Assembly: GCA_043228905.1 (NCBI GenBank)
Contig: JBHGNT010000002.1
Span: forward strand, 9,858,001-9,922,000
From: Azolla caroliniana
Taxonomy: Eukaryota > Plantae > Polypodiophyta
Length of the DNA stretch: 64,000 bases
Reading direction: 5' to 3'
Shown: one piece after another, positions 1-64,000 of the stretch
Layout of the letters: every line of letters starts with the position of its first letter
How positions within the stretch are numbered: the stretch's first letter is position 1
The notes under the pieces: model-generated
The model's database searches: none
The model's input: the letters and a program-made list of their open reading frames with translations, nothing else
What the model was told of the DNA's origin: nothing
Translations under genes and position numbers: made by a program

Positions 1-359
1 TTTTCTGTACAACTTCTTCTGCTTCGTCGTGCGGCGGTGCCTCTGCTATCCTCAGGAAGCCTCCCAACCCATGTTGGTTGAACCACTTCTTGGTTGTTTC
101 GGAAAGTACCATAGGTTCCATCTCGTCTTCTGGTTCTGCGGGGGTAGGTAGGGCCGATGTGCTTGTTTGTGCTTCTTGTGTTTGTCTGTTGACTTGTATG
201 GTCCTTTGTGCGCTCAGTGCTCTGTGTTCACAAAATGAAAGAGACTCTACAAGGCGGAGGTTTCTTGTTCCCATGCTTGGCGCCTTTCTCGATTCCTGCG
301 CATGTACGTCATGTACTATAATAACAATTGTGTGACACCTGGTGCGCTTTAACTAGGCT

Positions 360-3300
360 TTAAATAGCCACTACACCTTTTCGAGGTGTCCGCTCATTCC
401 TCGCCTCTACATGATGATCTTCTTTTTTTCTATTTTTTTGGTTCTGGTTACCTGGTAACCCTGGCTCCCTTGACTGTTGTTCTTCATGGTTGTCGGCCAA
501 CTGCTTGCCACTACCTATCTCCGGTTGATGAAACGGGTTCCGTGGCATGGGCCCATAATATGGTTTAAGTCGAAACCCATTTACCCACTTGTCCAGCACC
601 TCCTCGCCGGCGAGCATTCCCAACAGATATGAGCCGTTAAACTCTCGCGTTATCCAATATGGTCCAGTCCACTGGAACCGTAAATTCCCCGGCATCTTGC
701 CCATCTAGGTCTGGAACACTAGTACCGGCTTACCAATGCCAAACATGTTCTCGTTACCCTTCCAATGGCGGTCGACGAATGCTTTCCTTCCTTTTTGCTC
801 GAGTTCGATCTGCATTAGGCTCGCTATTCAGTGTTCCTCCAGCTCGCATAGTGCTGCTAACCGGGTTTTTTCTGACTCCTTCTCACTCTAACTCCTTCTC
901 GCTCAACCACTCCCGAACCTGTATCTGTAAGCTTGGAATCTGGAATTCAATTGGCATAACCGCTTCAAGACCAAACGTTAATCGGAATGGTGTTGTCCGG
1001 ATACTTGTTTTGTATGCCGTTCGGTAAGCCCATAACGTGTTGTGCAGCTTTGTATCCGAATCGGTTTGGTTCTCATTGACAATCTTCCGAAGAATGTTTT
1101 GCAAAGTTTTATTGGTCGACTCGGCCAATCCATTGGCCTGCGGGTAATAAGGGGTGCTTCGTTTGTGTACTATCACATAAAATGTTATTAGGCTTTCCAC
1201 CACTTGTCGTTGACGCCATTGTATTGTCCTGTAGTACCTTGGCTTCCACCCATTTTGTGCAGTAATCTATGGCGACAATTATGTACCTGTTGCCGGTTCG
1301 CATTGCCGATGGTTTGAATGTTCCAACGAAGTCCAACCCCCATTTCTGGAATGGCTATAGAGGTGGTACCAGCTAGTGCGGCATGTGCGCTTCTTCTTCC
1401 GTTGGCTGGCCCATTCTCTGACACAGATCACATTCCTTCGTATATCGGACTGAGTCCTTTAGTGTCGTTGCGCCATAGTTTCCTTGTCGTAGCTTCACCA
1501 GCATAATCTCCTTCAGCAACCCCACAATGCGCTTCCCGTAAAATGGTGTCTTTTTCATCACTCTGGACCGCTCGCCGCCATATGTCGTCCACTCCTTTAT
1601 GATACAGGGTATCCTGCACTAGAAAAAAGTGTCAACTTTGCACCGCCAACCATTTACGTTCATCCCGGTTCATCTCCTCTCGGGGGTAGTTTGATGCTTA
1701 AGAACTAGTGCATATTCGTTAGCCATTTGTCCTCGTTCGCGACTGTCCCATCTACCGTGGTTTCCACTATAATTTTAAACAATGCGGAATCCAGAAATTC
1801 ATCTTGAACACCGTCACCGGTCTCTCCGGATTCTAACCAACTCAAGTGATCGGCAACCGCATGTTGTATACCCGGTCAGTGATAGAGCTCAAATTCAAAT
1901 TCTTGTAATAATAATATCCACCGAGCCAGCTTGTTGATGAGTGATGCATTCGAGAACAAGTATAAAAGCGTTGAATGGTCTACATGGAATGAAAACTTGC
2001 GGCTTAACAAATAATGTCGATATTAGGTGACATTGTATATCATTCCTAGGGCTTCTCTTTCCGTAGTGGAATAATTCCGCTCCGCCTTTGGCAGTTTCCG
2101 ACTAGCGTAATACACCGGCCGGTACCACTTCTGTTCGGTAAGTTGCATGAGTACGCTGCCGATTGCGAGATCCGACGCATCCTCGAAGACATGGAACTCT
2201 TTTGACCAGTCTGGGGGGCTCTACCACTGGTGCTTGTGATAACATTACCTTGACTACGCGGTAAGCCTTGTCCTCTTCATCCGTCCAATTAAACGGTGTC
2301 CGGTGTACAACTGCATGTAATGGTGTGGCGAGGTCTACCAAGTACCGGAGCATCCGGCTATGCCACCGGATCTGTCCTAAGAACCAGCTTAAAGCCTTGG
2401 CGGTCGTTGGTGCCGGTGCCTGCAAAATAGCCTTGACCTTATCCGTATCCACGGCAATCCCTTCCTTGCTAACAATATGACCCAGCAATGTGCCGTTGGT
2501 TACACCGAAGACACAATGTTGGGTTTAAGCTTAACCGGTATCCTTTGCACTTTTCCAAGCATAACTTGAGATGGTTGAGGTGTTCCCTTTTCCTGCTATA
2601 TACCGCGAAGTTATCCAAGAATACCTTCATAAATGCTGAGATGAATTCTCCAAATACTTCCATAATAATCCTCTGGAAGGTTGTCAGCGCCGTCTTGAGT
2701 CCGAACATCATGACAACTGCTACAAAGACTCCCCATTCTGTCACGAACGCCATATTTTCTTGATCATCCGGGTGCATCCTTGTTTGGTTATATCCACTGA
2801 ACCATCGTGAAAGCTATAAACCTCATGCCCAGCTACCGCATCTAAAACTCCATCCATAAACAGAAGTGGAAATGCATAGGTAACCGTTGCCGGTTTAATT
2901 TCCGGTAATCCACGCAAACATGGATCTTGCCGTTCTTCTTCGGCACTACGACAATTGGACTTAGCAAAGTGGCTTTCTTCATCGGCTAGATAAAGCCGAC
3001 TCGGAGCAGCTTGTCAATTTCCTCCTTTACTCTTGCCACGTAGTTTGGGTTCATCCGATACCGTCGCTATGCCACTGGCTTAGCGTCCTTGCTAAGGTGA
3101 ATCTGGTGTTGATAGTGTTGGGGATCAAGTCCCCGCATATCTTTGTAGGACTAGGCGAATACGTCCCAGAATTCTTTTAATAATGTTATCATTGCCGATT
3201 TGTTTTCCACTTACATCTCCTTGGCCACGTGTACCGGATGTCCTTCCTCTCTGGTGCTCAAATTTACTTCTTCTAGTTGGGATGTCTTTACTTGTTGGAA

Positions 3301-3594
3301 TACCGCCATTTCCTGTTCCTCCCTGGTCTCTTCCGTTTGCACAATGTATGGATATACCGCTTCTGCCACGTCCACTTTGAACAGAGGGACCATCCTTGGG
3401 TTCTCTTCAAGGTAGCAATCCACCTCCTCATTGGCCAGTCTTGCCAGCATGTTCACGCTTTCGGCATATAGTGGGGTTACGTCTTTGTTGGGGCCTGCTT
3501 GCGGTAGCGTGGCTACTCTTACTTTCGTTTTCCCTCTTGCGGTAGGTCGTCCTAGCAGCAGTGGGTATGCCCCTTGAGCATTCAACTGGAGAAC
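360..3594 (-). pseudogene. Gypsy-1a pol remnant (protease C-terminus, RT, RNase H, integrase)
   Basis: ORFs 2469-2777 (RT), 2102-2488 (RT thumb/RNase H), 883-1336 (integrase core) and 360-704 (GPY-like C-terminus), broken by stops and frameshifts. Confidence 0.9.
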
Positions 3595-4157
3595 TGTTGA
3601 GAAATAGTTCGGTCTAATCACAATACACGAACTATGCTGAAATACCAATCATATATATGCTTGAAAAACATGACAACAAAGGTGCACAGAGATTTAACGT
3701 GGAAACCCTAAAACGGGAGAAAACCATGGGAACAGAGCTTCACTATGTATAGTGGATATACAACAGAGAATGTTACAACCCTCCTTCGAGTGTATCAGCC
3801 ACGCAGGGCTCTTGACGTCTGTTGTTACGCACACAGGTATGGTGCCGCTCTCACTCACTCTCTATCTCACGCGCTCTCACGCTACTTCTATTCTACCACC
3901 TCTACACCTCACATTTTTCCCTAAGTGTATTTATACTTATACATTGTATGGGCTATTTACAAATGTAGCCTCTGCTACGTATCATTATTATTATTGCTAT
4001 AATAATAATAGTCGAACTATCAAACAGTCGACTCACTATTTTGAAGTCTTTGACTCTTGGCTTTCGAAACAGTCAAATCTTCCCTATCTTCAATTGTCGG
4101 CACTCCTTGGTCTAATTAGTCGGTTCCTCCTTCCACTAGAGGGACATATTCCCAACA
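3595..4157 (-). repeat. 3' LTR of Copia-A1
   Basis: TGTTG...CAACA termini, followed on + by aactccccctt (PPT complement); direct repeat of 8352-8949. Confidence 0.93.
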
Positions 4158-4189
4158 AACTCCCCCTTCACTCCTGTGGGAGGAAGTCA

Positions 4190-7100
4190 ATCAGTCCTGT
4201 CTTCTGTCCATAGGTAGGTTCTTCGTCAGCATGTCGGATCCATTGTCGTTAGTATGGATCTTCACCAAGGAAAACTCTCCTTCTTCGACTCTCTCCCACA
4301 ACCAATGAAACCTTCTCTGTATATGCTTGGTCCGGGAGTGGTATGTAGCATTCCTAGCAAGATGTATGGCGCTCTAGCTATCACAGTGAAGCAAGAGCTC
4401 CTTTTGCTTCATCCCTAATTCGGTGAGAAAACTTCTCATCTAGATCATCTCTTTGACGGCCTCTGCCGCTGCCATATACTTTGCCTCTGTAGTCGACAAA
4501 ACTACAATCCTGACTGCCACGACACTATTCCCCTTGCATAGGTCATCACGTACCCTAACGTGGATTGGCTCGAGTCGACATCTCCTGACATGTTCGCGTC
4601 GGTAAAACCTTCCAGCACAGGTTTTTCGACACTATACCTTAGGCATACCCCCAAGGTTCCCTTTAAGTACCTGAGTATCCACTTCATTATTGCCCAGTGT
4701 TCTCTCCCTGGATTACTCATGTATCGGCTTATTGCTCCTATAGCAGATGTTATGTCTGGTCTCGTACAGACCATAGCATACATTAAACTGCCAACGGCCG
4801 AGGCATATGGTACCTTCCTCATCTCGGCCTTTTCCTTCTCCCCTTTCAGGCACTGCTTCGCATTCAATCTGCAATTTGTCGGCAACACTGAGCCGATCGG
4901 CTTTGCATCTGACATGTTAAATCTCTCAATCGGATCTTTGTCACATACTTCTGTTGTGACAACCATAGCACCGTTTGAGTTCTGTCTCGAACTATGTGCA
5001 TTCCTAAGATCTGTTTAGCCGGTCCAAGGTCTTTCATGGCAAATGATTTGCCGAGAGCTTTCTTGAAGCTTCCAATCTTCCTTGTATCTTGACCGACTAT
5101 CAACATGTCATCGACATATAGCAAGAGAATCAAGATGTCACCTTCTTCCTACCTTTTGACGAACACACATTGATCGGCCTGTGTTTTCTGGAACCGGTGT
5201 TCCATCATGAAGGACGCGAACTTCTTGTACCATTGGCGTGGAGCTTGTTTCAGACCATACAAGCTTTTCTTTAGTCGACACACCAGATTCTCTTTCCCTT
5301 TCTCCTCAAAGCCTTCGGGTTGCAGCATATAGATTTCTTCTTCTAGCTCCCCATGCAGAAATGCGGTTTTGACATCCAACTGTTCGATCTCCAGATCCAT
5401 ACTGGCCACTATGCTCAGAACAGTTCGAATGGATGTCATCTTCACAACTGGTGCAAATATTTAGTCAAAGTCGATGCCCTTTTTCTGTTGAAAACCCTTC
5501 ACCACTATGCAGGCTTTATACCTGGGCTCACTATCGGCTTCTCTAGACTTCACCTTGTAGGCCCATTTATTCCTAAGTTCTCTCTTACCTTTCGGCAGCT
5601 CTACTAGGTCGTAGGTGTAATTCTCGTGCAAGGATTCCAACACATCTTGCATTGCGCTCAGCCATTTCGCTTTGTGCTCATCGGCAATGGCTTCTTCATA
5701 GCACTCCGGTTCACATTCATCAGTCAAGAGGATGTATTGACTGGCCTATGTTGTCGGTGCTTTCCTCTCCCTAAGTGTGTATCTTCTTCCACTCGTTGTT
5801 GGCTCACATTCGGATGTCTCTGCCAACTCTTCTCTCTGCTTGGGATTCCGCTCGTCAATTGGCCCCTCCAGGTTGGGTAATTCCAACTCATATTCATCAA
5901 TTGACCTTTGCAGCTCTGTCGACTCTTACTCATAGTCAGTCGGTCTCCCCGAGTCGACCGACTCGGATTCGGCTCTGTCGGCCAGTTGTCTCCTTACAGC
6001 TATCAGTGATGACTCACTTGGCCTTAAGTCGATGGTAGTCGGGGTTGACTGGGGAGTCAATTCCGACTTCTGTTGCTTCTAGTCTTCAATCGTCTTGTCT
6101 TCTAAAAAGACTACATCCCAACTTCTCACTACCTTCTTGTTGACTAGGTCCCATCGCTTGTAGCTGAATTCATCTTCCGAGTATCCCATGAATATGCATG
6201 CTTTCGACTTGCTATCGAGCTTTGACCTTTGATCTTTCGGTACATGCATGTATGCCAGACATCCGAACACCCTCAGGTGTTGGTAGGATAAATCCTTCCC
6301 TGTCCACACTCTCTATGGGACATCACCCTTTAATGGTACTGAGGGAGACCTATTGATCAGATAAACAATTGTGTACATCGCCTCAGCCCAATAGGATTTC
6401 GGCAGTTTTGCATGAGAGAGCATGCTCCTTACCCTCTCCATGATTGTTCGATTCATCCTCTCTGCAAGCCCATTCAACTCTAGGGTTTTTGGCACTGTGT
6501 ATTCGATCCGAATGCCTTGGCACTTGCAGTATTCCTCGAACTGCCCTCTGTACTTGCCACCGTTGTCGGTTCGAATAGCCTTCCACTTCCGACCCAGCTC
6601 TTGTTCAATTCTAGCCTAGAACTCCTTGAACACCAACAATACTTGATCCTTCGACTTTAGTACGAAGGCCCATGTCTTCCGACTATAGTCTTCAATGAAT
6701 GTCACAAAGTAATGTCCATCTCGATGCGATGGAGCATCCACATAGCACACGTCTGTGTATACCAATTCCAATGGCACTTCTCTTCTCCTCGGTGGTCTTG
6801 TGTGGAATGCTGATCTATTCTGCTTTCCGACTAAGCAGTCGACGCACTTCTCCAGGTGCACTCCCTTGACTTCTGGTAGAAGTTTCTTGTCTACTAGTTG
6901 GTGCATTCCCTTCTCACTCATGTGTCCTAGCCTCTTATGCCATATTTCTCCTACCGAGTCGGCTGCCACATTTACTTCCGATTTGCACAGTCGGGTATGC
7001 ATCATATATAATGTGCCTTCTTTCTCGGGCCACTATAAGATTTCCTCGACAGAACTTCCACTTGCCATTTCAAAATCTACCACTATAGCCTTCGTCATTT

Positions 7101-8323
7101 AACCTTCCAATCGATATCAGATTCAATAATATATCGGGGACGTGTCGAACATCCTTCAGAGTCAGTCGACACCCTATCGACGTCGGCCTTCATCATTTAA
7201 CCTTCCAATCGATATCAGATTCAATAATATATCGGGGACGTGTCGAATATCCTTCAGAGTCAGTCGACACCCTATCGACGTCGTTAAGCAAACATTTCCG
7301 ACTCTGGTTACCCTGCACTCTCCACTATCACCCATCTTTACATAGCCATGATCCTCAACTATGTAAGTCGAGAAATACTCTCTCGACGGAGTTATGTGGA
7401 ACGATGCCCCGGTATCAATTACTCACGTGCAATCTTCAATTGCAAGATTTTCACTCGTCTGTTCACAAATGAACAGGAGTTCTTCATTGCTCGTAGCAAT
7501 GGCCGAAGTGTTCTTCTCATCAGGGATTTTCCTGGGTTCGACATTATTTCCGACACTCTTATCTTTCTTTAAGTGTCGACAGTCCTTCTAGAAGTGTCTA
7601 GGCTTTCCACAATAAAAGCACACAGGCTTACCTCTGGACTTCGATCTGGCATGGGATTTTTCCATTCGTTGCAGACTTCTTCTTCGCCAGTCTCTTCCTC
7701 TGTCCATATGTTGAGTCAGATTTGACTCCGATTGGGACAGGACTCCTTTGTCTCTCCTCCTTGCCTCCTCATGTAGGATGCTTGTCTTCACCGTCTGTAA
7801 AGACAAGTTCTCTTCTTGACATGAGGTGCTGAGAGTAACCACCAGGTTCTCCCAACTGTCCGGTAGTGTGCACATCAGCAGGATGGCCTACATTGCATCA
7901 TCCAAGGGAAACTTGGTTCCACTGTATCAACGATGTGTTCTCTTGGATGATGTTGATGTGTTCGTCGATGCTCTCACTGTCTCTGTATTTCATCCGTACG
8001 ATTTTTCTCATCAGCAACATTTTATTGAGCGCGTTCTTCCTCTCATATAGACCCGACAGCTTCTGCCACATTTTGTGGGCATTTGTGTCATTTGCCACAT
8101 GCTGAAGGACACTTATGTCGACGCATTGTTGGATGGTGGCCACTCCCTTTCTGTTTACAAGTTTCCAATCCGACTCCAACACCCCCCTGGGTATGTCTGC
8201 TCTGTCAACTGCCTCATACAGGTCTTTCATGATGACGAGGTCTTCCATCTTTATCCTCCAGTTTGCATAGTTCTGTGAGTTTAGAACTATCATACCTGGG
8301 AGACCGCTCACACCTCCTTCCAT
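4190..8323 (-). pseudogene. Copia-A1 gag-pol (gag, zinc knuckle, protease, GAG-pre-integrase, integrase, RT, RNase H)
   Basis: Motifs CFYCGKPRH, WHKRLGHMSEKG, QLDVKTAFLHG, LYGLKQAPRQWY, LLYVDDML, YASAVGSLMYAMVCTRPD; many stops and frameshifts; ~97-bp tandem duplication at ~7090-7285. Confidence 0.93.
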
Positions 8324-8351
8324 GCCTGCACCTCAAGCTCTGATACCAGTT

Positions 8352-8949
8352 TATTGAGAAATCGTTCAGTCTAATCACAATAAACGAACTGTGTTGAAAT
8401 ACGAATCACAGATATGCCAGAAAAACAAGACAAAAAAGGTGCATAGAGATTTAATGTGGAAACCCTAAAATGGGAGAAAACCACGGGAACAGAGCTTCAC
8501 TATTTATAGTGGATATACAAAAAAGAATGTTACAACACTCCTTCCAGTGTATCAACCACACAGGGCGTCTACTGTTACGCACACAGCTATGGTGCCGCTC
8601 ACACTCACTCTCTATCTCACGCGCTCTCACGCTACTTCTGTTCTACCACCCCTACACCTCACATTTTTCCCTAACTGTATTTATACTTATACACTATATG
8701 GGTTATTTACAAATGTAGCCTCTCCTACGTATCATTATTATTATTGCTATAATAATAATAGTCGAACTATCAAATAGTTGATTCATTGTTTTCGACTCTT
8801 CAACTATCAGCTTTCGGAACAGTCGGATATTCCCTGTCTTCGACTGTCGGCACTCCTTGGTCCGATCAGTCGGCTCCTCGTAGTCATTGACTGTCAGCAA
8901 CTTCTGGACAGTCAGTTCCTCCTCCCACTGGAGGGACATATTCCCAACA
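8352..8949 (-). repeat. 5' LTR of Copia-A1
   Basis: Direct repeat of 3595-4157 with a ~35-bp net length difference; adjacent to the PBS. Confidence 0.93.
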
Positions 8950-8954
8950 AGAAC

Positions 8955-11401
8955 TACCACAGAAATTCGGAAAGCATGACCTCCGATCGTCACCTCCAAG
9001 TCCCAGATCAAACCGGTCGGTCGGACTGAGCGGTATCCACCATCCGGAGCCACAATGGGTATGGTTCCCACTCCTAAATTCCCAAAGTGTTGCATGTCCG
9101 GAGGCTTATCACATTTACTCTTGATCCTCCATCGACTATCGTACCTGGTAGCTCCCGTCCTTTAATAATCGCAGTGATTGCAGGACTGTTGGTGTCCACC
9201 ATTGCCGGTCCTTCCTTCGGATTTGAAAAGAATGTTGGAGCCGGTAAAGGACTTAACGGAGCCATCGCCAATTTCAACCTGTCGGTGAATCGGGGCACTA
9301 GTTGCAGTAACCGGCCCAGTGGTAACGTGATTTGGCATTCCTGAAGTGCTTGCCACGTGAGGTTCTCCGGTTGTGCCTTTACGGTGAGCCCCTCCACTGC
9401 ATTCGTGTGCTCCTTCATTTTGGTGACATTGCGTTCGTTGGCCTTTTCAATCCATTCAGTAGTCTATTTTCGTATGGCTTCTTGTGCTACCCACTCCGTT
9501 GTCTTTCATTTTGATCTAGTGGTGACTTGTTGTATATCCGCTACTTTTGCTACCACCAGATTGATTGTCGGCCGTTTTTGGTTCCTTTTAACCGGGCATT
9601 GGTTGTTGTAATGGCCCTCCTGGCAGCAATAGTAGCAATACGCCTTCCGGGTATTGCTAGATTCTGCTTTTGTTTCGGTACCCTGTTGAAATCCGATTAC
9701 TACTCGATTAGGTTCTTATGTTTTTCTTTGTTCTGGTTGGGCGCCCCTTATGCCTCTATCCGGCTCTCGTTGGTACTCCTTTGCCGGCTCCCGACACTCC
9801 TCTTTCCAAATGTTCTATTTCGTAAGAAAGCGTTTGTTCTTGTAACCCTATCGGTGCCAGTCTTCGTAGTTTTCTCGTTGGTCCTCCCTCCTATGGTTGT
9901 AGCTGGGAGAGTAGTCGCGACCATACCGGTCACTGTTATAATCTTGGTTCTTCTCATACCAGTCCCAGTTATACGCATCCCTTCTCCGGTCGTAATCCAA
10001 TGAGTAGTCTTGTTCATATCAATCTCGATTGTGGCCTTCCCTCCGTTGGTCGTTACAATCGCACGCATAGTCGTTGCGTCTTCTCTCATTCTACCGATCC
10101 CCACGTTCTGGTCGGTATCGGTCCTCTGTCCGGAACCGTTCGTCATCCGGTTCATGACTACTACATGGTTCCATGATCCTCATTGGTGCCGCTTGTCGGT
10201 TGAGCATGTTGTACTTGCATTGGTCCGTTGTGTGTGCTTGTGAGTGGCAGATCATACATTGCGTCCTCATTGTGCAGTCTACCATCGAATGGCCCGGGTT
10301 TAGACATATTGTGCATTGCAACGCCTGGCAAAACCTAAGATCCTCCTGATTTGGAAGGGCCCTCTACAAGGCTCCCATCGTCATCAGGGAGCTATGTTTA
10401 TCCATTTCTAGCACCCGATTGATGACTTGATCCACTGTGTTGGCCTGGACATCTAGTACCCCGCACATCATTCGGAGGGGTTCCCGCAGAGTAGCCAAAA
10501 ACACCGCTTTCGCCTCCTCCTCCGGAGGTGCCTTGTTAACTGGTTGTGTACTGTTTGAAATCGGATGATAAATTGGGGCACTGTCTCCTGCTCCTCTTGG
10601 TGGGTTGTGTGAACTGTCCGACTAGTTCGCGGTGTTCCACTTGCCTATGGAATAGTCGGAGGAATTTTGTTTTCAAGACCTCAAATGTGGCAAAGCTTCC
10701 AGGTAGGTGCTTTGCGTGTCAAAGGGTCATTGGTCCCTCTAATGTCATGCCGAATTCGGCAATTTTTGACCGTTCGGCTTCCGGTTCAGTCAGCCTTTGG
10801 GATACATGATTCGCTTCCCATGTTTGTTGGAACGCATAGACGTGCGCCTCCACGTCAAGGTCATCACGGTACTTCGGACACGGGTACGGCATGGCGTAGT
10901 CTTCGGGAGGTTGTACCGGAGATGTGTGGTTTAGTTCTTGCTCTATGGGTGGTGTTGGTGCGCGGTTTTCCACTTTCTCTGCGGGTGGTGTTGGCGCGCG
11001 GTTTTCCACTTCCTCCACGGGTGGTGTTGATGAGCCGCCCGATTCGTCGTCCTCTGTATCGTCTAGAGTATTGTGGCTACTTTTGTAATTTGATTGAAAT
11101 CTTTGTTCACTATCCGATTTCGACTCTAAGGCCGAGAATGCCTCCGAGTCTTCGTTGCCTCTGGCAAGCGTCCGTAGTCGCGCTTCTGCCTCTTGCAGGC
11201 TCGTCAGACTACTGCCCTCGTCGGAAAATTGTTGTTTTTGGAATCGAAGTGCATCTTCTGCAACCCTCCGAAGCACTCCTGGAAAAGACCAATCCTATCG
11301 GATCTCCTCAACTGCTTGTTGGAAGGCTGCCCCCGCCTTTGTTGTCTTTCGGCAAGTCTTCTTCCTTGTTCGGTGACTTGGTCATTAGTCGGTCAAGACA
11401 T
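8955..11401 (-). pseudogene. Gypsy-1a gag and protease N-terminus
   Basis: Retrotrans_gag-like PCPKYRDDLDVEAHVYAF; tandem knuckles CTICLNPGHSMVDC and CMICHSQAHTTDQC; RD-rich linker; DGGS protease motif. Confidence 0.85.
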
Positions 11402-11451
11402 CCATCCCCCGGTGTTCTCTGCTCACTGCAAGAATCGTGGTCGCCAAAAAC

Positions 11452-11937
11452 TGTGTTATCCCTTAGGCTGGACAAGCCCTAACACAGGGTGTCCCTTTGG
11501 AACACTTCATCAAAGGGTGGACGGTAAGATATGGATAGATCACAGTATGGAATGGGTCTTAACCGGTTACCAATCGGCACTGTTAATGATCGTAACACAC
11601 GCGTAAGATTAATTATATTAAGCATAGGACGGTAGCCAAATAGACTCTAAACATACGTAAACAATAGTATTTCTATTAATTATCTGTCGTTGATTACATT
11701 CTAGTCGGGTCCTTTTATAGGTCTCCGACTGAGTTACAAACCGGTGCCAACCGGCAACCGGCAACGATCCGAATTGGCATACCGATTCTGGGTCCGTCCG
11801 TCCACTTCTCAAAATAACATAATACTTATTAATTCTCAAAATAACATAGTACTTATTAATTTGAACTCCCTATTCCTAATTAAATACTCCTTTTACATTC
11901 TAGACTCTAACCGGCCCCTTTGCCTTGCCGGCCAACA
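11452..11937 (-). repeat. 5' LTR of Gypsy-1a
   Basis: Homologous to 14884-15345; similarity ends at ...CCAACA; PBS adjacent. Confidence 0.85.
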
Positions 11938-12020
11938 CATAAAATGTTGTTAGGATTTCCACCACTTGGCCGAGGAACTGTCCACCTTGGTCGCTAATTA
12001 ATTCGATTGGACATCCATAC
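11938..12020 (-). pseudogene. Short integrase fragment of the Gypsy-1 family
   Basis: Reads ELISDQGGQFLGQVVEILTTFY on the minus strand; homologous to ~1175-1206. Confidence 0.6.
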
Positions 12021-12028
12021 TAGCACCA

Positions 12029-12420
12029 TGTTGAGAATCAAGCTCAACCTAGTCTAGTGTGTGAACACAGCCTTGAGAGTGTGCACTCAAAGGTCAAAAG
12101 TCACTACTCTTATCTACACATTAACTATGTGTCATAGAATCATATTCTATAACACATAACTAATGAGTTTTCACATTCCCCATGACCCATGAGCTTCAGT
12201 AGTTAATGACGAGAGAGAGTGACTATATAAAGCACTCTCCTCCTACTATGTAATTAGTTCGATTAATCACCTTTGTAATATACATCGTCTTGAGTATTCT
12301 ATTGTTGTTAAAATCTATCTATCTTGTGTTTCTCTCTCAGTCTCTCTCCTTCCCTCTCTCACTCTCTCTCTCTCATACACACACTCACAACACATATCTC
12401 TCTCAGCCCCCGGGTGGTGT
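12029..12420 (+). repeat. Truncated Copia-type LTR related to the LTR at 46690
   Basis: Starts TGTTGAGAATCAAGCTCAAC; shares tagtgtgtgaacac, gtgtcatagaatc and gtgactatataa blocks with 46690-47044. Confidence 0.65.
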
Positions 12421-12424
12421 CGAA

Positions 12425-15345
12425 AAAATTCGGAAAGCATGGCCTCTGATCGTCACCTCCAAGTCCCGGATCAACCCGACCGGACGGACTGAGCTGGTGT
12501 CCGCCATCCGGAGCCAGAATGGGCATGGTTCCCACTCCTGAATTCCCAAAGTGTCGCATGTCCGGAGGCTTATCACGTTTAATCCTGATCCTCCAACGAC
12601 TATCGTACCTGGTAGCTCCCGTCCTTTAATAATCGCAGTGATTGCCAGATTATTGGTGTCCACCACTACCAGTCCTTCCTCCGGATTTGAAAAGAATGTC
12701 GGAGCCGGTGTAGGACTTAACGGAGCCAACGCCGATTTCAACCCGTCTGTGAATCGGGGCAATAGTTGCAATAACCGGCCCAATGGTAACGTGATTTGGC
12801 ATTCCTGAAGTGCTTGCCACGTGGGGTTCTCCGGCTGTGCCTTTACGATGAATTCCTCCACTGCATTCATGAGCTCCTTCATTTCGGTGACATTGCATTC
12901 GTTGGCCTTTTCAATTCATTCGGTGGTCTGTTTTCGTATGGCCTCCTGTGCTTCCCACTCCGCCGTCTTTCTTTTTGATCTAGTGGTGACTTGCTATATA
13001 TCCGCTACTTCTACTTCCACCATATTGACTGTCGGTCATTTTTCGTTACTTTTAACCAGACATTGGTTGCTGTAATGGCCTTCCTGGCGGCAATAGTAAC
13101 AATACGCCTTCCGGGTATTGCTAGATTCTGCTTTTGGCCTGGTACCCAGTTGAAATCTCATTACCACTCAGTTACATTCTTTTGTTCTTCTTTGTTCCGA
13201 TTGGGCGCTACTTATGCCTCTATCCGTCTCGCGTTGGTACTCCTTTGCTGGCTCCCTACGATCCTCAATCCGAGAGTTCCATTTCTTAATAAAGCATCAG
13301 TTGTTCTTGTAACCTTGCCAGTGCCGGTCTTCGTAGTCTCCTCATTGATCCTCTTTCCTCCGATTGTAGCTTGGAGAGTAATCGCGATCATACCGGTCAC
13401 CGTTATAATCTTGGTTCCTATAGTATTGGTCCTGGTCATAATCATCCCTTCTCCGGTCGTAATCCGGGGAGTCGTCCCGTTCATTCCAATCTCGGTTGTA
13501 GCCTTCCCTGCGTCGGTCGTCACGATCGCGCCCATAGTCGTCGCGTCTTTTATCATTGTACCGATGCCCACGTTCTGGTTGGTATTGGTCCTCCCTTCGG
13601 AACCGTACGTCGTCCAGTTCGTGACTGCTACGTGGTTCAATGTTCCGCACTGGTGCCTCTTGTCGACAGAGCAGGTTATACTCGCATCGGTCCATTGTGT
13701 GTGCTTGTGAGTGGCAGATCATACATTGCGTCCTCATTGTGCAGTCTACCGTCGAATGGCCTGGGTTTAGACATATTGTGCATTGCAACGCCTGGCAAAA
13801 CCTGAGATCCTCCTGATTTGGAAGGGCCCTCTACAGGGCTCCCATCGTCATCAGGGAGCTATGTTTATCCATTTCCAGCACCCGATCGATGACTTGATCC
13901 ATTGTCCTGGCCTGGAAATCTAGTACCCCAAACATCGTTCAGAGGGGTTCCCGTAGAGTGGCCAGAAACACCACTTCGCCTCCTCCTCCGGAGGTGCCCT
14001 TGTTAACTAGTTGTGTAGTGTTTGAAATCGGATGATAAATTGGGGCACTGTCTCCTGCTCCTCTTGGTGGGTTGTGTAAAACTGACCGACTAGTTCGCAT
14101 TGTTCCACTTGCCTATGGAATAGTTGCAGGAATTTTGTTTTCAAGGCCTCAAATGTGGCAAAGTTGTTAGGTAGGTACTTTAAATGCTAGCAGGCCACTG
14201 GTTCCTCTAATGTCATGCCGAATTCGGCATATTTTTACCGTTCAGCATCGGGTTTGGTCAGCCTTTGGGACACATGATTCACTTCCCATGTCTGTAGGAA
14301 CGCATATAGACGTGTGCCTCCGCGTCAGGGTCATCACGGTACTTCGGATATGGGTATGGCATGGTGTAGTCTTCGGAAAGTTGTACCGGAGATGTGTGGT
14401 CTAGTTCTTGCTCTGCGGGTGGTGTTGGTGCATAGTTTTCCGCTTTCTCCCCAGGTGGTGTCGATGAGCCGTCCGATTCGTTGTCCTCCAGATTGTCCAG
14501 ACTATCATGGGTTCTTTTGTAATTTGACTGAAATCTCTATTCACTATCCGATTCCAACTCGAAGGCCGAGAATGCCTCCGAGTCTCCGTTGCCTGCGGCA
14601 AGCGTCCCCAGTCACGATTCTACCTCTTGCAGGCTCGTCAAACTACTGCCCGCGTCAGAAAGTTGTTGTTTTTGGAGCTGAAGTTCTTCTTTCGCGATCC
14701 TCCGAAGCACTCTGGGAAAAGACTGATCCTGTCGGATCTCCTCGGCCGCTTGTTGGAAGGCTTCCCGCCTTTGTTGTCTTGCGGCTAGTCTTCTTCCTTA
14801 TTCAATGACTTGGCCGTTAGTCGGTCGAGACATCCATCCCCCGGTGTTCTCTGCTCACTGCAGGAATCATGGTCACCAAAATCTGTGTTATCCTTTAGGC
14901 TAGACAAGCCCTAACACAGGGTGTCCCTATGGAACACTTCACCAACGGGTGGTACGGTGAGATATGGATAGACCGTGGTATTGATTGGACCTTAATCGGC
15001 ACTTTTAATGATCGTAACACACACATAAGATTAATTATATTAAGCATAGAACGGTAACCAAATAGACACTAAACAATACGTAAAATAGTAGCGCTTCTAT
15101 TAATTATCCGTCCCTGATTACATTCTTGATGGGTCCTTTTATAGGTCTCCGGCTGAGTTACAAACCGGTGCCAACCGGCAACTGGCAACGATCCAGTCCG
15201 GATCCAAATCTGCATACCAATTTTGGATCCGTCCACCCGCTTCTCAAAATAACATAATACTTATTAATTACAACTCCCTATCCCTAATTAAATACCCCTT
15301 TCACATTCTGGACTCTAACCAGCCCTTTGGCCTTGCTGACCAACA
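12425..15345 (-). mobile_element. Second Gypsy-1 copy (Gypsy-1b): 5' LTR 14884-15345, PBS, gag and protease N-terminus; 3'-truncated
   Basis: Colinear homologue of ~8965-11937 with the same gag knuckles and protease. Confidence 0.9.
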
Positions 15346-16686
15346 CCTCTTCTCTCCGAAATCTTCTTCGGTTCAGGTCCGTCGGCTCCCCGTTTAGATT
15401 TCCGGAAGCGTCAGCAATTCTTTTGGAAATGCCTTGGCTTTCTGCAATAAAAGCAAGTGGGTCTTCCCCTTGACTTCAACCTCGTCCACGATTTGTCCTG
15501 GTTTTGGGGACTCCAATATCAGCCTCTTCCCCGATTATGGTCATCTTCCGTGACCAAGGCCTTCGGATCGGTTCCGGACTCCCGATGCTTCTGGCGAGCT
15601 TCTTCATCTAGAAAACTTGATTTTACCCTTGCTAGGGGCAATTGCTTTCTGTCTAGCCCAGCGTTGCCTAACGTGACAACTAGCGTCTCCCAATAATCCG
15701 GGAGGGAACCGAGCAGGAGCAATGGAAGTACCTCATCCATACTGGAGCTGTCATACTGGAGCCGTCTTGGTACCGGAGCCTCACTAACTTCCGGAATACC
15801 GAAACCCAATTAACGAAAACTTTGTTCTGGAACATGATGCCGAGCTTCTCCCAGAGTTCATGAGCCTTACTTTCTTCATTGAAGTTGTTGTACATGCTCA
15901 TGTCAACGAAGCACCGGATGTACGTCGTCGTCTTCATGTACATCACCTCCCATTGTCATGGCATCGATCTTGTCTGGTTTCTTGTCCCCGAATTATACCG
16001 GAAACCAGAGATCTTTGACCATGATCATGTCCCTCATCTTTGACTTCCACACTGGTAAGTTGGAACTGGTGAGCTTGAACATGCCGTCGAATGATTCTTC
16101 AAATTCCTTTGTTCGTTTTGATACCGGTTTGTGCGGAAATAATGTGTGGGGAAATAACGCTCGGCTACAACCGAGTCTTCGACAAGGAATAGAAGAGAAC
16201 AAATTGAAACTAAGATGACACAAAATTTTTACGTGGAAAACCCTAAATGGGGAAAAACCACGGGAGCCCACGAACTCCGAACTATCACTATATGAGAGGG
16301 AATACAAAGTGGAAACACTGAGGCAACGACCTCGTGCTCGCGATCTTCACCAGACGGCAGTTACAATAGAAAGTGCTCGTAGCTACTCTCTCGTCTCTCT
16401 CTCTCTCTCTCTCTCTCTCTGTACAACAATAATAACCACCACACCTGTGATTGCCCTAAGTCATATTTATACTCATATGACCTTAGGGCTATTTACAAAT
16501 ATACCCTCAATGGGCTTACTCTAACATATTTACAAATATGTCCTTAGATCCTGTTTGCACTGGATCCATCTGGACTCACCCGATCGGGTTTCCGGGGCTC
16601 ATCCGGAACCCTTCTAGATCTAGTTCCTTCATCCGGCTCGTCCGGTTTTACTCCAGATCCCATCCGGAGGGACCGAATTCCCAACA
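15346..16686 (-). mobile_element. Copia 5' fragment: LTR 16130-16686, degenerate PBS and gag
   Basis: Gag motifs MFKLTSSNLPVWKSKMRD, SLPDYWETLVVTL and knuckle CFYCRKPRHF; LTR TG...CCAACA. Confidence 0.85.
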
Positions 16687-16910
16687 CCGACTTATCTACC
16701 GAACACAGCAAGGTCATTCACATAGATGATGAACAAGAAAACATGTCGATGCAGGTATCAGAGCATCTACGCTGATGCCTGAAGACAAAACTGCTCAAAG
16801 GCTACCTTCGAGTAGCCTACAATGAACCTCATCCTTAAGCAGAAGAGGTAATCAAGGAAATCGACAGATTCAACAAAATCACGAACAAACAGGTGCGTCG
16901 ATCCTGGAAT

Positions 16911-17630
16911 CATAGAACGTAATAAACGTGTTCGTGCAAGCATTCAAACGTTTGAATACGTTTGAAAACGAACACGTTTGAAAAGGGAAACGTGCGTACT
17001 CCTTTTTTTCTATTTTTTCATTTATTATTATTATAAAATAGTTTACCCTAGTGGTATATTGTCATGCTTTTGTTGTCTATGTCTTGGATTCAATTCCCGA
17101 TTATCTCATATCATAGAAATTTTTTATGTTAGTATATTCTTCTTTTTTTCTTTATTAATAGAAATTAGCTCAACCTAGTTGTAAGTTGTCGTGCTACTAT
17201 TGTTTATGTCTTGGGTTCAATTCTATTTTCTCATGTAACACACTCTCATTAGTGTCATGTCATGGCAAAATTTTATGTTAGTGTCATGTTCCTTTTTTTT
17301 CTTTTTTTCTTTATTCTTTTTTATTAGAAATTAGTTCACCCTAGTGGTAAGTTGTTATGCTACTACTGCTTATGTCATGTTTTCTTCATATTCTCGAATA
17401 TACATTTTATGAGTTTTTGAACATTTGATTATAATTTATAATGACATATTTTGATTCAATCTCTATAGTTCATACTCATTTTTTTGTAAAGTTCTAAAGT
17501 GAGGAGGATAGAGATGTCTTGATTCTTAAGAAGCATCCCAAAGGTATGCATGTGATACAATGCACATATTGCAACCATACTTATGTTGGTGGTTCACAAT
17601 GGATTAGAGTCCATTTATTGGGATTGAGAT
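16911..17630 (+). mobile_element. hAT-like DNA transposon 5' fragment (subterminal repeats and BED zinc finger remnant)
   Basis: Clustered aaacgt/acgttt subterminal repeats at 16920-16995; ORF 17519 has a BED-like IQCTYCNHTYVGGSQWIRVHLLG. Confidence 0.55.
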
Positions 17631-17696
17631 TGAATCAATATATAATAAAGACCATAGTCAATCCAATCCAACTTCGATATGATTTACCATACACGT

Positions 17697-18342
17697 TGTC
17701 GTGTTGTTTCACTTTCTGTGGGAAATAAGGCGGGGGCCCTAAACCGAGGAGCAAGAGAAAGAAGAGGAAGGAAGAAGCACAGTCACGGAAAAGGGGAGAC
17801 ACACAGAAACACAGATAGACGAAAAACAGGAGATTCAATTTCAATGTAAGTAACGATTACGGTGTTTGCAAGATTACAACCGGATACCCGGCGACAGACC
17901 CAACCTAGACAATCACACACCCACGCACACACGCAGGAGAGCCTTTGCCGAAAGCACACCGGCTTTCCTCAAAGCAGAGGCAACCGACTTAGAAAGCCTG
18001 CAGAGAATAACGATAGATAGAGGAGGAGAGAGCTCGGTTCCCAATCCGACAGCACCTCGTCTTTGCCCAAAACACAATACCCTTCTCGGTCTTCTTCCCT
18101 TCCCTTTTATAGGCCGTTGGGGAGGGACCGTTACACCCTGGTCACATCACTTTTATTCTCTATCCCTTCGGACAAATATCTGCTTCGATTCACTAGCCTA
18201 TTAATAAATTCTTCTTAGGATATTCTCATCAGCCTACCTATTCCTCATTATGTACTCCCTATCAATACTTATGCTCATGCGTAAGGGCCGGTTCACGCGC
18301 CTTTTTCACCAATTCCACCTAAGGCCAGTTTTCTTCACGACA
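17697..18342 (-). repeat. 3' LTR of Gypsy-2
   Basis: Direct repeat of 25859-26495. Confidence 0.92.
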
Positions 18343-21074
18343 TCCACCCCCACCAAACCGCGCATCCACCCGCATGTGCCAGAGAGGGACAAATGTTGGA
18401 GAAAACCGGCTCGTGTTACCCGTCGCGCTCCGAAACTTCATCCGCTCCGAGCCGGTTTTCATCGTCGCCCTCGCTTCTCGGGTCCCGTTCGTCTTCATGC
18501 CACTTCTTGAAAGCCATGATCCTCTTCTCAACTACCGGCACCGCTATCCACGTCCCATCAAGCTCCGCAAGGTGGTAAGTACCGTTGTTGTTTGCACTTG
18601 TTACCGTGTAGGGCACGAACCACCTCCTCGCAAACTTCCACGTCGCCTTGTGCTAATTGTCGAGGTTGTTGTCATAAACCAGCACCCAGTCGCCTTCCTC
18701 GATCTTCTCCGGTGCGTTCGATTGAACCGGACTTTGTTCCTTTCCCTCGCAATATGCAGCTTCGCCTTTGCCCGCTCCACGTCCTCCGGTCTTCGCTCGA
18801 GCTGTCGAATCCACGCCGCCAGTAGCTCTTCCCAGCTCATCTCGTCTCTCAAGTTCATTGCGGCCCATGAGGAGATCGTCCATTCAATCGGCATGACCGG
18901 CTTCTTCCCGTACATCAGCTCCACCAGCATGAACCCGGTTACCGAACTATGCGTAGTTCGGTCTGCCCATAACACGTAAGGCAAAAGCCACGGCCATTGT
19001 GCATCCGGAAACCATACCAAGGATCGGTACGCAGTCCATCTCGATTATCACCTCCGTCCTGATCAAGTAGTCTTTATCGGCCTTGACTGCCAAAACGATA
19101 CCCTAGAGTTCGCGTTTAATTTCGGTGTATCCTCGTTGTCGCTCACTCAACACCTTTGCTACAAACTGGATGGGGAACCTCTTGCCGATTTCGTCCTCCT
19201 GGTTGACCACCCATCCTATTCCGGTTGGGCTTGTGTCTACCGTAATGTAGATTTGGACGTCCTTACCGTAAACCGCTTTCCGGAGTGCCAATGTCGCGGT
19301 TAGCGCCTCCTTCTATCTATGAACTGACTCTGCATGCTCCTTGCCCCACTCAAATTTACGTCCATTCTTCAGCAACCCGTAGAGCGGTTGATGTGTGCGT
19401 AATACGGAATCCAGATATGGTAGAACGTGCACGCGCCTAGGAACCTCCACACCTCTATAACCGACTTGCATTCTTCCTTCATCACGGAGATGGCTTCTAC
19501 CTTTGCCGGAGACGGCTTCCGGCCGTAAAGCCCGCACAATTTCCCAACCACTAGGATCTCTGACTACCCAAAAGCCGATTTCTCCCCGGAGAAGGTGAGT
19601 CGCGCGTCCTCAAGTCTTTGAAGCACCTTCTCGCAGTCGCCGATGTGGTCCACTACGAATCTTCGGCATCCATCCAGCCCAACCGTTTCGTCCTTCTCTC
19701 CCACCAGACACCCTTTTATCGGGATGTCATCCAAGAACGGCATGGTGATGTCCAGGATGCAGTCCCTCGGCACCTTGTTCATCGCATTCACCATGTGTGC
19801 CACCGAGTTGGTCCCTCCCTGTGGTAGGGTACACATCTGCCCCAGGCCGAGAGGAGTCCGCATCGTCTGATGTCCCTGCTCTCCATGGCTAGTCTAAACT
19901 GATCTTACCCTAAGTACAGATCCTCGACCGAATAGATCGACCTTTTGGTGAAGGCCTCCGCGAACTCGTCAATGGTTGGTCTAACACCTGCGTTCTGAAT
20001 GGTCACCTTGCGGTAGGTCCTGAATAAAGCGCAACGTGTCGTTCTTCTTCGGCATAGTAAACCACCGATTTGAATATGGGGCACTCGACGGCTCGAGGAT
20101 GCCCATCTCCACCTTTTGCTTCAGCAGCTCCATCAACTCAAAGATGTGAGCTCTGGGTACCAGAATCGGCTTGAGATTCCACGGCACATGCCGTACCGTG
20201 AAGATCACCATTGGTTCCATGATTGTCGGGTCTACGCACCCGATCTCCCCCGGCGCGAATGCGAAGGCCCTCCCATGCCTTCCGAGCATTCTCCGAAACC
20301 GGTCCTCCTCCGCCGGCAATAGAAAGCCACCCCCACCGACCTTAAGCTCCCGTAGCGTTATGTCGGTGAACCGGTGTCCTATGCCAGCCGGATTCCGTAA
20401 ACTTGGGTCCAACACGACCCCCTTTTTCCGCTCCCCGCTGCCCTCCGGCAAGGGAGCCGCAATTGGCCTCACCTTCCGGTCCACAATCTTGTACTTTGTA
20501 TCTACGCATGTCGTCCGATCTGACCTGACCCCTTTCCCGAAGTCAGCAATAACTTCGTACATTTCCACCGAGTTGACAAGAATCACTCAGTCTTCACTGG
20601 GCCTTCATCGATCACCTTTCCCATTTCCCGCAAGGTGTCGTTGAAAGAGACCGCCTCCACGGAGCTGCTAATTTCCTCATCGGGGCAAAGGACTCCGCAC
20701 TCTCTGAAACGTTCCTTGGCCTTCTTCTTCTCCCGGCCACTAAAAACCTCCGTTATCGGAGACCCAAAACTTCCTACCTATAGTACACTTGTGGGGTTCT
20801 GCCGGAGTGTCTAGAGTATCACGGCCCCACGCCTTGATAGCCCTCTTTAAAAATCCCCTCGGTTGTCGCCACCGAGGGTCTCGCGACTACGCTCGTGGTT
20901 CGGCCGCACAGTCAGAAATTGGACGGAGTGCCGCCCATCTTGGCTCTTCACGCGTGTGTACGCCAAACCGTTATCCAACACCTTTGTCTCCATGCGTGCC
21001 GCCGTAATGTATGATTCGCTAGGTATCACCGGGTGCGAGGATGTCTCGTGCACGAAGAAGTGCTGATCAATCTC

Positions 21075-24000
21075 TATAAAAAAGAATAGTATACGGAAGC
21101 AATAGAAAACCGAACACAGAAACGCAGGTTTAATGGAGAGCTTGAATATACACAGTACGCGGGAGAGACAGACAAAGAGAGAGAATGCACACAAACTCTA
21201 TTAAAAAATAATACACAGTCTCTACATAGGATGTGCTTAGTGAGGACTTTTATACAAGTCCATACGGACTGACAGAAGTACTGACACATACTTCAATGCT
21301 CATCAGTGAACTCTACACTAACTCCCAAAATATATTCCTACGCGTAATATCTTTCCAATGGCCTCGTGGTTTACGCACCGCTACTGCTTCTCGTTGTGCA
21401 CCGGTTTACGCACCAGGTCAAGCCTAACCGATCGATTCCAACCGATCCGGTTCTCAGCTTGCACAGCCGATACGGCCAATGTTGAGCTTGTATCTCAACA
21501 CTCCCCCTCAAGCTCAACCTGAGGTTCCATCCGCTCTTACGGATCTACGCTCCAGTTCCTTCTGGCTTCACGCCTTGCTCGCGCTCCTCGACCTGTTCAA
21601 TTTTGTGTGTCTCGACCCTTCCGGTCGTCTTGCGTGCTCATGCGGCCCTTCTCAGCTCCATTGTTTTTGTGGTGTTGGCGCTTCTTTTGCTGCCTTCTCT
21701 TCCGTTTGGCCCTCAATTGATTCGTCGTATCTAAATCAAACATCTGAACCGACTCGGCTTCCTCCGATCGATTTTCGCTTTCGTCCGAGTTGGCTGTCTC
21801 CAACTTGTCTTCGGTCTGATGGCTTCGTCTCCCCCATGGTTGGTTGGTTACGGCTCTTTCTTTTGACTGCTCCCCTTATGTCCACTTTCGGAATCTTCCG
21901 CGGATCCGTCTTGGGCTTCTTCAACCGATCCGAAATCGAATTCGTCATCCAACTCGGCGTCACAGTCTTCCGGAACTTCTCTCCCCCTTCCATGGTCATT
22001 CAGAACGTCTCTCCCCCTCAAGTTCGGCACGTCGAGGTGACGCAACCCAAGCACACCCGAGAATTGTCATAACTTGTCCAGTCCAAGAGGCTTGGTGAAA
22101 ATGTCGGCGGTCTGCCGATCCGTCGGAACATATTGAAGTTCGACTTCACCGGAGAGGACACGCTCACGGATGAAATGCTAGTGCACCTCAATGTGCTTAG
22201 TCCGGGCGTGGAAGACGGGGTTCTTTGCTAGCTAGATGCTACTGAGGTTGTTGCAGTAGATTGTAGTTGGATCGGATACCTCCGCCTGCAGATCCTTAAG
22301 TAGCCGCTTCAACCATATGGTTTCACATGTCGCGACATCCGCTTCTCTATACTCGGCTTTGGTGCTCGATAGCACAACTGTCGGCTACTTCTTGCTACTC
22401 CATGAGATCATGGCACTCCCAAGAGAGAACGCAAAACCGGACGTGGATCGGCGATCGGCAACATTGTCGGCCCAGTCGGCATCGGTGTAGTCGACCAACT
22501 ATGGGGCTATACCGGTCCAATATAGTAGCCCCCGGTCCTTATTGCCGCTTAGTACCCCAGTACGCGTTGCGCACACTGAAGATGCTCCTCGGTAGGTTGC
22601 GCCATGAATTGACTAATCACCCCAATCGGGTGGCTAAGATCTAGTCGGGTGATGGTCAAGTATATAAGGCTTCCAACTATCTGTCGGAACCTCGTCGGGT
22701 CGCATACCTTTCCGGAATTGGGGCGAAGCTTGACGGTTCTACCCAGAGGAGTCGAGACGGACTTACAGTCGGCCATCCAAAATTTGAAGAGCATACTCAA
22801 CACATAATGTCGTTGGCTAATCAGTATGCCTTCGGGGGTGCGGATCACTTCGATCCCGAGGAAGTAATTGTTAGGATCTCGGTCCCTCCGAAAGGGATAC
22901 GAAGGCCCGGCATCAGAAGACCCGATGAGAACCGGATGTGGAGTACCCGGCAATGGAAGACCCGTTGAGAACCGGATGACGAGTACCCGGCAAGGAATAC
23001 CCGGCGAGAACCAGATGTTGCAAGCCCAGTGAGAACCTCTCATCGGATGGAAGGGACATATATGTAAATATGTTCCAGAGAGCCCACTGGGGCTATATTT
23101 GTAAATAGCCTGAAAGTCATATTAGTATAAATATGACCTAGGGCAAACTCAAAAGATGATGATAGAGTTATTGGTGTAACTCTTGTACAGTGCGTAAGAG
23201 AGAGAGAGAGAGAGAGAGCGCACGATATACAGAGATTGTGTCTCTGTTGTAACCACTGCTAGGCGAAGATTGTGAGCAAGAGGTCGTTGCCTCTGTGCTC
23301 CCTGTTGTACTCCTTGACATAGTGATAGTTTGGAGTCTGTGGACTCCCGTGGCTTTTTCGTCTCAGGGTTTTCCACGTTAACATCCTGTGTATTCTCTTT
23401 TTGTTTGTGTACTTACCTCCATTCCCATTTCTTCTGTGTTTGATTGTCATCAAGCGATCTACGCTTCAGTTGTGGCCGGAGATTATTCCACATATTTCTC
23501 GTCAATAATGAAGGTCCCCCAGATCCTTCATGTCAAATGATGTCGCAAGCTGGAGCTTCACGCGGTTAATCTCACCAAGGTCGGCACCGGTGATGACCAA
23601 GTCATCAACATAAAGTAAAATGCTAACCGGCCCAAGTCGACCTTTCCAAATGAACAGTGAGGAGTCCAATTTTGACATCGCAAAGCCCATCCGACGCAAT
23701 CGTTGCGTGATCTTTGCATTCCAGGCACACGGGGCTTGCTTTAGTCCGTAAAGGGACTTCTTCAACCGGCACACCGCCGAGGTGTTCGTTCCGGAGCGAA
23801 ATCCGGGGAGTTGTACCATGTACACCTGTTCCTCAAGCTCACCTTGCATGAACGCATTCTTTACATCCATCTGATGTAAGTGCCACCCCTTCGCCGCAGC
23901 TACTGCAAGAAAAACGCGAACAATCGTCATCTTCGCGACCGGTGCAAACGTCTCATCATAGTCGATGTCGTGTTGCTGCACGTAGCCTTTCGCTACTAAC

Positions 24001-24265
24001 CGGGCCTTGTATCGGTTGACCGAGCCGTCAGTGTTGTACTTGACCATGTACACCCACCTACATCCGATCGGCTTCACACCTTTCGGTGCATCAACCAGGT
24101 CCCAGGTTTCATTCTCTGCCAACGCGTGCATCTCTTCCTCCATTGCGGCACGCCAATTCGCATCCTTCGTCGCTTCTGTGTAGCTCTCACGGGTCATGTA
24201 TGCATAGTGATGCGCCATGTACTCATTGTATCCGAACCGCACAACAGGGTTCTTCTAGCCGTTTA
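21075..24265 (-). mobile_element. Truncated Copia (family C): 3' LTR 21075-21500, pol tail, RNase H and RT; nested in Gypsy-2
   Basis: Homologous to 41251-43820; RT ORF 23502-24242 ([14 protein letters not shown]); 5' half lost. Confidence 0.9.
22869..23504 (+). repeat. Solo LTR (Tnt1/Tork-like family) inserted in the Copia RT
   Basis: TG...CA; TSD GTAAT/ATAAT; removing it restores DLHYFLGIEV; related to LTR 16130-16686 in opposite orientation. Confidence 0.85.
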
Positions 24266-25835
24266 CGCTTCACCAAGCCCACGATGGAATCGTGGAACTC
24301 CTTCTTGGCGATCCCAAGCACCTCCCTTAGTGAAAGCTCCACCTTGCTATCGAGAATCCGCTCCTCGAGGACCTTCCGTAGGTTCGTCTTCCTTTCGATT
24401 TCAGTGCTCAACCGGTAACCGGTCGGCCTTGCTTTGTCTGCCATGTGGGATTCCCGGCTTCATTCCTCTTCGGCCCGAACCGGGTCTCGTACCAATTCGG
24501 GGACGTGGTCCCACTGGCCTTCCCTACCCTCTTATCATCCACCAGAACTTTGTAGTTCTAGCACACAGCTTCCACGAAGCCGGTCTTCTCCTCCCTCAGG
24601 TCGTCCCACCCAGTGACCTCCCGGACCCGCTGCTCCGCGCGGTCTGCTTCTTCCCTCTTCAGTCGTGCGCCGGAGAGGCCTTCTAGCACCAAGGGTCAAA
24701 AGCTGGATTCTTTCGCTTTCTGGTCTTTGTTACCTCCTACCCGGACTCCGGCCAATGCCGAATAATGGATGGCTTCCGCATGGCGCGCCTCCGCTTCTTC
24801 CATTAACCGCTTCATCCCGTCGCGCCCGAATTTTGTCTCCACGGCTCTCAGGGTATCACCGACGTGCACCTGTCCGTGTAGCAGGTACACCACATTACCC
24901 CTGAGGGCCTCGGCAAACTCCATGCAATCTCACCGGTTGTGTCCGACTGCGTCACACTACATACACCATTGTCCAACCGGTGGCCTCCAGTCGCGTGGCT
25001 GCCCTCCACTATCTCTCCGGGCCTTCGCGATCTGCAAGTCGCACGGCATTTGTGTCAACCCCTCAAGAGCCGCTCCTCTGGATGGGCCCTTGACTACCTC
25101 GGTCGATGCCGAGCCCGTCTCAAGCCAATCCCGAGTTCCCTCTTTTCGTGCAGGCGAAGGCTCATCGAAGTTCTTTGTCGGGATGGGTCTCGCCACTGAC
25201 GATCCCCCACTCAAGTCGTTTGTCAAAACGGCTGCAGACTCCCTTCACCACGGCCCAATCGGCCGTCATCCCGTCATCCATCTCCGGGAGGAGACCCACT
25301 TGATCCCGATCCCTCACGTCCACCGCTTTGACAAACATCAGGACCCACCTCGTGTCTAGCACATTCCTGTCCAATGTCGAGATCCGTGCAAAGCATTCTT
25401 CGAACTCCCAAAGGAGCACCAACGCGTTCCTCCCCTTTTCGGGGGTCTCCAACCACTCCATGAAGTCTCACTTCGATAACCGAAGCACATCATCAAGCCT
25501 GTACCTTTCATGGAGCCGTGCTTCGAATTCTCCCCAGGTCTGGCATCCGGCCTGTACCTCGAGCACCTCTGCATGGATGCTCGATGTCGCCACCCGAGCA
25601 AACCCGGCCAAACGCCTATCCTCCAGAATGTCCCTCATCACCATCTCAGCCCGGTAGGCCTCCAAATAGCTTGTGGCGTCCTTTCCACCGAACCGGCCTA
25701 TCGTGTCGACAATTGCTTCAATGGCCTTGTCGAGGGCGCCCATGCCCTCGTGAGCACTTACTATCCGATCGACTGCTGCCGCCATGGCTTCGGCGAGCTC
25801 TAATCCCCTCATCTTCGACTCCTCTTCCGCCTTGT

Positions 25836-25853
25836 TTCACATCGGGTTCACCA
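25836..25853 (-). promoter_or_regulatory. Primer-binding site complementary to tRNA-Trp
   Basis: + strand ttcacatcgggttcacca versus the recalled plant tRNA-Trp 3' end TTCACGTCGGGTTCACCA (17/18). Confidence 0.8.
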
Positions 25854-25858
25854 AATAA

Positions 25859-26495
25859 TGTCGTGTTGTTTCACTTTCTGTGGGAAATAAGGCGGGACCA
25901 CGGAGGCCCTGAACCGAGAAGCAAGAGAAAGAAGAGGAAGGAAGAAGCACGCTCGCGGAAAAGGGGAGACACATAGAAACACAGATAGACAAAAAATAGG
26001 AGATTCAATTTCAATGCTAGTAATGATTATAGTGTTTGCAAGATTACAACCGGCTAGCCGGCAACAGACCCAACCCAGACAATCACACACCCACGCACAC
26101 ACGTAGTAGAGCCTTTGCCGAAGCACACAGGCTTTCCTCGAAGCAGAGGCAACCGACTCAGAGAACCTACAGAGAATAACAATAGATAGAGGAGGAGAGA
26201 GCTCGGTTCCCAATCCGACAGCACCTCGTCCTTACCCAAAACACAATACCCTTCTCAGTCTTCTTCCCTTCCTTTTTATAGGCCGCCAGGGAGGGACCAC
26301 TACACCCTGGTCGCATCACTTTTATTCTATGTCCCTTCGGACAAATATCCGCTTCGATTCACTAGCCTATTAATATATTCATCAGCCTACCTATTCCTAA
26401 TTATGTACTCCCTATCAATTCTTGTGCCTACGTGTAAGGGCCAGTTCACACGCCTTTTTCACCAATTCCGTGTAAGGCCGGTTTTCTTCACGACA
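25859..26495 (-). repeat. 5' LTR of Gypsy-2
   Basis: Direct repeat of 17697-18342; PBS adjacent. Confidence 0.92.
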
Positions 26496-29468
26496 ACGTT
26501 TGATTGAATCATTCTCGAATGCGAATGCACGTATGATACGTATGGTTAATTCTATGCCTGGAATCATGTTTCGGGAAATACTCTCCTTCAACCAAAGACT
26601 ATCGAACGCACGGTGGTCCAGATGTATTCTTCCACAATGTCGCAAAATTTCTATTGGAAGTGGCTTGTGTCAACCCACAACCACATTGCATGTTGAAATA
26701 AAGGGTTCGGTTCATAATAGCTACATATGAGGGGGAGAAATTCGACTAGGCATATATCACTTGTGTCATGCTCAAAGATCAACTGCACAGGGTGCAGAAT
26801 GGGAAAGCCATGAATCCGATTTTTGCATGGTGGTTGGCAGTATTATGTCCTACACCTGTAGCTGATACAGGACGTAAGACCTCAAAGAAGGAAAAGGGGT
26901 AGTCATCACAAGCAAGGTCAAAGGAATCGGTACGCCGAACAGTACCATGTGACAAATGGCAAGAACCAAAGTCGACAACCGCACCTGAACCCAACAACCA
27001 ACAACCAACAAGACATGGAGCCAACACAAGAACCCAAACCCAACATCGACCAATGACCGGAGCCAAACAAACAACAGTAACCAGTTGAGCTGACAACCGA
27101 CACTCGACAGTCGGCTCGAGCACCATAAGCAAGGCGGTCACAAGCCGAATCACGACCAGCTCGGATGAAACAAAAGAGAGTGGTGGGCATCACAGTGCAT
27201 TTCCATTGACCAGCTGAATCAACAAGAACGGCGGCCGAAGAAGAGAAGTAGAGTCGAACAACAATAACAACATCATCAACAACAGCCAACAGCCAGACAA
27301 CAATTGACTAGGAAATCAACTGAACCTGCACAGAGAGGAATAATAGAGAAAGGGAAGGCGTCGACGATCTCTCCGAACGAGGTTCTTGGACTACTGGACA
27401 TTCCACCAGCGACCCATGAATTCGCGGCCCTACTCCAGTTTGGCACTTCCTATGAGCTGGTGGATTGGCTGGCAAAATGCTTACAATTTGCTTCTGACTT
27501 ATTAGTGCAAGAACGCAAGGATCAGGAAATGATCGAGAAGGCCATGCTCGGAGACCTCAAGCCAGAAGAGGACAAGAGTTGCAACGAATAGGCCGACAAC
27601 ATGACACCAAGAATAAAGGTACAACAATTCAAATACCTCCTCTTAACACTGCTCTTGTGGAAGTGCATAGGGCTTCCAAATTTCTCTTCCTGCATAGAAG
27701 TTGGTGTAACCTTGATACTATCCAATTCTTTGTTGTGACCATCACCCCCATCTAATATATATTGTTTAACTGGGCGAGCACTTTAACATTCCCAACACCC
27801 ACATCTAATATATATCTCTTAAAGTCATATACCTCCTTCAAGTGTAACACTTTTGGGCGTGGTGTATATGCATCACAAATGACATCAAACCAATAGAGGA
27901 GCAAAGGACATGGCCGAAGAATGTAAAAGGGTGATGAAGGCACCCACATACAGAGTGGTCGGCAACGGAAAACACTAATAAGGAGTTGTCGGCCCAACTT
28001 CAACAGGTAGAAATATAGTTAAAAGAAGTCGAAGAGCATACGCAAACCTATGATTTTGCTGGAATTCCCCATGTACCAGACAAATAGTTATGGGATCAAC
28101 TACAGGGGAAGGAGAAAGAAGTCAAACACACCAATCAACGAGCAGAAGAAGCCAAAGCAAAGGTCAAGAAGATGGTTCAAGATCGAATGCAGTTAGCAAA
28201 GACCAAACTAGGGGCCCTTATGGATACCAAAAACAAAAGAATACATGCCCTTAAACAACAATTACAACAACAGATGGTAGAGAAGAAGGAAGAAACAGAA
28301 AAGGTCGACGAGCTAGAGGTGTATATTCAAATGCAGGAGGAGCATTATTCAGACCAAATTGCTTAGTTGGAAATTATGCATGCGAAGTATGAGCAACATA
28401 AATAGAGAGAAGAAATAGCAAAGAAGTACACTAAGGTTGAGGCAAAATATGAACAGAAGAGACTGGTGTTGTTGGTACCTAAAGCAAAGTTGCAGTTCAA
28501 TCAAGGTTCAGCAGAAGTCTGACTTGCCAAAATGAAGAAGGAATTGGCCATAATGCAGTATAGGGTAAGCATTGGACGAAGCAACGATCACCATAGTCCA
28601 AGAAGAGCTCCCCAAAGACCTATATGGGACGAGATCGTCAAGCTCATGGAAGACTACGATAACCATCACATGGCCAATGCCACCCAACACAATGCTTATG
28701 AGAGAGAACGTCGGCAATAAACATGCGAATTGGGAGCAACTGGCAATGAGAACCCATCTCCCGACGAATTATGCCAGATAGAACTAGTCAACGACACTGT
28801 GAGCGACACCGAACTAGAGGAGGAGGAAGCAAAATCGATGCGGAGACCAGACGAAGAGTGTCACATGGGCACACAACCAAATCCATCCGAAGCAGATGCT
28901 CACGTTGAAGAGGAGCCGATTTTGTTCGACATACTAAATGAGGACGCGAGAGAATGTGATGACGACGACCCGATTGACGATGCACAAGACGATGACCAGG
29001 AGTAAAGGGCGGGGTTTGACCATGCAAGGCATTGTCCCCTAGACGTGCCATGGGTTAGATGATCGGCTACCCGAGGGACAAAGGTCGACAAGTCGGAGCT
29101 GAGGTCGAATAGTATGAAAGGAAAAATATTAAAATGTAATGTTAGTTGAGTATAAAATATGGTAATTTAGGAAATACAATGTCGAGTATTAAAATGGTTT
29201 TGTTGGAGCAAGGCAAGTGTAATCTTGGAGAGAGACTCTCGGGTCACCTATAAAAACAAACCGAGAGCATTGTAATTGCATCGGTCTATTTTGGTTAATA
29301 TAAGTTTCGGTAATTAGAGTATCTACTGTGTTGACTACTTTGTGTTTCTATCTATCGTTGTGTCGGAATTCAGTCTTTGTTGCACAAGCTATATTATATC
29401 GCATAGTTGATCATGACCGTATGTTAATTGTAATAACTAATCTCTATATATCGATTTTTTAGTGTACA
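26496..29468 (+). mobile_element. Probable 3' part of an LTR element with a decayed extra coiled-coil ORF and an LTR-like tail (~29015-29468)
   Basis: ORFs 28172-28366, 28532-28720 and 28730-29005 share one frame (coiled-coil then acidic tail), followed by the purine tract aaagggcgggg and a TATA-containing LTR-like segment; no second LTR seen. Confidence 0.4.
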
Positions 29469-29519
29469 ACTAGTGTTGACCAATTCATCTCTCCACCACA
29501 GTCTTCTTGACCGAATGTT

Positions 29520-32284
29520 CAGAGTAGAATGTTCGACCTTTTGTGTTTGTCGACCACAGCAGTCGGTTGTCGGCAGATCAACACTGGTTTAGCTTCTATC
29601 ATTTTAAATCATTCCAAGATTTTTGGAACATACTTCTCTTGTGACAACCGTAGCACATTCTTAGCTCTATCTCGAACTATGTGCATCCCCAAGATTTGTT
29701 TGGCCGGTCCAAGATCTTTCATGGCAAACGATTTGCCTAGTGCTTTCTTCAAGCTCACAATCTTCTTGGTATCTTGTTTGACCACTAACATGTCATCCGC
29801 ATATAGCAAGAGAATCAAGAAGTCGCCTTCATTATACCTTTTGACAAACACACAATGATCAACTTGTGTTTTATGGAATCCATGTTCCAACATGAAGGAT
29901 TCGAACTTCTTGTACCATTGGCGTGGAGCTTGTTTCAGACCATTGAAGCTTTTCCTTAGTCGACACACTAGATTCTCTTTTCCTTTCTCCATAAAACCTT
30001 CAGGAAATTGCATATAGATTTCTTCATCTAGTTCCCCATGCAAGAATGTTGTCTTGACATCCAATAACTCTATTTCTAGATTCATACGGGTAGCAATACT
30101 TAGCATTGTTTGGATGGATGTCATCTTTACGACCGGTGAAAAAATGTCATCAAAATTGACCCCCTTCTTCAGCTAAAACCCCTTTACAACGATTTGGGTC
30201 TTGTATCTGAGTGAGTTGCCATCTTCCCCATTTTTCAGCTTAAAGACCCATTTGTTTTTTAGCTCTCTCTTACCTTTCGGTAGCTCCACCCAGTCATAAG
30301 TGTAATTTTCATGCAAGGAGTCCATTTCATCGTGCATTGCACTCTACCATTTCTCCTTGTGCTCATCTACTATGGCTTCTTCATAACATTCTAGCTCACC
30401 TTCATCAGTCAATAAAACATATTGGCTGGCATATCGAATTGGTGCTCTCGTTTATCTGAATGGGTATCTCCTTCCTCCAATAGTTGGCTCAAGTTCAAAA
30501 GTTCCTGTCGACTCTTCATTCGGCTCAGGTTCACATGTGTCGATCGGTTGCTAAAGATCGACCGAGTTCGACTTGTATGCCTCAATAGATCTTTTTAGGT
30601 TAGTTGACTCCAACTCATATGTATTAGTCAGTCGATCCGAGTCGGTTAATTCCAATTCAGCTCTGTCAATTGGATGTCTCCTAACAATCGGCTGTGTCAA
30701 GTCAACTAGGCCTGAATCCATAGTGGTGGGAGTCGACTAGGAAGACGACTTTGACTTTTATTGTTTCCATAAATACTGTTGCGAAATGGACTGTAGATGG
30801 ATGAGAAAGATATGCTAAAATATGCATATTGCGGAAATAGAAGACATCAAAATAGATAGGAATACACAATACACAATATTTTACGTGGAAACCCTAAAAC
30901 AAGGGAAAAACCACGGGGCAAGATATCTTCCACTATAGACAGAGGTACAGGTAGAAAAAATAGATTAAGAACTCCGCAAAACAGAGAATACCTAGTTGGG
31001 TTTTTTGCTAGTTTCACTATACAATGCCTCTCTCATGCACACACTCGCGTGTCTTCCTACTCTCTGTTATATACCCTTCTACACACTACGACTAAAGCTC
31101 TATCACATCATTACACATAAGTTTGGCCTAGCTTTTTCTATTGATAGAAGAGGTATATAATTATTATTATCAGATAATAATAATCATTAATTGGCTCAAC
31201 TTGTCGGCCTTGTCTTCGACTTAGAGCATCCATCCAATGTAGTCGACTCTCTACCTCCTTCAAACTAGTCGACCACCCTATCAACTCGGTGGTCAATCCA
31301 ATCAACCATCCTGTATTTGGCTTGTCGATTCGACTGTCGACTTCTTCCTTGGCTTTGTTTGTTGACTTCTCCCATAGGAGGGACAAATTCCTAACAAATA
31401 TTATGTCTCAACTCCTCACCACTTTATTTTTGAGTATATCCCACATCATGTAGCCGAATTCATCTTCTGAGTACCCCAAAAATATGCATGGCTTCGACTT
31501 GTTGTCAAGTTTCGACCTCTAGTACTTTGCAACATGCATATATGCCAGACATCCGAACACCTTTAAGGGTTGATAAGATACATCCTTAACTATCCATACC
31601 CATTGTGGGACATCACCTTTGAGGGGCACTGAGAGAGACCTGTTAATTAGATAAACCGTCGTCAACACTGCCTCAACTCTTGAATACGATTTCAGCAATT
31701 TTGCATGCGATAACATGCTCCTCACTCTTTCCATGATTGTTCGATTCATCCTCTCTGCAAGCCAATTTAGCTCAAGGGTCTTAGGCACTATATATTTGAG
31801 CTTTAGGCCTTGCATCTTGTAGTACTCCTTGAATTGTCCTTTCTACTCGCCACCATTGTCAGTTTGGACAATTCAGCTTTCTACTGGACTCTCTTTCAGC
31901 TCTAGCCTGAAATTCCTTGAAGACCAACAACACTTGGTCTTTCAACTTTAGCATGAAAGCCCACAACTTTTTGACTGTAGTCATCAATGAATGTCACAAA
32001 ATATTGTCCACCACGATGTGATGGAGCATCCACATAGCACACATCTGTGTGGACGAGTTCTAGTGCACATTAGAATTAGAATTAGAATTTTTATCGTCCA
32101 TAAAGAGGCCAATTTTGACGTATGGGACCTTGAGTGGCCTTGAGTGGAATGCAGTTCTGTTTTGCTTTCCGACTAGGCAGTTGACACACTTCTCCAAGTG
32201 TGTCCCTTTTACTTCCGAAAGAAGTTTCTTGTCGGCCAGAATATGCATGCCTCTCTCGATCATGTGACCAAGCCTCTCATGCCA
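29520..32284 (-). mobile_element. Internal fragment of a second Tnt1/Tork-like Copia (Copia-A2): GAG-pre-integrase, integrase, RT
   Basis: Homologous to ~4900-6945; ORFs 29609-30124 (RT) and 31519-31815 (integrase). Confidence 0.9.
30777..31396 (-). repeat. Solo LTR
   Basis: TGTTG...TAACA; flanks AATAC/AATAT; contains the shared acgtggaaaccctaa...aaaaccacggg motif. Confidence 0.8.
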
Positions 32285-34250
32285 TATTAGGAAACATGTC
32301 CCTCAGGATGGGAAGAGTAGGAGCCGGATCAGGCTGAAAAATTGACTAATCGACAAATCGACAATCAATCGATAATCGACTTGGTTAATAGCCGAATCGA
32401 TCGTATCCGATCGGGTTATATTTGTACGTAGCCTAGATGTGCCCATTAAGGCTATATTTATAAATATTCATTCATGTATATGAGTATAAATATAGTTAAG
32501 GCAAGTGGGATGGTTATGATTTTATTGTTGAAAATTGGGTTATAGTCTGTAGTAACTAGAGTGGGAGAGAGTGAGTAACTCTATAGCCATTTGTGATGAA
32601 GAAAGGCTCAAGATTGTTGCCTTTGAAGTTTCTTGTTTTATTCCTCCAATCATAGTGATTCATTCTAGGAGTTTGTGGACTCCCCATGGTTTTTCCCTTT
32701 CTGGGTTTTCCATGTAAAATATCTTGTCTCTCTGTTTCTGTTTTTTTTTTCTTTAGTCTATTTTGATCTTTGCACCCCCTCATATACGTATGTGTGATAA
32801 CTAGCTGTAGCCGAGTCGATTCTCATATTCAACAAACTGGTATCAAAGCAATGGACGAACATCTAGGAGGAATGTTCAAGTTAACCAACTCCAACTACTC
32901 TGTGTGGAAGTCGAAGATGAGAGATATGTTGATGTGCAAAGACTTATGGTTGCCAATGCAATACGGAAATAATAAGCCTGACAAGATTGATGCAGCTACT
33001 TGGGAAGTCATACATTTGAAGGCAGCGGCATACATCAAATGTTTTATATACATGACTCTATATAACAACTTCAACAAACAGACCAAGGCGGACGTCCTCT
33101 GGGAGAAGATCGACATTATGTTCGAGATCAAAAATGTTGTCAACGAAGTCTTTGTATTTTGGAAGATTGTGAGACTCCAGTATCAGGATGGCTCCAGCAT
33201 GGTGGAACACCTGAATGCCTTCCAATGACTGATAAACCAAACCACCTCTTGAGAAGCACCTTTGGCCAATGAGGTATTAGCATTGTTGTTGGGATCCCTT
33301 TCGGATAGCTGGGAAACGCTCGTTGTCACATTGGGCAACGTTGGACCGAAAGGGAAGCATTTATCCCTAGAGAAGATGAAGTTGAGCTTGTTAAATGAAG
33401 AAGCTCGTCGAAAGGATAGAGAGTCCACGACCAACGTGAAGGCCTTATTCATAGAAGGTGACATGAACAGGGGAAGGGGTCAGAATAGAAGTCCCTAGAA
33501 CTAGGAGAAGTCGGGGGCGAGGCTAAAGTCGAGGGGGAGGTACACCTACTTCTATTGTGGAAAGCCAGGGCACTTCCAAAAGAATTTCTGACACTTCAAG
33601 AAAGATAAAGGGGGAGCTAATGATGCCAAACCGAAGAAGATTCCGGAAAGAAGATGTACTTCGGCAATTGCGAGAAGTGAGGAGTTGTTGCTCATCAATG
33701 AGCAAAGTGAGTTAAACCTTGTTCACGATGAATCGACAGATGATGCTTCTCATTGTATACAACTGGTGATCACGGTTTTGTGAAGATGGGAAATGAAGGA
33801 GAATGCCGAATGGTTGGCATAGGACATGTGTGATTGACGACTTCAACCGGGTGCAGACTGGTATTGAAAGATGAGTGACACGTTCTAGATGTCAGATTGA
33901 ATCTAATATGAGCCGGTCGGCTAGATTATGAAGGCTACACGGGTAGCATCCGTAACAACACACTTAAGTTCTACAAGCGAAGCCTAATTGTGACCTGAGC
34001 CTAGAAGACAAACACATTATATGTGATGCATGCTTGATTATGCCGGGAGGAAGCAAATGTGGTAGCCGGCACAACCGGTGAGCTATGACACAAGATTCTA
34101 TATCACATGCGTGAGAAGGGGATGCAAAAGCTTGCCGATGATGACCTCATTCTGGAGATGAAAAATGTGCACCTTGATAAGTGTGTAGATTGTTTGGCTG
34201 GCAAGCAGAACATAACCTCTTTCCAAACAAGACCCCCGATGAGGAAGAAG
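32285..34250 (+). mobile_element. Copia 5' fragment: LTR 32285-32834, PBS, gag, protease region, GAG-pre-integrase
   Basis: PBS tggtatcaaagc at 32838; gag MDEHLGGMFKLTNSNYSVWK from 32851; CVDCLAGKQ near 34185. Confidence 0.88.
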
Positions 34251-34892
34251 TGTTGAGCGAGCAAGCTCAACTTGGGCCGGATCGGTTGGAGACCGATCGG
34301 GTGAATAAGCTGCAAGTTGAATTGAATGGAATCTGATAGGTCGTTAGGGGACTATATTCCTATTTTATTAGATAGGAATATTATAGGAAAAGTTAGTGTC
34401 AGGCTCATTCATGAGCATTAAAGTACTAATAGTACTTGTGTCAGCCCACTCGTCAGGGCTTGTATAAAAAGTGCTCTGTGAACACATTTTATACACACTG
34501 AGAACATTTTGCTAATAGAAGATAGTTGTTGTCTGCTCTCTTAGTCTCTCTCTCACACACACAATTACTTTGTGTTTACCTAACTGTCGTGTTTCCGAAT
34601 AACTGACTGTGTACTCTGTATTTATCGCATACACTTCTGCACACGTATTCTTTTACATGGTTAGAGTGCAAGGGTTAGAAGAATCCTCTGCTACCGAGAA
34701 AGCTAACAAGGCAGAGACAAGGTTTTTGGCTTCCGGAAAGGAAAAGACAAGAACATGGATAGAGGCATGGGCAGCTCGCTTCCGATAGAGAAGCTCGATA
34801 GGAGCAACTACGAAGCTTGGTCATTCAAGATACACTAGTACCTGCTCAGGCACGGTTATTGGAGTTATGTGGAAGGAGCAAATGATGCAGCA
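34251..34892 (+). mobile_element. Copia family-C 5' LTR (34251-34657) and gag start
   Basis: TGTTGAGCGAGCAAGCTCAAC...TACA; degenerate PBS tggttagag; gag MDRGMGSSLPIEKLDRSNY homologous to 46192. Confidence 0.8.
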
Positions 34893-35214
34893 GGGTAAAA
34901 GCATGGGAATGGAAACATTATTATAGCTAATTAGCTGCTAAAATGGCCATAGCTAATTAGCTATTTGTTTAGCTAATTCTTTGTTGGGAAATCATAAGCA
35001 TCATTTATGAAATTTTTCCGCTATATTATTACTCAAAAGTTTTCTTTATTACATGTCATTTATTATGGTGAATAGGTAATTTATGGGAATACTCAATATG
35101 TTGAACTTTGGTTTCTAACGTAGTGGAACCGGGGGAACAATGCCCTCATCTAAACTCGACTTGAATGTTAGGAAAGTCCTGCTAATCCTGAGTTTGACTT
35201 CAAAATCCAAACAG

Positions 35215-37700
35215 ATGGAGTACGTTGAGCACATACGCAGATGAAGCTCCCGTAGCTACACAAAAACCCTGATATTGACATTGCACATTTAGAACACCAA
35301 CATACACCCAATTCGATCCTCGTCTAGGTATGTATTAGTTACACATTTAATGCATTAAAAAATCTTATTTTTTTCCCTTTTTGATAACCGTAACTATCTT
35401 GCATGTTCATCTTTTATCAAAAACGATTAGGGCGAAGTCATTGGAGTCCTAAACAAGGATGTCTTGAAGATCGAGGTGTCGCAGCAGGTGTGTTTCTTAT
35501 TGTCAAAAATTCTGATTAAGGTTGATTTCATACATATTTCAGATTAGGGTTTCTGATTTCTTTAAGCGGTTGATTTATGATACGGTTGAAATATTCAAAT
35601 TTAGGGTTGAAATTTTGCATCAATTCACATTTCTGATTTCAATGGATGTTTGTCTACAAACTTCCCCCAAACTTGATTTAGGATTTTGACGCATGTGCCT
35701 AATTTTTATTTTCGATTCTTCCCTACCAATTATGATTCTAAATACACATGTCCTAGCAGAGCAGAGGTAACATGTATTGAGTTTTTATTTCAGGTGGCTC
35801 ATTCCTCCATATCCTAGAGTGTTGAACTTTGCAAAGTTTTGCGAGACAGAGGACTTCAACCATGTATATGGTCTATCACTGGAGGATATTAACCCTAATG
35901 GCATAACAGATAAATTGATTAGTGATATAGACTAGTTGTCAGTCTATAAAGTGCCTAGAGTGAAAGGCAAGGTGAAGCTAAAGCATGTATGATTGGAGTT
36001 TTATGATGATTGCATGAGGCTCCACCAAAAAGTACATCAAGAGATCCCGATCAACAACGAATTGTCCGTTGCATTTGCTAGAGCTTTTACCTACGAGTGT
36101 TGTAAAACAACGAAGGAAGCAACTAACCTTGAAATGTATAGGATAGCTTGGGCTCTTGCAGGTGAGGTGTTGGTAGAACGATGCCGGAAGATGGGGAACT
36201 TGCAACAAAAGATGGCGCGATTTTGGAGCATGGTTGTTGATGATGCAACTGTCGACTGCTAGCAAACCCGCAAGGAGACACCTCACAGAAACAAAATGAA
36301 AGAAAATGTCATATAGGTGAGATATTGACCCCACTGTGTTAAAAGATAAATTGATTAGTGATATAGACTGGTTGTTAATCTATAAAGCGCCTAGATTGAA
36401 AGGCAAGGTGAAGCTGAAGCATGTACGACTGGAGTTGTATGACGATTGCCTGAGGCTCCACCAAAAGGTACATCAAGAGATCCGGTCAACAACAAGTTGT
36501 TCGTTGCATTTTCCAAAGCTTTTGCATACGAGTATTGCAAAACAATGAAGGAAGCAACGTACCCTAAAATGTACAGGGTAGCTTGGGCTCTTGCAGGTGA
36601 GGCGTTGGTAGAATGATGTCGGAAGATGGGGAGCTTGCAACAAAAGATGGCTAGATTCTGGAGCATGGCAGTTGATGATGCAAGTATACACCACACAGAA
36701 ACACAATGAAATCCAATGTCGATGATACAAGTGAGACATTGATTAGCTATATGCTGAAAAATGTCCATGAAGTGTGTGAGGCATTGGATGCAACAAAAAT
36801 TGCTTTAGAGAAAGCAACATTGGTTGTTGCGATGGAAAACAGGGTCACTTTGGCAGTGAAAACAATTAGAAATAGGATTCAAGTAGCTATTGTTCTGATC
36901 TCATCTTGTATTCTATGTTATATACTAGAATCTCTGTTCTCGTGGTTTTTCCCGTTTAGGGTTTCCACGTAAAACCGTGTATTCTATGCATTTGCTATTT
37001 TTCCTGTCTTTCCGCGTTACTGTGCATTACATAGTCAGTCTTCCTCACGAATTAAAGAAGGGATCGGTTTTCCCAACATATGTAACATGTTATAAATAAC
37101 TTGTACATGAAAATGTGCTCAGTGAGGCATTATCTGGAATAGGTTGCTCAACATGAGCTCGAAACTAAGGGGCGGCTGGATCCGCACCGGAAAATACAGC
37201 TATAGATAGAGATTCAGGTTCTTTCAATGAACTTGGATCTTCTTGGTGTAAATACTGTCGCTAGTAACAATCTAGAGAACCTCCAAGTTAATGATTCTCG
37301 TTTCTTGTTGTTTTATCTTCCTCATTAAGGAATGATAAATCAGTAAATTTTTCGGTTGCGTTGTAAGAACAATGCACAAATCAAGAACATGTAGTTAGCT
37401 GCCTTAAGAAGCCACTATAATTTGTGGAGGGCATGGTCAGGTGTAGACAAGAATTGGACTTCAACATTGTTGCTCCCTTACCAAACATACGAGAACCAAG
37501 CAAGAATATATTGATTGTTCAAGCACATTGCATCTCTTGCGGCTTAGGCATAGAGGACAAAACGGCTACCCTATTAGTACACCTACGACCATGCCAACAC
37601 ACATATCGTATCGCTTGTTTTACATATGCTTTTCACACTACTACAGTATATTTGGGGGATTGCAATACAACTCTCCGTGATGAGTGGAGAAAACAGACAG
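35215..37700 (+). pseudogene. Decayed spliced accessory gene of the DNA transposon, with a C-terminal RING-like zinc finger
   Basis: GT/AG-bounded exons near 35215-35327, 35431-35487 and from 35794; ~436-bp internal duplication (starts 35908 and 36344); CISC...PCQHTYRIAC...DC in ORF 37424; splice donor at 37701. Confidence 0.45.
36880..37078 (+). repeat. LTR 3' fragment (Tnt1/Tork-like)
   Basis: Contains cgtggtttttcccgtttagggtttccacgtaaaa and ends ttcccaaca. Confidence 0.6.
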
Positions 37701-37722
37701 GTAAATTTGTTGCTTGTCTCTA

Positions 37723-38253
37723 TAGTGTAGTAGCTAATTAGTTACAACTTAGCTAATTAGCTAAGCAATATAAAGTGTGGTAGCTAATTAGCTATTGTGG
37801 TTCAATTGTGTAGTAGCTAATTAACTACAACGTAGGTAATTAGCTAAGTAGTATAAAGTGTAGTAGCTTATTAGCTAAACAATATAAAATGTGGTAGTTA
37901 ATTAGCTATTGTGGTTTTGTACTGAAGCACCTAATTAGTTACAACTTAGCTAATTAGCTACAATTTATAAAGTGTGGTAGTTAATTAGCTTTTCTGGTTC
38001 TGTAGTGTAGTAGCTAAGTAGCAAAGTAGTATAAAGTGTAGCAACTAATTAGTTAAGCAGTATAAAGTGTGTTAGTTAATTAACTATTGTGGTTCTGTAG
38101 TGTAGTAGCTAATTAGCTACCACGTAACTAATTAGGTAAGCAATATAAAGTGTAGCAGCTAATTAGCTAAGCAGTATAAAGTGTGGTGGCTAATTAGCTA
38201 CAACTTACTTAAATATAGTAGCTAACTAGCTAAGATGTAGCTAATTAGCTACT
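37723..38253. repeat. Minisatellite built on the palindrome TAGCTAATTAGCTA
   Basis: Many degenerate copies separated by agtataaagtgtggt or caactt spacers. Confidence 0.9.
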
Positions 38254-38781
38254 GCCAATCTATAATGTAGATTGCCAATGGTTAGTTGTTTATAAGCGGT
38301 TTGTAGAAATTGCCAATGGTGTATTATAAATATATAATTTGATGACAAATTAATCAATGAATAATTAAATCCCTTGTTTTGAGTAAAATTTCCACTATGT
38401 AATTCTAAAATAGGTCGTTGATTTCTGATTTCATGCTACTGGTTGTTCTCATAATGGCAAATGGTTCACTTGAGAGTAAAAAAACCATTGCCAAAATGTA
38501 TTCCAGAAAGTATAATCGTCATTATGCACATTGAATAGACACTAAAACTAAAAGTTGCAATAAGTAAAATTGTCAATCAATACACATTTAACAGACACTA
38601 AAAATGAAAGTTGCATTTAACAGACTGACCACGATTTTATTAAGAAACAAGAACAAAAAGAAGACTGTATATAAAAAAGAAGACTCGCAAATGATTTTAT
38701 TAAGAAACAAGAATAGAAAGAAGACATTCAAACGATTTTATTAAACTGTTTTTTTTTTGCAATACAATTACTTTGTCCACT

Positions 38782-40595
38782 TTACAAGAAAACTGGTATG
38801 ATCCACTTTACATTAGAACTAACTATGTATAAATCTGAGCAGTTATTGTATTGCGACATCGGGACGTTAATGCACCTGACCAAATGAGAGTACATGTATG
38901 CAACTTGCTTTTCTTCTAAAAGCCCATACACATAATCATAATCATCTAGTCTTGCATAAAAAATACCTTCGATGTAGAATGTCCCGACAGATACAAATTT
39001 CCCCAAGCATCTACAATATTCTGCGTTGCACATTGTTTACAAACTGTGCACTTCAATATATAGAAATTAGCACCCTCTTAATTTCCTTCTTCTGCATTTA
39101 CAACGAAATTATCCCCAACTTTTATGATGTCACTGAGAGTATCTCCACGTCCCTGATATGTGAAGTCCGCATTGTTTTCTATTTCTCCATCAGCCGCTTC
39201 CTTATCATTCAATGCATGGTACTCCCAAATTTGAATATATGCTTTGTTTAAACAATACCTCCAATTTCCCTACACACAATGGAAACAAAAACAAGTTAAT
39301 TCTCTAACTGCAATACAATGACCATCCAACCTAGAATAACCTCGAACAACATGGAGAGATCACAATTCGGGAATTCCTTGACACTCCCATGTCTTCTCCA
39401 TATTTACTTCATCTATCCTCACTTCCCAAAATACACATTTGATATCTCGAACCTGTGAGGAATAAACACTAGTTGCACTCGTTGACATATTAGTTCTTAA
39501 AATTTTGACTACATGTGCTGCACAATTCATATGCACACCATCTGCCTTTAGCTGTTCATGGGTAAGTGCCCGCTTTACAACTGCACCTGCTCCATCATGT
39601 TCACCTTTACCATGGACAGTCGCAAAAAAAATCCATCTCATCTCCAAACCTGTTATAGAAAGATACCTCCCAACAAAATAAAATGGACATCTAACCTTGA
39701 ATTGTGATGCAACTCCGTCAAACCAGACCCAATGTTGAGTAAGCTCCAAATGTTGACGTAATAATCATTGTCAATGTACCTTAAAACAAAGTTGGACAAA
39801 TAAGGTATCATGCTTCTTATCATCAGAAATAAAAAAATGAACTACTTTCTTAACATCACTTGAAACTCGAAAATATGTTATGTGCACAAAAATGGTTACT
39901 TGCACTGAACACCAATGCATGGATTGAATTTCATTCTAATGCTTGAAAGTATATACTACTGAGACTACTACATCATTTGGAAAATAAGATATGCAAGTCT
40001 TAAAGTTATGGGCCTGCCATGAATAAATGAAGTTGTGTTTAATGAACTTTCTAGAGATACTACAAATAGAGATGCCAAATCCCTTGGTTTAAGCGACTTC
40101 CTAACTAGATCCTTTCCTTTACATACCTTTCCTTCGAAAGTGGTGTCCACATACTCAAATAACTTGACAAAGATTAATATTTCACTATTCAACTCTTTGG
40201 ACAGCACGTAAATCTACTAGGTCCACAATCTTGACATAAACCCATGACACATTTATAACTGTGGAATATAGCCTCTAATTCTCGCGGACACAATACTAAA
40301 TCTAAAAGACTACTCATGGAAGAGATAACATGCTTTGATGATTTATAGTACTCTTGCAGGCTAGATCGAAAAATTGGGCACTCACAAGTGCAGACTGCAT
40401 CTTCTAGGGAGGAGCTATGGTAACGTAGTAAATTAATAGAATCCTTGAGAAAACCCATTTGTACATGGTAAATGCAACAACTTGTGTATCAATCCTTTAA
40501 GCGTCTCACAAAGTGTAGCTTAAGAGACTCAAATGTTTGTAGTTGAACTTTGATATTTGGATGCATTCGCTTAAACCTAATAAATAAATCTACCT
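38782..40595 (-). pseudogene. Sola2-like DDD transposase remnant
   Basis: Cys-rich region (CCIYH, CECPIF, LCPRE, CVMGLCQDCG), then EIQSMHW, SDDKKHD, WVWFDGVASQFK and FFATVHGKGEHDGAGAVVKR; stops and deletions present. Confidence 0.7.
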
Positions 40596-40639
40596 ACGTA
40601 ATAAAAAGGGAGTCCAATGAGTATTCTAATGCTATCTAA

Positions 40640-41250
40640 TGTAGCTAATTAGATATAGTGGTAGCCAATTAGCTGATAATAGCTAGTTAGTTATTGGTAA
40701 TAGCTATTTAGCTATTACCAGTAGCTAGTTAGTTATGGTCATATTATGATGCTAATTAGCTAACAATTGTAGCTAATTAGCTGATAATAGCTAGTTAGCT
40801 ATTGCCAATAGCTAATTAGTTATTACCAGTAGCTAATTAGCTATTACAAGTAGCTAATGAGCTATTGCCAATAGCTAATTAGCTATTACCAATAGCTAAT
40901 AGCTAACTAGCTATGATGATATTCTGATGTAGCTAATTAGTTGATAATAGGTAGTTAGCTATTACCAATAGCTAATTAGCTATGGTCATATTTTGATGCT
41001 AATTAGCAACGGTTGTAGCTAATTAGGTGATAATAGCTAGTTAGCTATAACTAGTAGCTAATTAGTTATTACCAATAGCTAATTAGCCATTACAAGTAGC
41101 TAATGAGCTATTACCAGTAGCTAGTTAGCTATTTCTAGTAGCTAATTAGCTATGATCATATTCTGATGTAGTTAATTAGCTATTGTGGTAGCTAATTAGC
41201 TGATAATAGGTAGTTAGCTATTGGCAATAGCTAGTTAGCTATGGTCATAT
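40640..41250. repeat. Second TAGCTAATTAGCTA array with ~240-250-bp higher-order periodicity
   Basis: The atggtcatatt block recurs at ~40735, ~40982 and ~41241. Confidence 0.9.
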
Positions 41251-41343
41251 TGTAGAAAGTAGCGTGCGGAAGCAAGTATTAAGACCGAACAGAAGGAAGG
41301 AAACTCAGGTTTAATGGAGAGCTAGAGCTTACACAGTATACAC

Positions 41344-41391
<48 letters not shown>

Positions 41392-44300
41392 AGACGAACT
41401 ATATTCAATAACAACCCAATCTCTATTCACCACACTCTATACATATGTGTGTTCCATGAACACTTTTATACAAGTCCTCGAAGGACTGACAGAAGTATTG
41501 ACCGTACTTCAATGCTCTTTAAGAGCTCCTACACTAACTCCAAAATATATTCCTCACAGAATATCTTTCCTAACGGCCTCCCGGTTTACACACTCGGCCT
41601 AACCGATCGGTCCCAACAGATCCGGTCCTCGGCTTCTTCAGTCGATCCGGCCTATGTTGAGCTTGTCTCTCAACACTTCCCCTCAAGCTCAACTCGAGGA
41701 TCTTCGGGATCCTCGGGCTCACAGCTCCGGTTCCTCCTGGCTTCACGCCTCGCTTGCGCTCCTCGACCTGTTCGACTTCGCGCACTTCGACCCTTCCGGT
41801 CGGCTTGTCTGCTCATGTGGCCCTCATCAGCTCTCCTGCTGTTGCGGTGTTGACGCTTCTTCTACTGCCTTTTCTTCCGCTTGGGCCTCGGTTGATTCAG
41901 CGTGTCTGAATCAAACATCCAAACCGACTCGGCTACCTCCGATAGGTTTTCGCTCTCGTCTGAGTTGGCTGTCTCCAACTCGTCTTCGGTCTTCTCGCCC
42001 TCGATGGCGTCATCTTCCCAATTCGTGGTTGGCTTCGTCTCTCTCCTTCGGCTGCTCCCCTTATGTCCGATTTCGGATTTTTCCGCGGGTCTGCCCTCGG
42101 CTTCTTCAGCCAATCCGAAGTCGAACTCGAGAACCGACTCATTGTCCCAGTCTCCGCTCCTTTCCTGCTGCCTTGCTTGGTCGTTCGGGACTGTTCTCCC
42201 CCTCAAGTTCGGCACGTCGAGGTGACGCAATCCGAGCGCACCCAAGAATTGCCGCAACTTGTCCAGACCAAGAGGCTTGGTGAAGATGTCGGCAATCTGC
42301 CGATCCGTCGGAACGTACTAAAGTTCGACTTCACCGGAAAGGACACACTCATGGACGAAATGGTAGTCCACCTCAATGTGCTTGGTCCGTGCATGGAAAA
42401 CGGGGTTTTTCGCGAGCTGCATGCTGCTGAGGTTGTCGCAGTAGATCGTCGTCGGATCTGACACCTCCTCTTGCAGGTCCTTAAGTAGCCGCTTCAACCA
42501 TATGGCTTCGCATGTTGCGACAGCCGCTCCTCGGTACTCAGCTTCGGTGCTCGACAATGCAACTGTCGGCTGCTTCTTACTGCTCCACGCGATTGCGGCA
42601 CTCCCGAGGGAGAACGCGTATCCGGACGTGGATCGGCGATCAGCGGCATTGCCAGCCCAGTTAGCATCGGTGTAGCCGACTAACCGCGCGGCTTCACCGG
42701 TCCGATATAGCAGTCCACGGTCCTTAGTACCGCTTATGTACTGCAGTACGCGTTGCGCACACTGAAGGTGCTCCTCGGTAGGTCACGCCATGAACTGACT
42801 GATCACCCCGACCGGATAACTGAGGTCGGGTCGGGTGATGGTCAAGTATATGAGGCTTCCGACAATTTGTCGGAACCTCGTCGGGTCGCATACCTTTCCC
42901 GTGTTGGGACGAAGCTTGACGGTTCTGTCCAGAGGAGTCAAGACGGACTTACAGTCGGCCATCCCGAATATGAAGAGCATACCCAGCACGTAATGACATT
43001 GGCTGATCAATATGCCTTCGGGCGTACAGATCACTTCGATCCCGAGGAAGTAATGAAGGTCCCCCAGATCCTTCATGTCGAACGATGCCGCAAGCTGGAG
43101 CTTCACACGGTCGATTTCACCTAGGTCGACGCCGGTGATGACCAAGTCATCAACATATAGTAAAATACTAACCGGTCCGAGTCGACCTTTCCGAATGAAC
43201 AGGGAAGAGTCTGATTTTGACGTGACGAAGCCCATCCGACGCAGTTGTTGCGTGATCTTCGCGTTCCAGGCATGCGGGGCTTGCTTCAATCCGTAAAGGG
43301 ACTTCTTCAGTCGGCATACTGCCGAGGAGTTTGTTCCGGAGTGAAATCTGGGGGGCTATACCATGTACACTTGTTCCTCAAGGTCACCTTGCAGGAACGC
43401 ATTTTTTACATCCATTTGATATAGGTGCCACCCCTTGGCCGCGGCTATTGCGAGCAAAACACGGACAGTCGTCATTTTCACGACCGGCGCAAATGTCTCA
43501 TCGTAGTCGATGTCGTGTTTCTGCACGTAGCCCTTTGCCACTAGCCGAGCCTTGTACCAGTTGACCGAGCCATCGGTGTTGTACTTGACCTTGTACACCC
43601 ACCTACACCCGATCGGTTTTACCCCTTTTGGTGTGTCAACCAGGTCCCATGTCTCGTTCTCCGCCAATGCGTGCATCTCTTCCTCCATCGCGGCACGCCA
43701 ATTCGCGTCTTTAGCCGCTTCTGCGTAGCTCTCTGGCTCACGCACTTCCGCTACACGGGTCATGTACGCATAATGATGTGCCATGTACTCGTTGTATCTG
43801 AACCGCAAGACATCGTTCTTCTGGAGGGTAGATCGGCGTAATCTCACATTAGCCGATGTCGAGGCCTTCTCGGTCGACGCAGACTTTACCTTTAAAGACC
43901 CGTCACCGGTTCCCTCGGAGTCGGACTCGCGTCGGTCTGACTCGTTCCTATCCGTGCCAAAATCCGATACCTTCTTCTTCCCTTTCTCTTTGCGCGTAAG
44001 CCGTCTCCTTGGCTTCCTGCGCGGGGAATGCACGGCCGAGTCTCCACTACTCGCCGGCTCTTCATCAGACTGGTCGTACCGACTCAGTCGTCCAATCGGT
44101 CCACTTAAACGGAGCGAAATCGGACTCTCTTCGCGGGTCTCGATTTCGGGCTCACCCGGAGGCAGCTCGGCCTCGTTGACCTCATCGTCAGAACTCGGCT
44201 TGGAGTCAGGGTTCGGAGTCGGGGGCTGGTACCAGGACGCGGACTCGTCAAACACAACGTCGCGGCTAACACGCGCTTGTTTGGTGCGAGGGTTATAGCA

Positions 44301-46357
44301 CTTATAACCCTTCTGCTTGTCCGAGTAACCGACCAAGATGCATTTCTCGGCCTTTGCGTCCAGCTTCCTCCTTTTCTCCTTCGGTACATGCACATACGCA
44401 ATGCTACCGAACACCCTCAAGTGTCGCAAGTTCGGCTTCGTTCCGAAATACAGCTCGTGCGCTGACACTTTGTCTCCGATCCGGTTCTGGATGTATACCG
44501 CGGTCCTCACCGCCTCGGCCCAGTAGAACTTGGGCAATCTCTTCTCCTCCAACATTGCCCGTGCCGCTTCCACAACTAACCGATTCTTCCTCTCGGCCAC
44601 GCCGTTCTGCTCCGGCGTGTATCTACAACTGAATTCGCGGCGAATTCCCATTTGTTGTAGGTAACCGTTGAATTGACCAGAAAAGTACTCTTTCCCGCCA
44701 TCCGACCGCAGGCACCTGATCTTTCGTCCCGTGTCCGTTTCCACGAACCCTTTGAGGTCCCGGAAACAGTCGAAGACTTCGCTCTTCCTCTCAATGAGGT
44801 AGATCCACGTGTGCCGCGTGTGGTCGTCGATGAAGGAGACGAAATATCGGCTCCCGCCAAGACTAACGTTTTGTGCCGGCCCCCACACATCGGAGTGTAT
44901 AAGGTCGAGCTTGTTCCGGCTTCGGTTTCGCTCGTTGGGGAAAGGAAGTCGGTGTTGCTTCTCGAGCTGGCAGGCTTCACAAATTTGTGCCTTTCGGCCA
45001 CTAAATTTGGGCAATCCGAACACTACCTGTTTCGATTGCAGATCTTGAAGCCGTTGGTAGTTGATGTGGCCTATCCGCTTGTGCCACAAGTCAATGTCCA
45101 ACTGGGTTTTTGTCCCTTCGCGAACATTGCGGTGCCACCGTCAGTGGAGTCGAGGATGAACATCCTCCCGTCTCTGCGCCCTTGCGCAATCACACGGCCT
45201 TCTTCCTCAATGAAGCACCCGAGGTGTGTAAACCGAACCTCCATCCCTTGGTCGACGATCTGTCCGACCGAGACCAAGTTCTTCGTGATTGTCGGAACGT
45301 GCAGCACGTTCATGAGTTTCCCTTTCTGCCCGACATGGCTAAGGGGAACTTCTCCGACATTCGCGATCGGATGCGAAGTGTCGTCTCCAGTTGCGACTAC
45401 TCCAGGTTGTATCGGTTTTTCAAGGTACGAGAACCACTCCTTATGGCTCGTCATGTGGTTTGACGTGCTGGAGTTGCTGTCGGCATCACTTCGGTGCCTT
45501 CTTCCTTGATCTCGTCGGCCGCCTCCATTGCGCGCCGACTTGCCTCGTCCTCCACGTCCACGGGGCCTATCTCCCTCCGTGTACAACATTCTACTGTCGG
45601 CGTGCGTGCTTGTAGACGCACCCGCGTGGTTCTCCTCTACCAGGAGCATTGACTGTAAGTCGAAAAAGGACAGCGTATTCTCCCGGGTACACACAGCCGT
45701 TCGGAACACTCCGAACTTCGACGCCAAACCTCCAAGATAGATCTGGACCATCTCGCTCTCCTCGATGTTCACCTCTATGGAGGTGAGGGAGTCGCAGATA
45801 TCCTTGATCTTCGAGGTATAGTCCGCCACCGACAAGTCGCGTTGTCGTAGGTTGCTCAACTCCTGTCGGAGCTAAAGCTTCCTGGCTGTGGTGCTCGCAG
45901 CGAAAATCTTCTTCAGATTTTCCCACGCACCCTTCGGCGTCTTTGCATCCCGAACATAGCTCAATAGCTGTTCGCCCACACACGACACGAAGCAGTACAA
46001 TACCCTGCTCGCCGATTGCTCCCACGACGGGAAGTCTCTGTGTGTCGATTCGGTTGCCGCGTCATTAGCTCCTTCGACATAACTCCAGTAGCCGTGCCCG
46101 AGCAGGTACTAGTGCATCTTGTAAGACCAAGACGCATAGTTGGTTCTGTCGAGCTTCTCTGTTGGAAGCGAGTTCGCCATGCCTCTATCCATCGTTCTTC
46201 TTGTTCTTCTTCGTCAAGCTGTGTCGGCTGCAGAGAGGTTCTCAACCCTCGCGCTCTGATACCATGTAGAAAGTAGCGTGCGGAAGCAAGTATTAAGACC
46301 GAACAGAAGGAAGGAAACTCAGGTTTAATGGAGAGCTAGAGCTTACACAGTATACGC

Positions 46358-46401
<44 letters not shown>

Positions 46402-46685
46402 AAACGAACTATATTCAATAACAACCCAATCTCTATTCACCACACTCTATACATATGTGTGTTCCATGAACACTTTTATACAAGTCCTCGAAGGACTGAC
46501 AGAAGTACTGACCGTACTTCAATGCTCTTTAAGAGCTCCTACACTAACTCCCAAATATATTCCTCACGGAATATCTTTCCTAACGGCCTCCCGGTTTACG
46601 CACTCGGCCTAACCGATCAGTCCCAACCGATCCGGTCCTCGGCTTCTTTAGCCGATCTGGCCGATGTTGAGCTTGTCTCTCAACA
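41251..46685 (-). mobile_element. Full-length young Ty1/Copia element (family C)
   Basis: LTRs 41251-41675 and 46265-46685 differ by about a dozen substitutions plus AG-tract length; exact TSD CATAT; iMet PBS 46253-46264; PPT at 41676. Confidence 0.96.
41690..46192 (-). pseudogene. Copia-C gag-pol with a long integrase-RT ORF (43356-45101); zinc knuckle and protease active site deleted
   Basis: [58 protein letters not shown]. Gag reads straight from DADSNS into STSNHMT, with no CCHC and no DSG motif. Confidence 0.92.
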
Positions 46686-46689
46686 CATA

Positions 46690-46973
46690 TGTTGAGAATA
46701 AAACTCAACTTCCCTAGTGTCGGAACACACCCTAGTGTGTGAACACCCCACCACCTACTATAGTAACTAGTGTGTCATAGAATCTTATAGTTCTATGACA
46801 CATATGTAGTGTAGTTAAGTTTCCACCTCCCTTTAGTTAAGAGGTGGTTGTAGAAAGAGATTATAGAGAGAAGGTGACTATATAAGCACCTTCCCACCTT
46901 ATTTGTAACTGTTGGTTGTTCTTGTTTCCCTCGTAATATAGTTTTATATAATCTTGAGCTCTCACTCTCTCTC

Positions 46974-47005
<32 letters not shown>

Positions 47006-48656
47006 AGTTCTTCCGCTGCACAGAATCACTATCAATTCTTTACATGGTATCAGAGCACGTGGTAGCTTGATCGAAGCCCATTGCCCATGTGTGTGTTGTG
47101 CCCAATCCCACGTTCGGAAAGAATCGGGTGATCACTGTAGCAACAACCTCCACATTTTGTATCAAAGAGAAGAAGAAGAAGAAGTTCGACAATGAACACT
47201 CAAATGGGAAGCGCTCTTCCTACCAGGAAGCTCGATAGAAACAACTTTGCATCTTGGGTGTAAAAGATGCACCAATACCTTGTCAGCCAAGGCTATTGGG
47301 GCTATATTGAGGGAGCACAAGAAATGCAACCCAACGCCGACACACACCGACTACCCAACCTAGGAGCAGGCTGCGAGTTATGTGCTATACTGCCTTGCAT
47401 TATGCGTACATGATCACATGCTTGGCTACATTCAAGAGGCAAAAATGCCGAAGGAGGCGTGGGGAATCTAAAGAAAATCTTCGCGGCCAATATCACTTCT
47501 CACAAGCTTTAATTCCATCAGGAGTTGAACGGTATTCAACAGAGGGACATGACAATCGGCAACTACATCTTGAAGATCAACGAGTTGTGTGATGCCCTTG
47601 GATCGATCAATATTAGCATTGACAAAGATGAAATGGTGTAGATATGTCTTAGAGGCTTGGCACCTAGGTTCGGTGCAATAAGGTCGGCCGTTATCGTGAG
47701 AGAGAATCCTCCCTCCTTCAATCTCCAATCAATGTTACTGGTGGAAGAAAATCACGTCTGAACAAAGAGCAATATGCAAGAAGGACACATGATCTATTCA
47801 AACTCGGATGGAGGAAGAGGACAAGGTCATGGCAAAAGAGGCCGATTTGGGCAAGGCCGACACAACAACCAAGGGCAGTCCCATGAGCATAACTTCTACT
47901 ATCGACAAGATGTCACGAACCCATGAGGAGGAGCCTCGGGTAGAAGGGGGAGCAATCATGCCGGACCCAGCCAACAGAACAACTCCATCGAGTGCGGATA
48001 TTGTGGCAGAGTGTCGAAAAAAGAAAAGTGATACAGCATTCACAAGCCGACAACTCACTAATTACGCCTCAAATTCCGACTACGACGATCGTGGCCGAAT
48101 GTTCTTGATGCGACATAGAGCGAACTTGATGACAAAATCATGCTCGACCAACACCTCCAATACCAAAGATGTTTGGTTTGTCGATTTAGGTGCGTCAAAT
48201 CACATGTCGTCTCATGCAGATTGGTTTTGAGAACTCCAAAAACCCAATTGACCCGGCTATGTTGAAATTGGGGATGACACAATACACCCCATTAAGCATG
48301 TTGGCAATGTCCCATTCGACGAAGAGGGCAACCAGACCTACATCAAAAATGTATTGTATGTTCCAACAGTAATGAAGAATCTGGTCTCAGTCGGCCAGAT
48401 CGTGGAACACGGCATGCAAGTTCGGTTTAACGATGGAGGGTGCTTCATTGAAAAGGAAGGCCGAATTATCACTCGCGGTCAAAGAGAAGGCCGAATGTTC
48501 ATCCTCGACTCTCACGAGATGAAATCGGCAATGTATGCCAATGTTGTAAAGCTGACACAAACAGAACTCCTGGATTTTACCGAAAAGGAGATGACAAGTG
48601 TATGTGAAGCCTGTCAATTCCGAACACAATATCGACAACCGTTCCCGAAAGAGAGG
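46690..48656 (+). mobile_element. Copia 5' fragment (family D1): LTR 46690-47044, PBS, gag, protease, GAG-pre-integrase
   Basis: tggtatcagagc at 47045; WFVDLGASNHMS; CEACQF. Confidence 0.88.
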
Positions 48657-48815
48657 TGTTGAGAGTCGAACTCAACTTCCCATAGAGATAGGTTTCACAC
48701 TAGCTCATGGACACACCAGGCTAGTTTTGTAAATAGTTGAAAGGGCACTTGCCCTAGCCTAGTTGGTATTTAAACCAACCCTTTGTAACCTAGTTGTTGT
48801 TGGAAGTAATATACA

Positions 48816-48922
<107 letters not shown>

Positions 48923-49483
48923 CGTGTCTTACCTGCACACACAGAGTCATATTCCGCTACACTAAATCTCTCTCCATTCTTTACATGGTATCAGAGCGTT
49001 TGGTTATTTGATCAAACTCACTCAACTGTGCTATGATCACAACATCAACGATCATCAGAACCAGTTCAACCAATAGAGAAGAAATCGAAATCATGAACAC
49101 TCAGACGGGAAGCGCTCTTCCTACAGAGAAGCTAGATTGAACAAACTTTGCATCTTGGGAGTACAAGATGCATCAATATCTTGTCGGACAAGGCTATTGG
49201 AGCTATATTGAAAGTGCCCATGAAACGCAACCAACGTTGTTTACGTACACGTATTTAACGTATCAATACGTATAATACCTTCTTATTTGTATAGTACGTA
49301 CCATACGTCAAAGTTGTTCATTCAAATGTCATATACATTCGTCTAATATGGTATTTAACGTACCTTTAAAAAAAATACGTATAGTACGTATTTATAGAAA
49401 ATGTGAGTAAAACCCTAAAGAAAGCAAAAGAAAAGAACAACTTTAGTAAAATAGAAGGAAGGAAGAAAGACGGACAGAATAGA

Positions 49484-49756
49484 CGAAGAAGAAGAAGAAG
49501 AAGAAGAAGAAGAAGAAGAAGAAACAGAAAAAGCAGAAGAAGAAGCACTAGAAGAAGAAGAAGAAGAAACAGAAAAAGCAGAAGAAGAAGCACTAGAAGA
49601 AGAAGAAGAAGCAGAAAAAGCAGAAGAAGAAGAAGAAGAAGAAGAAGAAGAAGAAGAAGAAGAAGAAGCACTAGAAGAAGAAGAACAACAAGAAGAACAA
49701 CAACAACAACAAGAACAACAAGAACAACAAGAACAACAAGAAGAACAAGAAGAAAA
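49484..49756. repeat. Compound (GAA)n/(CAA)n microsatellite
   Basis: Directly visible; produces the spurious poly-R and poly-L ORFs. Confidence 0.97.
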
Positions 49757-50589
49757 TAAAATCAGGTTGGTGAATATGTTTCTTTCTTTTATTTTTTATG
49801 ATTAAGTATACCTCCCATTTTGTTGTATTCCAATGTCAAGTTGTATGATAATACCAAATGACAAGGGAGATTTAATTTTTAGTTGATCTAGTTTACGTAT
49901 GCTTGTGTCCAGCAATCTATCTATTCCACAATAATGCATCTATACAAGTAACAAATTGGTAGACAATTGTAATTGACGTCATGCAATAAAACTCTCCTCT
50001 TTGCAAGTGTTGAGATCAAATATTATAGGAACCATGTGTTGAAACTCAAACATGTATGTATACATGTAGACAATGTGTTCAAAATCTTTCACAATTTGTA
50101 GCATTAGCTAATCCTTTGCTTATTGATTTTAGTGGTTGTATCCCATTTGAATTCATTTCAGAAATTGATCATTCTAATTTACTTTCCATGTTACTATAAA
50201 TGACATTGGATTCCAAAAACATTGAAGATCTCAATTTCGTGTCATGGGAAAAGTGCTTGGTCCTTTTTTAATGATGTCCCATTTTGTATCATTTGCAATG
50301 CATATTTATTTTTGTTAACAACTACTCATTTTTTGGAATATCATGGTTTTGGTTGTTTGCTTTTGAATGTGATGGGTATGAATAAATGTGCACTTGCTAG
50401 AACCCTTTCAATACAGCCTCCATATACATGGTGTGTCCTTTATCTGTAGGCCCTAATAAACCGCACACTTTTAGGACATGGGCAATGTATATGCATCCGG
50501 AAAGATTCCATCAACTTGCATTTTATCGAAAGAATCTAATGCTTTCTCAGTAGTTCTATACTCAACAAACCCTCCAATGAGAGCATTCC

Positions 50590-51075
50590 TTTAAGACACA
50601 AGAAAAGGTGAAAGTGTTTGGTAGTAATAAGTATCCCCTCATCTTGTATCTTTTCAAAGCTTTTCAGTGCATCCTCAACGGGTCCATGCTCAGCATATCA
50701 TGCAATCAATGTTGTCCATAATACCACATCTCGGTTGGACATTCGGTTGAAAACATTTTGCACTTCCACTATAGATCCACATTTGACATACATATCTAGC
50801 AAAGCACTATGAATAAATTAATCTTCATTGAACCCTTTCTGTACATCTTCAAGATGGATCCGGTTGGACATTCGGTTTAAAACATTTTGCACTTCCACTA
50901 TAGATCCACATTTGTCCATAATACCACATCTCGGTTGGACATTCGGTTGAAAACATTTTGCACTTCCACTATAGATTCACATTTGACATACATATCTAGC
51001 AAAGCACTATGAATAAATAGATCTTCATCGAACCCTTTCTGTACATCTTCAAGATGGATTTCTTGACCAAATTCT
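50590..51075 (-). pseudogene. Captured, partly duplicated PLS-class PPR gene fragment inside the hAT
   Basis: GQEIH...DLFIHSALLDMYVKC...VFNRMSNRDVVLWT...HGPVEDALKSFEKIQDEG; segment repeated at ~50715-50860 and ~50915-51060. Confidence 0.8.
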
Positions 51076-51462
51076 ACTTCCCTTTTGGCTTCCAAACTTG
51101 TTGAATTTTTGCTTTTATGCATGTCGTTATTACGTTAAGCATTAAGGCTCTTTAGTTAAGTTATGGTAATTTTTGCTTCCTTTTTAGCTTCCAAAAGAGT
51201 TGAATTTTCTGTTTTTATACATGTCCTTAATTGTAACATTTTCTTGTATTTGCTTTCTATGAATAAAAGATACTCTTGAGTATCCTGTAGTTGCTTATTT
51301 AAAGTAGTATAATCCTCATCCTCCCTGAAGGTTGATCTATTCAAAGTTTTCAGTTCTTCGATTTGCTTTAATGCATTCATATAATCTTGCTCCTCTTTTT
51401 GTGCATTATTTTCCATTTTCAATATCTCAATTTTATTGATTTGTAGAAAATAAAGAAGGAAA

Positions 51463-54191
51463 ATGCCGCCCATTAAGAACAAATATTGGGATACATGTTG
51501 CCTCAATGTCGTAAGAAGTCAAACAGGAAATAGGAGTTGGAATTGTAAATTTTGCAATAAACATATGCATGGGTCAGCAACACGAATGATTGCTCATTTA
51601 ATTGGAAAACCTAGCCATGGAGTAACGAAATGTACCAATGTCCCCAAGGAAATGTTGATTGACCTTACAACTTTGTATGGTAATTGTGGAAGCCAAGCAA
51701 TTGGCGAAGAAGAAGATATAGTAGCAGAGATCGACTCATTCAACATGCATGAACAAGGTATAGACACAAGCCTACAATAGGTGTCTTGATTACTAATGTT
51801 TAAATAATTGTAAATTATTTATCTTGAATTTATTTTTCTTTTAGGTGTTTCTACCTCATGCTCGTCTACCTTTGTTGATGAAAGTCAAAGCATGTCATGT
51901 ATGGGTGGTGGTAGTCGCCAACCATATCCACCAGCAATTATAGTGAAACAACAACCGTTGCGTAAAGGACATGTGTTACAAATGCAAAGGAAACAACATG
52001 CAAACGTTATGGAGGTGAGATGTATCATTGAAGCAAATTTGTCATTTAATCTATTAAAAACACCATGTTGGCGGAACATGTTAGAAGCTTTCTCTACAAT
52101 TGGAGAGAAACATAATGGAGTCATATATAATTACATGAGGACGAACGGCTTGAAAAATGAGGTTATATCCTTGCAAGCAAAGTTAGAAAGGGTAAAAGGA
52201 TTATGGCCCAAGTATGGTTGTTCTATATTAACAGATGGATGGGTTGATGTTTCTCATAGGCAACTTGTAAATGTCCTCGTATCATCTTGTTATGGGACAA
52301 TGTTCCTCAAGTCCATTGATTGTAGTCATGCTAATACAACACCAACAGTTGATAGCTCTTGGTTAGCTGAAAGAATTTCAGAGGCAATTAGAGAAGTTGG
52401 TAAGGAAAATATGGTCCAAGTCATTTCAGACAATGCATCTAGTTGTGTCTGCATGGGGTCTTTGCTAGAATCAGAGTTCCCTAATATTGTTTGGACTCCA
52501 TGTGCAACCCATTCTTTGGATCTACTTTTGGAGGACATTGGTCAGCTGCCTTGGATGAAAAGTATTATGTTGAAAGCAAATAATATCGTACGTTTTTTTT
52601 GCAAGAAGAGGAATGCTAGGAAAAAAAATTCTGCTCACAGTAACCTCGCCATCTTGAGACCTTCTAAGACAAGGTTTGGTGTGATGTACCTTGTCATACA
52701 ACATTTGCTCAAAGTTTGGTATCCTCTTGAGAAAACAGTGGTGAGTGACATGTGGAGGTCTTGGTCAAATTGCAATAAGCCAGATGCCATGAATGTAAAG
52801 AACTACATCCTTGATCCTACAACTGAGTCCTCGTTTCAAGTTGTTTTGACCCTAATGGCACCATTGTATAGTGTTTTACGACTTACTGATAGGGAGGGAT
52901 CCACTATTGGTTTGTTATATGAGTTTATGCGAAGAAGCAAAGATGTTTTAGCAAAAGGAGTGGAAGAAAACATCCCCCACAAATCCAAGTAAATTTCATA
53001 TTTATTTTAATTTTTTATGGTTTCCTAGCATTAAACCTCCAAATGTTTTCTCATGTTTTAAGATCAGATCATTTTGTAATTACTAATACCCTTTTAGGTA
53101 CGAAGATGTTTTGAAGTTATTTGACATACGATGGAAATAGTTCAAGAGGCCGATCCACCTTGTAGCTCATTTGCTGCATCCGATGTGGAGAGAGGAGGCT
53201 ACATTTATTAACCCCGAGTTAATGGATGCATGGATGAGCTATACAGAAAAATTGTACTCGACACTTGAATGTGATATCTTATTTTGTGAATTGCATGAAT
53301 ATCGAAATGGTACAGGGACATTTAGCTATGCATTAGCACGTGAAGAGATATCTATGATGACGCTAGTCACATGGTGGGAAAATTTTGGTGGAAGAACTCC
53401 AAAGCTCCAAGCATTAGTTGTCCGCATATTATCCCAAGTAAGTGTCAAGTTTTGAAAAAATGATCAATTTTATAGTTAAGTTCTAAAATACTGCACTTTT
53501 GTGTACTACCTTTTATTTCATATTTTGTTTTCTATTAGGATTGCTCTTCTGGGGCAGCAGAAAGGAATTGGAATGCACATGCTCTCGCACATACAAAAAA
53601 TAGAAACAGACTAAAGGTAGCACAACTTGAACGATTGGTATATGTGCGAGAGAACTTAAGGCTAGTTCGCAAGTTTGAGACTGTGAATGCATCTCGAATG
53701 CAGGTATTGTTTTATTCACTTCTTATAATTTACATTCCTCAAATTTCGTTAAGCTTTTATAAACTTGTTTGCAGGTGAATCCAAATGAGATAGATGTCTC
53801 TAATACTCCTAATATTCCATCTATTAGCCACGAGAATGATATGGATAGAGAATTCGATGAAACTTATTTTCAAGAAACAATGAGCATGAGAAGAAGGACA
53901 AGGAGCATGACAAGATCACATACGACAACATCAAGCGATAGAGTCCCTATTGATCGAATACGGAGGCAGAGGCCAAGAAGAGAGGATGAGCGGTCTTCTT
54001 GTAATAGGAGAATAACAAGATCAAGTACATTTGCTTCTTTACCACCAAATGATCAAGATAATGTCAATGGAATAGAAGAAGCAATTCATACAAATTATGA
54101 TGATCTTACTGACGAAGAACCTATGTTGATGTCATCAACTAACACTGAATCTGATGATGAAGATGGTGATTGTGATGAGGACGAGATCTAA
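51463..54191 (+). pseudogene. hAT transposase (BED finger, DUF659-type core, hATC dimerisation domain), five exons
   Basis: Exons 51463-51780, 51845-52988, 53098-53437, 53539-53703 and 53775-54191 with GT-AG introns; motifs CKFC...HL, ILTDGW, SDNA, PCATHSLDL, WWENFGG...ERNW; in-frame TAG at 51778 and 53138. Confidence 0.9.
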
Positions 54192-57100
54192 TGACTAATA
54201 TTTCTGATTTCTATACATTATTACTAAGCTCAATAGCCATATGTTACTTTTCTTTGATCTAAGCCCATTTTGATACATTGGAGTCTTGGACATAGTTCAA
54301 GTTATGTGTTCTTAGAAGTCAAATATCTGATGTTATGTGTTGTTAAGGTTTTTTTCTAAATTTTGTTCCTACAATGCATTCTATTTCTTTGACAAAATGC
54401 AATGTAAGTGTATCTCAAATATTTGATATTATGTGTTCTGAAGGTTTTTTCCAAATCAAAAGATGTGGTCTTTTCTTCAATAGGTATGTTGCACTTCTTG
54501 TCAAAGTGTTGTTTTTGTCAAAAGTACGATTTTTTTTGTAGAATTTTAGCTTGTCATGACTCATCATGTGAATTCCCTCAATCATGTGAGGGATATACAG
54601 TTTTTGCTTCGTGGCCTTGGCTGTTGTTGTAAATGCCCAACAAGTTTGGGTTTTTTTTTACCTAACAAATATCTATTTGATTTGTTGATTTGTATCCTTT
54701 TGATTCTCATATTTGCTCGATTTGCCGATGCAACTACAGCCATGGAATGCTTCGTTACATTGCATATACACGGTTACAATAATACAATATTACAAATATT
54801 TTTTAAGAAAGTAAATAAATTTCAAATTCTAGAAGTATTTAACGTATTTAATGTACTATACGTATTTTATGTATTTTATAGGTATTTAACATACTAAAAA
54901 ACGTATTTAACGTATTTTAAAATTGGGAGGTACTATACCCGTATTAATACGTTAAATACGTATGGTATCAGTACCGTACCTAACGTACCTAACAACCATG
55001 AACGCAACCCAACCCAACTTGGGAACAGGCCGTGAGCCGTGTGTTGTACTGCCTTGTATCATGCGTTCATGATCACATGCTCGGCTACATTCGGGAGTCG
55101 AAAACACAGAAAGAGGCATGGGGCAATCTCACGAAGATTTTCGTAGCCAGCACGGCTGCACGTAAGCTCCAACTCCGATAGGAGCTAAATAGTATTCAAT
55201 AGAGGGACATGTCAATCGGCAGATCAAGGAGTTGTGCGATGCCCTCGGGTTGATTAATGTCATCATTGACAATGAAGAAATGGTGCAAATATGCCGCGAA
55301 GGCTTGGCACCTTGATTCAGCGCAATAAGGTCGATCGTTCTCTTGAGAGAGAATCCTCCCTCCTTCTTTGATCTCCAGTCGATATTGTTGGTTGAAGAAA
55401 ATCATGTTCGACAAAGGAACAACTCACATGATGGTCAGATGCTCTATTCGAACCTCAATGGAGGAAGAGGACAAGGTCGAGGAAATAGAGGCCGATTCGG
55501 ACAAGGCCAACACAACCAAGAGCAACCCCGTGAAAACAACTTCTACTACCGACAAGACGCGTCAAACGTGCGAGGTGGAGCGTCCAAAAGAAGGGGGAGC
55601 CATCCTACTAGACTAAGTAACAGCCCGATCGAATGCGAGTATTGCGGAAAACTCGGCCACTACGAAGAGGAGTGCCCAAAGAAGAAGTGAGACTTCGTTT
55701 CGACCAGTCGACAACTCACAAATTACGCATTGAATTCTGACTACAATGATCGTAGCGGAATGTTCATGATGAGGTACAAAGCGCACTCAATGGCAACACA
55801 AGGTGAAACAAGCACCATGCCCTCAGATAATGTATGGTTCGTTGACTCGGGAGCGTCCAATCATATGACATCTCATGAAGATTGGTTCTGAGAATTATGA
55901 AAGACCGAACGGCCCGAATATGTCGAAACAGGCGAGACACAACTCATTCAATACGGCATATCAGGAACGTCCCATTTGGAAACAACGGCAAACAAACCTA
56001 CCTCAAAAACGTCCTACATGTCCCAACCATCACGAAAAACCTGGTCTCGGTCGGCCAGATTGTCGAACAAGGCATGCAAGTACGATTCAACATTGACGGA
56101 TGCTTCATTGAAAAAGACGATCGAGTCGTAACTCATGGCCGTCGAGAAGGTCAAATGTTTATCCTTGAGTCGAGCGAGGGGAAGTCCGCTATGTTTGTTA
56201 ATGGCATAAAAAGTCGAAATTGACTTGAAACTATGGCACAAGTGAATTGGCCACATCAAACCCCAAAATATGCAATCAAAAGGAGTCGTAATCGGACTCC
56301 CAAACTTTACCAAGAAGGACATTGTGGGCGTATGCAAGGCATGCCAGTTCGGAAAGCAACGCCGACATCCATTTCCAAAAGTGCGGAATGTGAGCAAAGG
56401 GGACCTAGACGTTGTACATTCAGATGTATGGGGTCCGGCAAAGACAGCCACATTCGGTGCAAGCCTTATGCCAAAACGAGACATGGGATCTCGTTCCTCA
56501 GTCTCCGCACAAGAAAGCGATTGGATATAGATGAATTTACAAAGTGAAACACAATGCCAACAACTCCGTAAATCGCTTCAAAGCACGACTCGTAGCGAAA
56601 GGATACGCACAAACATAGGGAGTGGACTACGAAGAGACATTTGCCCCAGTGGCAAAGATGACAACGGTGCGAACCGTGATCGCACTCGCAACAGTGAAAG
56701 GGTGGCACCTCCACCAAATGGACGTCAAGAACGCCTTTCTTCAAGGCGAATTGGAGGCGGAGGTGTACATGGTACAACCACCTGGCTTTGAATCACGTAC
56801 TCATCCAAAAGCCATGTGCAGACTCAAGAAGCTGATCTACGGTCTTAAGCAAGCACCACGTGCTTGGCATTCGAAGATCACGTAGTATCTTCACCAAATC
56901 GGATTTCGAATGTTGAAATCGGACAACTCCCTGTACATCTAAAATGAGAACCCAGTTTTCATCATCCTATACATGGATGATTTGGTGATCGGAGGACTAA
57001 ATCTAGCCGAAGTCAATACAATGAAATCACTCCTATTTGGCAGATTTGAAATGAAAGATATGCAAGAGCTCCATTACTTTCTTGGCATTGAAGTAATTTG

Positions 57101-57650
57101 GACACTAGTCGGGATCCTGATCTCTCAACGGCACTACGTTCTCAACTTACTCTACAAGTTCGGAATGACCGAGTGCAAACCTATGTCTACTCCTCTTGAC
57201 CGTAATCTCAATCTCGATGTCGATTCTGACACAACCGAGTGCAAGCCAACTCAGTATCGCCAACTAATCGGCAACCTCATCTACCTAACCATCACACGAT
57301 CGAACCTCAGCTATTCTCTCGGCCTACTTAGCCAATTCATGCAAAACCCACGAAATCTCCATCTTGCGCTAAGAGGATACTTCGGTGTGTCAGTGATACG
57401 ATGGATTATGACATTATGTACAAGTTGAATACACTTATTCGACTTGAAGGGTACACAGACGCGGATTGGGCCGGATAAGGATGATAGACGATCGACATCC
57501 GGATATGTCTTCTCCCTCGGTAGCGGAGCGATCTTGTGGAGCAGCAAGAAGCAACCGATAGTCGCACTGTCAAGCACAGAGGCTGAATACAAAGGCACGG
57601 CAGTCGTTGCATGCGAAGCCGTATGACTGAAGCGCGTACTAAAGGATCTG

Positions 57651-58598
57651 TAATAGTATCGACTGAAGGTTGAAAAAGGAGGGAGGGTTCTCCCTTGCAA
57701 GATGGTCAATCTAATCGTGCCAAATCATGGTGCCACGCCGCCAAGGCAAATTTGCACCATCTCGTCATCATTGATGATGACATTGATTGACCCGAGGGCA
57801 TCACATAGCTCCTTAATCTTCAAGGTATAGCTGGTGATTGACATGTCCCTTTGTTGCATGTTATTGAGCTCCTGACGAAGTTGGAGCTTTCGTGCAACCG
57901 TGTTGGACGCAAAAATCTTCTTGAGATTGCCCCAAGCTTCTTTCAGCGTTTTCACCTCTCAAATATAGTCGAGCATGTGATCATGGACACATGATGCAAG
58001 GCAATACAACACATGGCTTGCGGCCTACTCCCAGGCTGGGTAGTTGGCGTGTGTTGGGTTCGGTTGTGTTTCATGAACTCCCTTGATATAGCTCTTATAA
58101 CCTTGTCCAACAAGGTATTGATGCATCTTGTACTCCCAAGATGCGAAGTTTGTCCTATCGAGCTTCTCTGTGGGAAGAGCGCTTCCCATGTGAGTGTTCA
58201 TGATGTCGATTACTTCTCTGTTGCTTGAACCGGTTCTGTTGATCGTCGGTGTGAAGCGCAAGTCAGTTGAATAAACTCGATCAGAAAACCACACACTCTG
58301 ATACCATGTAAATAAAGAGAGACGTAGGTAGTGTTGTGCAACGGAAGTGAGCTCTGTGTGTGTGTGAGTGCATGTAAGGCAAGACAGCGAGAGAAAGAGG
58401 GAGGGGGCTTAGAACAAGAAGCTATACTAGTGAAAAACAAAATTACATCCAACAGTAACTAAGTTACAAAGAGTTGGTTTAAATACCAACTAGTCTAGGG
58501 CAAATGCCCTTTCTACTAATTACAAAACTAGCCTAGTATGATGTCCACTGGCTAGCGTAAACACTATCTCTATGGGAAGTTGAGTTCAGTTCTCAACA
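57651..58598 (-). mobile_element. Copia 5' fragment (family D): LTR 58307-58598, PBS, gag N-terminus
   Basis: ctctgatacca at 58296-58306; MNTHMGSALPTEKLDRTNFASWEYKM; LTR homologous to 48657-48985, inverted. Confidence 0.88.
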
Positions 58599-59507
58599 AA
58601 ACATTACTTCAACAAACTCACCAAGTGTACAAATTCATCAAAGTTTGAGGACCCATCCAGCTTAGATAAGTCATCGAAGTTTGACAACTCCCCGGAAACT
58701 CCTTCCTAGTTTCGGTGTAATTTGCATTCACCTATTTTAAGGTCTAAATTTCAAGATATGTCCAAAAACTCGGTAGATTTAGATTAAAGACCTCATGGAT
58801 ATTGCCGAATTTATTGAAATGGAGTCTCTTGACATGTTAGCATGAGGAACAAAAAATAAACTGAAGTTTCATGTGAATTCGTGAATCATGATATAGTCGA
58901 TGCTGAATTCGGGATCCTTGGGGGAGACGGTGGGGTATGACCAAAGGACGTGTGTAGGTAGGTAGGCAGATGGACTCTTGTGAGAACTCAGCTTCTTTTT
59001 GTCAGTCAAATGCACATCATCATCATTATTCACTCTCTTGATATGTGTATATTCTGCGCTTTCCGAGAAAGCAAAATTTTAAATCTAAATTTGCTTTTTG
59101 TTTTTTGGGAACCGGTTTTCTCCAATAAGAAAAACAAAAAACGCATTTGTTTTTTCTTTAAAACTCTTTCTTGTCCTCTTGGTTATCGAGTGGGGACGGA
59201 ATTAAGAACCTTTTGTTTTTGTTTGCTTATTATTTATTTTAATTTTCCGTTTTGCTTTGAAAACAAAATATCAGCAAAAAGAATTCAAATTAAATAAATG
59301 CGTAATGAAACAAGAAAAAGAAAGGAAAAAACTAACCTTTCTCTTCTTTGTGTTTTTGACATTTGAAGTAGAAACAAAAAAACAGAGAAGACGAGACTCA
59401 AATTCCCATTTCTTTTGTATTCTATGCTTTTAATGTTTCAATTGAATTTTCTAAATGTAGCTACAGATACATATTGGGAGGAGTCAGAGAGAGACAGAAG
59501 AAGGGGC

Positions 59508-59551
<44 letters not shown>

Positions 59552-60065
59552 TGCAATGATTATGTATAAATGAGCAAGCAGCTCACACAGATGGAGATGA
59601 TCATGGCCATAAGGAACTCCTCTTTTCTGCTGAGTCAGAAAAAGAAAGACCTGAATCAACAGGAACACAGAAAAATTTAGCAGAGAGAGAGAGAGAATGA
59701 CAGTGAACCCTCTGTAGTCCACTCCAAGCTGAGAAATAATATATATATGCATATATGCATATGCACAGTGTACTACTATAGAGGAACAGGAGAGAAGAGG
59801 GACAAAAGGGAAGGAAGATACATGTCAAACATATTACCGAGAAACAGTAGAAGGGGGAGGCAGAAAAAAAAAACAGGCATACATAAAGAAGATGTATATG
59901 TGTGAAGAAGGCATATAGGGGAGAGAGAGAGAGAGAGAGAGAAGGAGAAGACATACATACATACATATATGTGTGTGCAAAATTAATGTATGTATGTATG
60001 TATGTATATTGTAGAGGGAGAGAGATTTTGGATTATCAGGGAGAAGAAAAGGAGGTAAGGTGGCT

Positions 60066-60485
60066 ATGGCGAAGAGTAGCGTAGAAGAGGAGAGTTTGGT
60101 TGTGAGTAGTAGTAGTACTAGTAGTAGTAGTAGGGTTTCTTCCAGCCTCGACCAGAAACCGGCAAATACCAATATCAATAGCAATAGGTGTATAGCGGCG
60201 GCGGCGGCGGCGTCATCGTGGAGTGGCGTGGTGAAGAAGGGGTCTTGGACGCCGTGTGAGGATGCCCTACTGCTGGAATTCGTGGAGAGATATGGCGATG
60301 CAAACTGGAACAATGCGCACCTCCTGTTCCCGGGCCTCCGCCGCGGCGGCAAAAGCTGCCGGATGCGATACCGCAACCAGCTCCGCCTTGGCCTGCGCAA
60401 GGGCCCCTTCACACCTGCCGAGCAATTGCTTGTCACCCGCGGTGTCGCCCTCTACGGCAACCAATGGTCCAAGATCGCAGACATG
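60066..60485 (+). CDS. GAMYB-like R2R3-MYB transcription factor, exon 1 (R2 and most of R3)
   Basis: KKGSWTPCED...GKSCRMRY...KGPFT...GNQWSKIADM, then GT donor at 60486; 420 nt, phase-0 intron. Confidence 0.88.
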
Positions 60486-60861
60486 GTACTACTATGTGTT
60501 CTATATATATATATATATATATATATGAATGCTTCCTTCCATGCCTGCTCTTGTATGTATGTATGTATGTATGTATGTATGTATGTACAGCATCAGTCTG
60601 CATTCTTCTTCTTTCTTCATTCATGGTCATCGTCATGGAACCCTAATTTACGTTTTTATTATGCCCTCACAATGCCAATGCCAATGCCATTTCTTACTGC
60701 CCAGTGCTTGTGCTTCTCCTCAAAAACCCTACTTTGCTTTGTTGCTTCATTGTGGTTTGGGATTGGGATGGAATCATGCATTTTATTTCTTACTTCTTGC
60801 AATTGTGGTAGAAAACAAACAAACAAACAACCCCCCCCCCCCCTCTTCCATTCCATTGTAG

Positions 60862-61983
60862 CTTCCAGGCCGAACCGACAATAGCGTCAAGAACTTCTGG
60901 AATGTCCGGCTCAAGCGATTGAAACGCCAACAAGGCATCGAAGACGCGGTGAAACGTGCGAGGTCGTCCGCGGTCACACCCTCGAACCCGACCCATGACC
61001 TAAATCCAAGCCTTAGCTTAATACTAAACCCGAATCCAAATCCGAACCCGAACCCAATGTCACCGTCTTCATCATCCGCTTGCTCATCCATCACGGCCGG
61101 AGGTAGCAATGGAGATAATAAGAGCACCACTCGAACCAGTTCGACCACACACGTGAACACCTCCGTCGTCTTCACGAATGAAGACCCCCAACCCCTTGCA
61201 TGGATCCCTACTAGCTCCATGCTTGTGAAACCCCCCCTCCAAGAAGATGTGACATTAGGCCAATGTGAGCATGTGAAATCCCTAGAGGGCTTACGTTCGC
61301 CCCCGCCGCCTTTCGGTGCACCACACCAACTCCAATTCTTCTCCCACTTGCATATGCCTCCTCATCAACCCATCCATGTGAATGCAATCCAACAAGAGCT
61401 CCCTTCAGTCCAAACACCCCATCGTATCAACTGCCCCCGAGATGAATGCTTACTATCGGCCAATGCATACCACAAGAACACACCCTTAGCGGAGCACGTG
61501 CCTTTGTACCAAGTAACCCACATGAACCGCCCCCAAGATGAGAAGCTCCCTTCAGTCCAATTTTCACACCCCATGAACCCCCCCCAACATGATTGCCTAC
61601 CCTCCATCACACATGTGAATGCACCCGATATTCAGCCTTGTTCGTCTCACATCTTGTGTAGCCCCCCGGACAAAGATCTCTTGGAGGCCTTTGCAACCTC
61701 ACCCTACAACAACAACCATAACAAATACAATTATAACAACGGCGATGACAATGCCTCGTTCCTCACTGATTGTCTTCAAAGCCTAATGAATTGCTCCGAC
61801 GGCTCAAGCTCGCCTTCGTGTTCTAAGCTTCTAGAACCTTTGACTTCAAATTCATCGATCTCTCAATGCCTCGAGGTAGAGATGTCACCCTTCTTTAGTG
61901 GCACACTTGATAGTCTTGTTGTGTCAAGTTCCTTGATGTGGAGATCTATACCCACTTCCACTCCTTCCAATTTCCACTCCTAG
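60862..61983 (+). CDS. GAMYB-like R2R3-MYB, exon 2 (spliced product ~513 aa)
   Basis: AG acceptor at 60860-60861, then LPGRTDNSVKNFWNVRLKR, open to TAG at 61983. A single DBD intron just before LPGRTDN and the ELPSxQ miR159/319 box are GAMYB-clade traits. Confidence 0.88.
   Translation, partial: LPGRTDNSVKNFWNVRLKRLKRQQGIEDAVKRARSSAVTPSNPTHDLNPSLSLILNPNPNPNPNPMSPSSSSACSSITAGGSNGDNKSTTRTSSTTHVNTSVVFTNEDPQPLAWIPTSSMLVKPPLQEDVTLGQCEHVKSLEGLRSPPPPFGAPHQLQFFSHLHMPPHQPIHVNAIQQELPSVQTPHRINCPRDECLLSANAYHKNTPLAEHVPLYQVTHMNRPQDEKLPSVQFSHPMNPPQHDCLPSITHVNAPDIQPCSSHILCSPPDKDLLEAFATSPYNNNHNKYNYNNGDDNASFLTDCLQSLMNCSDGSSSPSCSKLLEPLTSNSSISQCLEVEMSPFFSGTLDSLVVSSSLMWRSIPTSTPSNFHS
61393..61413 (+). promoter_or_regulatory. 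miR319 (miR159/319 family) target site 1
   Basis: caaGAGCTCCCTTCAGTCCAA pairs perfectly with positions 1-18 of miR319 UUGGACUGAAGGGAGCUCCCU. Confidence 0.88.
61540..61560 (+). promoter_or_regulatory. miR319 target site 2
   Basis: gagaAGCTCCCTTCAGTCCAA pairs perfectly with miR319 positions 1-17. Confidence 0.86.
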
Positions 61984-64000
61984 GCCCAAACCTGATTCTA
62001 TATCTAAATCTAGGCACAATGCTTTATATTATGTTATAGATTATCTTAAATTTTTTTAGATTCGATCTCTATGTCAAATAAAAGGGAACCTTTTATTTGA
62101 CTCTAGATCGAGCACAGAACCTTGTTTTGTATAAGAAATGAAAACATGTAATGAAATGACATTCAAGATTGAGAATGATATTTTATTTGTAATGCAAGTT
62201 AATCTACATGTTTGTTTGTTTATTGAAATTCACAAATGGATGCCGTCGTAAACCTATATGCCTTTGGTTTGAGAAACCATGCTAGATTTCGATTTGCAAA
62301 ATCCATGTGCCCAAAACTTCTTGATTAATTGTATTAAAGAGCTATTTCCTTTTTTACTTCATCATGCTTGCTATGGTTCTGGTCTTTGTGATATTTCCAA
62401 GGGAACACTCATGCATTCACTTGGTGTAGAACACTCGGCCCAAGGCATATTGGTATTTACACATTTCACAATAATAACCATTGCACAACCACAATAATAA
62501 CCAGATAGAAAATTAACTCTTCACATTTTGGTATTTAACTTCTTTATATTTGATTGTTTTACACTTTGAAATATCTCTACGAAATAATGAGGATTATGAT
62601 AATGCATATTTGATTTTGAAGTAGCTTAGATTTCTACAACCTCCTCTTTAGTATTTCTATTGTATTGGTTCCACTTGGTGTATAGCACAAAATAACTTGT
62701 TGGGTGTTTTATAACTTTTTTTAAAATGATTTCCATTGTATTGGTTCCACCTAGTGTGTTATTGTTGAATAAGTAGATTGAGAGACATTTTTGTTGATAT
62801 CAGTATAGAACTAGGAAAGTCACAAATAGCATGTGAATTAGCTTTTTAAGTGTTTGGTGTGGAGATGTTTGAAGTGCAAGGTGATCTATATGTTGATTCT
62901 ACGAACAAGACGATTGGATCGCAAGCCTTGCCCACAAACTATAAAATTAAACACAGATTAATTAGTTAAAATCTTGATACAAACAAAAATTCATTGGGAA
63001 AAGGGCACAGGCGAAGGAAAAGATAAGAATGTGTAGCATATATAAATATGTTGAAACTCATTCTTTGGTGATGATGTATTAGCCTTTGGACTAGGCAGAA
63101 GATATATATTATAATTTATGAGTTTATGATGAATTATGGTCACTATTTTTATAGCTTCCTTCATGTTATTCTTTATATTTGTGGATAAGTTTCTATTAAC
63201 TATTAAGAAATTGTTAAGTACCTAACTCTTTCTTTTAGTTAATGACAACGACAGATTGCACATGATAGATTACCTTGATAGCAACAACAAGGATGTTTAG
63301 AGTTTTAACATTGTCTCGCCAATGCACAAGGCAAATCTATTGTTTAAAGAAGCCTAGCTTAGCATGTTTATTATTTTAGCCTAAATTTAGAGAACATTTT
63401 TAATTTTTTGGTTAATAAAGCTCTTGCTTCAATAACAATAGTGCATTCTTTCAGGAAATTGTTAGATCATCACCAATGTCGCGTATGGTCTATGTGAATG
63501 GCTGGAAATGTCAACACATATCCTAGCACGAATGCAATCCATGATGAGAGAACAATGACGCACAATCTAAACATATGGTCATAATGTAGACAAACCAACA
63601 TTAGTCCATAGCAATGACGGTGGCGTCTAATCACAACAAAATCAATAACCAACAATTACGGCAATGATAACACCTCAACAAGAACTCTTACTATAGATTC
63701 TAGACACTCTTTGCAAGGTCATGAACTCATTTCAAAACTCAATTGCTCACATCCTTGTAGTTCAATATTCAAGCATTATCAACAAAAGGAAATGTGTGTA
63801 CAACTAGGGAAATGGGAGAGAACTAGGAAATAGTACGACTATCATCTCACAAAAATTGTAGAAATAAAGAAAAAACAAAAAAAAAGATTCAATTAGCTAG
63901 AATGCCAAAGAGATGTGACTACAACGCTCATATACTATTGTCCAATGAATTCTATAGAAATTCCTAGGCGATGCAAATATAATCATGTATGTCTTGAAAG

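Follow-up and report, generated by a model that had tools for sequence, protein, structure and literature searches.

The pairing of miR159/miR319 with GAMYB mRNAs is among the oldest miRNA-target relationships of land plants, and it has been described with a single site per mRNA. Regulation of MYB/GAMYB mRNAs by miR319/159 has been inferred in Azolla and Lygodium, and the Lygodium GAMYB transcript Locus_7173 contains the core of the site once (PMC5426797 supplement). For Marchantia MpR2R3-MYB21, in which a single target sequence was mutated, miR319-guided cleavage has been documented (PMC12369473). One site is also what we found in L042, an open frame recovered in the present study, and it is the norm among these three comparators. 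This agrees with the initial annotation of the locus described here, which stated that GAMYB mRNAs usually carry one site.

Several sites for one miRNA are found in the PHO2/UBC24 mRNA, whose miR399 sites in the 5' UTR are generally read as strengthening repression and not as a TAS-like trigger. In the TAS3 system, the two-hit trigger relies on AGO7-miR390, no site of another miRNA can take the place of the 5' site, and dual cleavage out of phase leads to conflicting registers (de Felippes et al., PMC5435969). As to MYB genes, mRNAs hit by miR828 and miR858, such as that of cotton GhMYB2, are reported to yield phasiRNAs, and phasiRNAs are reported to arise mainly from targeting by a 22-nt miRNA (PMC7227086).

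In this study, we characterized a MYB gene with two miR319 sites in a 64-kb window, that is, the whole stretch of DNA that was analysed. The initial annotation had proposed a two-hit phasiRNA locus, in which double slicing by miR319 would be followed by RDR6 copying and DCL4-type dicing into 21-nt phased siRNAs acting on the MYB gene itself or on its paralogues. We consider it likely that the locus is a live, lineage-specific R2R3-MYB gene carrying a duplicated miR319/159 module, that both sites most likely work, and that their 147-nt spacing is coincidental.

The MYB gene and its duplicated miR319 site

The gene comprises two exons (Table 1), and the translation of exon 2 is free of stops up to the TAG codon. 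Exons 1 and 2 were searched separately in all protein searches; one protein query was the open frame of exon 1 extended into the intron (60060-60881) and limited to residues 50-142. Pfam PF00249 (Myb_DNA-binding) matched two stretches of exon 1 (E 1e-18), and the best PDB match of this exon was the plant R2R3-MYB WER (E 2e-16, residues 56-138). As R3 runs on into exon 2 (LPGRTDNSVKNFWN), the gene has the two adjacent Myb repeats of an R2R3-MYB. Both miR319 sites lie in the long, low-complexity C-terminal region encoded by exon 2. The microsatellites of the intron, found at 60491-60593 and 60805-60858 and including a C12 run, were excluded as repeats when contigs from public runs were placed on the locus. 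The surroundings of the gene are rich in transposons: open reading frames at 43356-45101 (-), 23502-24242 (-) and 51892-52992 (+) code for Copia-type integrase/reverse transcriptase and for DUF659 (hAT-transposase-associated).

Table 1. Features of the MYB gene in the window, and foldbacks found on metagenome contigs
Feature	Sequence	Position	Strand	Description
Exon 1	Window	60066-60485	+	ATG start; Ser-rich N-terminus of 57 residues, followed by R2 and the greater part of R3, up to ...WSKIADM
Intron	Window	60486-60861	+	GT...AG, phase 0; (TA)n, (TATG)n, (CAAA)n and poly-C microsatellites
Exon 2	Window	60862-61983	+	Opens with the end of R3, LPGRTDNSVKNFWN; stop TAG at 61981-61983
Repeat unit 1	Window	61375-61461	+	HVNAIQQE-LPSVQ-TPHRINCPRDECLLS; from direct-repeat families D1-D3 and D7 and codon alignment
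Putative miR319/miR159 site 1	Window	61394-61414	+	21-nt footprint; 17-mer at 61397-61413; encodes ELPSVQ; identical in L107 (1238-1258)
Spacer between footprints	Window	61415-61540	+	Coding; length differs between species
Repeat unit 2	Window	61519-61608	+	HMNRPQDEK-LPSVQ-FSHPMNPPQHDCLPS; from direct repeats and codon alignment
Putative miR319 site 2	Window	61541-61561	+	21-nt footprint; 17-mer at 61544-61560; encodes KLPSVQ; 17-mer identical in L107 (1424-1440)
Foldback	L014	1650-2090	-	Same assembly as L107; 441 nt, z -5.3; CUUGGACUGAAGGGAGCUCCA in 3' arm
Foldback	L046	430-720	-	Neighbouring assembly accession; 291 nt, z -5.2

The initial annotation had reported a 17-mer occurring twice in exon 2, with the copies ending at 61413 and 61560. 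Our search of the window recovered both copies of this 17-mer (AGCTCCCTTCAGTCCAA) on the forward strand, 147 nt apart from start to start. No further match was found in the 64-kb window at up to three mismatches (mean of 0.12 in shuffled sequences), and exon 2 showed no third, decayed site at up to five mismatches in either the window gene or its orthologue L107. Both sites are in frame and belong to a tandem-duplicated unit of about 30 codons, HxNxxQxE(K)-LPSVQ-xxHxxNxPxxxCLxS. The earlier description of an identical core, synonymous positions included, within strongly diverged flanks is borne out by the alignment of the two units: within the LPSVQ codons they match at 15/15 nucleotides and use the same codon at 5/5 residues, and outside these codons they match at 42/72 nucleotides (58%) and agree in codon at only 5 of the 10 residues they share. 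Each of Leu, Pro, Ser and Val can be encoded by four to six codons. In addition, the AG preceding the first LPSVQ codon is kept despite differing codons (GAG and AAG in the window gene, CAG in L107). Hence, the match extends toward the miRNA and not toward the peptide. Altogether, cores identical down to their synonymous positions in diverged flanks point to selection on the RNA sequence, not on the peptide alone.

For the pairing analysis, we used Marchantia miR319 (PMC12369473), the miR319 and miR159 isoforms of the fern Pleopeltis (PMC5426797) and, as an additional query, the mature miR319 of a hairpin in the assembly that contains L107. The penalty of miR319 was 1-3 at all four sites of the two species, with miRNA positions 2-18 fully paired. 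Both window sites gave this penalty with the three published fern miR319 isoforms and with the hairpin-derived miR319, which is consistent with the previous identification of the 17-mer as the miR319 complement. At site 1, miRNA nucleotides 2-19 pair with CUUGGACUGAAGGGAGCUCCC; at site 2, nucleotides 2-18 and 20 are paired. There is no mismatch at miRNA positions 2-13 or across positions 10/11, as expected of slicing-type sites. Fern miR159 pairs well with site 1 (penalty 2.0) and more weakly with site 2 (4.5). The cuts previously placed at 61403/61404 and 61550/61551 agree with those predicted for the UUGG isoform of miR319; for the 21-nt CUUGG isoform they shift by one base, to 61404/61405 and 61551/61552. 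The interval between the predicted cuts is 147 nt with either isoform.

We also considered whether the locus might itself be a hairpin or MIR gene. When region 61370-61600 was folded and compared with shuffled sequences, the sense strand appeared unstructured (z +0.79) and the antisense strand showed no hairpin (z -0.19); neither strand folds better than shuffles, and the Rfam search of the window returned no match. These results rule out a MIR gene and indicate that the locus is a target.

The orthologue and the spacing of the sites

An exact scan of metagenome contigs with the 17-mer detected at least 120 loci. Most of the matches listed are MIR319-type foldbacks, in which an imperfect inverted partner lies at a distance of about 150 nt. 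Among these listed matches, the sole orthologue recovered with both sites is L107 (ENA assembly ERZ1034377, 2484 nt), which carries two exact 17-mers in one frame of 405 codons. L107 covers the end of exon 1 (residues 61-140) with 98.75% amino-acid identity over 80 residues. Its intron is 344 nt long and about 70-90% identical to that of the window gene, in patches, with the same GT/AG and both exon borders. The amino-acid identity of exon 2 is 72% by BLASTP over all 373 residues and 70% by tblastn. The aligned codons of this exon share 84.5% of their nucleotides and give a dS of 0.33 and a dN/dS of 0.40, and the MYB part gives a dN of 0.011 and a dS of 0.27. These values indicate that the gene is alive and constrained in both species and that the two taxa are clearly different. 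Judged by the substitution rates, the MYB gene is under purifying selection.

Both 17-mers are unchanged in L107 (34/34 nucleotides), whereas a dS of 0.33 predicts some three synonymous changes across the ten codons of the sites. This conservation of the sites at the synonymous level is modestly significant (P of about 0.04-0.2, by model). The LPSVQ peptide itself could also be under protein-level selection. Under this explanation, (E/K)LPSVQ would be kept as a functional peptide, for example as an activation or interaction box, and at most one copy would be used by the miRNA. In its favour, the repeated unit HxNxxQxE-LPSVQ-xxHxxNxP...CLxS is conserved in both species, and the two generally share the codon of a conserved residue (85%), so that unchanged site codons are only weakly surprising (P of about 0.2). 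However, selection on the peptide does not account for the contrast in codon usage between the core and the flanks of the two units, nor for the retained AG, which matches the miRNA. We therefore regard a purely peptide-based explanation as unlikely and conclude that the double site is probably selected at the RNA level.

The identity of the cores might also carry no function and stem from chance, recent gene conversion or an assembly artefact. Nothing specific speaks for this, apart from the fact that short gene-conversion tracts can homogenise repeats. The number of matches expected by chance in the window is small, as given above, and the boundaries of the conserved tract are exactly those of the miR319 complement. 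Moreover, both exact cores are present at a different spacing in L107, which was assembled independently, and the dS of exon 2 argues against L107 being the same species or assembly. The region of site 2 was also found in contigs of two public runs. Three low-coverage public contig runs matched the locus, none of them recorded as RNA. The contig of run X1 is identical to the window over 61511-61697. Run X2 (organism B) shows about 93% identity across 61533-61904 and in parts of exon 1; its contig spans site 2 only and has the 17-mer unchanged, with a 3-nt insertion immediately after it. The contigs of X1 and X2 are short and DNA-like, with no joints and no read ends. On balance, a functionless origin of the identical cores appears very improbable.

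The retention of both 17-mers in L107 reveals that the double site is conserved and that the duplication predates the split of the two species. The spacing is a different matter. The sites of L107 are 183 nt apart, and 183 modulo 21 is 15; the difference from 147 nt is made up of four separate indels, all in frame, within the spacer, where L107 has 12, 9, 12 and 3 additional nucleotides. Over 44 codons of the spacer, dN equals dS at 0.16, with no sign of nucleotide-level constraint beyond coding, and its length varies freely. Any spacing that keeps the frame has a prior chance of one in seven of being a multiple of 21. Together with the 183 nt of L107, this leads us to read 147 = 7 x 21 as chance. 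Thus, the arithmetic of the initial annotation is correct, and the 21-nt register does not stand as a conserved design. Comparison with an orthologue had been proposed in advance as a check: L107 retains two sites and does not keep the 21-nt spacing register, the latter being an outcome set beforehand against the phasiRNA reading.

Other lines of evidence bear on the production of phased siRNAs from this locus. The two sites are highly complementary to miR319 and, by their pairing, probably cleavable, and in the window genome the spacing does equal seven registers. Ferns have miR390 and TAS3, hence the machinery for secondary siRNAs exists. A PHAS locus with a miR159/319 trigger has been predicted computationally in Ginkgo (PMC12158005), and a cotton MYB mRNA with miR828 and miR858 sites is reported to give phasiRNAs (PMC7227086). 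On the other hand, the register is unconserved between the two species, and the freely varying spacer shows no additional constraint. The TAS3 trigger depends on AGO7 and miR390, and dual cleavage out of phase would produce conflicting registers (PMC5435969). Furthermore, the miR319 isoforms published for ferns have lengths of 20-21 nt and not 22 nt (PMC5426797), and miR159/319 is absent from the known phasiRNA triggers listed for ferns. Consequently, the phasiRNA reading has lost its main argument, and a two-hit phasiRNA locus is a possible but improbable explanation. We hold it similarly improbable that the MYB mRNA is routed to RDR6-dependent siRNAs at all, by a two-hit trigger that would use an ordinary 21-nt miRNA outside the miR390/AGO7 pathway. 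If such routing were to take place, the cuts would set one register in the window species and two registers in its L107 relative. We advise against counting the 7 x 21 register in support of phasing.

The evidence fits better a duplicated miR319/159 module without a fixed spacing. A classical miR319/miR159 target module would have been duplicated before the split from the L107 species. After the split, the flanks, the length of the spacer and most of the C-terminal protein would have drifted, with both 17-nt cores unchanged. Cores that remain identical in drifting surroundings suggest that both are most likely working miR319 sites. In this scenario, AGO1 loaded with a 20-21-nt miR319 would bind the mRNA and slice it at either site, and site 1 might also be bound by AGO1 loaded with miR159. 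The mRNA would then have two separate opportunities to be sliced or blocked in translation, so that repression would be stronger or more robust than a single site allows, and the duplication may make the control of this regulator, presumably harmful when misexpressed, more fail-safe.

Lineage-specific relatives and MIR319-type foldbacks

The relatives of this gene are remarkably few. When exon 2 was searched against 5.8 billion proteins, the only match was a Dillenia MYB, by way of the R3 tail, and the 347 C-terminal residues found no match among 1.8 billion cluster representatives. By these searches, the C-terminus is unique to the lineage. The MYB domain shares 5-residue words with only 24 candidates among the 5.8 billion proteins, and its search matches were P0002, a metagenome relative, and a fungal protein. 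P0002, the only close relative (93% identical), comes from L001, a JGI metagenome contig of 1 kb with exon 1 only. The identity of the MYB domain to an ordinary R2R3-MYB is about 40%. In R2, the third conserved Trp is replaced by Tyr, and the region of the recognition helix (SCRMRYRNQLRLGLRKG) is unusual; typical members of the family show SCRLRW.N.L.P at this position. Both peculiarities are kept in three independent sequences (window, 60228-60400; L107, 83-322; L001, 695-946). From these residues, the DNA-binding specificity of the protein may differ from that of ordinary R2R3-MYBs. Since no relatives of this very divergent MYB were detected beyond its lineage, the gene may represent a branch of the miR319 network confined to that lineage.

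The designation of the gene as GAMYB-like can be maintained in part. The site is of the GAMYB type, and the (E/K)LPSVQ frame of both sites fits the (D/E)LPSxQ reading of GAMYB, a sharing of frame that alone has a one-in-three chance. In GAMYB proteins, box 1 is a motif of the QRAGLPxYP type directly after R3. We did not recognise this box after R3 in the exon 2 translation, where the sequence is KRLKRQQGIEDAVKRARSS..., and the divergent MYB domain and the C-terminus without relatives also speak against the designation. We classify the gene as an R2R3-MYB with a GAMYB-type miR319 module, and its identity as a GAMYB is only partly supported.

The scan also recovered candidate sources of the miRNA. 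Two foldbacks, one of them from the same assembly as L107 (Table 1), contain CUUGGACUGAAGGGAGCUCC(A/U) in the 3' arm, the place of miR319. Both hairpins are unusually long for the MIR319 type, and no family was reported for either of them at Rfam gathering thresholds. Given these MIR319-type foldbacks in the assembly series of L107, the plant with the double-site MYB plausibly has a miR319 gene of matching sequence, too. A further metagenome locus, L042 (741-1763, +; ENA assembly ERZ1034401), is an open frame of 341 codons that contains one ELPSVQ miR319 site; its sole match in the protein database was itself. L042 may derive from a more canonical GAMYB-like gene of a seed-free plant, with one site, and form its C-terminal exon.

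Separately, contig L008 (JAEIGA010035461.1; 5900-6250, minus strand; 1400-1640 of the reverse complement) shows five to six miR319-complement-like motifs with 0-2 mismatches in the 15-nt core. These motifs are non-coding and spaced by 34, 34, 68, 28 and 28 nt. The contig looks organellar because it holds six tRNA genes in about 4 kb. L008 was considered as a TAS-like or sponge locus and set aside, given its organellar appearance and motifs that are probably a local repeat.

Comparison with known systems

The double site is a variation on the ancient miR319/159-MYB module for which we found no description in the literature searched. Its retention in two species reveals that the number of sites, besides their sequence, can evolve within the miR319/159-GAMYB module. 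This locus may also offer a natural test, in a seed-free plant, of what a pair of sites for an ordinary 21-nt miRNA brings about, stronger repression or secondary siRNAs.

The TAS3/miR390 system resembles this locus in that one transcript carries two sites for a single 21-nt miRNA flanking a short interval, as is also the case in moss TAS. Unlike TAS3, which is non-coding and relies on AGO7-miR390, the locus described here is a coding mRNA, its miRNA is miR319, and its register is unconserved. The miR828/miR858 MYBs share with it a single MYB mRNA with two miRNA sites. In that system, the sites belong to two different miRNAs, one of them 22 nt long, and lie in the region of the MYB domain. The gene reported here carries, in contrast, two copies of the site of one 20-21-nt miRNA in its C-terminal region. 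The PHO2/UBC24 mRNA is similar in being a protein-coding mRNA with multiple sites for one 21-nt miRNA. The sites of PHO2 are in the 5' UTR, whereas those of the MYB gene are inside the open reading frame, within a duplicated coding block.

The pairing of miR159/miR319 with GAMYB (MYB33-like) mRNAs has in common with this gene a coding-region site downstream of the MYB domain, a near-perfect complement and the (D/E)LPSxQ frame, with DLPSVQT at the single site of Lygodium and ELPSVQT at site 1 here. The gene departs from this system in having two sites instead of one and an unusually divergent MYB domain.
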